Of a stretch of DNA of 64,000 nucleotides, positions 1 to 64,000 are shown piece after piece. The DNA comes from Vicinamibacteria bacterium (GTDB taxonomy: Bacteria; Acidobacteriota; Vicinamibacteria; Marinacidobacterales; Marinacidobacteraceae): assembly GCA_963555995.3 (NCBI GenBank), contig OY821641.1, positions 2,912,001 through 2,976,000 on the forward strand, read 5' to 3'. The position numbers were made by a program, and so were the translations under genes. Under the pieces are notes generated by a model that saw only the letters and a program-made list of their open reading frames with translations, did no database searches and had not been told where the DNA came from. How positions within the stretch are numbered: the first letter of the stretch is position 1; every line of letters begins with the position of its first letter.

Positions 1-891
1 CCCCACCGCGAAGATCCGGTCGTCGCCCAGGGTCTGGAGCGTCGGGCGGGTCAGCACGAAACCGCGTTCGTCGAGGGGCAGCCCCGAATCGCGGAAGAGG
101 TCGAGGCTGCCGGCCCCCACCGCCCAGATGAGCGAGTCGGCGGGCAGGAGCTCGCCGTTTTCGAGCCGGACCCCGCCGTCCTCGGCGGCGGCGACCCAGG
201 CGCCCGTGCGGATCGCGATTCCCCGGGCGGCGGCGTTGCGGCGGGCCCGGACCGCCAGCGAGGGCGGGAACCCGGTGAGCACCTCGGGAAGCGCCTGGAG
301 CAGCGTGACCCGGAGCGCGCGCTCGACCCCGGCGCGCCGCGCCGCCGCCAGCAGCCGCTCCCGGACGGTGAACGCCAGCTCGACGCCGCCGGCGCCTCCC
401 CCGGCGACCACCGCCTCGAACGGCCGGTCCGCGTCGTGTGCGAGGAACGACTCCGAGAGCGTCCCGATCTCCCGCACGAGGCGGGCGATCGGTCGGGTGG
501 CGCGGGCCCACTCCCGGACACCAGGCAGGTCGAGTCCGGCGACCGTGCTGCCGATGTCGAAGGACACGAAGTCGTAGGCGAGGGGGGCGCGCCCCGCGAG
601 ACGGATGCGCCGGTCCGGGGGATCCACTCCGACGGCGGGCGTGAGGACGACTTCGGCGCCCGCCAGCCGGGCGAGCGGGACCACGTCGATCTCCAGTTCC
701 GAAGCCCGGTACTGACCGGCCACGAACCCCGGCACCATCCCGGAATAGACCGCGACCGGCGTGTCCAGCACGACCGTCACCCGCGCCTCCGGCCAGGGGC
801 GCATCATCATCCGCCGCAGGACCTGGACGTGGGAATGACCGCCGCCCACGAGCACGACGTGGGGCCGGTGGACCGAAGGTTCTCGGATCAT
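1..891 (-). CDS. FAD-dependent pyridine nucleotide-disulfide oxidoreductase, like the N-terminal domain of SelD fusion proteins (3' end outside window)
   Basis: Not in the ORF track; my translation from ATG at 891 gives VVLVGGGHSH (FAD Rossmann), YSGMVPG, VVAGGGAGGVELA and LDERGFV...RIFAVG. Confidence 0.85.
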   Translation of the reverse strand, partial: MIREPSVHRPHVVLVGGGHSHVQVLRRMMMRPWPEARVTVVLDTPVAVYSGMVPGFVAGQYRASELEIDVVPLARLAGAEVVLTPAVGVDPPDRRIRLAGRAPLAYDFVSFDIGSTVAGLDLPGVREWARATRPIARLVREIGTLSESFLAHDADRPFEAVVAGGGAGGVELAFTVRERLLAAARRAGVERALRVTLLQALPEVLTGFPPSLAVRARRNAAARGIAIRTGAWVAAAEDGGVRLENGELLPADSLIWAVGAGSLDLFRDSGLPLDERGFVLTRPTLQTLGDDRIFAVG

Positions 892-1020
892 GGATGGGGT
901 GGCGGCAGGCAGAGTATCCGCACCCTGACGGCGACGGGCGTCGGCCATACAATCGCGGGTCCGGCCTGCCGCGGCACGGACGCCCTGTTTCCCGTCCCCG
1001 CAGCCGGGAGGAGACGATCC

Positions 1021-2625
1021 ATGAATCACCCGCTGACCCCCCTGCGAGAGCGTCCCGCGCTCCCGCTCCTCGCCGCCCTCCTGCTCGCGGCCGCCTTCGG
1101 CTGCGCGGGCGGCGGCGACGAACCGTTCACGGAGCAGCCGTGCACCGACGACATGGACCTCAACGAGTGCCTGGTCTTCCGTTCGGCGCAGTACGAACTC
1201 GACACCGAGCGGGAAAACCCGCCGCGGGGCGCTCTGGACCCCGACGTGTTCATCGAGCACGAGGCGGCCGGTTTCGCCAAGGTGCTCTGCTCGGCGGTGT
1301 TCCTGACCGGCCTCGACTTCGAGGCCGCTCAGCACCAGATCGGCGGCTTCACCTCGCGTTACCGGTACCGCGACCGGCTGACGGGGCGCGAGATCGACAT
1401 GGAGGGACAGAAGGTCCACATCACCACCGACACCGGGGTCACCCGGACGGCGGTGCTCCACGGCGACCAGGGCTGTGTCGCGCTCCCCATCGGCGAGGAA
1501 GCCCCGTTCTACGAGACGGTCCCGGTGACCTCGACCGTGAACCAGGACGACCCCTGGCCGATGGGCGACGTGCTCCCGGACGAACCGCTGCCGGAGGACG
1601 TGGACGCCGAGAAGCTCGAGGCCGCCGTGGACGCGGCCTTCGAGGAGGGCGCCATGACGCTCGCCTTCGTGGTCCTCCACCGCGGCCGGCTGGTGGCCGA
1701 GCGCTACCGCGAGGAGGACGGGATCACCAAGGACACCCCGCTCGAGAGCTGGTCCATGAACAAGAGCCTCTCCGCGACCCTGCTCGGGATCCTGATCACC
1801 CAGGGCGACTACACCCTCGACCAGCTCGCGCCGATCGACGCCTGGCACGAGGACCCGGACGACGTGCGCGGCACCATCCGCATCCAGGACATCCTCCAGA
1901 TGTCCAGCGGACTCCGCTGCCTGAACGCCGGCGATCCGGAGTGGGACGAGGCCACGATGGGGTATCCGGACCACCTCTACCTCTACACGGGCACGGTGGA
2001 TTCCCACATCTGGGCGACGGAGCGCGCGCCGCAGTGGGCGCCGAACACGGTCGGGCGCTACCGCAACTGCGACCCGATCCTCACGAACCACATCGTGCGG
2101 CTCGGGGTCGAGGGCCGCGGCGAGAACTACCACCAGTTCCCGCAGAAGCACCTCTTCGACCCGATCGGCGCCAACCGGTTCGTCGCCGAGGCCGACCCCC
2201 ACGGCAACTTCCTGCTGAACGGCTACGGCTTCGGCAGCGGACGGGCCTGGGCCCGGCTCGGCCAGCTCTACCTCGACGGCGGGATGGCCCCGAACGGCGA
2301 GCGGGTGCTGTCGGAGGAGTTCGTCGAGTTCGCCACCTCGGTGGCGCCCTCCTGGGAAGCCGACCAGCGGCCCATCTACGGGGGACTCATCTGGATCAAC
2401 AACCCGCCGCGCGGCGGCGAGAAGCGCTTCCCGGCGCTGCCCAACAGCAGCTACAACTTCGCCGGCGCCGGCGGCCAGAGCACGATCATCGTCCCCGAGC
2501 ACGAGATGGTGATCGCGCGGCTCGGCCTCTACGAGGGCTCGCTCGACGGCAGCGCCAACCGGGCGCTCCAGAACGCGCTGGGGATGCTGGTCGAGGCGAT
2601 TCCCCGGGCCGACGCGGCAAACTGA
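1021..2625 (+). CDS. Serine hydrolase, beta-lactamase class C-like, probable lipoprotein
   Basis: SxxK motif (SMNK), lipobox-like AAFGC; ATG at 1021 preceded by GGAGGAG. Confidence 0.85.
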   Translation: MNHPLTPLRERPALPLLAALLLAAAFGCAGGGDEPFTEQPCTDDMDLNECLVFRSAQYELDTERENPPRGALDPDVFIEHEAAGFAKVLCSAVFLTGLDFEAAQHQIGGFTSRYRYRDRLTGREIDMEGQKVHITTDTGVTRTAVLHGDQGCVALPIGEEAPFYETVPVTSTVNQDDPWPMGDVLPDEPLPEDVDAEKLEAAVDAAFEEGAMTLAFVVLHRGRLVAERYREEDGITKDTPLESWSMNKSLSATLLGILITQGDYTLDQLAPIDAWHEDPDDVRGTIRIQDILQMSSGLRCLNAGDPEWDEATMGYPDHLYLYTGTVDSHIWATERAPQWAPNTVGRYRNCDPILTNHIVRLGVEGRGENYHQFPQKHLFDPIGANRFVAEADPHGNFLLNGYGFGSGRAWARLGQLYLDGGMAPNGERVLSEEFVEFATSVAPSWEADQRPIYGGLIWINNPPRGGEKRFPALPNSSYNFAGAGGQSTIIVPEHEMVIARLGLYEGSLDGSANRALQNALGMLVEAIPRADAAN

Positions 2626-2630
2626 CGCAC

Positions 2631-3806
2631 ATGCGCAGACACCCCGCTGGGCTGGCGGCTGCCGGCCTCTCCCTGATGCTGCTCGCGGGCTTCGGCTGCG
2701 CCGGAGTGGACAGCGATACGCCGGGCGACGGAGTCGCCGAGGCCCAGGGCGGGCCGCCCGCGCTCCCGCTGGAACGGCTCTCGCTGCCTCCCGGTTTCGA
2801 GATCGCCGTCTGGGGCCGGGTGCCCGGCGCCCGCTCGCTGGCCCGGGGGGAGAACGGCACGATCTTCGTGGGGACCCGCGAGGCGTCCGGCGGGGTGTAC
2901 GCGGTGCGCGACAACGACGGCGACGGCGAGGCCGACGAACTCCACACCCTCGCCGAAGACCTCTTCATGCCGAACGGGGTGGCGATGCGCGACGGCGACC
3001 TCTACGTCGCCGAGGTGAACCGGATCCTCCGGTTCGACGGCATCGAGTCGCGACTCAACGATCCCGGCGAGCCGGTGGTGGTCACCGACGACCTCCCGGA
3101 CATGCGCCACCACGGCTGGAAGTTCATTGACTTCGGCCCCGACGGGTTGCTCTACGTTCCCGTGGGGGCGCCCTGCAACCGCTGCGCCTCGGAGGACCCG
3201 CTCTTCGCCTCCATCGCCCGGATGCAGCCCGACGGCTCCGGCCTGGAGGTCGCGGCGCGCGGGGTGAGGATGTCCGTCGGGTTCGACTGGCATCCCGAAA
3301 CCGGTCAGATGTGGTTCACCGACAACAACCCGGACTGGCTCGGCGACGACAACCCGCCCGGCGAGATGAACATCCTCACCGAGGCCGGGCAGCACTTCGG
3401 CTACCCCTACTGCCACGCGGGGGACGTGAGCGATCCCTGGTACGGCCGGGACCGGTCCTGCGACGAGTTCGAGCCGCCGACCCAGAAGCTGGGACCCCAC
3501 GTCGCCGCCATCGGGATGACCTTCTACCGGGGCGACCAGTTTCCCGCGGAGTACCGGGGTCAGGCGATCGTCGCCGAGCACGGCTCGTGGAACCGCAGCG
3601 AGCGGATCGGGTACCGCCTGACCCTGGTGCGGAACGAGGACGGGGTGGCGACCGCCTACGAGGACTTCGTCACCGGCTGGATCGGGGAACCCGACGAGCG
3701 CGCCTGGGGCCGCCCCGTGGACGTCCTCGAGTTGCCCGGCGGCGACATCCTGGTCTCCGACGACCGCGCGGGAGCGATCTACCGGATTTGGTACTCCGGA
3801 GACTGA
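2631..3806 (+). CDS. Glucose/sorbosone dehydrogenase family beta-propeller protein
   Basis: LPPGFEI, HHGWKFIDFGPDG, VGAPCN, AEHGSWNRS, GRPVDV...SDD motifs; signal/lipobox AGFGC. Confidence 0.9.
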   Translation: MRRHPAGLAAAGLSLMLLAGFGCAGVDSDTPGDGVAEAQGGPPALPLERLSLPPGFEIAVWGRVPGARSLARGENGTIFVGTREASGGVYAVRDNDGDGEADELHTLAEDLFMPNGVAMRDGDLYVAEVNRILRFDGIESRLNDPGEPVVVTDDLPDMRHHGWKFIDFGPDGLLYVPVGAPCNRCASEDPLFASIARMQPDGSGLEVAARGVRMSVGFDWHPETGQMWFTDNNPDWLGDDNPPGEMNILTEAGQHFGYPYCHAGDVSDPWYGRDRSCDEFEPPTQKLGPHVAAIGMTFYRGDQFPAEYRGQAIVAEHGSWNRSERIGYRLTLVRNEDGVATAYEDFVTGWIGEPDERAWGRPVDVLELPGGDILVSDDRAGAIYRIWYSGD

Positions 3807-3832
3807 TCGGGCTCATCCTCAGGACATCGACT

Positions 3833-4822
3833 GTGGCCGGAGTCACCTACTTCCCAAGGTACTCAGGAAAGGAGAACGTCGTCACAAACAACACGTTGCT
3901 GTTGTTTTCCCGCATCTATGACTATTCTCCGCAGTCATTCCAGGAAATCATCAGCCAGTTGACCGCCTCAGACATAGAGGTCGGACCGGAAATCACTCAG
4001 CAAGATCGCTCCGGTAAGTCAGTGACGGACGGCAGCATTCAGCAACAGAGTTTCCGAATCCTTGTGGAGACGAAAGTCAGTGCCGGTATTGACTACGATC
4101 AGCTCGTCCGCCATTCAGAAAGATTCGGTGATGAGAGCGTTAGAGTCCTCCTCTTGATTACGAAGCATGCCTTAGACAACGAACAACAAACCGCGATCAA
4201 GAATCGGCTCAAAAAGGGTGTCATCTTTGGTGCGGTTGATTTCAGTACTCTATGTGCCGTGATTGAAGGACTGTTTGCTGAGTATGAACGTGACATAGGA
4301 GTCGTCGTAGAGGACTATGTGGACTACTGTAGACACGAACAGATCTTGGACGAGTCGAAAGAGACCATGCGAATCGTTCCATGTGGGCAATCTCATGAAT
4401 TGAACAGAAAGTACGGAATCTACTACCACCCATTCCGGCGTGGCTACAGACCACACGGATACATTGGGATTTACGCTCAGAAGAGCGTCACCGTCTTATG
4501 GAGAATCCGATCGGTCTTTGACGCCACTATCGATGATGCCGGCAAGCTGAAACGAGGTGCCGCCATCGTAGGTGAAGAGACTTCCGATTTTGACCAGAAG
4601 CTCATCGGCATTATCGGCGAAGCGCTCGAACACTGCGGCCATAGAATTCGTAGAGATCACCGCTTCTTTTGTGGAGATCCGATAGATACCGACTTCAGGA
4701 AAACGAGCAAGTACGGTCTTCGCAAGAACACCTACATAAACCTGAAGGAGAAAATTCCGGACGTTGATCTCGATTCCCCAAAGGCTGTTGCCCGCGCCCT
4801 GAAGAAGACTGATTGGCAGTGA
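3833..4822 (+). CDS. Low-GC hypothetical protein with PD-(D/E)xK-like nuclease motif
   Basis: GTG at 3833 after AGGA; EN...TDG-x-ILVETK pattern; visibly lower GC than flanks. Confidence 0.6.
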   Translation: MAGVTYFPRYSGKENVVTNNTLLLFSRIYDYSPQSFQEIISQLTASDIEVGPEITQQDRSGKSVTDGSIQQQSFRILVETKVSAGIDYDQLVRHSERFGDESVRVLLLITKHALDNEQQTAIKNRLKKGVIFGAVDFSTLCAVIEGLFAEYERDIGVVVEDYVDYCRHEQILDESKETMRIVPCGQSHELNRKYGIYYHPFRRGYRPHGYIGIYAQKSVTVLWRIRSVFDATIDDAGKLKRGAAIVGEETSDFDQKLIGIIGEALEHCGHRIRRDHRFFCGDPIDTDFRKTSKYGLRKNTYINLKEKIPDVDLDSPKAVARALKKTDWQ

Positions 4823-4929
4823 CATCCCTTACCGCTGTCGGTTGCTCTACAGACAGACGACCGAGGCGAAATAGACTCTGCCGTCAGGCTCGTCGATTCC
4901 GGAGCACTCTCTACAACAGTTCGGTGGCG

Positions 4930-6864
4930 ATGGTCGTTCTGTCGCTAGGAACTGTCGTCGTCTCGACGCAGATGGGCACCGCGCAGGAGCGCGACCCCGG
5001 GGAGTGGCCGCACTACGCGGCGGACCTGTCCTCGACCCGCTACTCCCCGCTCGACCAGATCCACGCGGGCAACGTGGACCAGTTGGAGATCGTCTGGCGC
5101 TGGACCTCGCGGAACTTCGGACCTCGTCCCGATCTCAACCTGCGAGCCACCCCGCTGATGCTCGACGGAGTGCTCTACGTCACCGCGGGCGCCCGGCGGG
5201 TGGCGGTGGCGATGGACGCCGCGACGGGGGAGACGCTCTGGACCTACCGCCTCGACGAGGGGAAACGCGGGGAGTCGGCGCCCCGGCAGACCTCCGGACG
5301 GGGGGTCGCGTTCTGGAGCGACGGCGAGACGGCGCGGGTGTTCCTGGTCACCCCGGCCTACCGGCTGGTGGCGCTCGACGCCGAGACCGGCCGCCTCGTC
5401 CCGGGATTCGGCCTCGACGGCATGGTGGACCTGCGCCGCAACCTGGGCCGGGAGGTGGATCTCGAGACCGCCGCCATCGGCTCCGGCTCGCCGCCCACCG
5501 TGGTGGGAGACGTGGTCGTCGTGGGGGCGGCGCTCGTGAGCGGCGGCGCGCCGCCGACGCCGGAGAACTCCCCATCCCCGGTGCGCGGTTACGACGTCCG
5601 GAGCGGCGAGCTGCTCTGGACCTTCCACACGATTCCCCGCGAGGGCGAGTTCGGGAACGACACCTGGGAGAACGACAGTTGGCGCTTCACCGGCAACACC
5701 GGGGTATGGGCCTGGATGAGCGCCGACCCCGAACTCGGGCTCGTCTATCTGCCGACCGAAGCGCCGACCGGGGACTACTACGGGGGGCACCGCCCCGGCG
5801 ACAACCTGTTCTCCCAGAGCGTGGTCGCGCTGGACGTGGCGACCGGGGAACGGCGCTGGCACTACCAGACGGTCCACCACCCGATCTGGGACTACGACCT
5901 CCCCACCGCCCCGGTGCTCCTCGACCTGACCGTGGACGGCCGGGAGATCCCCGCCCTCGCCCAGGTGACCAAGCAGGCGTTCACCTTCGTGCTCGACCGC
6001 CGCACCGGCGAGCCGGTCTGGCCCATCGAGGAACGTCCCATGCCGGCGTCCACCGTACCGGGCGAAAAGACGGCGCCCACCCAGCCGTTCCCGACGAAGC
6101 CGCCGCCGTTCCAGCGGCAGGGGGTGAGCGAGGACGACCTGCTGGATCTCACCCCGGAACTCAAGGAACAGGCGCTCCGGATCGCGCGGTTCTACACCCT
6201 CGGCCCGCTGTTCACCCCGCCGACGGTCATGGTCCCGCGGGGCAACCGCGGAACGCTGACGGTGCCCGGCGCCCTCGGCGGGGCGAACTGGCCGAGCGTT
6301 GCAGCGGACCCGGAGACCGGGATCGTGTACGTCTCCTCGGGTCTCGACGTGAACGTGCTCGGGCTCGAGAACGACCCGGAACGCTCGACCATGGACTTCG
6401 TGCAGGGGACGCGCCGGGAGATCCGGCTTCCGGAGGGCGGCGGGCCGCAGGGCCTGCCGCTGCTGAAGCCCCCGTGGGGACTCATCACCGCGCTCGACCT
6501 GAACCGGGGCGAGATCCTCTGGCAGATTCCGAACGGCGACACGCCGGAGTGGATCCGGGAGCATCCCGCGCTCGACGGGGTCGAACTGGAGCGGACCGGT
6601 CAGGCCGACCGGGGCGGGCTGCTGGTGACGAAGACCCTCCTCTTCGCGGGCGAGGGGTCCGGCATGTTCGCCGCGTTCGGCAGCGGCGGCCCCATGTTCC
6701 GCGCCCACGACAAGGCGACGGGCGAGATCCTCTGGGAGTTCGAGCTGCCGGCGAACCAGTCCGGCACCCCGATGAGCTACCTGGTGGACGGTCGGCAGTT
6801 CATCGTGGTCGCGGTGGGAGCACCGGACCATCCGGCCGAGTTCGTGGCGCTCGCGCTTCCGTAG
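4930..6864 (+). CDS. PQQ-dependent (quinoprotein glucose) dehydrogenase
   Basis: RYSPLDQI, ATPL, RGVAFW, HHPIWDYD, GGANW, KPPWG motifs; start approximate. Confidence 0.9.
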   Translation: MVVLSLGTVVVSTQMGTAQERDPGEWPHYAADLSSTRYSPLDQIHAGNVDQLEIVWRWTSRNFGPRPDLNLRATPLMLDGVLYVTAGARRVAVAMDAATGETLWTYRLDEGKRGESAPRQTSGRGVAFWSDGETARVFLVTPAYRLVALDAETGRLVPGFGLDGMVDLRRNLGREVDLETAAIGSGSPPTVVGDVVVVGAALVSGGAPPTPENSPSPVRGYDVRSGELLWTFHTIPREGEFGNDTWENDSWRFTGNTGVWAWMSADPELGLVYLPTEAPTGDYYGGHRPGDNLFSQSVVALDVATGERRWHYQTVHHPIWDYDLPTAPVLLDLTVDGREIPALAQVTKQAFTFVLDRRTGEPVWPIEERPMPASTVPGEKTAPTQPFPTKPPPFQRQGVSEDDLLDLTPELKEQALRIARFYTLGPLFTPPTVMVPRGNRGTLTVPGALGGANWPSVAADPETGIVYVSSGLDVNVLGLENDPERSTMDFVQGTRREIRLPEGGGPQGLPLLKPPWGLITALDLNRGEILWQIPNGDTPEWIREHPALDGVELERTGQADRGGLLVTKTLLFAGEGSGMFAAFGSGGPMFRAHDKATGEILWEFELPANQSGTPMSYLVDGRQFIVVAVGAPDHPAEFVALALP

Positions 6865-8069
6865 CCCACATCGCCGTTGCCGAATCACTACCGCTCCGCC
6901 GAGCGCGATAGAGGCCATTGAATGGACGCCAACAAAGTAACTTTGGTCAAGTTGTTCCAAGGGGATCGTCAGTTCAGGGTCCCGCTATATCAGCGTTCCT
7001 ATGTGTGGGATTTGGACCCGCAGTGGGAACCCCTGTGGGAAGACGTCACTCGCGTTGCCGAGGGCGTCCTCGCCGGAAAGGAATCTATAGCGCCTCATTT
7101 TCTCGGCGCGATTGTCGTTTCCCAGTTACCACAGCCGACGGGGGACTTGGAAATCCGGGACGTTATCGACGGACAGCAGCGTTTGACGACGTTGCAACTC
7201 CTTATGGATGCTGTCGAAGAAGTACTCCGAGAGTCGAACCATGTTACTGAGAGTCGACGTCTTCGTAGTCTCCTGCTCAATGACGATGGACTGTTCTCTG
7301 GCGATGATCAGTTCAAGGTGCGACCAACCAATGCCGATCAGGCGGCTTTCAGAAGTGCCATGGACGACCATCGGGTCGCGAGTCCTGACACCGCAGAAAC
7401 GAATATCGTGAGGGCTCACGAGTACTTCAAGGCATCTGCACGTGCATGGGTATCGAATCTTTCGGCAACCGAAACGAAGGACCGCTTTTCCGCACTAGTC
7501 ACTGCTATACGAAACCACCTCTGTGTAGTCGTCATTGATCTCACGGTTAGCGATAACCATCACGCCATCTTTGAAACGCTAAACGCTCGCGGTACGCCTC
7601 TATTGGCATCGGACCTCGTAAAGAACCATCTTCTCCACGAGGCGGAGAGGCAGAATCTAGATGTCGAGCAAATCTACCGGGAGAACTGGAAACAGTTCGA
7701 GGATCCATGGTGGCACGGCGAGATTACGCTAGGACGCCTCCGATGGCCCAGACTTGACGCATTCCTGTACTACTGGTTGGGGATGCATCTCGCGCAGGAT
7801 ATCAACACGCAGCAGCTCTTCGGCATCTATAGAGAGTTTGTCACCGAGTCCAATCTGAGCCCCCAGAGTGTCGCATCGGACTTCGCAAGCCTTAGCAGGA
7901 CATTCCGATCCATCGAGGACGGTGAACTCTTGGCCGAGGAATGGGATTTCTTCGAGAGGCGAAATGTACTCAATCTTCGCGTCCTCACACCGCTTCTCTT
8001 GTGGCTCTTCGGAGACAAGACCGCGCCGCCAAAGGAAACCCGAAGCGTGTGTCTTCGCCTTCTCGAGAG

Positions 8070-9456
8070 GAGCTATGTCCGAAAGTGGGTGACGGCTGAG
8101 AAGGGGGTGGCGTATCGTGGGGGTTGCTGACCTTCCACATCTCCAAGGAGGAGTGATACGCCATGAAGGAGAGTACTGTTGTTCGCCTTCCCTCGCCAGA
8201 GGGGGTTGAGGACCCGCTGACGGAGGTTCTTCGAGCGGGCGCCCGCGAGTTGGTGCGGCACGCCGTGGAGGCGGAGGTGGCTGCCCTGCTGGCGGCGTAC
8301 GAGGATCATCGGACGGCAACCGGAGTTCGGCGTCTGGTGCGTCACGGCCACGGCCCGGAGCGGACGATCCTGACGGGGATCGGGCCGGTTCCGGTGCGGC
8401 GGCCGAAGGTCCGGGATCGCGGGGACAGCGGGGAGGACCGGATTCGGTTCTCGTCGAGGCTTCTGCCGCGGTTCGCGCGGCGGACGCGCTCGCTGGACGC
8501 GGCGCTGCCGACGCTGTATCTGCTGGGGGTTTCGAGCGGGGACTTCGGGGAGGCGCTGTCGGAGCTGTTGGGCTCGGGGGCATCGGGGCTGTCGCCGGGG
8601 GTGATCGGCCGGCTGAAGTCGGCATGGGAGGCGGAGCACGAGCGCTGGCGGGGGCGGGATCTCTCGGGTCGGCGGTATGTCTACGTCTGGGCGGACGGGA
8701 TCTACCTGCAGGGCCGGCTGGAAGACGAGAAGCAGTGCGTTCTGGTGCTCATCGGCGCCACCCCGGAGGGCAAGAAGGAACTGTTGGGGTTCCAGGCCGG
8801 GTTCCGGGAGAGCGCCCAGAGTTGGCGGGAGCTACTGGTGGACCTGCGTGGGCGCGGCCTCGAAGTCTCCCCGGAGCTGGCGATCGGGGATGGTGCGCTG
8901 GGCTTCTGGAAGGCGCTGGACGAGGTCTTCCCCAAGACCCGCCGGCAGCGCTGCTGGGTCCACAAGACGGCGAACGTGCTGAACAAGTTGCCCAAGTCCC
9001 GGCAACGCAACGCGAAGCAGGACCTCCACCAGATCTGGATGGCGGAGAGCCGCAAGAAGGCGGAGAAGGCGCTCGACACCTTCGCCGCCAAATACCAGGC
9101 GAAATACGGGGAAGCCGTTCGTTGCCTGACCAAGGACCAGGAGGCGCTGCTCGCGTTCTACGACTTCCCCGCCGAGCACTGGCAGCACATCCGCACCACC
9201 AACCCCATCGAGAGCGTGTTCGCCACCGTCCGCCATCGCACCGTTCGCAGCAAGGGATGCCTCTCCCACCGAACCGCGCTGGCGATGGTCTTCAAGCTGG
9301 TCACCGCCGCCAGCGAAACCTGGCGTCGGCTCAACGGCTACGACAAACTGACCCAGGTCATCGAGGGCGTCCAGTTCACCGACGGCATCCAGGCCGACGA
9401 AACCGAAACCCGCGCCGCCGCCTGATCATGCCGTCACCCACTTTCGGACATAGCTC
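8070..9456 (+). mobile_element. IS256-family insertion sequence, 1387 bp
   Basis: Perfect 27-bp terminal IRs (gagctatgtccgaaagtgggtgacggc at 8070-8096 and 9430-9456); direct repeat ttctcgagag at 8060-8069 and 9457-9466. Confidence 0.95.
8163..9425 (+). CDS. IS256 (Mutator-like) DDE transposase
   Basis: YVWADG, AIGDGALGF, QRCWVHK, RTTNPIES motifs. Confidence 0.95.
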   Translation: MKESTVVRLPSPEGVEDPLTEVLRAGARELVRHAVEAEVAALLAAYEDHRTATGVRRLVRHGHGPERTILTGIGPVPVRRPKVRDRGDSGEDRIRFSSRLLPRFARRTRSLDAALPTLYLLGVSSGDFGEALSELLGSGASGLSPGVIGRLKSAWEAEHERWRGRDLSGRRYVYVWADGIYLQGRLEDEKQCVLVLIGATPEGKKELLGFQAGFRESAQSWRELLVDLRGRGLEVSPELAIGDGALGFWKALDEVFPKTRRQRCWVHKTANVLNKLPKSRQRNAKQDLHQIWMAESRKKAEKALDTFAAKYQAKYGEAVRCLTKDQEALLAFYDFPAEHWQHIRTTNPIESVFATVRHRTVRSKGCLSHRTALAMVFKLVTAASETWRRLNGYDKLTQVIEGVQFTDGIQADETETRAAA

Positions 9457-10216
9457 TTCTCGAGAGTTGGTTCATGCGGCGCATGATCTGTGGCTACCGC
9501 GCGCAGGGATACCAAGACTACCTCAGCGCGGTCCTTCGAGACGTCAAGGAACACTCCGTCGATCACGCCTCGAAGGTCGTGGCGGAGGCGCTGTCTGTCG
9601 CCGGCGCATCAGGCACCAAATGGCCGACCGACGAGGAAATACTGTCGGCTGTCCTGACTCGACCGATGTTCAGCTATTCCAGTAAGCCTAGACTCCGTTT
9701 GATTCTCGAGGCCCTTGAGGACCGGGCGCGAAACGACAGCCACGGAAAGACGGAGGACGTTCGTTGTCCAAAGGGATTGACGCTCGAACACATCATGCCG
9801 CAGACTTGGTCACACGAAGACTGGCCGTTGCCGGATTCACACGATCACAACACTAATCCCGAAGATGAGAGGGAAAGCTTGATCCATACACTAGGTAACC
9901 TAACGCTGGTCACTAACAAGCTGAATCCGGCCCTCTCAAACTCGTCGTGGAGAAACAAGAGACCCGAGCTCAGAGAGCACTCGGTCCTTTTTCTGAATCG
10001 AGAGTTAGTTGAACTCGAGTCGTGGAATGAGGACTCGATTCGCCAACGAGGTCGGAGCCTCGCGGCTCGAATATGTCGCATTTGGCCTCGAGACGAAGTC
10101 AGCGTCGACGATGTAGAGGCGTGCATAGCGGACACATTGGCATCGGCGCGAGTGAAGGACTCCTAACAGCGTAGACACGTGGTGAAGAGCCAGCTGAAGG
10201 TGAATTGGAGGTTCCT

Positions 10217-10615
10217 ATGAAGACCGTGTTGGCCCGCCACCGGGAATCGGCCTACGCGCTGCTGCGCATCGTCGTGGGCTTCTCGTTCCTCTGTCACGGC
10301 GTGGTGGCGGTCTGGTTCCTGTTCGGCGAAGGGACCCCCTACTCCCCGGCGTGGCTCTACAACACCGCCGGGATCGTCGAGTTCGTGACCGGCGCGCTGG
10401 TCCTCGTCGGCTACCGGACCCGGATCGCGGCGTTCCTCGCGTCCGGCCAGATGGCGGTCGCCTACTTCTATCGCCATCAGCCCGACGGGCTGCTCCCGAT
10501 CCAGAACGACGGCGAACTGGCGGCGCTCTACTGCTTCCTGTTCCTCTTCATCGCCGCCGCGGGTTCCGGCAAGTGGAGCATCGAGTCCTGCTGCCCGCCG
10601 GGCGGAAGGGCCTGA
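10217..10615 (+). CDS. DoxX family membrane protein
   Basis: ALLRIVVG..HG, GxxE..G, TRIAAFLASGQMAVAYF, NDGELAALYCF. Confidence 0.85.
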   Translation: MKTVLARHRESAYALLRIVVGFSFLCHGVVAVWFLFGEGTPYSPAWLYNTAGIVEFVTGALVLVGYRTRIAAFLASGQMAVAYFYRHQPDGLLPIQNDGELAALYCFLFLFIAAAGSGKWSIESCCPPGGRA

Positions 10616-10666
10616 TCGGCCGAAGCCGAGCTTCTTTCGTGACAGCATATACGCTATCATTCGTGA

Positions 10667-11101
10667 GTGAGGGTCGTAGTGGACACGAATGTCCTCGTCG
10701 CTGCCGTGTCCAGCCCGGACGGCGCCAGCCGCGAGGTGCTTCGGCGTTGCCTCCGTGGCGAGTACATCCCGCTACTGGGGGAGGCGCTCTTTCTGGAGTA
10801 CGAGGCCGTTCTTCGACGGAAGGAGCCGTTCGCCAAATCAATCGCGTCGCCTGAAGAGCGCCACACCCTGTGGGCAGCCATGGCAAATCGCTGCGAATGG
10901 GTCCGCGTTCACTACCTTTGGCGTCCCAACTTGCCGGACGAGGGCGACAACCACATCATGGAACTGGCGCTGGCCGGTGGCGCAGAGGCAATCGTCACTC
11001 ACAACACAGGAGACTTCCGGGGCGGCGACCTGCGTTTTCCCCAAGTGCGGGTCCTGACCCCCGCCAACTTGCTCACGGAGACCTCAAAATGGCGACAATG
11101 A
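10667..11101 (+). CDS. PIN-domain putative toxin
   Basis: VVDTNVLV, DEGDNHIMELA, IVTHNTGDF acidic residues. Confidence 0.9.
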   Translation: MRVVVDTNVLVAAVSSPDGASREVLRRCLRGEYIPLLGEALFLEYEAVLRRKEPFAKSIASPEERHTLWAAMANRCEWVRVHYLWRPNLPDEGDNHIMELALAGGAEAIVTHNTGDFRGGDLRFPQVRVLTPANLLTETSKWRQ

Positions 11102-11346
11102 CCATTCGTATTCCGGACGACACCCACGCACGTATCAAGCGCCTGGCGCGCCAACGCGGAATGAGCGTGAACCGCCTCATCGAGGAATTGAGCGTGATTG
11201 CCGTAACCCAGCACGACGCCGAGGCGCGTTTCCGGGCTCTCGCAGCACGCGGATCGGCGCGGGAGGGGCTCGCGCTTCTTGAGAAGCTCGACCGCGCGTT
11301 CGGCGCCGAGCGCTCCGCAGGCCATTCCGAGGAAAGGCCGGCATGA
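11089..11346 (+). CDS. Ribbon-helix-helix antitoxin-like protein
   Basis: MATMTIRIPDDTHARIKRLARQRGMSVNRLIEEL RHH pattern; overlaps the PIN gene. Confidence 0.8.
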   Translation: MATMTIRIPDDTHARIKRLARQRGMSVNRLIEELSVIAVTQHDAEARFRALAARGSAREGLALLEKLDRAFGAERSAGHSEERPA

Positions 11347-11912
11347 CCCGCGACGAGGCCTGGGCGCACCTGACGACCTGGTGCGAAACGGAATCGCTCC
11401 GCAACCACGCGCGCTCGGTGGAGATCGTCATGCGCGCGGCCGCCGGCCGCTACGGCGGACCGGATGCGGACGCCGAGGTGTGGGGCATTGCCGGGATGCT
11501 CCACGACGCCGACTACGAGAAGTGGCCGGAGGACCATCCGAACCGGATCGTGGCCTGGCTCCGGGAGCGCGGGGAGGAGGAAATCGCCTACGCGATCTCC
11601 GGCCACTACACGAAATGGGGCGTCGAGTGGAAGTCGCCGATGGACAGGGCGCTCCTCGCCTGCGACGAGCTCACCGGGTTCATCGTCGCCTGCTGCCTGG
11701 TGCGGCCCGAGGGGATCTCGACCCTGGGCGCCCGCAGCGTCAGGAAGAAGCTGAAGGACAAACGGTTCGCGGCGAAGGTGGAACGGCACGAGTGCCGCGT
11801 GGGCGCCGAGCTCCTCGGCGTGGACCTCGGCGAGCACATCGAGTTCATCGTGAGCGTGCTGAAGCCCCACGCCGGGGAACTCGGGATCACCGGCCGCCGG
11901 CTGGATTCCTGA
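11343..11912 (+). CDS. HD-domain (HDIG-like) hydrolase
   Basis: H...GMLHDADYE...H...H...ACDELTG; ATGA overlap with the antitoxin gene. Confidence 0.9.
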   Translation: MTRDEAWAHLTTWCETESLRNHARSVEIVMRAAAGRYGGPDADAEVWGIAGMLHDADYEKWPEDHPNRIVAWLRERGEEEIAYAISGHYTKWGVEWKSPMDRALLACDELTGFIVACCLVRPEGISTLGARSVRKKLKDKRFAAKVERHECRVGAELLGVDLGEHIEFIVSVLKPHAGELGITGRRLDS

Positions 11913-11943
11913 GAGCGAAAACGGACCGGCCAACCGAGCGCAT

Positions 11944-12293
11944 TAGTGACAGGAGCTCCCCGCCAAGAGATGGCGTTAGTGACAGGAGCTCCGGCCAACC
12001 GATCGCTCTAGTGACAGGAGCTCGACGGGGCAAACCGGGCGAAAGTCGTCCGAAAAACCGGATTTCGGGTCGCCTGGCCGGATTAGTGACAGGAGCTCCA
12101 CCGCCGAGACGGCGTTAGTGACAGGAGCTCGGCCGCCACCGGCGTGATTAGTGACGGTAGCTCCACCACCGAGACCGCGCTAGTGACAGGAGCTCACCGC
12201 GGAATTGCCGGATTAGTGACAGGAGCTGGACCTCCCGGCGCCGGTATAGTCGCAGGAGCTCGGCGTAACCGAAGCGAATAGTGACAGGAGCTC
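11944..12293. repeat. Array of ten 15-bp direct repeats TAGTGACAGGAGCTC with 17-18-bp variable spacers
   Basis: Copies start at 11944, 11977, 12009, 12084, 12116, 12149, 12181, 12214, 12247, 12279 (period 32-33, one 75-bp step); copies 6, 8 and 9 carry 1-2 mismatches. Confidence 0.95.
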
Positions 12294-12326
12294 CGGCAGC
12301 GCGTCCGGCAGTCATTCCCCGTCATC

Positions 12327-13367
12327 GTGGCCATCCTGGACCTGCGGCAATCGCCCCCTTCGGAAGCTCCCGGCGGAGACACCGCCACCACCGGAGAGGT
12401 CGAATCCGTTCGCGAAATGATCGAGTCCGGGGAGCCTCCCGGTCTCGACCGCATCCGGCGGTTCGTGCTGAAGCCGCGCCCGCGGCTCTGGAGATTCGGC
12501 GTCGGGATCTGGCTCTGGATGGTGCGGATCGCCGAGTGGTTCGTGCGCTTTTTCCGGTGGACTGGAGACCTGGCCGTGCGGCTCGCCCGCGCCGCGAGGC
12601 TCGCCGCGTTCCTCGGGCGGCGGACCCAGAACCTCGGGGCGCGGGTCGGCGCCGTCGGCCGGAACTGGAGTTCGGCGGAAGGCCGGCTCGGAGCGGCGGG
12701 TGGGTGGCTGGAGCGATGCGGCGCGCGTCTCGTCGGGGGAGGCGCGAACCTCGCCCAGGTCGGGGACGGCGTGACCGAACTGACGACCCGGGCGGCCCGG
12801 TTCCTGGCCGGCGCTCCCGACGCCGGCAGCGGAAAGCCGCACCCGGCGAACGCCCCTCCGACGGCGACGCCGCCCCCGCCCCGGTCGAGGCGAGGCAGGC
12901 GGCGGGCCACGGACGTCGCGGCGGGTCCGCAGCCGTCCCCCGCGGAGCGCGGCCCGCTTCCGGCCGCCAATGTGGAGGACTCCCCGAAGACCGTCCCGGC
13001 GCCCCCGGTTGTCACGAGCGCGCCGCAGCCCCCGCCCGGCGACCCCCGTCCGTCGGCCGCCGCCGCCGATCCGCCGCCCCTGCCCGACGACCTGCCGTTC
13101 TACCTCCGGAACCAGATCGAACACCTCGGCCAGCGACCGCGCCGGGAAACGGTCGAGAAGCTCATTCTGGCGTTGACCGAAGATCGGGGCTGGCTGGAGC
13201 CGGTCCAGCTCGCGGCGTGGCTCGGCATGACGGTGCCGTATCTGTCGCGGCGGTATCTCGGTCCCATGACGGAGGCCGGCCAACTCGTGCGCCGCTATCC
13301 GAACCGGCCCACGCACCCGGATCAGGCCTATCGTTCGGCGCTCGGCGGCGCGGCCCCGCACCCGTGA
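12327..13367 (+). CDS. Hypothetical protein: amphipathic/hydrophobic N-terminus, Pro-rich linker, C-terminal winged HTH
   Basis: Trp-rich segment LWRFGVGIWLWMVRIAEWFVRFFRW; C-terminal LAAWLGMTVPYLSRRYLGPMTEAGQLVRRYPNRPTHPDQAY resembles the wHTH tail of Fic-like/AlbA-RecG-type proteins. Confidence 0.7.
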   Translation: MAILDLRQSPPSEAPGGDTATTGEVESVREMIESGEPPGLDRIRRFVLKPRPRLWRFGVGIWLWMVRIAEWFVRFFRWTGDLAVRLARAARLAAFLGRRTQNLGARVGAVGRNWSSAEGRLGAAGGWLERCGARLVGGGANLAQVGDGVTELTTRAARFLAGAPDAGSGKPHPANAPPTATPPPPRSRRGRRRATDVAAGPQPSPAERGPLPAANVEDSPKTVPAPPVVTSAPQPPPGDPRPSAAAADPPPLPDDLPFYLRNQIEHLGQRPRRETVEKLILALTEDRGWLEPVQLAAWLGMTVPYLSRRYLGPMTEAGQLVRRYPNRPTHPDQAYRSALGGAAPHP

Positions 13368-13427
13368 CCGCTCCCGATCCGTCCAACACTACAGACAAAC
13401 TACAATTGGACGCATCGAGGACTTCCC

Positions 13428-13724
13428 ATGGCGATCAACCTGACCCACCGGCCCGATCTGGAACACCGGATCGAACGGCTGGCCTCGCGGTTCGGAATGA
13501 ACGGGCGGGGGCGCAAGACGGCGGTGATCGAGCGGGCGCTCACGGCACTCGAGGCGCAGAACGCGCCGATGTCTCCGGAAGAGATACAGGCGTCGCTCGC
13601 TCAATTCACGCATGGCGACCAGATCGCCGCGGAACTTGCGGACGATCCTGAACTCGATCACAGCAAGCCCCTGTCCCAAGCGCTTCAGGACGTCCTGTAC
13701 GACGAATACGGCCTACCCAAGTGA
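13428..13724 (+). CDS. VapB-like antitoxin
   Basis: MAINL..PDLE...RLA...KTAVIERAL and C-terminal LYDEYGLPK; GTGA overlap with the PIN gene. Confidence 0.75.
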   Translation: MAINLTHRPDLEHRIERLASRFGMNGRGRKTAVIERALTALEAQNAPMSPEEIQASLAQFTHGDQIAAELADDPELDHSKPLSQALQDVLYDEYGLPK

Positions 13725-14116
13725 TCGTCCTGGACACGTCTGCCGTGGTGGCGATCGTGCGGGAGGAACCGGAGCGGGATCGTTTCCGGGAGGAGATAGA
13801 GCGTGCCGGCGTGGTCCTGGTGTCCGCTGGAAGTTGCATCGAGCTCGCCGCCGTCGCGGGCCGCTCGGACAGGCTCCGGACAGATGTCGCCAGGTTCCTC
13901 CAACAGCCGTTCGTCAGGATCGAACCGGTCACGATGGCCCAGGCCGAGATGGCGGCGGACGCATTCGAGGCGTGGGGCAAGGGCCACCATCCGGCGGGCC
14001 TGAACCTCGGGGACATGTTCGCCTATCTGCTGGCGCGGGAACGGGACCTCCCGCTGCTGTTCAAGGGAAACGACTTCGCCCGGACGGACGTAAGGAACGC
14101 ACTCGAAGACGAGTGA
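13721..14116 (+). CDS. vapC: VapC PIN-domain toxin
   Basis: IVLDTSAVVAI, GKGHHPAGLNLGD, PLLFKGNDF. Confidence 0.9.
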   Translation: MIVLDTSAVVAIVREEPERDRFREEIERAGVVLVSAGSCIELAAVAGRSDRLRTDVARFLQQPFVRIEPVTMAQAEMAADAFEAWGKGHHPAGLNLGDMFAYLLARERDLPLLFKGNDFARTDVRNALEDE

Positions 14117-14132
14117 CGGAACGGAGGACCGG

Positions 14133-14618
14133 ATGCGCACGTCGCGATGGATCGCCGCCGCCATGGCGGCCGGCATGGCTCTGGGAGGGGTAGCGATGAC
14201 GAAGGGACAACCGGCTCACGACGCGGTCTCGCGTCACCTGGTGGCGGAAGCGATGCTGGCAGCCCACTTCGTGGACGCCGCGGTCAGGGCGGGGATGGAC
14301 CGGGCCGCGATCAACGCGGTGCTGAGCCGCATCGCGGACGAAACCGTCATCTCCGAGTTCTGGGTGAGCGACGAGAACGGCGAGATCGCGTTCACCAACG
14401 TCGAGGGCGCGAACTTCGCGTTTCCCACCGATCCGTCGGCGGACTCCCAGGCGGCCCCGTTCGCGGCGCTCCTGACCGGGGACCGGACCGTCGTGGTGCA
14501 GGAACCGGGGCCGCGCGTGCTCGACGGGGCGGTCTTCCAATACGTCGGCGTCGCCGGGGTGGATCAGACCCGGATCGTCCAGGTCGGACTGTCGGCGGCG
14601 GAACTCGACGAGCCCTGA
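14133..14618 (+). CDS. Secreted hypothetical protein, Cache-like sensory fold suspected
   Basis: Signal peptide; EFWVSDENG and FQYVGVAGVD...IVQVG resemble sensor periplasmic domains. Confidence 0.55.
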   Translation: MRTSRWIAAAMAAGMALGGVAMTKGQPAHDAVSRHLVAEAMLAAHFVDAAVRAGMDRAAINAVLSRIADETVISEFWVSDENGEIAFTNVEGANFAFPTDPSADSQAAPFAALLTGDRTVVVQEPGPRVLDGAVFQYVGVAGVDQTRIVQVGLSAAELDEP

Positions 14619-14730
14619 CGGCGGGGCCGGCAGGGACCGCCGACCTCCAGGTCGGCACTGCTGCGCGCAGCCCGGCGAAGTGTCTGTTTCGCTCGTGCCT
14701 GAGGGACGCACCCCAGAAGGAGGGATCGGG

Positions 14731-14786
14731 ATGCGCCAAACCCGATGGATTGCCGCCGCGATGGCGGGCGGCATGGCTCTGGGAGG
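14731..14786 (+). pseudogene. Truncated 5' end of a paralogue of the 14133 gene
   Basis: MRQTRWIAAAMAGGMALGG vs MRTSRWIAAAMAAGMALGG, with its own RBS; similarity stops abruptly. Confidence 0.65.
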
Positions 14787-15106
14787 ACCGTGGACCCGAG
14801 TGACCAGCTTTTGGGCGTTTCCGACGGCCCTTCTTTCGCTTCGGAGTGCTGAGAAGGACGCGCGCGATCCGCTCGATGTTCTCCTCGGTCAGCTCCCGTT
14901 CGATAGGGACTTCGGGCGGAGGGAGGCGCTTCTCGGTCACCACGGACCGAGAACTACCGCAACTCGAACATCCCGTATCATCGGGTCTGCAACAATCAGC
15001 GAGCGCCCGCCGCCTGACTGCGGGACGCTCATCCTCTCTCGTCTTGCCGGGATTTCTTCCTCGCCCTCAGTATCGCCATGACGTTCAGAGCGTGTAGCGG
15101 CCCCGA

Positions 15107-16528
15107 GTGAACGCCAACACCCTCTACTACGGAGACTGCCTCGACTGGATGAGGCAATGGCCGGATCAGTCCGTGGACCTGATCTACCTCGACCCGCCGT
15201 TCAACTCCAACGCCGACTACAACATGCTCTATTCGAGCGCGGCCGGGGCGGCTCAGTACCGAGCCTTCAATGACACCTGGTATTGGGACGAAGGGGCCGC
15301 GGAGCGGTATGAGGTCTATCAGGGCGCACCAGGACGGCCTGCTCGTAGCGCCGTGATGGGGATGGCTCAGATCTTCGGGCGCTCGGGAATGCTCGCCTAC
15401 CTGACCTATATGGCGGAGCGGCTAGAGCAGATGCACCGGCTCCTGCGGCCTACCGGGAGCATCTACCTCCACTGCGACCCGACCGCGAGCCACGGGCTGA
15501 AGCTCCTCATGGACTCCATTTTCGGGAGTCGCAGTTTCCGGAACGAAATCGTTTGGTGCTACACGGGTCCGGGATCGCCCGGACAACGGCAGTTCAGCCG
15601 AAAGCACGACACGATCTTCTGGTACTCAAAATCGGACCATTGGTGCTTCAACGCGGACGCGGTAAGGGTTCGGCATCACACCAAGACGAAAGCCAATTTC
15701 AAGGACGGTCTTCGAGGGTCGGGGTTCGTAGCCGATACATACGACCTGGATTCCGGGGGGAAGATCCCGGAATCATGGTGGGCACAGCAAAAGGGAAACG
15801 GCTTGGCTATTGCCGCCCGGCAAAAGAGGCAGTATCTCGGGTATCCGACTCAGAAACCCGTCGCGCTCTTGGAGCGAATCATCCGGGCGAGTTCCAATCC
15901 GGGCGATCTTGTCCTCGATCCGTTCTGTGGGTGCGGAACTGCGATTGAGGCCGCTCACAGACTCAACCGTCGGTGGATCGGGGTAGACATTTCCTCATTT
16001 GCTATCGACCTCATCCGGCGCGAGCGGATGAAGGGCATGAAGATTCCGACCAAGGGAATCCCGCAAGATGTGGATTCCGCCCGAAAAATGGCCCGCGAGC
16101 AGCCCTTCGCCTTCGAGTCATGGGCCGTGACCCGGCTCCCCGGCTTTGCCCCGAACACGAAACAGGTAGCAGACGGCGGAGTAGATGGCCGGGGGATGCT
16201 CGTGGAGAAGCCTGAGGACTTCAATTCCCGGCTGGCGCTTGCTCAGGTGAAGGGCGGGAAGTTCAGCCTTTCGGGACTCCGGGACTTCATCGGAGTAACG
16301 AAGCGGGACGAAGCGGCGCTCGGGTGCTATGTCACGCTCGACCCCGTGAATACGCCAGCAGCGAGAGCGGAGGTCGCGGGACTCGGGAAGATCAGGGTTG
16401 CCGGGCGGGAGTTCCGGCGGATGAGCCTTTGGCCTGTCTCCGACTACTTCGACGGACGGCTCCCGATCCTCCCGAGCATGACGGACCCGTATACAGGGCG
16501 GCCGATGGCCCCGTCGCTGTTCCGCTAG
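15107..16528 (+). CDS. N6-adenine/N4-cytosine DNA methyltransferase with C-terminal Mrr-like nuclease domain
   Basis: DPPF motif precedes YPTQKP and DPFCGCGT (beta-class order); C-terminal FESWAV...DGGVDG...AQVK. Confidence 0.9.
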   Translation: MNANTLYYGDCLDWMRQWPDQSVDLIYLDPPFNSNADYNMLYSSAAGAAQYRAFNDTWYWDEGAAERYEVYQGAPGRPARSAVMGMAQIFGRSGMLAYLTYMAERLEQMHRLLRPTGSIYLHCDPTASHGLKLLMDSIFGSRSFRNEIVWCYTGPGSPGQRQFSRKHDTIFWYSKSDHWCFNADAVRVRHHTKTKANFKDGLRGSGFVADTYDLDSGGKIPESWWAQQKGNGLAIAARQKRQYLGYPTQKPVALLERIIRASSNPGDLVLDPFCGCGTAIEAAHRLNRRWIGVDISSFAIDLIRRERMKGMKIPTKGIPQDVDSARKMAREQPFAFESWAVTRLPGFAPNTKQVADGGVDGRGMLVEKPEDFNSRLALAQVKGGKFSLSGLRDFIGVTKRDEAALGCYVTLDPVNTPAARAEVAGLGKIRVAGREFRRMSLWPVSDYFDGRLPILPSMTDPYTGRPMAPSLFR

Positions 16529-16569
16529 GCCGTCAGGTCGGCGTAGGTGAAGCGCTTCCCCGCCATCCC
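16525..16569 (-). pseudogene. Remnant 3' end of an IS1595-family transposase
   Basis: Minus strand encodes GMAGKRFTYADLTA*, matching the GKRLTYxxL C-terminus of IS1595 transposases; no upstream ORF remains. Confidence 0.55.
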
Positions 16570-16711
16570 TCCGTTCGCGGTAGATGGTCCATGGCGGCGG
16601 TCCCTACCGCCAGGCCAAGACGACCGTAGGCTAAACCGCGTGAAGACTCGCGGCTCTTGAAGCGCGGTCGCTTGGCCATACCGGTCTACGACAGGCGCTC
16701 CTTCCTTCCCC

Positions 16712-19561
16712 TCAGAACCCGACGCGAGCGGTGCGGTTCCTGTCCCGTGACTGGGTGACCAGTTCGGACGCGATCTGCTCGGGGTCTTCGAGAAAGCCGA
16801 GCTTCTCAGCGCGCTCGTGGACCAGGGCGAAGTCGGCCGGGACCAGGCGCGTCAGTGTCCGCACCCGCGCCAGGCAATCGCCGCCGAAGAAGAACGTCCA
16901 GGCGCGGACGACGCGGGGTTCGTCGAGGAACTTGAAGGTCGCCCGGAAGAGGAACCGGCGGGCCACCGCCGGGTCCAGCCGGTCAGCGAGGTTCGTGGTG
17001 AAAGCGTAGGGCAGGTCGTGGGCCTCGAGCTGGCTCAGCATCTCGTTCACGTGGCTGATCTCCCAGTTGCGGTGGGCGCCGCGCCGGTCGGCGAGGAAGG
17101 AGTCCGCCTCGTCAATGATGAGGAAGCTGCCCGTCGCGCGCGCCTCGGCGAAGGCCCCCGCGATCTGCTGCTCGGTCTCCCCGATGTATGGGGTCATCAG
17201 TTCGGAAGCGCGCTTCGTCAGAGGATCGAGACCAATCCGCTTCGCAAGCTGCTTTGCGTACTCGGATTTGCCGCTCCCGGACGGACCGTCGAGCAGGATC
17301 CCCAGCCGGCGGCGGCCGATCTTCACGATGCGTTCGGTCAAGGCGGCGATATCCGGCTCGGCGTGGACCAGGGAGAAGTCGTACTTTTCCACCGCCTTCG
17401 CCTCGGCCGTCCGCTTCCCGCGCAGGAGCCGGGCCTTCTCCCGAACGGCGCGCCGCGCCGCATCCGCTCCCCCGCCCGAGAGCGTGGCCACGAGACCGGC
17501 ATTCCGGACCTGCCGCGGCGTGACGCGGCGGTCGGCGGCAAGTTCGTCCGCGACGGCGTCCAGGTCCGCCGAGCCGCCCGCGGCCAGCAGCTTCCGGAAC
17601 ATCGCGACCCGACGGTCCCGGGGCACGTGCTGGAACTCCAGCGAGTAGGTGAGACGGTCGAGAAAATAGGGGAGGTAGCGGCGGAGGTCGCGGATCGAGT
17701 TTGCGGTGAACAGCAGTGGCACCCGGCTCTTCTCCACCAGTCCGTTGAGCCACTGTTTGCACTCGGAGAACGCGAAATCCTCCAACTCGTCGAAAAGGAT
17801 CACGGCATCGGGCTCGTCCGTCAGCGCCTCGACGGCGTATTCGAGACTCACACGCCGCGGTACCGGAAGGCGCGACTCGGGACCGTGTTCCCGTTCTCCA
17901 ACCGAATAGAGCGTGGCCCCGGTCTCCGCGGCGAGGGTTCGGCAGAACTCGGTCTTGCCGCACCCGGGAGGGCCGTAGGCCAGGAAGGCAATCCCGCGAC
18001 CTTCGGGACGGCCGTCCCTTCGCGCGGAAAGCGCCTCCGTGAACACGCGGCGGAAGTCGTCGGCGCTCTGACCGAGATGCCCGAAGGCATCCCAGCGAAG
18101 GTCGGCGCCGACCGGCGCCCCCAGGCGCGGCCGGCGGATGTGGGTCGAGACGGTCCGCTCGTGGCGTTCGGCGAAGCGGAAGAGGTCCTCCGGGGAACCC
18201 TGAATCAACGACGTGGAACGAATGGCGCGTTCGATGATGCCGGGCGGGCACTCCAGCTCGTCGGCCAGACGGACGGCAAGCGGTTCCAGTGCCTTACCCC
18301 GCACGCTCTCGATCCCGGAGTTCGTCAGCATCCGGCGCACCACCGAGCGGCGCCGGGTGGGACTGTGCGCCTTGAAGTGAATCGTCAGATCAAAGCGGCG
18401 GAGCATCGCCTCGTCGAACCGGGAGAGGTCGTTACCGGTGAACACGACGGGAACGGCGGCGTTCTCCAGCAGGCCGTGGTTTTCCCGGCGGCCGCCGTCG
18501 CTGGACGACAACACGTCCTCCACCTCGTCGCACAGGATGGCCGCGCCGGGTTCGCTGCTGAGCAGCGCGAGCGCCATCCGGAGGCGGTTCCGTTTGTCCG
18601 CCGAGCGGTCCATCCGGCGATCGGTCCGCTCCTCCTTCCAGACGCCGCCGGGCTCGGGCTCGCAGAGGTCGTAGAGGCGGCCTCCGCACTCGCGGACCAG
18701 CGTCTTCGCGAATTCCGTCTTGCCGGTGCCTGCCCGGCCGTAGAAGAGCAGGCGGACGCTTTCGCGGGACTTGTTCGCGGCGGTGAGGAGACGGACCGCG
18801 TCCTCCCGGGCGTTGAGGTGGTCGAACGCTTCCATCTCCAGGAGCGGCTCCGGCGCGGGTGGCACCAGGCGCTCCCGGAGCTCCCCTTCATCGGCGACCG
18901 GGGGCCGGTAAACGCAATCGAACCAGCCCTCCACGTAGTCGTCGGGCTGCGCCCCGTTTCGGCTCCAGTTCCCGGCGTCGGCGATGCCGACCTCCGTCAG
19001 CCGGCGCAGCGATTTCTCGACGCGGCCCCGGGAAGTCCCGAGCAGGACCGCGCTCGCCTCCAGCGGATCGCCCAGGGCATCCTTCACGGTGTCCCAGAGA
19101 TTCTCCACCGGCGACCTGCGGTCGTCGTAGAGGCGCGCGAGCTCGAGGAGCGGGCCGCACGCCTCGTCAAGCTGGAAGCGGCGCACCGCGAGCGCCGTGG
19201 CGCGCGCCTCGGCCCCTGCGGCGGGTGGCTCGGCGACGGACCGCTCCACGGCGTCGGCCGCCCAGGCCAGGAACTCCTTTGCCTGTTCGCGCGCGGGCGC
19301 CCGGCCGTTGCCGGTCGCGCGCCGGCGGCGGGGGCGTTTCCGCCGGCCTCCGAAGGCGAAGTGGGGGTCGCCCTCGTCCACGTCGTCGAGGCCCGACTCC
19401 CGGAACTTCACCGCCAGGAATCCGGCACCCACCATCTCGAGTTCGTCCTCGCTGGCCCCGATCCAGCCAAGGAGCTTCGTTGCGAGCGGCTTGTCCCGCA
19501 GGGCGCGGTGGAGCGCGGCCATCAGGTAGCCGCGGGTCAGGAAACGGTCGTACTTCTTCAA
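16712..19561 (-). CDS. AAA+ ATPase with three AAA modules
   Basis: Walker A GRAGTGKT, GPPGCGKT, GPSGSGKS; Walker B ILCDE, ILFDE, LIIDE; arginine-finger motifs MLRRF, FLDRL, VARRF. Confidence 0.85.
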   Translation of the reverse strand: MKKYDRFLTRGYLMAALHRALRDKPLATKLLGWIGASEDELEMVGAGFLAVKFRESGLDDVDEGDPHFAFGGRRKRPRRRRATGNGRAPAREQAKEFLAWAADAVERSVAEPPAAGAEARATALAVRRFQLDEACGPLLELARLYDDRRSPVENLWDTVKDALGDPLEASAVLLGTSRGRVEKSLRRLTEVGIADAGNWSRNGAQPDDYVEGWFDCVYRPPVADEGELRERLVPPAPEPLLEMEAFDHLNAREDAVRLLTAANKSRESVRLLFYGRAGTGKTEFAKTLVRECGGRLYDLCEPEPGGVWKEERTDRRMDRSADKRNRLRMALALLSSEPGAAILCDEVEDVLSSSDGGRRENHGLLENAAVPVVFTGNDLSRFDEAMLRRFDLTIHFKAHSPTRRRSVVRRMLTNSGIESVRGKALEPLAVRLADELECPPGIIERAIRSTSLIQGSPEDLFRFAERHERTVSTHIRRPRLGAPVGADLRWDAFGHLGQSADDFRRVFTEALSARRDGRPEGRGIAFLAYGPPGCGKTEFCRTLAAETGATLYSVGEREHGPESRLPVPRRVSLEYAVEALTDEPDAVILFDELEDFAFSECKQWLNGLVEKSRVPLLFTANSIRDLRRYLPYFLDRLTYSLEFQHVPRDRRVAMFRKLLAAGGSADLDAVADELAADRRVTPRQVRNAGLVATLSGGGADAARRAVREKARLLRGKRTAEAKAVEKYDFSLVHAEPDIAALTERIVKIGRRRLGILLDGPSGSGKSEYAKQLAKRIGLDPLTKRASELMTPYIGETEQQIAGAFAEARATGSFLIIDEADSFLADRRGAHRNWEISHVNEMLSQLEAHDLPYAFTTNLADRLDPAVARRFLFRATFKFLDEPRVVRAWTFFFGGDCLARVRTLTRLVPADFALVHERAEKLGFLEDPEQIASELVTQSRDRNRTARVGF

Positions 19562-19691
19562 CGATTCTCTTCTCCTCGTTCGAAAAAGGGGACGCTAAAC
19601 GCGGGGCACGCCATTTCCTGTCACTTTTCGAATGAGGTCCTGACATCCCGCCACACTCAAGGCGCCACCGATCCGGGAATCCGACTCTGCC

Positions 19692-19968
19692 GTGCCGGCT
19701 GAAGCCGGCGTTCCAAGCCGTACGCACCGCCCTGCGCGAGCGGCGCTGCGCCGTGCGCGGCGCAGAGCGCCGCGCGTGCCGATCTGGAGATCGGCGTTCC
19801 AAGCCGGTGCGTGATCCGAGCGGGCAGCGGCACGCGGTTTCGCCCGCCTCTGGCGGGCGGTGCCGGCCTGAAGGCCGGCGGTCCCGGGGACGCGCCGTGA
19901 AGATGGGTGGAGTTGCGACGGGCGTGGCGCGGGGCGACGGGCGTGCCGGTCTGGAGACCGGCGGTCCA
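19692..19968. repeat. Cluster of four REP-like palindromes
   Basis: gtgccggctgaagccggcgttcc, gtgccgatctggagatcggcgttcc, gtgccggcctgaaggccggcggtcc, gtgccggtctggagaccggcggtcc spaced ~84 bp. Confidence 0.85.
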
Positions 19969-19988
19969 GGGCCGGTGCGCCGTTCGGG

Positions 19989-22673
19989 TTAGAAGCTCGG
20001 GGCGAAGAGGACGGCGTTCATGAAGAGGCGGGTGAGGCCGTCCCAGAAGAGGCGGAAGTTGGGGTCGTCGAGGAACAGGACGACGCGGCCGGAACCGACC
20101 CGCTCGGTGACCAGATAGGGCGTGCCGGCGATGCGGGCGAGCGAGTCGGGGAAGGCGAAGCCGCTGCCGAGGAGTTCGTCCGGATCGTCGGGGAAACGGA
20201 CCGCGGCGGCGACGGCCGGGTTGGGCTCGAAGGCGAGGCTCGACCAGACCATCACCGGAAACGGCTCCTCGTAGCCGAAGCTCAGGAAGCTCTCCGGGTT
20301 GGGAAGGGCGCGGAGGATGGCGCCGGGGATCGGCTCGGCGGGCTGCCCGGTTTCTTCCGCATCCGGTGAGGGATCATCGGGGCGGCCGCCGTCGGTCATG
20401 AAGGCCGATTTCGAGGTGAATCCGGGCTTGAGCCGGGTCCGGGTCCAGGAGACGTCCGCTCCGGCGAGCCACGCCGAAGCGCCCCGCATGGCGATGAGCA
20501 CCCCGCCCCGGTCCGTCCACTCCGCCAGGTGGTCGAGAACCGGCCTCGCGCGGGGGTCGCCGTCCGGGTCCGGATACCTGCCGTCCGGGAGGATGAGGAC
20601 CCGGTAGCCGCGGAGATCGGTAGCGGCGAGCCGGTCCCACGAGAGCGCGGTGAACGGCAGGCCGAACCGGCGCTCGAAGAGATACCAGGGGCTGCCGTAG
20701 GCGGACGGGCGCACCGGGCCGCCCATCACCATGGCGATGCGCCCCCCGGCGACCTGGACGAACCGGTCCGATCCGAGGTGGGGACCGGAAGCGGTCAGCG
20801 GACCGTCCACCCCGAGGACCCGGGCCCCGGTCGCCGCCAGCCCGGTGAGCCCGGAACGTAGCGCCGGAAGGTCCGGCGCCTCACCGGCGAAGACCAGCAG
20901 GGCGCCGCGGCCGAAGCTCTCGGCACCGGTCTCGAATGCAGCGGTGGCCACCCGGAACGGGACGCCCTCCTCACCGAGCCACGCGGCGGCGCGGACCGCG
21001 TGATCGGTGTCCCCCGCGATGAGGAACCCATAGTCCGCGTCCCGGTTCCTGAACTCTCCCCTCGTGGGCGGCGGATCGGCGACCGGGTCCTCCAGGGACA
21101 CCGCCTCGGAGGCGGCGGGCGGCGGCAGGTCGGCCGTGCCGACTGTCCAGCCGTTCAGCCGGTAGGTGAGCGGGACGGACCAGCCGGTGATGTCGTAGAA
21201 GGCGTCGGCGCTGGTCCAGATGTCCGGATGGCCGAAGGAGGGATCGGAGCGGCGCTCGCGGTGCTCGTCCACATAGTCGAGGAACTCCTCGCTGAAGCGC
21301 GCGTCCTGTTCGACCAGCACCTGCAGCAGCCGGCCTTCCGGTTGGGCGCCGGGAACCACCAGGCTCCCCGGCGGAAGCGTGATCTCGGAGGCCGGGCCGC
21401 CGCGCGGGAACATGGGACGGGCGGCCCGCACCGTCACCTCGGATGACGTGCGCCGCACCTCGATGCCGTTCCGGAGCAATACCCCGCGCACGGCGTCGAG
21501 CCGCGCCGGATCGGACGCGCCCGAGAGCAGCCATCCACCGGGACGCTCGCCTTCGTCCAACGCTTCCCGCCGGTAGGCCAGGTAGTCACGGAGCCGCCGC
21601 TCCCGGTGGGCCGCGGTGAGCGCCAGCACGCTCCGGCCGGCGATCAGGTGCTGTTCGATCCCGTCCCGCAGCGTGTATTCGCCCCCTCCGGCGCGGGCCA
21701 GGCGCAACCCGCGCCAGCCGCCGCCGGTCGTCTCCAGCGTGAAACCGATGGAGCCAGTGAAGTTCGGCAGCGTGTCCCAGTAGCCCGGGTCGAACTGCCC
21801 GAACTCCCACGGCGCGTACGGGAAGCCCTCCGACGCGAAGTCGGCGGCCATGGCCCGGCCGTACTCGACGAGCCAGTCGCGCTGGTTCGCGGTGAGCACG
21901 GTGTGGAGGGGTTCGGCCATCCAGGGGCCGATGAACGAGTCGGTCTCGCCGTGGTGGTCCACGAACACCATCGGCCGGGTGTCGAGGTAGACCCGGACCA
22001 GCGCCCGGTTCTCGGGCTGGGTGCTCCAGACCGAATCCCGGTTCAGGTTGATCTGGTAGTGGTTGTTGTTCGTGGAGAGGCCCCACGGGGCGCGGTGCTC
22101 GACGGCGTTCGGGTCCGGGTCGCCGTCCGGCCAGCGGGCGGTCGCCTTGAACCAGGCCGCGAAACGCTCGTGGCTGTCCGGGTTCGAGGCGGGAACGACG
22201 TACACCACGAGTTCCTCGAGCAGCTTGTCGTGACGGCCGGACAGCAGTTCCCACGCCATCCAGAGCGCCGCCTCGAAGGCGGCGGACTCGTTGCCGTCGT
22301 TCCCGTAGTTGAGGAAGACCCCGGCGGGGGTGCGCGCGATGACCGCTTCGGCTTCGTCCGCGGCGAGCCCGCGCGGGTCGGCGAGGCGCCGGGTGTCGCG
22401 CTGGATGTCCTCCAGACGGGCGAGGTTGTCGGGCGAGCTGACGGTCAGCAGGATCAGCTCGCGGTGCTCGAAGGTCTCGCCGAAACTGGAGATCCGGAGA
22501 CGCGGCGAGTCCTCGATGGCGTCGAGGTAGCGGTAGAGGCCGCCGTAGTCGGTGACGGAGCCCCCCATCGGATAGCCGAGGACGTCCTCGGGAGAGGGAA
22601 CCTGGGCGACGGCAGTCGACACCGCGGCGAGAAGGCCCAGCAGACCCCCGAACCAGGGGAGACGGATGCGCAA
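19989..22673 (-). CDS. M14-family zinc carboxypeptidase-like secreted protein
   Basis: GNE, NPDSHER, NHYQINLNRD, DHHGE motifs; C-terminal DDPNFRLFW; TTG start at 22673 is inferred. Confidence 0.85.
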   Translation of the reverse strand: MRIRLPWFGGLLGLLAAVSTAVAQVPSPEDVLGYPMGGSVTDYGGLYRYLDAIEDSPRLRISSFGETFEHRELILLTVSSPDNLARLEDIQRDTRRLADPRGLAADEAEAVIARTPAGVFLNYGNDGNESAAFEAALWMAWELLSGRHDKLLEELVVYVVPASNPDSHERFAAWFKATARWPDGDPDPNAVEHRAPWGLSTNNNHYQINLNRDSVWSTQPENRALVRVYLDTRPMVFVDHHGETDSFIGPWMAEPLHTVLTANQRDWLVEYGRAMAADFASEGFPYAPWEFGQFDPGYWDTLPNFTGSIGFTLETTGGGWRGLRLARAGGGEYTLRDGIEQHLIAGRSVLALTAAHRERRLRDYLAYRREALDEGERPGGWLLSGASDPARLDAVRGVLLRNGIEVRRTSSEVTVRAARPMFPRGGPASEITLPPGSLVVPGAQPEGRLLQVLVEQDARFSEEFLDYVDEHRERRSDPSFGHPDIWTSADAFYDITGWSVPLTYRLNGWTVGTADLPPPAASEAVSLEDPVADPPPTRGEFRNRDADYGFLIAGDTDHAVRAAAWLGEEGVPFRVATAAFETGAESFGRGALLVFAGEAPDLPALRSGLTGLAATGARVLGVDGPLTASGPHLGSDRFVQVAGGRIAMVMGGPVRPSAYGSPWYLFERRFGLPFTALSWDRLAATDLRGYRVLILPDGRYPDPDGDPRARPVLDHLAEWTDRGGVLIAMRGASAWLAGADVSWTRTRLKPGFTSKSAFMTDGGRPDDPSPDAEETGQPAEPIPGAILRALPNPESFLSFGYEEPFPVMVWSSLAFEPNPAVAAAVRFPDDPDELLGSGFAFPDSLARIAGTPYLVTERVGSGRVVLFLDDPNFRLFWDGLTRLFMNAVLFAPSF

Positions 22674-22794
22674 GAAACCGACTATAGTGGCCAGCCCGCC
22701 AGCGCCGGAAGGACGTTGCGTTTCGGACCTGTCAGCGTGACGTTCAGGCACTGCGGAAGACGGTCCAGAGGAACCCGAGCGAAGGAGTGAGTCC

Positions 22795-24156
22795 ATGTCA
22801 GAAGGAATCTGGTTGAACCGCAGGGCGTTTCTGAAGGGCGCCGGCGCGACCGCGCTCGCGGGCGCGGCGACGTCGGGAACCTCGCTGCTCCACCCGGTGA
22901 CGGCGGGAGCCGCGGTGCAGGACGGGTCCGGCCAATTCGACTTCGACACGCCCTACGACCGGCTCGGCACCGACTGCTCCAAGTGGGACACCATCATCGA
23001 GCGGTACGGCGCGGAGAACATCCAGGTGGCGATGGGCGTCGCCGACATGGACTTCAAGTGCGCCCCGGTCATCACCGAGGCCCTGATGGACCGGGTGAAG
23101 CACGAGAACTGGGGCTACCTCAAGATGCCGGAGGACTTCTTCCCGGCCATCCTCGACTGGAACCGGACGCGCCACGGGCTGGAGATCAATCCGGACCTGA
23201 TGGCGCTCTCCGACGGCGTCCACCCGGCGCTGATCGCGGCGCTCAAGGCGTTCGCGCGGCCCGGCAGCCGGGTGCTCCTGACGACCTCGACCTACAGCGG
23301 CTTCTACACCGACCTGCGCGAGTCCCACACGCTCGCGGAAGAGAGTCCGCTGATCATTGACAACGGGGTCCACCGGCTGGACTTTGACGACCTCGAGTCG
23401 CGGATCTCGCAGGAGACCGACGCGCTGATCCTCTGCAACCCGCAAAACCCCACCGGGAACTGCTGGTCGCCGGAAGACCTCATGCGGCTGGGCCAACTGT
23501 GCCTCGAGCGCCGGGTGGTGGTGCTGGCCGACGAGATCCACTGCGACTTCGTCACCAAGGGGCAGAAGTACACGCCCTTCGCCACCCTGCCCGACAAGGC
23601 GGTGGTGGACAACAGCGTCACCTTCCAGTCGGGGAGCAAGACGTTCAGCCTCGCCGCCATGAAGGTCGCCTGGTTCCACTCCACCAATCCCGAGTACTTC
23701 CAGAAGGTCCAGGATCAGCACATGGCGCAGACCAACACGCTCGGCGTGGTGGCGCACCATGCGGCGCTCCGAGGCGGCGCGGAGTGGCTCGACCAGTTGC
23801 TGGTCTATCTCGACGGCAACCACGATCTCGTCGAGCAGTACCTCCGCGAGAAGGTCCCGCAGGTCCAGTACTCAAAGGCGCAGGGCACCTACCTCGCCTG
23901 GCTGGACGTGTCGCAGGTCGCCGAGACGATCGGCGCGGCCGAGAAGGCCGCGGCGGCCACCGAGACCGAGGAAGAGGAGGTGACGCCGGAGGACATCGTG
24001 GTCCGCTGGCTGGTCGAGAACGCCGGCGTGTACACCAACCCGGGGTCGAACTACGGCCCGGGCGGCGAGGGCTGGGTCCGCATGAACCTCGGCACGTCGC
24101 GGCAGTTGATCCAGGTAGCGCTCGACAACATCGCGGAGGCGATGAACAGCCTCTAG
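22795..24156 (+). CDS. MalY/PatB-family PLP enzyme with twin-arginine signal
   Basis: NRRAFLK; MGVADMDF, LCNPQNPTG, DEIHCD, SKTF, GTYLAWLD. Confidence 0.9.
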   Translation: MSEGIWLNRRAFLKGAGATALAGAATSGTSLLHPVTAGAAVQDGSGQFDFDTPYDRLGTDCSKWDTIIERYGAENIQVAMGVADMDFKCAPVITEALMDRVKHENWGYLKMPEDFFPAILDWNRTRHGLEINPDLMALSDGVHPALIAALKAFARPGSRVLLTTSTYSGFYTDLRESHTLAEESPLIIDNGVHRLDFDDLESRISQETDALILCNPQNPTGNCWSPEDLMRLGQLCLERRVVVLADEIHCDFVTKGQKYTPFATLPDKAVVDNSVTFQSGSKTFSLAAMKVAWFHSTNPEYFQKVQDQHMAQTNTLGVVAHHAALRGGAEWLDQLLVYLDGNHDLVEQYLREKVPQVQYSKAQGTYLAWLDVSQVAETIGAAEKAAAATETEEEEVTPEDIVVRWLVENAGVYTNPGSNYGPGGEGWVRMNLGTSRQLIQVALDNIAEAMNSL

Positions 24157-24162
24157 CGGCGG

Positions 24163-24438
24163 GTGCGACGACGCGACTTCGCGGCGCTTGCCGCGGCGAG
24201 CACTGCCGGCGCCCTGTGGCAACAGGCGTGCGCCGAGGTCGAGGACACCGGCGAGCTCTCCGCTGAAACGGTGGGCACCCTGCTGGACCACCAGGGGCCG
24301 CGAGGGATCTACGACGATCCGGCCGAACTCGAACGGCTCCGCCGGGCGGTCGAGAACATGATCGGCGTGCAACGGACGCTGCGGGAATTCCCGCTCGATC
24401 CCGACGAACCGCCCCTCACCATCTTTCGCCGGGGCTGA
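24163..24438 (+). CDS. Small protein with twin-arginine-like leader, GatC/AtzG-like amidase partner
   Basis: RRRDFAAL leader; C-terminal FPLDPDEPPLTIF; stop 3 bp before the amidase start. Confidence 0.6.
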   Translation: MRRRDFAALAAASTAGALWQQACAEVEDTGELSAETVGTLLDHQGPRGIYDDPAELERLRRAVENMIGVQRTLREFPLDPDEPPLTIFRRG

Positions 24439-24441
24439 GCC

Positions 24442-25917
24442 ATGGCAGTCGAGGAAGGGACCTTTTTCCTCACGGTCTCCGAGCTGGCGGCCGGACTCCG
24501 GAACCGGTCGTTCAGTTCCGTCGAGTTGACCCGTGCCTACCTCGACCGCGCCGAGGAACTGGACGTCCCCCCGTTCGACCTCCCGAGCGAGCCGCGCGAA
24601 GACCACCAGGGGAAGCTGGCCACCATGGTCACGATCGCCCGCGACCACGCCCTCGATGCCGCCGAGCGCGCCGACCGCGAGCTGGCGGCCGGTGACGCGC
24701 GCAGCGTCCTGCACGGGCTTCCCTACGGAGTGAAGGACCTGCTCGATACCCGCGGCGTCCGCACGACGTGGGGTTCCGGCATCTTCCGGGACCGCGTGCC
24801 GGACCGGAACGCCGCGGTGGTGGACCGGCTGGAGGAAGCCGGCGCGGTGATGATGGCCAAGAACTCGCTCGGCGAGTTCGCCGGCGGGAACACCAGCTCG
24901 GCGCTCAACCCCTGGAAGCTGGACCGGACGAGTTTCGGTTCGTCCAGCGGGACGGTTTCGGCCGCCGTGGCGGGCCTGATCGGATTCGGGATCGGCACCG
25001 AGACCGGCGGCTCCATCGTTTTCCCCGCCTCGGCGGTCGGCGCCTCGGGGCTCCGTCCCACCTTCGGGCGCGTGAGCCGGTTCGGCTGCATGGCGCTCTC
25101 CTGGAGCCTCGACAAGATCGGCCCGGTGGGCCGGTCCGCGGAGGACTGCGGCCACGTGCTGGAGGTGATCGCCGGCCGGGACGCCCGGGACACCTCGACG
25201 GCGGACCGCCCGTTCGTCTTCCGCGCGGACCCGGGTTCGATGCGCGGCCGGCGGCTCGGCGTCCATCGCCCCGAGTTCCTGCTCTCCCAGTCGGAGACGA
25301 CCCGGCGGATTTTTCAGGAAGCGCTGGACGTTTTCGCGGCAATGGGCGTGGAAATCGAGGACATCGAACTGCCCCGCTTCCCCACCGGCGCGCTCTTCAC
25401 CACCATCGTCACCGTGGAGAGCGGCACGAACTTCCGGTCCCTCTTCGACGACGGCCGCGCCGCCGAGATGTTCTCGTTCAACGAGGACCGGCGCGCCGGC
25501 TGGATGGCGGGCCGGATGCTCCCCGCCAGCGACTATCTGACCGCGCAGCGGATCCGCAACCAACTCGTCCGCGAGGCCGACGAGATCGTCTCCCGCTACG
25601 ACGCCGTGATCGCGCCGACCTGGCCGAACGGGGCGGCGCTCCGGGTGGTGCGGGACGGCTGGCCGATTCCGGCCCGCAACGAGTGGGAGCCACCGGACGA
25701 CGTGAGCGGGGCCACGCCGCGCCTCAACTACATCGCGAACCTGGTCGGCCACCCCGGCCTCGCCGTCCCCTGCGGCTTCGACGAGGACGGGTTGCCGCTG
25801 TCGCTCCAGATCGTCGGCTCACCGATGGACGACCAGGCGGTCCTGGACTTCGGGATGGCCTTCCAGCGGGAAACCGACTGGCACCGGCGCCGGCCACCCT
25901 TCCCCTGGCGGGAGTAG
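24442..25917 (+). CDS. Amidase-signature family enzyme
   Basis: LHGLPYGVKD, GSSSG, GTETGGSI catalytic triad. Confidence 0.92.
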   Translation: MAVEEGTFFLTVSELAAGLRNRSFSSVELTRAYLDRAEELDVPPFDLPSEPREDHQGKLATMVTIARDHALDAAERADRELAAGDARSVLHGLPYGVKDLLDTRGVRTTWGSGIFRDRVPDRNAAVVDRLEEAGAVMMAKNSLGEFAGGNTSSALNPWKLDRTSFGSSSGTVSAAVAGLIGFGIGTETGGSIVFPASAVGASGLRPTFGRVSRFGCMALSWSLDKIGPVGRSAEDCGHVLEVIAGRDARDTSTADRPFVFRADPGSMRGRRLGVHRPEFLLSQSETTRRIFQEALDVFAAMGVEIEDIELPRFPTGALFTTIVTVESGTNFRSLFDDGRAAEMFSFNEDRRAGWMAGRMLPASDYLTAQRIRNQLVREADEIVSRYDAVIAPTWPNGAALRVVRDGWPIPARNEWEPPDDVSGATPRLNYIANLVGHPGLAVPCGFDEDGLPLSLQIVGSPMDDQAVLDFGMAFQRETDWHRRRPPFPWRE

Positions 25918-25948
25918 CCGCCCCGCCACCCCAAGTCCATGGCGCCGC

Positions 25949-26160
25949 CGGCTTGGAACGCCGGCTTCAGCCGGCACCCGCTGCGCAGAGCGCAGCGGAA
26001 CGACGTACGCCTCCTGCCCACATGGCGCGTGGGCAGGCGAGGCGCCACGAAAGAACTGGTGGCCAGCGTTCCCCGCCTTCGTGCCATCCGGGCAGATGAG
26101 ATCCGTCCCGCCGCCCGCCTTCGGCGGGCTGTGCCGGCTGAAGCCGGCGGCCCCAGCCGG
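25949..26160. repeat. REPIN/MITE-like element (~210 bp)
   Basis: Inverted gccggcttcagccggc palindromes flank a core homologous to 29858-30025 and to the 61.8-62.6 kb units. Confidence 0.85.
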
Positions 26161-26173
26161 TGCGCCGTCCGCC

Positions 26174-27169
26174 TCAGTCGCGCTCGGCCGGGGGCGTGGG
26201 CTGGGGGAGCCGGGCGAGGAAGTCGGTCGCGGAACGGGCGGTTGCGGCGGCCTCGACGACCGCGGCCGGGGACGCCTGGGCCAGCCGGTCGCGCTGCGCT
26301 GGGGGCAGGCTGGCGGCGAAGTCCGCCGGGACCTCGATGCCCCGGCGTCGCAGCAAGGCCTCGGCCATCGCGGCGTGGGCCTGCGCCATGGCCCGGGCGT
26401 GGCTCATCCGCTCCACCCGGGCCAGCAGGGGGTCATCGCGCCAGGCCGTCCCCTCCCGCTCCCCGAGCGCCCGGCCCACCCGCCAGAGGACTTCGGCAGT
26501 GTCCTCGCTCATCACGGCCTCGTTCAGCGCACGGTGGATCTCTTCGGCCCGCCACCCCGGAAACGCCCGGCTCACTGCCGACTCGCGGTACTCGTCGTCC
26601 TCCAGCAGGTGGATGACCAGCCCCGGCCGGCGGCTGCGTGGCCGGCGGGCGGAACCCGCCTCCGGGACCTCCACCCACACCTCCGGAAGGCCCCAGCCCG
26701 CGTACGCCAGGAGCTTGCCCCGCCGGACGTCCGTCGTGTGGTCCACTTCGAGCACCACGTCTGGCAGCGGGTCGTCTCCCACGATCACCCGGCCGCCGGT
26801 CGGCAGCACCGCTCGGCCCGGGTGCAGATACACCGTCTGGTCCGCCTGCATGATGTCGCCCAGCGTTCCGTCCTCGCGCCGGAACCGCAGGTCCGTCGCC
26901 CCGATGCAGCGCGCGTCCGACCCCCGCGCCTGGCAGATCTGCCGGACGAGCGCCGCCAGCCGCGCGGCCGGCCCCTCGTGGTACGCCGTGGTCGGCTCCC
27001 GGACCACCCATGCCGTCTCCGCCGCGGCGCTCCAGTACTCGACCTTCCGCCCCTCCCACTCGGGACCCAGGATCTCGGCCTCGGTCACCCGGACGGGCTC
27101 GCAGCCCGCGAACTCCAGGGCGGACGCCGAGGCCCGGTCGGCCGGCGCCGCTCGCCGCATGACGGGCAT
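26174..27169 (-). CDS. Uma2 (DUF820) family endonuclease-like protein
   Basis: H-E motif, QADQ, PDVVLEVD, KL..YA..GLPEVW; start approximate. Confidence 0.85.
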   Translation of the reverse strand: MPVMRRAAPADRASASALEFAGCEPVRVTEAEILGPEWEGRKVEYWSAAAETAWVVREPTTAYHEGPAARLAALVRQICQARGSDARCIGATDLRFRREDGTLGDIMQADQTVYLHPGRAVLPTGGRVIVGDDPLPDVVLEVDHTTDVRRGKLLAYAGWGLPEVWVEVPEAGSARRPRSRRPGLVIHLLEDDEYRESAVSRAFPGWRAEEIHRALNEAVMSEDTAEVLWRVGRALGEREGTAWRDDPLLARVERMSHARAMAQAHAAMAEALLRRRGIEVPADFAASLPPAQRDRLAQASPAAVVEAAATARSATDFLARLPQPTPPAERD

Positions 27170-27276
27170 TCTAGTCACCGATCCGCCGGCGCCGCGGCAT
27201 GCCGGCGGCGCGTTCCGGGCCGGGGCGCCAAAGGGCATAGACTGGCGCCGGGCGGCATGTCCCGGGTGGAGGCCAG

Positions 27277-28602
27277 ATGACCGGATTCAGGAACGGGCTC
27301 TCGCGGCGTCAGTTCCTGGCCGGGTCCGCCGCGTTCACGCTGGCGTGTTCCGCCCGCTCGGCGAGCGAGCCCGAGTTCGACCTGCTGCTGCGGGGCGGCC
27401 ACCTGATGGACCCGCGGAACGGGCTGAGCGCGGTCCGCGACGTCGCGGTCCACGAAGGCAGGGTGGCGGCGGTCGAGGAAGCGGTGGATCCCGGCCGCGC
27501 GTTCAAGGTGGTGGACTGCGGAGGGCTCTACGTCACGCCCGGGCTGTTCGACATGCACGTGCACGCGTTCGCGGGGACCAACGAACCGGGATCGCTCGTC
27601 GGCGACAGCAGCCTCTATCCGGACGGCCACACCTTCCGCTCGGGGGTCACCACCGTTCTCGACGCCGGGTGCGCCGGCTGGCGGGACTTCGAGACCTTCC
27701 GGGAGACCGTCATCAGCCGCGCCCGGACGCGGGTGCTGGCGCTCGTGAACATCGTCGGCCGCGGGATGCGGGGCGGAGCGATCGAGCAGGACCGGAGTGA
27801 CATGGAGGCCGGGCCGACCGCGGCGCTCGCGCGCGATCACGCCGATGTGATCGTCGGGATCAAGACCGCCCACTACGCCGCCCCGGACTGGTTCGCGGTG
27901 GACGAGTCGCTTCGGGCCGGCGAGGCGGCGGGCCTCCCCCTGATGGTGGACTTCGGGGACGATCACCCGGAGCGCCCGCTCGAAGCCCTGCTCGGCGAGA
28001 AGCTCCGCCGGGGAGACATCTACACCCACTGCTACGCCGGGAACCGGCGCGAACTGCTCGCGGACGGCACGCCGAATCCCGGCCTCTTCGCCGGCCGCGA
28101 ACGGGGCGTGCTCTTCGACGTGGGGCACGGCGGCCGCAGCTTCCGGTGGAGCGTGGCGGCGCGTTGTCTCGAGGCGGGTCTCCCGCCGGACGCGATTTCG
28201 ACGGACCTCCACATCGGCTCCATGAACTCCGGCATGCACGACCAGATCACCACCATGAGCAAGTTCCTCGCGCTCGGGGAGCCCCTGGAGGACGTGATCG
28301 CGCAATCCACCTGGAAGCCGGCCCTCGCGGTGGGACGCGAAGACATCGGACACCTGTCGGTCGGTGCGACGGCGGACATCGCGGTGCTCCAGAAAGAGAC
28401 CGGCGATTTCGGCTACGTGGACAGCTTCGGCGCGCGCCACGACGGATCCGAAAGACTGGTGGCGGAAATGACCTTCAAGGATGGCCGGCTCGCATGGGAC
28501 CGGAACGGACGAACTCGCCGGGACTGGCGCGAGCTGCCGCACGATTACGGAGAACAGGGCGACGCGCGCTGGGACGCCATCCTCTACCGCCAGCGTTCGT
28601 AA
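27277..28602 (+). CDS. Amidohydrolase/dihydroorotase-like metallohydrolase with Tat signal
   Basis: SRRQFL; PGLFDMHVH, GVTTVLDAG, GDIYTH, FDVGHG, ISTDLH. Confidence 0.9.
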   Translation: MTGFRNGLSRRQFLAGSAAFTLACSARSASEPEFDLLLRGGHLMDPRNGLSAVRDVAVHEGRVAAVEEAVDPGRAFKVVDCGGLYVTPGLFDMHVHAFAGTNEPGSLVGDSSLYPDGHTFRSGVTTVLDAGCAGWRDFETFRETVISRARTRVLALVNIVGRGMRGGAIEQDRSDMEAGPTAALARDHADVIVGIKTAHYAAPDWFAVDESLRAGEAAGLPLMVDFGDDHPERPLEALLGEKLRRGDIYTHCYAGNRRELLADGTPNPGLFAGRERGVLFDVGHGGRSFRWSVAARCLEAGLPPDAISTDLHIGSMNSGMHDQITTMSKFLALGEPLEDVIAQSTWKPALAVGREDIGHLSVGATADIAVLQKETGDFGYVDSFGARHDGSERLVAEMTFKDGRLAWDRNGRTRRDWRELPHDYGEQGDARWDAILYRQRS

Positions 28603-28617
28603 GAGGGGGACCGAAAC

Positions 28618-29817
28618 ATGCCTGTGAAGATGACCCGGCGGCGGGTGCTGCAGGGCGGCGCGTCGGCCGCCGTAGTGGGAGCCGCGGGCTGCGGCTCCGG
28701 ATCCGAGCCCGACACCCCCGCGGCGCCGGAGGAGGTTTACCGGCGACTGGGAATCGAGCCGGTGATCAACGGCATCGGCACCGTGACGGTGCTGGGCGGT
28801 TCCCTGATGCCGCCCGAGGTCACGGACGCCATGGTCGCGGCGTCGCGCAACTTCGTGCCCCTGCCCGAGCTTCAGGAACGCGCGGGCGACCACATCGCCC
28901 GGCTGATCGGGGTGCCGGCCGCCATGATCTCGGCCGGGGCCGCCTCGGCGATGACCTGCGGGACCGCGGCGGCGATCGCCGGCGACGACGACGAGAGGCT
29001 GCGGTCGCTTCCGGACACCACCGGGATGAAGAACGAGGTCATCCAGCAGCGGGCCCACCGCACCGGCTACCAGGCCCAACTGGAGCTCACGGGGGCGAAG
29101 GTCGTCTGGGTGGACACCCGGGAGGAACTGGAAGCGGCGATCAGCGAACGGACGGCCATGATGTTCTTCCTGAACTTCGCCGACCCGCGGGGGCAGATCG
29201 GCCGCGCCGAGTGGATCGAGGTGGCGCGGGCGCACGGCGTCCCCACGCTGAACGACGCCGCCGCGGACGTCCCGCCGCCCGAGCGGCTCCACACCTACGT
29301 CGAAGAGGGTTTCGACATGGTGGCCTTCTCGGGCGGCAAGGGGCTCCGGGGTCCGCAGGCCACCGGACTCCTGCTCGGACGCCCCGACCTGATCCGGGCG
29401 GCGCGCAAGGCGATCAGCCCGTTCGGCGGCATCGGCCGCGGCATGAAGGTGGGCAAGGAGGAGCTCGTCGGCCTGGTGGCGGCGGTCGAGCGCTACGTCT
29501 CCCTCGACCACGATGCGGAACGGCGCGAACTGGACGCCCGCGCCGCGTTGATCTCGCAGGTTCTCGGGAGCGTGACCGGCCTCACCTGCGAGACCCACGT
29601 ACCCGAGATCGCCAACCACGTCCCCCACGTGGTGGTGCACTGGGACGAGGGCAGCCTGGGGGTGACCTCGGAGGATGCGGTGGCGAAGCTTCTGGAAGGC
29701 GACCCGCCGGTCGCGGTCTCACACACCGGAGAAGGCCAGCTCCGCATCTCGACGTGGATGCTGCGCCCCGGCGAGGACGCGGTGGTCGCCGAGCGGGTGC
29801 GGGCGCTGTTCGCCTGA
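28618..29817 (+). CDS. SelA-like/DgaE-like PLP-dependent enzyme with Tat/lipoprotein signal
   Basis: TRRRVL...AAGC; INGIGT.T.LGGS, DAAA, FSGGKGLRGPQ, IGRGMKVGKEE. Confidence 0.88.
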   Translation: MPVKMTRRRVLQGGASAAVVGAAGCGSGSEPDTPAAPEEVYRRLGIEPVINGIGTVTVLGGSLMPPEVTDAMVAASRNFVPLPELQERAGDHIARLIGVPAAMISAGAASAMTCGTAAAIAGDDDERLRSLPDTTGMKNEVIQQRAHRTGYQAQLELTGAKVVWVDTREELEAAISERTAMMFFLNFADPRGQIGRAEWIEVARAHGVPTLNDAAADVPPPERLHTYVEEGFDMVAFSGGKGLRGPQATGLLLGRPDLIRAARKAISPFGGIGRGMKVGKEELVGLVAAVERYVSLDHDAERRELDARAALISQVLGSVTGLTCETHVPEIANHVPHVVVHWDEGSLGVTSEDAVAKLLEGDPPVAVSHTGEGQLRISTWMLRPGEDAVVAERVRALFA

Positions 29818-29857
29818 CGCAGCCCGGCAGGAGCCGCCGACGGGCACGATTCGCGCA

Positions 29858-30025
29858 CGGCTTGGAACGCCGGCTTCAGCCGGCACCCGCTGCGCGACAG
29901 CGCAGCGGAATGGCCAATCGCCGTGTTGCCCGGTGTTCCGGGTGCTGGCCATCCCGGCGGATGAGGTCCGGGCCGCCGCCCGCCTGCGGCGGGCTGTGCC
30001 GGCTGAAGCCGGCGTTCCAGGCCGG
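29858..30025. repeat. REPIN/MITE-like element, shorter copy
   Basis: Same inverted REP ends and partial core as 25949-26160; lies between convergent genes. Confidence 0.8.
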
Positions 30026-30075
30026 CGGCGCCATCACCGCCGTCAACCGACGGGCAGCCGGCGTTCCCTCCCGCC

Positions 30076-31581
30076 CTAACGCCCCGAAGTCCGCTCGATG
30101 AACCCGCCGACGTCGTCCCGCCACTGCGGCAGGAGCGATTCCTCGACGTACATCATGTGGCCGGCGGCGAAGTCCGCCCGCTCGATGTTGGCCCGGAGGT
30201 CCGGGGGGAGCCCCATCTGCTCCACGGACCACATCGCGGCGAAGTAGGGCGTGGCGAGGTCGTAGATCCCGTTGACCAGCAGGACCTTCAGGTCGGGGTT
30301 CCGCTTCATGGCCTGCGCCAGGTCGGGCGCCACGTTGGGCGTCCCGCCGCCCCGGGCGAAGAAGCCGCCGCCGCCCAGCCGGCCCCAGTTCCAGTTGCGG
30401 GTGGCGCCGCTCGGCACGTACTCGCGGTCGCCGTCGTAGCCCAGCTCGCCGCGCAGGTAGCTGTTGAACGCCGAGGTGTAGGCGGAGCTGATCGCGGTGG
30501 ACTGGGGGTCGTGCGAGGGACGGCCGCCCAGCACGTCGCCGGCGGGTCCGGTGAAGCGGGCGTCGAGCCGTCCCACGATGCGTCCCTCATCGCGGAGCAG
30601 TTCGGCCTCGAAGGCGGGGGCGGTGACCCGCAGGTTCGACTTGGCGATGAAGTCCTTGCTGAGGCCGGTGTAGAGGTGCATCTGGTCAATCACGCGGGCC
30701 CGCTTTTCCGGATCGAGGGTCGTACCGGCGAGGAGCGCGGTCGCGTAGTCGTTCAGCGACCACGCCTCCACCTCGGCCATGAACGCCTCCAGGTTGTCGG
30801 GAGAACCGCCGGGGAGGCGGTCCAGGTAGCGCGCGGTGATGGCGTAGGACGGGAGGTTGACGATGTAGGGGATGTCGTCCCCGGGCGCGAACTGGATGGT
30901 GTTGAACTGGAGGACCACCGAGACCAGCACGATGCCGTTCAGATCAATGTTGGCGCGCTGCAGGTGTCGGGCGACGACCGCGGAGCGGGTGGTCCCGTAG
31001 CTTTCCCCGAGCAGATAGCGGGGCGAATTCCAGCGGTCGTACTCGCTCAGGAAGCGCCGGACGAATTGGGCGAGCGAACGGGCGTCCTCGTCGATGCCCC
31101 AGAACCAGGACCCCTCGGTGTCCCCGACGGGGTGGCTGAAGCCCGTGCCGATGGGGTCCACCATCACGATGTCCGCCATGTCGAGGAGCGTGTAGGCGTT
31201 GTCCTCCAGTGGATAGGGAGGCGCCCCCTGCGGCCCGACCTCGGGAGTGACCACCCGGCGCGGTCCCATGATGCCCATGTGCAGCCAGAAGGAAGCGGAG
31301 CCGGGTCCGCCGTTGTAGGCGAAGATGAGCGGCCGCTCGCGGGACGGGGCGCCGTTTGTGCGGAAGTAGGCGGTGTAGAAGAGCTTGCCGGCCGGCTCGC
31401 CGTCCTCGCCGGTCAGCGTGGTGTTCGCAACCACGGCGTCGTACTCGACGGTCTCGCCGTTCATCTCGATCGAGTGGCTGGTTTCCCAGCGGGAGGCCGG
31501 CGCCGCGGATTCGGTTTCCTGGGCGGCGGCTCCTCCGGTGACGAGGAGCAGAGCGGTCAGCAAGAGGAGCTTCTTCAACAT
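30076..31581 (-). CDS. S10-family serine carboxypeptidase
   Basis: NGGPGSAS, DPIGTGFS, GESYG, DLATP, AGHMMY. Confidence 0.92.
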   Translation of the reverse strand: MLKKLLLLTALLLVTGGAAAQETESAAPASRWETSHSIEMNGETVEYDAVVANTTLTGEDGEPAGKLFYTAYFRTNGAPSRERPLIFAYNGGPGSASFWLHMGIMGPRRVVTPEVGPQGAPPYPLEDNAYTLLDMADIVMVDPIGTGFSHPVGDTEGSWFWGIDEDARSLAQFVRRFLSEYDRWNSPRYLLGESYGTTRSAVVARHLQRANIDLNGIVLVSVVLQFNTIQFAPGDDIPYIVNLPSYAITARYLDRLPGGSPDNLEAFMAEVEAWSLNDYATALLAGTTLDPEKRARVIDQMHLYTGLSKDFIAKSNLRVTAPAFEAELLRDEGRIVGRLDARFTGPAGDVLGGRPSHDPQSTAISSAYTSAFNSYLRGELGYDGDREYVPSGATRNWNWGRLGGGGFFARGGGTPNVAPDLAQAMKRNPDLKVLLVNGIYDLATPYFAAMWSVEQMGLPPDLRANIERADFAAGHMMYVEESLLPQWRDDVGGFIERTSGR

Positions 31582-31654
31582 TTCGGGACCTCCGGGCATG
31601 GCGGGAGTGGAGCCGGCGAGCATACGGGATCGGTGGGCGCCGGGCGGATATGAG

Positions 31655-31685
31655 AAAGGGGGCCGCCCGTCACCGGGCGGCCCCC
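31655..31685 (-). terminator. Probable intrinsic terminator after the TonB receptor gene
   Basis: GC hairpin gggggccgccc/gggcggccccc followed by only a short TTT on the minus strand. Confidence 0.5.
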
Positions 31686-31704
31686 CCGGGGCAAGAGTGA
31701 AATC

Positions 31705-34551
31705 CTAGAAGACGAACCCCGCGAGGAACATCAGCCGGCGAGGCTCCACCCAGCTTGACGGGATGAACTGCTCGCCCGGAGTTTCGAGCCGCAGGCTCTG
31801 GTTCCAGATGCTCGCGGTGCTGTTCAACGCGTTGTAGAGATAGGCATCCAGTTTCAGGGTGGCGTCGCCGATGTCCAACCGCTTCCCGAAACGGATGTCC
31901 ACGATATTCAGTTGCGGATGCTCCAGCCCCGGGCGCGAACCGGCGAGTTCGACAATGATGTTGTTCGCCGGCTGCTCCGAGACGCCCGCGGCCCGAACCT
32001 GACGGGAGAAGGGTTTCCCGCTCTCGACGTTCACGTTGGCGGCGAGGATCAGGTCCCAGGGAAGGAACAGGACGCCCTGGAGCCGGAACATGTGCGGGCG
32101 GTCGCCCTGGAGCCGCTGTCCGTCGTTCAGGTTCAGGTAGGCGTTCGGGTCCTGGCCGACCGTGCTCCCGTAGAAGGGATTGTTCTGGGACTCGTACCAC
32201 GGACGCGGAATGAGGCCATGCGACTTCGAGTAGGTGTAGGAACCCTGGATGTTCCAGAGCCCGGCGTCCCGCATCGCGAAATAGAACAGGACGCCGTCGT
32301 AGGTCTGCTCGTACTTCTCTGGGGCGCCAGGGAAATCTCCGGGTGAATTCCCCTTCACCAGCGTCGGCTGCACCGTCTGGCTCAGGATGGTCATCGGAGC
32401 CCCGGTATAGGGATCCGCCCACGGGATGCTCTCGTATTGGCCGCCGAGGATGGACCAGCCCACCATCCGGTCGGTGTACTTGTGGACGTACTGCAGACCC
32501 AAGGACATGTTGTTGCCGACCTCCCGTTCGTAGGCGGCGGTGTAGTGGTAGGACCGCGGCGCCACCAGGTTGTCCGGCTGTGCCAGGTCTGCGGCGGTGG
32601 TCGCGAAGAGCAGGTCACCGAGCGTCCCGTCGTCGTTCAGCGCGTAGAGCTGCCAAGGCGTCACCCCGGGCGCCGGAGCGTCCCAGTTGCCGATGACGTT
32701 CTGGTCGTAGTGGATCCCGAAGAAGCCCTTGATGGCCGAGCGACCCTCCTCGTCCGGGCGGAAGGTGAACCCGAGCCGGGGACTGACCAGGTTCCAGCTC
32801 ACGATGTCCGGATCTCCGGGCGCGGACCCCGACACCGACACTGCATTGATGGCGGTGAACTCGGTTTCCTGCCCGGAATCGGGCACGCCGAGCAGGTCGT
32901 ACGCGGGGATTTCGCCGCGGTTCAGGTCCAGCCGGACGCCCAGGTTCAGCGTGAGCCGTTCTCCGACGTTCACGGTGTCGTCAATGAAGAAGCCGTGGTC
33001 GCGCGAGATGCCGCCGTACCGGTAGGGCTCCTGGATGACCTGGTAGAGATACCCGCCCGACTGGTACTGGTAGGCGCTGTTCGGCCCCGCAGCCACCGCG
33101 GTCTCGGCAACCCCCCGGGCGAGCTGGACGCCGAAGCGGAATTCATGCTGCGCGCCGAGGAAGTCATCCGCGTAGTGCGTGATCTTGGCGTTGAACTGGT
33201 TGCTCCAGGTCCGGTAGTCCCACGGATAGGTGATCCCGCCCTCGTACGTCGTCGTCGGCTCCGCGTCGTAGTTGACGAAGGGCATGTCGAAGCTGCCGGT
33301 CGGCGAGTCGTGGATGTCACTTGCCGTCCACTGGGAATACCGGGCCTCGAAGATGGTGGTGTCCGAGATCGTACTGGTCAGTCCGCCCGCGAACGTGACC
33401 GTGGCCCCGCGCTCGACGAACGCCGCCGAGGCGGTGACGTTGGGCGAGCTGCCGCCGATGAACGCCCAGTCCTCGATATGGGAGTTCACGAAGATCTCGT
33501 GCCGGTCGGTCAGCTTCGTGGTCAGCTTCAGGCTCAGCTTGTCGTTCTCGCTGTTGTCCGCGGTGGCGTCTGCCGGATTGTTGCCGGCCTCCCAGGCGCT
33601 GTCCCGCGAGTACTGGCCGCCCGCCATGAACCACATCCGCTCGCGAATCACCGGGCCGCCGACGGTCAGGGTGATGTCCGCGAAGTTGTCCCGCTCGTAG
33701 GCGAACGCGTCCGGGCTTCCCGCCGAGACCGGCTCCCCGGTGCCGGCGTCCGCGTAGATTTCGGGAAAGGTGAGGGCGTCGCTCTGGTAGAAGTAGTTGC
33801 CGGCGCCGCTGAAGGTGTCGCCGCCCTTCTTGGTCACGATGTTGAAGGTGCCGCCGGTGGCGTTCCCGAACTCGGCCGGCGCGCCGACCCCGATGATCTC
33901 CACCTCCTCGATCATGTCCACGTTCGGATCTCCCCAGGAAGAGCCGGTTTCCGGTGCGCTGGTCTCGACGCCATCAATGTTCCACGAGTTCGATTGCTGG
34001 TTCGAGCCGAAAGCAATCGCCCGATCGCCCCCGCCGCCGCTGTTCATCTGGCTGATCCCGGGCGAGATGTGGATGTAATCGTAGAAGTTGCGTTCGGTGG
34101 GCAGTTCCTCGACCAGTTCGGCGCTGAAGGTGGTGATGGTGGCGTTCGAGGCCACGTCCAGCAGCGGGGCCTCCGCAACGACCTGGACGGTCTCCTGGAC
34201 GCCGGAGAGGTTCAACGTGGCGTCGAGGGTCGCGGTGGTGGTCTGTCCGACCCGAACCCCTTCGAACCGCACGGTGTCGAAGCCGGCGAGAGAGATCTCC
34301 ACGGCGTAGTCGCCGGCCGTGAGAGCCGCGAACCGGAACACGCCCGACTCATTCGTGACCGTCGCGCGGGAACCGCCGATGATGGCGTCGCTGAGAAGCG
34401 TGGCGGTCGCGCCCGGAATCACGGCGCCGCTGTCGTCGGTCACCGTGCCCCGGATCAGGCCGTCCTGGGCGAGTGAAGCCGCCGGAAGCGCGAGCGCGAG
34501 GATCAGGACCGTGAGCGCTGACGGTTGGGTAAAGCGCGGAAAGTGGGTCAT
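31705..34551 (-). CDS. TonB-dependent receptor (Oar-like)
   Basis: GTVTDDSGAVIPGAT N-terminal domain, plug AEFG...GG..NIVTK, terminal Phe. Confidence 0.92.
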   Translation of the reverse strand: MTHFPRFTQPSALTVLILALALPAASLAQDGLIRGTVTDDSGAVIPGATATLLSDAIIGGSRATVTNESGVFRFAALTAGDYAVEISLAGFDTVRFEGVRVGQTTTATLDATLNLSGVQETVQVVAEAPLLDVASNATITTFSAELVEELPTERNFYDYIHISPGISQMNSGGGGDRAIAFGSNQQSNSWNIDGVETSAPETGSSWGDPNVDMIEEVEIIGVGAPAEFGNATGGTFNIVTKKGGDTFSGAGNYFYQSDALTFPEIYADAGTGEPVSAGSPDAFAYERDNFADITLTVGGPVIRERMWFMAGGQYSRDSAWEAGNNPADATADNSENDKLSLKLTTKLTDRHEIFVNSHIEDWAFIGGSSPNVTASAAFVERGATVTFAGGLTSTISDTTIFEARYSQWTASDIHDSPTGSFDMPFVNYDAEPTTTYEGGITYPWDYRTWSNQFNAKITHYADDFLGAQHEFRFGVQLARGVAETAVAAGPNSAYQYQSGGYLYQVIQEPYRYGGISRDHGFFIDDTVNVGERLTLNLGVRLDLNRGEIPAYDLLGVPDSGQETEFTAINAVSVSGSAPGDPDIVSWNLVSPRLGFTFRPDEEGRSAIKGFFGIHYDQNVIGNWDAPAPGVTPWQLYALNDDGTLGDLLFATTAADLAQPDNLVAPRSYHYTAAYEREVGNNMSLGLQYVHKYTDRMVGWSILGGQYESIPWADPYTGAPMTILSQTVQPTLVKGNSPGDFPGAPEKYEQTYDGVLFYFAMRDAGLWNIQGSYTYSKSHGLIPRPWYESQNNPFYGSTVGQDPNAYLNLNDGQRLQGDRPHMFRLQGVLFLPWDLILAANVNVESGKPFSRQVRAAGVSEQPANNIIVELAGSRPGLEHPQLNIVDIRFGKRLDIGDATLKLDAYLYNALNSTASIWNQSLRLETPGEQFIPSSWVEPRRLMFLAGFVF

Positions 34552-34743
34552 GGGCTTCTCCTCCGAGAATCTCCAGAATTTCGGTTCACGGGATTCAATT
34601 CTGTGGATGGCAACGGGAAATTCTGCTTGAAATCCGGCGGATTCGCCACCGTGTTCCCGGATGACCGGGTCCGAGCCGGGCGCGGAAACGCCGGGTAGAG
34701 CAATGAGGGTGCCGTACCGATCGGGGAACGTGCTCGAAAGCCG

Positions 34744-36372
34744 TCACCGGCAGTCCGGTGCGCTCAGGCCGGCGCGGACCGCGTGGCGTCCGGCCGTCGC
34801 GCCGTCCCCGACGGCGCGGGCCGTTCTCGCCGCGGCGGCGAGCGTTTCCGAGTCGAAGGGGCGGAGCGCCAACGAGCGGTGGAACGCGTCCAGCGCCTCG
34901 GGATGGCGGCCCGACCCTTCGAGCGCGAGTCCGTACCCGGCCAGGTCTTCGGCGAGTCCGGGCGCGTCGGCGCCGGCGTCGCGGCGGCCGTTCAACACGC
35001 GCTCCCAGAGTCGCACCGCCTCCCCGAGGTCGCCGGCCGCGGCGGCGTCCCGCGCGCGCCCGCGGTCTCGTCCGGCCCGGTTGGCGCGCTCCCAGGCGTC
35101 GGCTTCGGCGGCCTTGACCGCGTCGAGACGGGCCAGTACTGCGTCGGCTGCCGGCGCGTCCCCGGCCCGACGCAGCGCGGCGTGGAGGCTGGTCAGGATG
35201 GCGGCGTGGTCGGGGGCCGCATCGGCGAGACGGATGAGTTCACCCGCCGCGCGCTCCACCTCTCCCTCCCGGAGCGCGGCTTTCGCGAGCGCGAAGCGGG
35301 TGTTCAGGGCCTCCGGACGGTTCGCCGCGCGGCTTTCGAGGAGTGCCAGCAACTCCGGGGCGCCGCCGGCGACAATCGCATCGAGCGCCACGCTCGCCAT
35401 CTCGCCGGCGCTGGCCGGATCGAGACGAAGGGCTTCCCGGTAGGCGTCGAGCGATCCCTCCATGTCCAGCCGGAAGGCGCGCAGGCGGCCGAGCGTCATC
35501 CAGAGGGACGCATCGTCTCGGAGTCCGGCCGCCAGCGCCCGCTCGGCAGCCGCCAGGGCTTGCTCCGGGGCCGACTCGGCCGATGTCCAGGCGACCAGGA
35601 ACAGGGCTCGGGGATCGTCCGGGGCGGCGTCGGCCGCCGCTTGGGCCGCACATTGCGCAAGTCGGGGGATCCCGGCCTCGTCGGCGGCCAGCGCCAGCGC
35701 GGTCCAGGGAGCCGGCCGGCCCGGCGCCTGTTCCTTCGCTCTTCTTGCGGCATCGAGGCTCGTTTCCAGCAGCGCTTCCCGCGACTCGGTCGTCGGTTCC
35801 GTCACTTGCGAAGCCGCGAGGCGTCGCGCGAAGTTGGACCGTCCCAGAAGAGCCGGGAGATATGCCGGTGCAATCCGGAGCGCCCGGCCGGTCGCCTCCA
35901 GAGCGTCCTCCAGTCGGCCGGTCGCTCCGAGCGCCTCGGAATAGAGCGCCCACGCCAGCCCGGGGCGCTGGACCGGAACGGCCCCGTCGGGAGCTTCGGG
36001 GCCGTAGGAGCGGGTTGCGGCTTCCAGGTGGTCCGAAGCGACGTCCCATTCACCCCGTTCCACCGCGAGCGCCCCGAGCTGGAATCGGGCCGGGCCGTGG
36101 TGCGGCACCTCCTCCACGACCGAAAGGAGGATCGGGATCGCGCGGTCGGTTTCCTCGGCGGCAATCAGCGCGATGGCCCGCTCCATCCGGGCGCGGATGT
36201 CGGCGGCGGGCTGGTTCGCGCCACCGACCGACCCACCGGAGACGGCGAGGAAGAGCAAGAAGAAACCGAGGACCGGTCCGCGACGTTCCTGCCCGGTTCT
36301 TTCACCGCCCTCCTGCGGAGGGCGATGCCGGTCCGAAGACCGGCGCTCCCGGGGCCGCCGCTCCCCGGTCAT
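34744..36372 (-). CDS. TPR-repeat protein
   Basis: Repeated Ala-rich helical TPR units (e.g. YREALRLDP); hydrophobic N-terminal segment. Confidence 0.75.
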   Translation of the reverse strand: MTGERRPRERRSSDRHRPPQEGGERTGQERRGPVLGFFLLFLAVSGGSVGGANQPAADIRARMERAIALIAAEETDRAIPILLSVVEEVPHHGPARFQLGALAVERGEWDVASDHLEAATRSYGPEAPDGAVPVQRPGLAWALYSEALGATGRLEDALEATGRALRIAPAYLPALLGRSNFARRLAASQVTEPTTESREALLETSLDAARRAKEQAPGRPAPWTALALAADEAGIPRLAQCAAQAAADAAPDDPRALFLVAWTSAESAPEQALAAAERALAAGLRDDASLWMTLGRLRAFRLDMEGSLDAYREALRLDPASAGEMASVALDAIVAGGAPELLALLESRAANRPEALNTRFALAKAALREGEVERAAGELIRLADAAPDHAAILTSLHAALRRAGDAPAADAVLARLDAVKAAEADAWERANRAGRDRGRARDAAAAGDLGEAVRLWERVLNGRRDAGADAPGLAEDLAGYGLALEGSGRHPEALDAFHRSLALRPFDSETLAAAARTARAVGDGATAGRHAVRAGLSAPDCR

Positions 36373-38042
36373 GGCGGCGGGAGGGCGACCGGCTCGGAGC
36401 CGCGGCGGAGGAGCCAGGTTGTGTTCACGGCCAGGGCGCGATGCGTTGCGGCGGCCCCGTCCGGCCAGCGGATCTCGATCTCCACCGGTCGCGCCTCGGA
36501 ATCCCCCGGGGATCCGAGCCCGAAGTGCAGGATCCGCTCGCTGTCGGAGGCGTAGCTCTCGCCGGCTCGCTGCAAGCGCGACTGCCGGGGCGAGACGAGC
36601 GTGACCCGGGCTCCCAGGGCGTCACGCTCTCCCTCGGGGTCCACGAGCCGGAACCGGATCCAGGCCCCGCCGTCCCGTGAGTCGGGAGCCCAGAGCGTGG
36701 GGGCGTCGTCCTGGTTGGCGACCGCGATCTCCCACCGGCCGTCCCCCTCGACGTCGATGAGCGCCATTCCCCGGGAGGATCGTACGGGCGGCCCCAGGGT
36801 TTTCGCTCCGTAGGTCCCGCCGTCCCGGAGGAAGAGCTGGTCCGGTTGCCCGTAGGTCTCCCCGAGCGCCGGATCGTCCTCGACCTGCGGATAGAGGTGG
36901 CCGTTCGCGAAGGCGACGTCCAGGTCGCCGTCGTTGTCGGCGTCGAAGAACAGGGCGCCCCAGCCCAGCGGTCGGAAGGTCGCGGTCGCCATGCCCGCGC
37001 CCACCGCGTCCTCGAGGAAGAGCGAGGGGCCGACTCCCCGGTAGAAGGCGTAGTGGTCGTGGGCGAAGTTCGTGACCACCAGGTCGGGAAACCCGTCCCC
37101 GTCCGCGTCGGCGGCCGCGACGCCCATGCTGCCCTGCGTCGCACCGTCGGCGCTCAGCGCCACTCCGGTAAGGAGTCCGGCGTCCCGAAAGGTCCCGCCG
37201 CGGTTCTCGAGCATGTCGTTCGGACCGCTGTCGTTGGCCACGAAGATGTCCCGGTCGCCGTCATCGTCGAAGTCGAGCGCGACGGCCCCCATGGAATAGC
37301 GCGCCGGAACGTCCCCGATTCCGGAGGCGTCGGTCGCATCCTCGAACGCGGCGTTCCCGCGCCCGCGAAAGAAGCGGTTGGCCTGCGGAACGAGGCCGCG
37401 CGGGCCGTCGAGCACCGGGACCCTCCCGCGCCAGCGCCGGGTCCGCCGTCCGCCCCGGATGTCCGGCTCGTCCGTTTCGATGTAGTTGGCGACGAAGAGG
37501 TCGAGCGTGCGGTCGCCGTCGGCATCCAGGAAGACCGCCCCGATGCTCCAACCGGGATCCGCGACCCCGGCGCGCTCCCCGATCTCGGAGAAGGTTCCGT
37601 CCCCGTTGTTGCGAAAGAGGAGGTTCGGACCCAGGGCCGTCACGTAGAGATCGGGAAAGCCGTCGCCGTCGAAGTCCGCGCTCACCGCGCCCTGGCCGTA
37701 GATGTCGGTCACGAGCCCGGCAGCGTCGGTGACGTCGGAGAAACGCCGGCCGCCCTCGTTCCGGTAGAGCACTCCGGAACGCGCCTGCCAGGCGCCCTGC
37801 GGATCGTCCCAGGAGGGGGCATTGGGGAAATAGAGGTCCGGAAGCCCGTCCTGGTCGTAGTCGAGGACCGCGACCCCCGTGCCGGTGGATTCCGCGATGT
37901 GGTTCTTCTCGGGTCCTCCGGTCCCGGTCACGACCGAGAGGCCCGCCTCGGCGGCAACGTCACGGTATTCCTGGCCCGCGACGGGCGGGGCGAGTGACAG
38001 CGCCAGGATGATCGCGAGAATCCCGGCGGCGGCTCGAGCCAC
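36369..38042 (-). CDS. CRTAC1 / FG-GAP / ASPIC-UnbV protein
   Basis: DxDxDGxxDL repeats; C-terminal LHFGLG...IRWPDG; start inferred. Confidence 0.88.
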   Translation of the reverse strand: MARAAAGILAIILALSLAPPVAGQEYRDVAAEAGLSVVTGTGGPEKNHIAESTGTGVAVLDYDQDGLPDLYFPNAPSWDDPQGAWQARSGVLYRNEGGRRFSDVTDAAGLVTDIYGQGAVSADFDGDGFPDLYVTALGPNLLFRNNGDGTFSEIGERAGVADPGWSIGAVFLDADGDRTLDLFVANYIETDEPDIRGGRRTRRWRGRVPVLDGPRGLVPQANRFFRGRGNAAFEDATDASGIGDVPARYSMGAVALDFDDDGDRDIFVANDSGPNDMLENRGGTFRDAGLLTGVALSADGATQGSMGVAAADADGDGFPDLVVTNFAHDHYAFYRGVGPSLFLEDAVGAGMATATFRPLGWGALFFDADNDGDLDVAFANGHLYPQVEDDPALGETYGQPDQLFLRDGGTYGAKTLGPPVRSSRGMALIDVEGDGRWEIAVANQDDAPTLWAPDSRDGGAWIRFRLVDPEGERDALGARVTLVSPRQSRLQRAGESYASDSERILHFGLGSPGDSEARPVEIEIRWPDGAAATHRALAVNTTWLLRRGSEPVALPPP

Positions 38043-38058
38043 CCGGATCGCGGATCGC

Positions 38059-39057
38059 TCAGTCCCGCGGCGCCGGCTGTTCGTGCCCCAGTACCGGGTG
38101 CGGGATGTAGGGCGCCTCGAGCGCCGCGATCGTTTCCTCATCGAGCGTCAGGTCCACGGCGGCGGCGAGTTCCTCCATCTGTTCGACGCGGGTGGCGCCC
38201 ACGATGGCCGAATCCACTCCCGGCACCGACAGGAGCCAGGCGAGCGCCACCTTCGCCGGCTTCTCGCCGAGGCGGGCGGAGACCTCGATCAGGGTATCCA
38301 GCACCGCGAAGTCCGCCTCTTCATAGTAGAGCCGGTCCGCGTAGGCGTCGTCCCTGGCCCGCGGCGTCGGGTCGCGCTTCGTACGGGTGCGGTTCCCGGC
38401 CAGGAATCCCCGCGCCAGCGGGCTCCAGGGGATCATCCCGATCCCCTGGTCGAGGCAGAGCGGAACCATCTCGCGCTCCTCTTCGCGATACACGAGATTC
38501 AGGTGGTTCTGCATCGAGACGAACCGCGAGGCGCCCATCGCGTCCGCGGTGAAGAGCATGGTGGCGAACTCCCAGGCCGCCATGCTGCTCGCGCCGAGAT
38601 AGCGCACCTTGCCGGCCTTCACCAGCGAATCGAGCGCCTCGATGGTCTCCTCGACCGGGGTCTCGTGGTCGAACCGGTGGATCTGGTAGAGATCAATGTA
38701 GTCGAGCCCGAGGCGGCGGAGCGAAGCGTCGCAGGCCGCCACGATGTGTTTCCGCGAGAGTCCGCCGCGGTTCGGGCCCTTCGCGACCGGGAAATACACC
38801 TTGCTGGCGAGCACGTAGTCCTCGCGGTGGGCCAGTTCCCGGAGCATCTTCCCGGTGATCTCCTCGCTGACGCCCTTCGAGTACATGTTCGCGGTGTCGA
38901 AGAAGTTGATGCCGAGGTCCAGCGCCTTCCGGAAATGGGCGCGTGACGCCTCCTCGTCGAGGATCCACGAACGCCAGTTCGGATCGCCGTAGGTCATGCA
39001 GCCGAGCGTCAGCCGGCTGACCTCGAGGCCCGTGGCGCCCAGTCGCACGGTCTTCAT
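38059..39057 (-). CDS. Aldo/keto reductase
   Basis: LGCMTYG, FDTANMYS, DYIDLYQIH, GKVRYLGAS, PWSPLARG. Confidence 0.95.
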   Translation of the reverse strand: MKTVRLGATGLEVSRLTLGCMTYGDPNWRSWILDEEASRAHFRKALDLGINFFDTANMYSKGVSEEITGKMLRELAHREDYVLASKVYFPVAKGPNRGGLSRKHIVAACDASLRRLGLDYIDLYQIHRFDHETPVEETIEALDSLVKAGKVRYLGASSMAAWEFATMLFTADAMGASRFVSMQNHLNLVYREEEREMVPLCLDQGIGMIPWSPLARGFLAGNRTRTKRDPTPRARDDAYADRLYYEEADFAVLDTLIEVSARLGEKPAKVALAWLLSVPGVDSAIVGATRVEQMEELAAAVDLTLDEETIAALEAPYIPHPVLGHEQPAPRD

Positions 39058-53614: not shown

Positions 53615-54506
53615 TCGTGACCGTCGCCGGTCCGCCGTCTTCCGTCAGCCCGTAGTACTCCAGCCGGAACTGGTCGCTCGCGTAAGCGGGACCGCGCGGC
53701 GAGCCCTCGTGGATCTGGCGCATGATGCCGACGTTCCCCAGCGAAAGGAGGTGCCCGGGCGCCAGTTCCTTCCCCGAGTCGCGGAGCTGATCGCGCAGCC
53801 AGCGGACGGCCGCGATGGGGTCGTACCACTCGGCCATGGAGCCCTCCTGGATGACCGCGCCGTTCTCGTCCAGCACCGCGTAGTCGAAGGAGCGGAGCCG
53901 CGCGAGCCATTCCTCGGTGGGTTCGATGGGAACCGGCTCCCCCGCGAAGGCCCACCGGGAGATCATGTTGGAAACGATCATCCGGTTCACCGTGGCGGTC
54001 TCGGGGTCGTAGAAGGGATCGGGGATCTCGGCGAACGGCACCACCGCGTCCAGCCCCGCCAGGATCTCGAGGTCGGTCTCGGCGGTGTTGATGGAGGCGT
54101 CGCCGACGCGGAAGGCGAAGTCGGCTTCCAGGAACCCCGCGGCGGTCTCGTCCACCCGGATCGCATCGCCGTCATCCCGGAACATGCCCGAAAGGAGTTG
54201 CGCCCGGATGCCGCCGGGTGGGAAGTTCGGATTCGGCGGGTTGGGATCGTGACCCCCGGTCTTGTAGCCGACCACCTCGCCCATCGGCAGAATCTCGACC
54301 ATCTCGTCCTGCCAGCGGTACGCCTCGTCCAGCGGCATCTCGTGGACGAATCCGGTGAGCGGCCGCAGGTTCACGAAATCGTCCGCCATCGCCTCAACCT
54401 CCGCCCGGATCGCGGCTTCGCCCGAGACCTCGGGTTGGCCGCCGGCGCAGCCGCACGCCACCAACAACAGCCAGCCCGCCGCGCGCCTCGGCTTTCCGGG
54501 AACCAT
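53598..54506 (-). CDS. 2-keto-4-pentenoate hydratase-like (FAH superfamily) lipoprotein
   Basis: AY..Q, VGYKTG, EADFAF, P.AEIPD, P..AVRWL...L.PG; Cys lipobox. Confidence 0.7.
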   Translation of the reverse strand: MVPGKPRRAAGWLLLVACGCAGGQPEVSGEAAIRAEVEAMADDFVNLRPLTGFVHEMPLDEAYRWQDEMVEILPMGEVVGYKTGGHDPNPPNPNFPPGGIRAQLLSGMFRDDGDAIRVDETAAGFLEADFAFRVGDASINTAETDLEILAGLDAVVPFAEIPDPFYDPETATVNRMIVSNMISRWAFAGEPVPIEPTEEWLARLRSFDYAVLDENGAVIQEGSMAEWYDPIAAVRWLRDQLRDSGKELAPGHLLSLGNVGIMRQIHEGSPRGPAYASDQFRLEYYGLTEDGGPATVTINIAR

Positions 54507-54650
54507 CGGCTCACCCTCCTGCTTCGAGTATGTCACCCCGATACGCCTCGGGGATCGCCGCCTTCGAAGGCGGCGCCGGGACCGAACCCGGCGACAATAC
54601 GCGGCCCGCTCCCCGCCGGGAGCGCGATGCGAACGAGGAGAATACGAACC

Positions 54651-56042
54651 ATGGCGGCGAGAGCGGCTTCCGGAAAACGGAAAACGGGACGCGCGCTGAA
54701 CGCCCGGAACCTGGCGTCTCTCGGCGCTCCCCGGCTCGCCGACCTGCTGATGGAGCTGACCTCGTCGGATGCCGGCGCCAAACGCCGGCTTCGCCTCGAA
54801 CTGGCGGTCCAGGCAGGCCCGGAGGCGGTGGCGAAGCTGTCGCGCACGCGCCTCGGAGTCCTCGCGAAGGCCACGACCTCCGTTTCGTGGAAGCAGACGC
54901 CCGCACTGGTTGCCGAACTGGAGGCCCATCACGACGCCATCATGGGCGCGACCGCACGCGAGAAACCGGCGCTGGCGATGGAACTCTTGTGGCTGCTGAT
55001 CGGGGCCGCCATTTCGCTGCGGGACCGCAGCGGCCTGTACATCGGGCTCCACGAGAAAGCGATCGGGCAGCTTGGAGAGTTGGCCGGCGTCGCCAGGCCA
55101 GACCCGGAGGCGCTCGCCGAAGACGTCTTCCGGGCGCTGGTTCACGGACCCGACCGGAACCTGCCGGTCATTGCGGCGCTCGCGCCGCACCTCGGAGCCG
55201 CTGGACTGGCGCACCTCAAGCGGCGGTTGCGGGAGGGCGACCCTCATGGCCGGGCGGGGCGCGAGGCGCTGCTCGCCATCGCGGACGCCGAGGGCGACGT
55301 GGAGGAGTACATCCGCCTCCATCCCGCGAAGGAGCGCCGGAACCCAAGCCCCGCCGCGGCCATCGCCCAGCGCCTGGTCGCCGCCGGCCGCGCCGAGGAA
55401 GCGCTGCAGATCCTCGACGCCACGACCGGGGAAACACACCCGAAGCGCACCGACGGGCGTCGGGACTTCAACTGGTCGGACGCGCGGATCGCCGCGCTGG
55501 AGGCGCTGGGCCGCCCCGCAGACGCCCAGCGCGAGCGCCGAGCCTGCTTCGACCGGGTGCTTTCCGTCGAGCACCTGCGCGCATGGCTGCGGCAGTTTCC
55601 GGACACCTTCGACGCCATGGACGAGGAGGAGCGGGCCTTCGACCACGCGGAAAGAACCCACTCCGCCGGCTCCCTGCTGGAGTTCTTCATCGAGTGGCCG
55701 GACCTGGGACGGGCGTCCGCCCTGGTGCTCCGACGGGCGAAGGAGTTGGACGGGCGACCGTGGTGGAAGTTGGAGACGGCCGCGGAGGCGCTGGCCGCCC
55801 GCTATCCGCTCGCCGCCACCCTCGTGCTGCGCGTCGCGCTCGAATCGTGTCTCCGGTACCGGTCAACGAGCAGGACGGACCAGAAGGAAACCGACCGGGA
55901 GCGAGCGGGCCTGTTCCGGGCCTGCGCCGAGCTGGCGCCGGAGGTCACGGATTACGGCGCCCACCCGACCCACGACGCCTATGTGTCCCGGTTACGCGAG
56001 AAGCATCCCTACAGCTACCACCTCTGGTCGGAAGTGAAGTAG
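54651..56042 (+). CDS. DUF6880-like helical protein
   Basis: LNARNLASLGAPRLADLL...KRRLRLELA, PLAATL, H..Y...LR..H C-terminus. Confidence 0.7.
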   Translation: MAARAASGKRKTGRALNARNLASLGAPRLADLLMELTSSDAGAKRRLRLELAVQAGPEAVAKLSRTRLGVLAKATTSVSWKQTPALVAELEAHHDAIMGATAREKPALAMELLWLLIGAAISLRDRSGLYIGLHEKAIGQLGELAGVARPDPEALAEDVFRALVHGPDRNLPVIAALAPHLGAAGLAHLKRRLREGDPHGRAGREALLAIADAEGDVEEYIRLHPAKERRNPSPAAAIAQRLVAAGRAEEALQILDATTGETHPKRTDGRRDFNWSDARIAALEALGRPADAQRERRACFDRVLSVEHLRAWLRQFPDTFDAMDEEERAFDHAERTHSAGSLLEFFIEWPDLGRASALVLRRAKELDGRPWWKLETAAEALAARYPLAATLVLRVALESCLRYRSTSRTDQKETDRERAGLFRACAELAPEVTDYGAHPTHDAYVSRLREKHPYSYHLWSEVK

Positions 56043-56167
56043 GCCGCCGCCGCGTGTGCACCTCTCGGAGATGTGTGCCGATTGTATTGTTCGCTATACA
56101 ATCGGGCAACAACAGGGCCGCTCGATAGAACGGTTCACCCCCTCGCGGTTCCGGCGCCACTCCTCCC

Positions 56168-57367
56168 ATGTCTCGTCCTCCCGGTTTCATTCCTCGCGCG
56201 ATCACGCCCGCCCTGCGCCGTCTGCGCGCCGGGTTCCCGGTCGTCTGTCTGACGGGCGCGCGCCAGGTCGGGAAGACGACCCTCGTGCGGGCGGAGTTCC
56301 CCGAACTCCCGTACGTCTCCCTGGAGCCTCCCGACGTTCGCGCCGAGGCGGTGGAAGATCCCCGCAAGTTCCTCGCCCGCTGGCCGCGGGGAGCCATTCT
56401 GGACGAGGTGCAACGCGCCCCCGACCTCCTGTCCTATCTCCAGCCGCTCGTGGACGAGCGTCCCGATGAGCTCCGTTTCGTGCTCACCGGCTCCCAGGAC
56501 TTCGCGGTGTTTCAGCGGGTGAGCCAGTCGCTCGCCGGCCGAGTGCTGTCGCTCGAGCTCCCCGCATTCACCTATCGCGAGGCATTCGGCGACCGCCGGC
56601 CGCCGCTCGACGTCGTCCTGACCTCCGGCATGTTCCCCCCGGTGCACGCGCGCGGCGCGGACTTCGGCGCCTGGCTCGATTCGTATGTGGACACGTTCCT
56701 GGAGCGCGATGTTCGCCAAGTGACCCTGGTGCGGGACCTGCTGCGCTTCCGCAAGTTCCTTCAACTCTGCGCCGGGCGGACCGGACAGGTGCTCAACGTC
56801 ACCCGCTTGGCGAACGACGCCGATGTGACCCGCGTGACGGTGATGGAATGGATGGCCATTCTCGAATCCCACTATGTGACCTGGCGCCTCCCACCGGCGG
56901 TCGGGAGCGTCCGCAAGCGGACCATCCGGGCGTCCAAGCTGTATTTCCATGACGCCGGCCTCGCCGCCCGGCTCCTGGGAATCACCGGGCCGGAAATGCT
57001 CGCGCTCCACCCGCTGCGTGGAGCCATCTTCGAGACCTGGGTGGTGTCGGAAATACGCAAGCATTTCCGGAACCGCGGGATCCGGGCGCCGCTCGGATTC
57101 TGGGAGCCCCAGGGCGGCCGGGGGGTGGATCTCGTCATCGGGCGCGAGCCCGTCTGGAGCGCGGTGGAGATCAAGACCTCAGTCGGGTACCGCCCGGAAC
57201 TGGTCCGGGGTCTCCGTCACTGGGCGGAAGTCTTCGAAGCTCCCGAGGCCCGCGCCGTTCTCGTTCACGGCGCCGAGGAGAGCGAACCCCACCGCTCGCC
57301 CCCGACCGCGAGCTTCCGCGACATCGAATCCGTTGTAGAACGAATCCTGGGCGCAACCCCCGGGTAG
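56168..57367 (+). CDS. AAA_14 ATPase with DUF4143
   Basis: GARQVGKTT, DEVQ, LTGS, SLAGR, KLYFHDAG, G.IFET, VD...EIK. Confidence 0.92.
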   Translation: MSRPPGFIPRAITPALRRLRAGFPVVCLTGARQVGKTTLVRAEFPELPYVSLEPPDVRAEAVEDPRKFLARWPRGAILDEVQRAPDLLSYLQPLVDERPDELRFVLTGSQDFAVFQRVSQSLAGRVLSLELPAFTYREAFGDRRPPLDVVLTSGMFPPVHARGADFGAWLDSYVDTFLERDVRQVTLVRDLLRFRKFLQLCAGRTGQVLNVTRLANDADVTRVTVMEWMAILESHYVTWRLPPAVGSVRKRTIRASKLYFHDAGLAARLLGITGPEMLALHPLRGAIFETWVVSEIRKHFRNRGIRAPLGFWEPQGGRGVDLVIGREPVWSAVEIKTSVGYRPELVRGLRHWAEVFEAPEARAVLVHGAEESEPHRSPPTASFRDIESVVERILGATPG

Positions 57368-57476
57368 CACCGTTCATCGGGACGTCACGACCGGGAGCGC
57401 CGGTCTTCAGACCGGCATCGCGGCCGCCGGCCGCGAAACTCCCTGGTCACTCGCCCGACATCGACTGCCCGACAGA

Positions 57477-57847
57477 TTGACCGGAGCTTTGACCGGAGCT
57501 CCCTTCGTTTGACCGGAGCTTCGGTCAATTGACCAGAGCTTTGACCATTGCTCCGGCCGTTTGACCGGAGCTTTGACCATTGCTCGACCGGGTTTGACGG
57601 CAGTCGTCGGGAGAATCCGGGCAATAGCTCCGAAATCGGTCACGACCGGCCCGAAAGACCGAATTCAGGCCGAAAAAGACCGATTTCGGCCGAAAGAACC
57701 GATTCCAGCGGCAACCGCTGGATCATCCGAATACGGCGGGGCAACGCCGGAATTCAGGGGAATTGACCCCAGCTCCGGTCAATTGACCCATGCTCTTGAC
57801 CGGAGCTCCCATCAATTGACCGGAGCTTTGACCGGAGCTCCGGTCAA
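57477..57847. repeat. Bipartite array of ~12 TTGACCGGAGCT 12-mers with a 20-bp-repeat central spacer
   Basis: Copies at 57477, 57489, 57509, 57529, 57541, 57561, 57573 and 57763, 57783, 57796, 57816, 57828; some extend into palindromes ending GGTCAA. Confidence 0.92.
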
Positions 57848-58007
57848 TTTCTGGTCGGAGGTGGAGAAGACCGCACCCCGCGCCTGAAGGTGGCGCGTAC
57901 GGCTTGGAACGCCGGTCTCCAGACCGGCACGCGCGCCGCTCCGCGGCGCGCACGTCGCAACTCCACCCGCCCACATGGCTGTACTACCGGGACCGCCAGT
58001 CTTCAGG

Positions 58008-58355
58008 TCAGGCCGGCGCCGCCCGCCCGCTGATGCCCTGGTTGGACTCCTGCTTCTCGGGGCAGCGGTCGGCGATGGCGGTTTTCACGGCTTCGAGGTG
58101 CTCTTGAGCCTCGCGGACCCTCTTGGCGTGACGCCACTCGTCGTCTCCCTGGTTGGAGCGAGCGTGAACGTCACCCATGAGGTCGCGGGTGTCCAGGTCC
58201 GTGGTATCGCCTCCGAGCGTGCGGACCGTCCGCTCCGCGTCCTCCAGCTCGGCCTCCAACGCTTCGCAGGTCATCTCGGGAGGGAACGCCGGCGGCTTCG
58301 CGCAGCCGCCAACGAGAGCAACGGCGGGAACGAGCAGGAGGGTGAGTCTGGTCAT
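58008..58355 (-). CDS. Small hypothetical lipoprotein
   Basis: RBS GGAGGA, signal peptide ending VGGC, two further Cys. Confidence 0.7.
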   Translation of the reverse strand: MTRLTLLLVPAVALVGGCAKPPAFPPEMTCEALEAELEDAERTVRTLGGDTTDLDTRDLMGDVHARSNQGDDEWRHAKRVREAQEHLEAVKTAIADRCPEKQESNQGISGRAAPA

Positions 58356-58414
58356 GGTTCTTCCTCCTTCGGAATCGCCGGCCCTGCCGAGTCGGACACA
58401 TGATCCCAGAACGC

Positions 58415-58448
58415 AAAACGGGGGAGCCTCCGGAGAGGCTCCCCCGTT
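58415..58448 (-). terminator. Intrinsic terminator
   Basis: Perfect 14-bp stem aacgggggagcctc/gaggctcccccgtt ending in TTTT, downstream of the TonB receptor stop. Confidence 0.8.
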
Positions 58449-58500
58449 GAAGTGTCCCGTCCGGCGGGCGCCGGAGCGCCCGCCGGATCAGGAAAGTTGC

Positions 58501-61359
58501 TTAGAACAGCAGCTTCACGGTGAAGCGGATGATCCGCGGCGGCAGCACCCGCGACGGCTGCAGGTAGCGCGAGCCGAAGCCCGTGATCAGCGCGTCCGCC
58601 TTCTGCGAGTTGAAGATGTTCGCGAAGTCGGCGCCGATCTCGATCCGGGCCTGGTCAATGTCGAACCCCTTGCGGAAGTTGATGTCGAGCAGGTCGGTGA
58701 TGGTCTCGGTGCGCTCGTCGCCACGCTCGTAGGCGTAGATGGACTCCGAACCCTGCACCAGCCCCGTGGCCCGCGCGGTGGAAACCAGCGGGTTGCCGGC
58801 CCGGGCCCGGTAGTTCCAGGCGATCTGGATGTCGAGCGGAGCGATGTAGCTGCCCGCCACGTTGAACACCCACGGCACGTCGGTCAGGACCGCGCCGTCG
58901 AGCCGGTTGATCTCGCGGTTCGGGTTGTTCCAGTCGGTGCCGTCGTACGGCAACCCGTGCGGAACGCCGCGGTGACTGGAGAAAGTCGCCCCTCCGAGCA
59001 ACTGCCAGCGGTTCGAGAACCGCTTCTGGAGCTGGAACGCAACCCCGTTGTAGTTGGTCTGCAGCTTCTCGAGGTTGGTGATCGTGTTGTCCTGCAGACC
59101 CCGGTACGCCTCCTGGAGTTCGTACACCTCGTACGTCGCCTGGGGACAGGTCGCGCACTCGAAGCTGGTCAGCGTGTAGGCCGACGGCGGCCGCGCCAGG
59201 TTCAAACGCCCGAGGGAATCCCGGTGTTGGCGGCGGTGGTAGGTGGCGCTGAACGAGACCTCGGTGCCGAGGGTCATGTCCACGCCGAGCGAAATGTCGT
59301 CGCTGTAAGGGCGGCCCGCGTCCTTGTCGTAGGGCGAGGCGCCAGCGCCCGAGAAACCGTTGAACTCGGAGAGATCCACTTCGGGGCTGTCCGCCAGCGT
59401 GCCGGACGGGCCGATGTCCACCAGCCTGTCGCCGTCGAGGTCGTTCCAGCCGACCCACGCGGAGCGACCGGCGTTCGGGTTCGCGGCCCCGGAGAGCGCG
59501 TTCCCCATCTGCGTGTAATAGCGGCCCCAGCCGCCCTTCAACGCCGCCCGGCCGTCGCCGAAGAGGTCGTAGGCGAAGCTGAGCCTCGGCCCGACGTTCA
59601 TCGGCCAGTCGGGGAATCCGCCGATCTCCGACGTAACCTCGAAGGACGCGTCGGTGAGCTGCTCCGAGATGGCGGCCCAGGTCCCAGCCGGGCTGCTCTG
59701 CACGGGGACGTAGCCGTAGACGCCGTCGAGGCGGACACCGATGTTCAGGGTCAGCCGGTCGCCGATGGTCCAGGCATCCTGCGCGTAGAGGGCCCACGTG
59801 TTCAGCCGCTCGTGGGACGTCTTGGGGGTCCGGGAAATGTTGATCCGGGTCGGTACGCCGTCGCTGAGTTCACCGAAGGCATCGCCGCTCTTGAACTGGC
59901 GGCTCTCGATGTACTCGCGGGAGGCTTGTCCGCCGACCTTGAAGTTGTGCGAGCCGCCGGCAGTGTCGAGGTAGTATGTCAGCGAACCGTTGAACTGGTT
60001 CCGGTGGTTCGGACCCCACGATTCGCCGCGCGGGTCCGCGTTGAAGAGTTCCGCCCGAACCGGATCGCGCACGGCGATGTCGTTCTCCGTGCAGGGCCGG
60101 GCGTCCGGATACTCATCCACGGGAATGCCGCAGTACTCCGAATACAGGATGTAGGGAGTCACACCCGTCATGCGCCCGAAACGCAGATCGAGGAGCGCCG
60201 CATCGCCGAGCACCCGGTTGTAGGAGGCGATGTAGTTGTCGGCCCACTGATCCTGGAAGCGCGCGAGCTCGTCGGCCACCGCGGTGTAGGGAGGGTCGCG
60301 CCGGTGATAGCGGTCCTTCCAGTTGCGCTGGAGCGTCACCGAAAGCCGGTCGTTGTCGGTGGCCTGTAAAGTGAACTTGCCGCTGAGGTTGCGGATCCGG
60401 TTGTCGTCGATTGGCTGCGGCCCGACATAGTCGGCCGGGGTGCTGACCTCCTGCTCGTGGATCCAGTCGCGGTAGGCGGTGAAGAACCACGCCTTGTCCC
60501 GGACGATCGGCCCGCCGAGGGTGCCGTTGATGTCAAGCGACTTGGTGATGGGGGCCCCGCCCGCCTCGGCGGGTTCTCCCTGGAGATCCACCGCGTTCCA
60601 GAGCCCGATCGCGTCGCCGCTGAACTCGTTGCCGCCGGTCTTCACGACCATGTTCATCAGCACGCCGCCGGTGTCGGACTCGGCCGTGTGCTGCGAGGTC
60701 TGGAAGTTGAACTCCTCGTACATGGAGAAGCCGTAGTACTGCATCGTCCAGCCGCCGGTGCTGCCGGGCCAGTTCACCTTGAGGCCGTCCACGCTAAAGG
60801 TCTGCATGGCCGCCGACGATCCGAACATTTCCATGCCGTACTGCTGCATGCCGTTGCTGCCGCCGACGTCGATCCGCGTGGTCACCATGCCCGGCACCAG
60901 TCCGGCCATGACCCACGGGTTCCGTCCGGTGGGAACGGCTTCGAGCAGTTCGCGCTCGATGTTGGTCTGGACGGTGGCGCTCCGAACATCGACGACGGGT
61001 GCGTCACCGGTAACGGTCACGGTTTCCTCGACGCCCGAAATCCCCAGCGAGGCGTTCACCTCAAGGGTGCGGGCCACGCTGAGCCGGACGCCTTCCTGCA
61101 CCACCGTCTGGAACCCGGAGAGGGCGAAGCTGACGCTGTACTCACCCGGCGGAAGGGCCGGATGGCTGTACGAGCCTCCGGCTCCGGTGGTCGTGCTGCG
61201 GGGCGCGATCAGCGCGGGGCTGTTGACGGTCACCGTCACCCCGGGGAGGACGGCCCCCTGTTCATCGGTCGCCGTCCCGGTGATCGTGCCCGTCTGCTGG
61301 GCGAACGCCGGGACCGCCGCAAGCATCGCGAGCGCGACCAGAAATGCGGTCTTACGCAT
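58501..61359 (-). CDS. TonB-dependent receptor (Oar-like)
   Basis: GTATDEQGAVLPGVTV, GG..NMVVKTGGN, terminal Phe; ATG at 61359. Confidence 0.92.
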   Translation of the reverse strand: MRKTAFLVALAMLAAVPAFAQQTGTITGTATDEQGAVLPGVTVTVNSPALIAPRSTTTGAGGSYSHPALPPGEYSVSFALSGFQTVVQEGVRLSVARTLEVNASLGISGVEETVTVTGDAPVVDVRSATVQTNIERELLEAVPTGRNPWVMAGLVPGMVTTRIDVGGSNGMQQYGMEMFGSSAAMQTFSVDGLKVNWPGSTGGWTMQYYGFSMYEEFNFQTSQHTAESDTGGVLMNMVVKTGGNEFSGDAIGLWNAVDLQGEPAEAGGAPITKSLDINGTLGGPIVRDKAWFFTAYRDWIHEQEVSTPADYVGPQPIDDNRIRNLSGKFTLQATDNDRLSVTLQRNWKDRYHRRDPPYTAVADELARFQDQWADNYIASYNRVLGDAALLDLRFGRMTGVTPYILYSEYCGIPVDEYPDARPCTENDIAVRDPVRAELFNADPRGESWGPNHRNQFNGSLTYYLDTAGGSHNFKVGGQASREYIESRQFKSGDAFGELSDGVPTRINISRTPKTSHERLNTWALYAQDAWTIGDRLTLNIGVRLDGVYGYVPVQSSPAGTWAAISEQLTDASFEVTSEIGGFPDWPMNVGPRLSFAYDLFGDGRAALKGGWGRYYTQMGNALSGAANPNAGRSAWVGWNDLDGDRLVDIGPSGTLADSPEVDLSEFNGFSGAGASPYDKDAGRPYSDDISLGVDMTLGTEVSFSATYHRRQHRDSLGRLNLARPPSAYTLTSFECATCPQATYEVYELQEAYRGLQDNTITNLEKLQTNYNGVAFQLQKRFSNRWQLLGGATFSSHRGVPHGLPYDGTDWNNPNREINRLDGAVLTDVPWVFNVAGSYIAPLDIQIAWNYRARAGNPLVSTARATGLVQGSESIYAYERGDERTETITDLLDINFRKGFDIDQARIEIGADFANIFNSQKADALITGFGSRYLQPSRVLPPRIIRFTVKLLF

Positions 61360-61764
61360 GGAGAACCTCCTCACGAGGCGTGGTTCGAAGGGCCGAGTCC
61401 GGGCAGCCAGCCTGGTGGCGCCGGAGGGAATGCGCGTTGGTTGGACGCCGCCGCCCCGTGAGGGCGCGTCCGCGCGCAATCGGCCGAAAAGGATGGAAAG
61501 TCAATTCGAGAGAAAGTATCACGCAAGGGTCATTCCCTGCCAGTACACAGTTCAGGGCCGGAATGCAAGAGCGATAACGTCCATTTTTTCAAGGGTTTAT
61601 GAAATGGACCGCCAGCGTCGCCACCGCGTCCCGGTTCGGGTTTCCGGTTTTTCGAACCGCAAGTCCAACGAGCCGTAGTTTCGTGGCGATCGTCCTCGTT
61701 CCGCCGGCCGGGGCGGCGCGGTGTCCGGAACCTGCGGCGGTCCGGGGGTCCGGACCGCCGCGCC

Positions 61765-62601
61765 GGTTTGGAACGCCGGCTTCAGCCGGCACAGCCTGCC
61801 GCAGGCGGGCAGCGGGACGGATCTCATCTGCCGGGATGGCGCGAAGGCCCGGAACGCTAGCCACTCGTTCCTTCATGGCGCCTTGCCGGCCCACGCGCCA
61901 TGCCGGCAGGAGCCTTACGTCGTTCCGCTGCGCTCTGCGCAGCGGGTGCCGGCTGAAGCCGGCGTTCCAAGCCGTTTCGCCGTTCTCATGGCCGGCGGGG
62001 TGCGCCGGAAGACACGCGCATGGACGTTGCTGTGAAAATGCGACTCCCGTGGGTCCGTCACCAGCCGTGATGGCGCCGCCGGCTTGGAGCGCCGGCTTCA
62101 GCCGGCACAGCCCGCCGCAGGCGGGCGGCGGGACGGATCTCATCTGCCGGGATGGCGTGAAGGCCCGGAACGCTGGCCACTCGTTCCTTCATGGCGCCTT
62201 GCCGGCCCACGCGCCATGCCGGCAGGAGCCTTACGTCGTTCCGCTGCGCTCTGCGCAGCGGGTGCCGGCTGAAGCCGGCGTTCCAAGCCGTTTCGCCGTT
62301 CTCATGGCCGGCGGGGTGCGCCGGAAGACACGCGCATGGACGTTGCTGTGAAAATGCGACTCCCGTGGGTCCGTCACCAGCCGTGATGGCGCCGCCGGCT
62401 TGGAGCGCCGGCTTCAGCCGGCACAGCCCGCCGCAGGCGGGCGGCGGGACGGATCTCATCTGCCGGGATGGCGCGAAGGCCCGGAACGCTGGCCACTCGT
62501 TCCTTCATGGCGCCTTGCCGGCCCACGCGCCATGCCGGCAGGAGCCTTACGTCGTTCCGCTGCGCTCCGCGCAGCGGGTGCCGGCTGAAGCCGGCGCTCC
62601 A
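61765..62601. repeat. Tandem array of a 316-bp REPIN-containing unit (~2.6 copies)
   Basis: Equivalent positions at 61770, 62086, 62402; near-identical copies. Confidence 0.95.
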
Positions 62602-62690
62602 GGCCCTTCTGCCGTCTTCATGACCGGCGGGGTGCGCGGGAGGAGACCCGCATGGACGTTTCTGCCGGTGGCGGTTCCCGGCCGGCAGTG

Positions 62691-62880
62691 CTATCTGCGC
62701 TGGCTGGGACCCGCGCGTGCGGAGTCGCTGGCGCCGCCGATATCGTCGGCGTCCGGTGGGCGGCCCATGAGGACGTTCTCGATGCGGAGAAAGCGGTTGT
62801 CTATCTGGAGGCTTTTGTTGGTGCTTTCTGCTTTCCTCGGGTGCGACGCCAGCGAGCGACGAACTTGGGAAGGCCCTCGC
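62691..62880 (-). pseudogene. Degenerate paralogue of the 63012-63353 gene
   Basis: QIDNRFLRIENVLMGRPPDAD vs IENRLVRIENILMGRAPDAD; no in-frame start upstream. Confidence 0.6.
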
Positions 62881-63011
62881 TGGCCGGGCGCATCCGCCCG
62901 CTCATTTCGGAGTCAATCTCGCGAGTCTCAGGGTCCGCAGCAATCCCGGCGTTGATCGCCGCCTCCTCGCCAAACCGAGCAGCGATCTCGGCAAACGGCA
63001 AACCGGCGAAC

Positions 63012-63353
63012 TCAGGACGCTGTTCTGTCCTCGACGTTGTTGGGCCGAGCGTCGGGATCACTCACTCCGTCGGCGTCGGGGGCGCGGCCCATCAGGATGT
63101 TCTCGATCCGCACCAGGCGATTCTCGATGCGGTTCTCTATCTGGCCCATGCGGTTTTCGATCTCGCCCATGCGGTTCTCGATCTGGACGAAGCGGCTGTT
63201 CATCGTGTTCTCAAGAGTGTCCACGCGGGACGCGAGGCCGTTCACGGTGCCCTTCAACTCACCGACATCGGAGACGCCCTTGGTGAGAAGCCCGAGCACG
63301 AAAACGAGCAGGACCGCCCCACCGATCCTGGTCCAGAGCGTGAGCATCTTCAT
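63012..63353 (-). CDS. Small membrane-anchored coiled-coil protein
   Basis: N-terminal TM segment, heptad repeats IENRMGE/IENRMGQ/IENR; RBS GGAGG. Confidence 0.7.
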   Translation of the reverse strand: MKMLTLWTRIGGAVLLVFVLGLLTKGVSDVGELKGTVNGLASRVDTLENTMNSRFVQIENRMGEIENRMGQIENRIENRLVRIENILMGRAPDADGVSDPDARPNNVEDRTAS

Positions 63354-63429
63354 GTTCCCGAGTGACCTCCCTACGGGAACGAACACTACCGCATCCGGCC
63401 GACTTCCGCCGTGCGCAGCGCGCGGCCCG

Positions 63430-64000
63430 CTACAACGTCTGCCGGGCGGCTGCGATCTGCGTGCGGATGTCGCCGGGGCCGCCGCGGATGGAGCGGCGGT
63501 TGACGGACGCCCGGTAGTCCCAGACGGTCTTCACGTCGTCTTCGAACGCCGGGGCGAACCCGCGCAGGGTGGCGAGATCCAGGTCGGGCGGCTCGACGGA
63601 CTCCCGGTCGCAGTGGGCGAAGACCTCGCCGGCGACCCGGTGGGCGTCGCGGAACGGCAGACCCCGTTCGACGAGGTATTCCGCGAGGTCCGTCGCGAGG
63701 AGGTCCCAGGAGAGCGCGGCGCGCATTCGCGCTTCGGAGATCTCCATCGTCCCGATCGTCCCTTCGGCGACGGGGAGCGCGAGCTGGAGCGTGTCCAGGG
63801 TGTCGAAGCAGGGCTCCTTGTCTTCCTGGAGATCCCGCTGGTAGCCGGAGGCGAGTCCCTTCCCCACGGTGAGGAGCGCCACCAGGTTGCCGATCAGCCG
63901 GCCGGCCTTCCCGCGGATCAGCTCGCAGCCGTCGGGGTTGCGCTTCTGGGGCATGAGGCTCGACCCCGTGGACCAGGCGTCGCCGAGACGCACGAAGCCG
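63430..64000 (-). CDS. argH: Argininosuccinate lyase (5' end outside window)
   Basis: STGSSLMPQKRNPD, DLQEDK, ATDLAEYLV, PFRDAH. Confidence 0.96.
   Translation of the reverse strand, partial: GFVRLGDAWSTGSSLMPQKRNPDGCELIRGKAGRLIGNLVALLTVGKGLASGYQRDLQEDKEPCFDTLDTLQLALPVAEGTIGTMEISEARMRAALSWDLLATDLAEYLVERGLPFRDAHRVAGEVFAHCDRESVEPPDLDLATLRGFAPAFEDDVKTVWDYRASVNRRSIRGGPGDIRTQIAAARQTL

Follow-up and report, generated by a model that had tools for sequence, protein, structure and literature searches.

A family of bacterial proteins, each with an amphipathic N-terminus and a C-terminal winged helix, comes with phased arrays of short DNA sites, and it is very probable from the sequences that each winged helix binds its own array. 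About 25 natural protein–site pairs are predicted on this one small winged-helix scaffold, six of them in one genome. By analogy with Noc of Bacillus subtilis, the reading we prefer, at a probability of roughly 55%, is that the protein would dock on its array and clamp DNA to the membrane. The type case lies in a stretch of 64,000 nucleotides, here called the window (GenBank assembly GCA_963555995.3, contig OY821641.1, positions 2,912,001 to 2,976,000), from a Vicinamibacteria bacterium whose genome carries our handle G000.

A phased array in front of a gene

The array (Table 1) repeats its 15-bp cores at a period of 32-33 bp. Seven of the ten cores are exact, one has one mismatch and two have two mismatches; the steps from core to core are 33, 32, 75, 32, 33, 32, 33, 33 and 32 bp, and a gap of 33 bp separates the last core from the GTG start at 12327. 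A sequence-only reading of the window had given ten copies, this period, a 3+7 split and this distance to the GTG, and our coordinates and steps agree. It had described the spacers as diverged yet related, as indeed they are: at 17-18 bp they resemble one another, and the cores are kept while the spacers drift. It had also called the array non-coding, which is borne out by stop codons in each of the six frames over it; a coding repeat is thereby ruled out. The 75-bp step corresponds to about seven helical turns, and the four A/T tracts in its long spacer stand 10-11 bp apart, a pattern from which bent DNA is predicted there.

Table 1. Features of the window, with positions counted from its first nucleotide
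Feature	Position	Strand	Remarks
Phased array, ten 15-bp cores, class A	11944..12293	+	Candidate binding sites of downstream protein
Core starts	11944, 11977, 12009, 12084, 12116, 12149, 12181, 12214, 12247, 12279
Long spacer (75-bp step)	12024..12083	+	Four A/T tracts; separates 3-copy and 7-copy halves
346-aa gene, class A paralogue (six-member family in genome)	12327..13367	+	Purifying selection
Cationic amphipathic N-terminal helices (aa ~36-161)	12432..12809	+	Net +15, Trp-rich start
Pro-rich low-confidence linker, likely disordered	12810..13091	+	AlphaFold and sequence
C-terminal winged helix	13095..13340	+	Related to Fic-like_C (below cut-off) and to HTH of Schlafen-HATPase_c_4 proteins
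Second array, class E, gene-less, bipartite, some inverted copies	57476..57850	.	Behind AAA_14-DUF4143 gene

The exact class A 15-mer occurs 15 times in the 3.8-Mb genome, every time within an array, and 107 of 108 genome matches to a looser motif fall in clusters, which together exclude a chance origin. The window array also turns up in contigs of public runs from one study. A known RNA can be ruled out, the lone Rfam match (E 0.89) being without meaning and far under its gathering score. A sigma-70 promoter scan, uninformative at the 70% GC of this genome, found none. Nor is this a CRISPR array: the 17-18-bp spacers are related to each other, and there is no cas gene among the scanned neighbours. 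The units are direct repeats, with no inverted repeat listed inside the array.

Around the module lie two PIN toxin-antitoxin pairs, a split GmrSD gene and a methyltransferase. The PIN toxin-antitoxin-like pairs (10667-11346 and 13428-14116) flank an HD gene together with the array-gene module. The GmrSD-type restriction gene (6922-10166) is in two parts, with N- and C-terminal Pfam domains, separated by a transposase-like ORF (8163-9425). On the other side, a 58-bp direct repeat (14131-14188 and 14729-14786) covers the start of a 161-aa gene and an apparently truncated second copy, and a 949-aa protein (16712-19561) has three AAA stretches, the last of which matches IetA-type PADLOC models.

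A winged helix with an amphipathic N-terminus

That the gene behind the array is real follows from purifying selection (dN/dS 0.13-0.22 in the winged helix and 0.35-0.58 in the N-terminal helices, in two comparisons) and from the AlphaFold model of its product. The model has long helices at residues 52-115 and 121-161, a Pro-rich linker of low confidence and, at 258-337, a winged helix whose pLDDT exceeds 90. Every part of the layout proposed from the sequence is found in it, and the region singled out at that time for structure prediction (residues ~255-346) gives a confident winged helix.

The sole Pfam match of the window protein is Fic-like_C (PF21247), at 17.8 bits against a cut-off of 27. 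The same family matches 18 of 22 homologues at E<=0.1 (best 3e-7), and the best solved relative of the winged helix is the C-terminus of the Fic protein 4RGL. Fic-like_C is in this sense its closest match in both sequence and structure, albeit with a score under the Pfam cut-off and in a protein that has no Fic domain. Foldseek matched nothing at E<=0.001, an uninformative ESM Atlas search with aa 30-165 gave no usable match, PADLOC gave no match for the window protein, and Pfam searches of it found no AlbA_2, HATPase_c_4 or other ATPase domain.

The N-termini exceed their own shuffles in amphipathicity, measured as hydrophobic moment, in 22 of 22 homologues; the moment peaks at 100-102 degrees and the net charge runs from +7 to +23. 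The highest 19-residue hydropathy is 1.68 among the 22 homologues and 1.13 in the window protein, in which hydropathy picked out no transmembrane-like segment. Low hydropathy together with amphipathicity predicts a peripheral, not an integral, membrane role, so we take the window protein to be a predicted peripheral membrane binder. The earlier description of the protein as membrane-associated survives in its amphipathic N-terminus; with no transmembrane-like segment it becomes a prediction from amphipathicity alone.

Twenty-eight arrays on one chromosome

G000 has six paralogues, and a profile search found no seventh. Each of the six adjoins a phased array with its own 15-bp variant; in four cases the array lies upstream with a period of ~32 bp, and in two it lies downstream, inverted and bipartite, with a period of ~21 bp. 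The notion that arrays all point at their gene was dropped, classes E and F being inverted downstream and class P and the homologue L051 not.

A de novo scan and a motif scan of G000, with one long cluster split into two, gave an inventory of 28 arrays, all intergenic by our own gene calls. Six are gene-adjacent and 22 gene-less, and 21 of those 22 match the class of a resident paralogue; the class E array of the window, for instance, matches the paralogue at C1:1819695. The exception is a class G array at C1:114455, for which no class G gene was found in this near-complete genome; it matches two copies preceding the homologue L003 in genome G008. Throughout, the cores are conserved, the spacers drift and the steps stay on whole turns: of the steps of 110 bp or less, 236 of 243 fall within 2 bp of whole helical turns. 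The sequence-only reading had held that arrays scattered regardless of neighbouring genes would speak against the pairing of protein and site. They are scattered (22 of 28 gene-less), yet nearly all of these are class-matched. What the gene-less majority argues against is a simple operator or a single centromere, both of which that reading had entertained; it does not argue against binding.

Convergent-gene gaps hold 13 of the 28 arrays, all of them gene-less, compared with 107 of 568 long gaps (p=6e-4). Along the chromosome the arrays are mildly more evenly distributed than random (p=0.03-0.05, and p=0.04 with the same array merging applied to the control), although this is a weak test on one genome. 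KOPS-like replichore-polar sites seem unlikely, as neighbouring arrays lie on mixed strands, and a tether for PHA granules was rejected, there being no PhaC_N match in the genome (93% complete).

These positions bear on the idea that the protein does nothing beyond repressing or road-blocking its own transcription, the gene-less arrays being neutral strays. Most gene-adjacent arrays do fill the upstream gap, and the in-gene sites of the Schlafen relatives described below, just before the winged-helix part, could act as road-blocks. We nonetheless consider autoregulation alone improbable. Several classes have their array downstream, 13 of the 22 gene-less arrays lie between convergent genes and 2 between divergent ones, and the conserved amphipathic domain would be left with no role.

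A selfish, REP-like minisatellite would account for the arrays in another way, as sequence that multiplies by duplication or is carried along with REP or IS ends, with a protein that either does not bind it or binds the ends of a mobile element. The arrays are insertions confined to particular lineages and sit at hotspots between genes: where three gene-less sites were lined up with relatives, the corresponding junctions in G014 are short and empty. Arrays also survive without the gene, and repeated IS-like ends adjoin 4 of the 28. We find this quite improbable all the same, because the motifs track the class of the neighbouring gene and because the cores are kept, on whole turns, while the spacers drift. 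REP elements lie near 12 of the 28 arrays, much the same share as among long gaps (189 of 526). No target duplication is visible at the three sites, and no conserved transposase neighbour was seen at the G000 loci. The array units, moreover, are direct repeats and not the hairpin palindromes, associated with a RAYT transposase, of REP/BIME sequences; REP elements form a separate family in this genome.

The two kinds of repeat do meet in places. At L095:3990-7000 (G000 C1:679390-682400) stand eleven 300-bp units, each consisting of a REP-like element and a class E site pair, so that the class E sites there have been amplified together with REP units; a class F array follows directly. In the window, 61761-62664 holds three 316-bp units, head-to-tail, made of REP-like palindromes, and C1:~3.33-3.42 Mb of G000 is a large region of ~7-kb repeated units with strong GC skew.

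Motif and recognition helix

Where recognition helices are nearly identical, the genes have one motif in common, in 10 of 10, 5 of 5 and 4 of 4 genes of three classes. Beyond such close kin we compared 25 class representatives, hand-picked and with cores aligned by eye, a set in which kin share both traits. Their cores have a common scaffold (A at position 2 in 22, G at position 5 in 22 and G at position 12 in 24). Among them, motifs tend to be more alike where the recognition helices are (rho 0.195, p=0.011), also with the rest of the domain removed in a partial Mantel test (0.164, p=0.033); the rest of the domain gives 0.135 (p=0.06; partial p=0.18). Peaks in a sliding window fall on the basic arm, the recognition helix and the wing, with p values that are uncorrected. 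These correlations are modest, and there are counter-cases: L015 and L073 share an 11-residue helix and have motifs that agree at 7 of 15 positions, and L050 and L018 have a common motif and different helices. A single-residue recognition code looked strong in raw counts (11/12 versus 2/13), yet these reduce to 3 independent pairs and are not significant. The family holds about 25 specificities in all, so that both a recognition code and an orthogonal DNA-tethering toolkit become directly testable.

Arrays with and without genes

Of 24 other genomes of the family, 19 yielded the protein. Four of the five in which it was not found have no contig-level excuse, at 92-94% completeness, and none of the 16 genomes of two sister families yielded it. 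Across 200 genomes of the phylum the domain was matched in five, four times fused to HATPase_c_4 and once in a short ORF. The source names of homologues include two Acidobacteria and two Proteobacteria MAG proteins.

We scored 61 homologues from 19 genomes, leaving out the fragments L019, L024, L026, L060 and L062-L064, five fused or distant loci and two duplicates. The array detector passes 55 of the 61, one of them on a coding repeat, so that 54 of 61 have an array; among control genes it passes 2 of 573. Four of the other seven homologues (L003, L009, L043 and L044) have arrays visible by eye or in the locus listing, L040 has two palindromic copies and L013 sits at a contig end. The second gene of L036 is an intact-looking tandem gene without an array, and L037, counted in the 54, is a truncated relic with arrays of other classes on both flanks. 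The sequence-only reading had proposed looking for arrays beside homologues, and its predicted pairing of a protein with a cognate site array gains much from the result. All six paralogues have their own variant, most homologues have an array, and the motif follows the recognition helix.

Arrays and genes also keep company across genomes. Class C arrays are confined to a single genome of the 41, the one in which the class C paralogue was found. Class P arrays occur in 13 of 41, of which seven (G002, G004, G005, G008, G009, G011 and G014) have array and gene together and six are fragmented genomes with an array and no gene found; G000, G001 and G013, all near-complete, lack both. Six fragmented genomes have arrays of class A or P for which no cognate gene was found. 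One class A gene-less array is common to G007 and G015, in neither of which the class A gene was found, and G004 has a small class E array with no cognate gene found. In the other direction, G014 has the class A gene and no exact array pair. From arrays in genomes where no gene was found it follows that arrays are inherited and can outlast the gene, or that the gene is unassembled. The co-occurrence pattern for class E was set aside as too narrow, since it missed genomes with known arrays.

In relatives, at L146:1290-1680, L063 and L037, arrays of one class are fused to, or lie near, truncated winged-helix ends of another, relics whose sequences point to turnover at shared hotspots. Small genes for coiled-coil proteins, with coding repeats of 21/33 bp, are met again and again close to modules (L036, L059, L060, L136 and others).

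Plasmid iterons with their Rep proteins likewise pair helically phased direct repeats with an adjacent gene whose winged-helix product binds them, and single-protein partition systems exist, pSK1 Par and StbA among them. The module might then be the partition-type centromere of an integrated mobile element; the layout of gene plus repeats is right for one, and the many specificities resemble incompatibility groups. We regard this as highly improbable, given up to 9 arrays per class spread over one chromosome among housekeeping genes, no match to the domain in 72,556 plasmid or 50,697 phage records, and no match to the class P array in viral contigs. The protein has no Rep or Par family match, only weak HTH-type ones, and the number of arrays per chromosome sets it further apart.

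A proposed tether in the manner of Noc

According to the accessible part of PMC4331003, Noc of B. subtilis binds NBS sites round the chromosome and has an N-terminal amphipathic helix, with which it binds the membrane in a DNA-dependent way that needs nucleoprotein assembly. Set against that text, the likeness is that the window protein's family has an N-terminal amphipathic helix (computed for 22 of 22) and that 28 arrays, of presumed cognate status, are dispersed round the chromosome. The differences are equally plain: Pfam gives no ParB/CTPase domain in the window protein or in 22 homologues, and the model of the window protein has none; the amphipathic part extends over ~120 aa, the sites are direct repeats in phased arrays, and there are six orthogonal paralogues in one genome, with a patchy presence of the family.

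As far as PMC12857230 is accessible, Streptomyces TraB offers a second comparison: it binds short clt repeats beside its own gene and similar sequences over the chromosome. Our module likewise joins a protein to short repeats beside its gene and across the chromosome, in this case with 15-bp sites, as opposed to 8-bp clt repeats, no FtsK-type ATPase motor and no match found on plasmids. By the defining features of Noc, TraB, Rep/partition systems, CRISPR and REP, the module belongs to none of them. By analogy it would work like a site-specific DNA–membrane tether, yet as a member of no family that we tested. The literature we searched, with most subscription journals outside it, contained no description of the module.

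The tether might operate as follows. Each winged helix would, very probably, read its own 15-bp variant, the whole-turn spacing aligning the proteins on one face of the DNA. Clustering would then make weakly binding amphipathic helices avid enough to stay on the membrane, as has been reported of Noc, a step we think rather likely. While the gene is present, copies of the array would spread into tolerated gaps, mostly between convergent genes. Several orthogonal sets of DNA–membrane anchors would result, and arrays may outlast the gene. The conserved amphipathic N-terminus appears to fit such a tether, which, if true, would be a Noc-like anchor made from a part of a defence protein. About 25 specificities and a patchy presence are odd for housekeeping anchoring of a chromosome.

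Schlafen-ATPase relatives

Searched with a profile, 1.84 billion representatives yielded 2592 matches. Among the best 150 of these are many AlbA_2 + HATPase_c_4 proteins with the winged helix at their end, and in this set the matches in fused proteins reach E 1e-55. In an unrooted 81-column tree, 51 standalone and 3 fused domains form one branch beside the fused proteins; the sample is biased by the query and the tree gives no direction of descent. Sequence relationships as a whole make it appear that the reading domain derives from the C-terminus of Schlafen-ATPase proteins.

In 18 of 29 relatives the winged helix is preceded by a linker with a period of seven residues (0 of 29 at periods 5, 6, 8 or 9). 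Eleven linker-bearing loci have a single 13-bp DNA motif every 21-23 bp within the gene, and in 5 of the 11 genes, plus one frameshifted gene, a copy of the motif stands in a second reading frame and encodes a different peptide. The same motif kept in different reading frames means that selection acts on the DNA. Where the copies are in frame, GAT is the choice 39 times out of 39, compared with 50 out of 131 in gene bodies, the copies sharing ancestry. L154 has the class P motif in its gene and a helix that resembles the class P helix; in standalone genes with a similar helix this motif stands outside the gene. The fused proteins and ours are alike, then, in a homologous C-terminal winged helix and in a phased DNA motif of the same style, there carried in the gene as 7-codon repeats. 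They differ in that the window protein has amphipathic helices in place of a nuclease and an ATPase, and that its sites are intergenic.

Two papers (PMC13056530; 10.64898/2026.05.29.728809), in their accessible parts, present Schlafen domains as RNase effectors that come coupled to sensor modules, the HTH being the commonest extra domain. The first names a pSlfn-HisKinase-HTH architecture and the second a 'Schlatpase' with a C-terminal HTH. These same parts say nothing of repeats or of DNA sites for the HTH, nor do they give the trigger of the Schlafen-ATPase proteins. Our results propose a ligand for the C-terminal HTH of this very common architecture, namely a DNA site, and the 7-residue 'low-complexity linker' would be that site, kept across reading frames.

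With such relatives, the protein could instead be a DNA-held defence or addiction effector. The arrays would keep a membrane-damaging cationic helix (or, in fused forms, a Schlafen RNase) inactive on the tagged DNA of its own cell, and degradation of the chromosome by phage, or loss of the tag, would free the effector and kill the cell. The closest relatives of the domain occupy the C-terminal slot of Schlafen-HATPase proteins, whose Schlafen domains are described as RNase effectors in the accessible text of the two papers. Rapid turnover points the same way, and conflict systems typically show what is seen here, namely many specificities, a patchy distribution and relics; a gene without an array is almost never seen and an array without a gene often is; and the window locus sits amid the toxin-antitoxin, GmrSD and methyltransferase neighbours described above. 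Defence-type genes are immediate neighbours of 12 of 28 arrays, however, against 6 of 28 random long gaps, an enrichment in defence islands of about twofold only (p=0.076). There is no PADLOC match and no transmembrane-like segment, clustering on DNA would more simply turn membrane binding on than off, and the second gene of L036 looks intact yet has no array. We therefore hold the defence effector to be possible and rather unlikely; if true, such a guard would amount to a new logic of phage sensing. Autoregulation alone, the selfish repeat and the plasmid-type centromere fit worse than the tether and the defence effector do.

A broader proposal, and a tentative one, covers both kinds of protein: a portable reader of self-tags, in which a winged helix co-diversifies with its own phased 15-bp tag and forms a genome-integrity switch. 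The tag would be in the protein's own coding sequence, as in the Schlafen-ATPases, or in arrays spread over the chromosome, and would hold or position an effector (an RNase or a membrane-active helix) until host DNA is destroyed. If true, this would be a class of defence with DNA as the antitoxin, and it would account for the HTH that the commonest bacterial Schlafen architecture carries.

A general linkage of the modules to neighbouring Schlafen-ATPase genes was set aside, as it concerns one paralogue (L096) and one other tested locus. At L096:5962-7330, a Schlafen-HATPase gene without the C-terminal winged helix is divergent from a class D array, and just past its stop codon stand short GATCG repeats that look like a relic of the linker.

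Follow-up and report, generated by a model that had tools for sequence, protein, structure and literature searches.

What kind of element is the array of short repeated sites at positions 57477-57847 of the stretch of DNA analysed here, and which protein would read it? The stretch, referred to below as the window, comprises 64,000 nucleotides of a Vicinamibacteria genome (G000), at positions 2,912,001-2,976,000 of contig C1. In a first-pass annotation of the window, this array and a first array at 11944..12292 had been assigned to one family of protein-binding elements with a common core motif and a common bipartite layout, perhaps recognized by the same or by paralogous winged-helix (wHTH) proteins. 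In the literature covered, which lay mostly outside subscription journals, neither such a family nor a reading of its repeats as sites was found.

In this study, the array was compared with the rest of the genome and with related genomes. Sequence comparison identifies it as a copy, with no gene of its own, of the 370-bp element that accompanies a wHTH paralog encoded 1.15 Mb away, at C1:1,819,743-1,820,627.

Structure and surroundings of the element

Forward copies of a 12-bp site were located by a loose-motif scan at 57477, 57489, 57509, 57529, 57541, 57561 and 57573, and in a second cluster at 57763, 57783, 57796, 57816 and 57828, with steps of 12, 13 and 20 bp; the earlier description of about 12 copies in clusters of seven and five, at steps of 12-13 and 20 bp, is therefore borne out by both the sequence and the motif scan. 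The exact 12-mer TTGACCGGAGCT accounts for seven of the 12 forward copies and the remaining five vary in three central bases, while a degenerate site lies in phase at 57594, 21 bp past 57573. Three inverted copies (57517-57528, 57771-57782 and 57836-57847) extend forward copies into palindromes, as had been noted, and only that at 57828-57847 is perfect. The element is read on the minus strand as cluster A (57763..57847; five forward and two inverted sites), which corresponds to the gene-proximal cluster of gene-linked copies, a spacer (57606..57762) and cluster B (57477..57605; seven forward sites, one inverted site and the degenerate site). The 11-mer TGAC(A/C)GGAGCT, described as common to both arrays, is indeed present above chance, with 20 matches (at most one mismatch) in the window compared with 2.32 ± 1.42 in 100 dinucleotide shuffles of the window, none of which reached 20.

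The array is not an assembly artefact, because contigs from four sequencing runs and two studies cover it. Three of the four runs, all from one study, gave a contig spanning 57473-57844 with zero differences, and the fourth, from a separate study, gave one spanning 57563-57845 with 12 differences (96% alike); the material of run X5 is listed as a sponge metagenome. Where contig joints skip the array, they connect one REP with another and have short sides, and such joints were not accepted as excision. At the gathering score, an Rfam search of the whole window returned rRNA and tRNA only, with no structured RNA family at the array.

Two convergent genes, separated by 641 bp, enclose the element: an AAA_14-DUF4143 gene (56168..57367, plus strand) and a small lipoprotein-like gene (58008..58355, minus strand), the latter conserved in relatives, both end towards it. 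Two REP palindromes in the same orientation (57387..57417 and 57899..57929, plus strand), which are 84% alike and may have aided movement of the element, flank it. These REPs and the AAA_14-DUF4143 gene had been reported correctly at first pass; as far as tested, they look incidental and not part of the system, because homologous elements mostly lack both (homologous arrays in genomes G013, G009 and G004 are mostly without REPs) and because exact matches to six REP core patterns occur at 910 places in the genome. Among 30 relatives, no close ortholog of the AAA_14-DUF4143 gene was found (best 64-69%, partial). Furthermore, the array is absent from the orthologous site in all 11 regions listed, out of 14 relatives with such a region, and in seven of these 11 the lipoprotein gene directly adjoins a hydratase-like gene from which, in the window, it is about 3.4 kb distant; the AAA gene and the array are thus recent arrivals.

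Several other features of the window were recorded. An operator-like inverted repeat, with arms of 8 bp separated by 8 bp, lies at 56080-56103, 5' of the AAA_14-DUF4143 gene. Tandems built from REPs occur at 61761-62664 (about three copies of a 316-bp unit) and at 41087-41250 (two copies of 84 bp, beside a 5S rRNA gene). On the minus strand, at 63012-63386, a small ORF that contains a 21-bp repeat encodes a membrane-anchored coiled coil, and similar ORFs flank several arrays elsewhere.

Six paralogs and their arrays

A search of the genome returned six genes whose products begin with a basic, Trp-rich and predicted amphipathic region, continue through a linker rich in proline and end in a wHTH of the Fic-like_C type; each of the six adjoins its own phased array with its own motif. 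The array lies directly upstream of the start with a 32/33-bp period in four paralogs, and downstream in bipartite form in two. That of the C1:1,819,743 paralog is bipartite and begins 40 bp past the stop codon. The sites beside this gene differ from the commonest site of the 57477-57847 element in three central bases, and that central triplet matches the motif of another clade, the gene of which is absent from G000.

The two loci are connected by their spacers. A model built from 15 spacers of other genomes only, with the sites masked, matched the element at 57581-57756 on the minus strand (nhmmer, E 1.1e-17) and the gene-linked spacer at C1:1,819,743 (E 2.6e-25), the next match in G000 having an E value of 0.11; the spacer of the element is 70% identical to that of locus L060 and 61% identical to the gene-linked copy. 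The spacer is about 200 bp in length, with an AT content of 41%, and the distance between clusters is mostly 217-227 bp (233-265 bp in several copies). A signal in the 10-11 bp band exceeds shuffles (p<0.05) in 18 of 19 spacers, with mean power peaking at 9.75-10.0 bp, the period of the A/T dinucleotides here, and none of 3000 AT-matched genome windows was as periodic as the spacer of the element, which is predicted to wrap or bend. A period shorter than 10.5 bp has been interpreted as a sign that the DNA wraps around protein as a solenoid (PMC4132750). A decayed 10-bp tandem repeat would give the same periodicity.

Only 28 phased arrays were found in the 3.8 Mb genome by a de novo scan; about 20 arrays lack an adjacent gene, and about 26 are counted together with the six that are gene-linked. 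Of 126 site steps, 101 deviate by no more than 1.5 bp from a multiple of 10.5. The site class of the 57477-57847 element forms nine clusters genome-wide, of which eight have a single orientation and only the present one contains inverted copies. The first-pass annotation had proposed mapping the motif in the genome and its relatives against origin, terminus and neighbouring genes. This placed arrays beside wHTH paralogs and revealed neither origin bias, terminus bias nor replichore polarity, both orientations being present on both arms; arrays at 1.637 and 1.704 Mb lie beside the skew maximum at 1.62 Mb, and dnaA lies at 3.47 Mb. The neighbours are mixed, including restriction, AAA, Fic, PIN and IS genes and also carB, mpl and transporters, as surveyed in two scans covering 55 and 50 of 100 called genes.

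Two further kinds of locus were observed. At C1:679,164-683,384, eleven tandem 300-bp REP units each carry a pair of sites of the 57477-57847 type and are followed by a full cluster and then by an array of another paralog's class, forming a composite locus with BIME-like site amplification. Arrays at C1:114,452-114,790, 3,228,769-3,228,865 and 3,656,132-3,656,225, with steps of 31-33 or 21 bp, match none of the six paralog classes and are possibly relics of lost paralogs.

Relation to the first array

The first array of the window (11944..12292, plus strand) consists of nine sites with a 32/33-bp period and lies directly 5' of another of the six paralogs (12327..13367, plus strand), which encodes an amphipathic region, a linker and a wHTH and matches PF21247 weakly; pairs of genes resembling PIN-type toxin-antitoxin systems were read from the sequence on both sides of this locus, at 10600-11346 and 13428-14100. 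The claim of a common bipartite layout does not hold, as the gap in the first array is a single 75-bp step and its match to the spacer model has an E value of 3.5. The claim of one element family with the same or paralogous readers stands in part: the two arrays consist of sites of one family of elements that is tied to paralogous wHTH genes, and recognition by the same protein is not supported. Different readers are indicated because the motifs dissociate in both directions across genomes. Genome G014 carries the paralog and motif of the first array and lacks the C1:1,819,743 paralog, the motif of which has only one match there, while G008 and G009 contain the C1:1,819,743 paralog and its motif, with no match to the motif of the first array. 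Overall, the latter motif was present in one of five genomes tested (G014) and was absent from G008, G009 and G004.

Distribution in related genomes

The full-length protein family was found in 17 of 18 other genomes of the taxonomic family f1 and in none of 12 genomes of two sister families; in a sample of 301 genomes of the class, it occurred in 20 of 27 f1 genomes, with three C-terminal-only matches among the other 273. An array accompanies 55 of 65 distinct family domains according to an automatic 8-mer rule. The ten array-less domains comprise three at contig ends, three fragments, one with its array displaced by an insertion and three intact genes with none seen.

The wHTH of the C1:1,819,743 paralog is present at 78% identity or better in six f1 genomes and was not found in 13 of 19. 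Motif matches number 64, 25, 14, 17, 24 and 26 in the six genomes bearing the paralog, and 0-2 in 12 of the 13 without it, with 11 in G004; a reversed-motif control gave 1-8 matches, and the tallies are descriptive, as the genomes compared are kin. Outside f1, the loose motif has 2-20 matches per genome, with scattered singles among the matches listed; a genome of another family, G030, has 20 loose-motif matches and two with the reversed control. The motif mostly tracks the recognition helix, identical or near-identical helices mostly having a common motif. Loci L012 and L074 have near-identical scaffolds and differ in both recognition helix and motif; L070 is a clear exception to the rule, and L017 and L071 fit it loosely.

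Because each of the six paralogs has its own motif beside it, because motif and paralog occur together and because the spacers are homologous, the C1:1,819,743 paralog probably binds the 57477-57847 element.

The winged-helix protein and its relatives

An AlphaFold model computed with 47 sequence rows contains long helices at residues 21-147 (pLDDT 57-87), a low-confidence linker and a wHTH at 213-292 (pLDDT >90), with a pTM of 0.38. The best structural matches of residues 213-292 are wHTH domains (Z 9.1-9.7, rmsd 1.6-2.3, 62-67 aligned residues), including many regulators. PF21247 matches 41 of 47 members at E 0.05 or better (best 3.3e-7), and none of the six G000 paralogs (18-23.6 bits) passes its curated cut-off of 27 bits. 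MerR matched one of the 47 members and DUF536 none at E 0.05; there was no ParB family among their Pfam matches, and the model has no room for a ParB-type CTPase. PDB entry 4rgl was the top match by both sequence and Foldseek, weakly in each case, nothing reaching E 0.001 in Foldseek with the AlphaFold model, and the ESM Atlas returned Fic-like_C clusters only (0.77-0.78), a lead at most. Residues 18-56 have a median net charge of +8, six aromatic residues and a hydrophobic moment of 0.66 across 47 members; the predicted amphipathic signal exceeds shuffles in only 19 of the 47, and no transmembrane segment was found in 45. The hairpin at 67-150 resembles chemoreceptors, ESCRT-III, Vipp1 and BAR domains (Z 8-10), likenesses too generic for use.

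Among 1.84 billion representatives, about 45 matched at 1e-30 or better, and further matches mostly covered the C-terminal 90 residues. Of 22 such C-terminal matches scanned, nine contained HATPase_c_4 and six SLFN_AlbA_2, and many had 7-amino-acid repeats before the wHTH. In ten of the 11 Schlafen-ATPase-type genes with a located wHTH (15 fetched), these repeats are also DNA motifs phased at 21-22 bp; they mostly end like the sites of the present family, and gene copies with frameshifts retain them at 22-bp steps that no longer keep the reading frame. Phased, frame-independent repeats inside Schlafen-ATPase genes suggest that the pairing of wHTH and site is old and was re-used here with a new N-terminus, and it is plausible that these genes were the source of the wHTH and site type of the family. 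The short linker repeats of Schlafen-ATPase and Fic genes may accordingly be read, testably, as DNA sites for their own wHTH and not as mere flexible linkers. The available part of the 'Schlatpase' preprint notes a C-terminal HTH and in that part does not mention repeats or DNA sites (bioRxiv 10.64898/2026.05.29.728809). In G000, a Schlafen-HATPase_c_4 gene (L132:5874-7166, C1:915.4-916.7 kb) adjoins the paralog at 913-914 kb, just past its array, and a separate motif with four copies in 22-23-bp phase lies upstream of the Schlafen-ATPase gene of L109.

Discussion

We consider that there is about an even chance (roughly 0.5) that the 57477-57847 element is a paralog-specific docking element that tethers DNA to the membrane, by analogy with RocS, Par and Noc. 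The wHTH protein of C1:1,819,743-1,820,627 would bind the gene-less element in trans, with one wHTH per site and the bound domains aligned on one face of the DNA (steps of 12, 20-22 and 31-33 bp), and the spacer would wrap as a solenoid and bring the two site clusters together. Many weak amphipathic helices concentrated on the array could then bind the membrane jointly, as in Noc and RocS, pinning the locus to the inner membrane face through the predicted amphipathic N-terminus. On this basis, six paralogs and about 26 arrays would constitute separately addressed anchor points round the chromosome. Gene-less copies were likely formed by copying of a gene-plus-array cassette followed by erosion of the gene, or by movement of the array along with REPs.

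The tether reading is least secure with regard to the membrane step and to an advantage for the host. It is supported by the truncation of arrays in G004, where the gene is missing (two of three arrays are truncated and the third is whole, with two sites left at the syntenic position of the gene), and by gene-less arrays kept between species, as at L053 and L054, which occupy one site in two species and are 75% alike, with the sites kept and the linkers drifting. It is weakened by the amphipathic signal in only 19 of 47 members, by the exceptions to the helix-to-motif rule, by the three intact genes without arrays and because the paralog is dispensable; a transposase interrupts this gene in G001 and a frameshift disrupts it in G013, and the arrays persist in both. 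In addition, convergent gaps also tolerate insertions, and the lack of a replichore, origin or terminus pattern argues in the same direction.

The main rival is that of a selfish or near-neutral cassette, in which the protein binds its own array for the inheritance, uptake or packaging of the cassette, and gene-less arrays are relics or hitch-hikers, produced by gene erosion or REP-linked duplication, with no host function. We regard this as somewhat unlikely. In its favour, at one syntenic site, a broken gene with an array in G008, a 34-codon remnant with an array in G002 and an array only in G009 form an erosion series; paralogs are patchy, some copies are broken and specificities diverge; restriction, AAA, Fic, PIN or IS genes often adjoin arrays; and the 57477-57847 segment is itself missing at the matching site in the relatives described above. 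Sites are also amplified in pairs in the 300-bp REP tandem, and for five of the nine clusters of the class the nearest REP core is no more than 65 bp away. However, at least one paralog is retained in all 15 genomes of the genus, gene-less arrays hold their sites, phasing and spacer length across species and are truncated in G004 after gene loss, the cassette contains no recombinase or transposase, and no gene remnant was found within 1.4 kb of the 57477-57847 element.

Transcriptional control is unlikely. The proteins would in that case be membrane-sequestered regulators, upstream arrays would be autoregulatory operators and distant arrays would either titrate it or serve as transcriptional roadblocks or terminators. 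The position of the array directly 5' of the start in four of six paralogs, the many regulators among the structural neighbours and the intragenic sites in Schlafen-ATPase genes, which would fit autorepression, are in keeping with such a role, as is the perfect palindrome at 57828-57847, which is followed by a T run and has a terminator-like score (three found compared with 0.8 expected). This hairpin is not conserved, since inverted copies occur in only one of the nine clusters of the class, and the array of the C1:1,819,743-type paralog lies 3' of the gene at all loci seen. The 57477-57847 element has no sigma-70-like promoter and lies between convergent genes, as do 11 of 20 gene-less arrays compared with 115 of 598 other gaps of at least 300 bp (Fisher p 0.0005, based on our own gene calls); most gene-less arrays are not operators, because they are enriched in such gaps.

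A dormant replication origin, or a recombination accessory site of an integrated element of the iteron or cer/psi type, is very improbable. Phased direct repeats, steps of 20-22 bp and a spacer that is about 200 bp long and looks wrapped do resemble iterons and accessory sequences, but no Rep, recombinase or plasmid genes occur among the neighbours scanned, the spacer is merely 41% AT and provides no AT-rich unwinding element of the iteron type, and the protein comprises one wHTH and a predicted amphipathic N-terminus, with about 26 copies of the array scattered on the chromosome.

That the array is a decayed remnant of a gene with 4- or 7-amino-acid linker repeats, of the Schlafen-ATPase or Fic-like kind, the objection raised at first pass against protein binding, is hardly credible: the 7-residue linker repeats of related wHTH proteins are phased DNA sites of the same general type, but all six ORFs overlapping the array have a negative codon score (genome median +0.28 per codon), only 62 of 126 site steps are divisible by 3, steps of 8, 13 and 20 break the frame at 57477-57847 and homologous elements begin 40 bp past a stop codon.

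Tethers that connect DNA to the membrane at specific sequences are known in small number, and the ones compared here are single proteins with one site. If the tether reading is correct, the present family would be a diversified multi-paralog tether with about 55 natural helix-to-site pairs, on which a wHTH recognition code and a use as orthogonal DNA tags could readily be tested. A more far-reaching proposal, tentative and rather doubtful, is that in one bacterial family the self-binding wHTH tail of Schlafen-ATPase defence genes became a multi-channel address system. In such a system, several membrane-anchored paralogs, each recognizing its own word by means of a small code in the recognition helix, would wrap dozens of dedicated arrays and pin them to the membrane, and would thereby either organize the chromosome or transfer tagged loci by way of membrane vesicles.

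Comparison with known systems

The closest relatives of the wHTH by both sequence and structure are found in Schlafen-ATPases ('Schlatpase', SLFN_AlbA_2 with HATPase_c_4) and Fic proteins (PF21247). In those, the sites lie within the gene and the protein carries a nuclease/ATPase or Fic enzyme, whereas here the sites lie outside the gene and predicted amphipathic helices replace the enzyme. REP/BIME elements with RAYT are represented by the REPs that flank the 57477-57847 element and several sister arrays, the array itself not being a REP; the genome contains one Y1 transposase. Unlike KOPS- or matS-type signals, the arrays have neither replichore polarity nor confinement to the terminus. Plasmid iterons and parC-type centromeres consist of two groups of helically phased direct repeats beside the gene of the binding protein, and their specificity diverges between paralogs; the present arrays differ in being chromosomal, in having many copies and in lacking a Rep or a partition NTPase nearby.

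Repeated cognate sites are also a feature of pSK1 Par and of RacA (ram sites), beside the gene in the case of Par, as are the repeated sites here. Together with RocS of Streptococcus pneumoniae, these are single-protein wHTH tethers between DNA and membrane that lack an NTPase; a single polypeptide carries the wHTH, an extended helical part and an amphipathic helix (PMC11500499). The present family agrees in these points, its amphipathic helix being a prediction. The domain order is reversed here, with a C-terminal wHTH that is of the Fic-like_C and not the MerR type, and DUF536 is lacking; furthermore, there are 1-12 matches per genome, each paralog having its own motif, and bipartite arrays with a conserved periodic spacer, as well as gene-less arrays throughout the chromosome. 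Noc of Bacillus subtilis, with its NBS sites, is a tether of similar logic and has in common an N-terminal amphipathic helix, predicted in the present family, and scattered chromosomal sites, along with weak membrane binding strengthened by assembly, which for the present family is inferred (PMC4331003). In contrast to Noc, no ParB/CTPase domain is present here, and the sites are direct-repeat arrays, also located near the terminus, where NBS sites are scarce, and not single palindromes. On the features tested, the family thus falls outside Noc, RocS/Par, KOPS/matS and iteron origins, while it would, by analogy, work like the first two.
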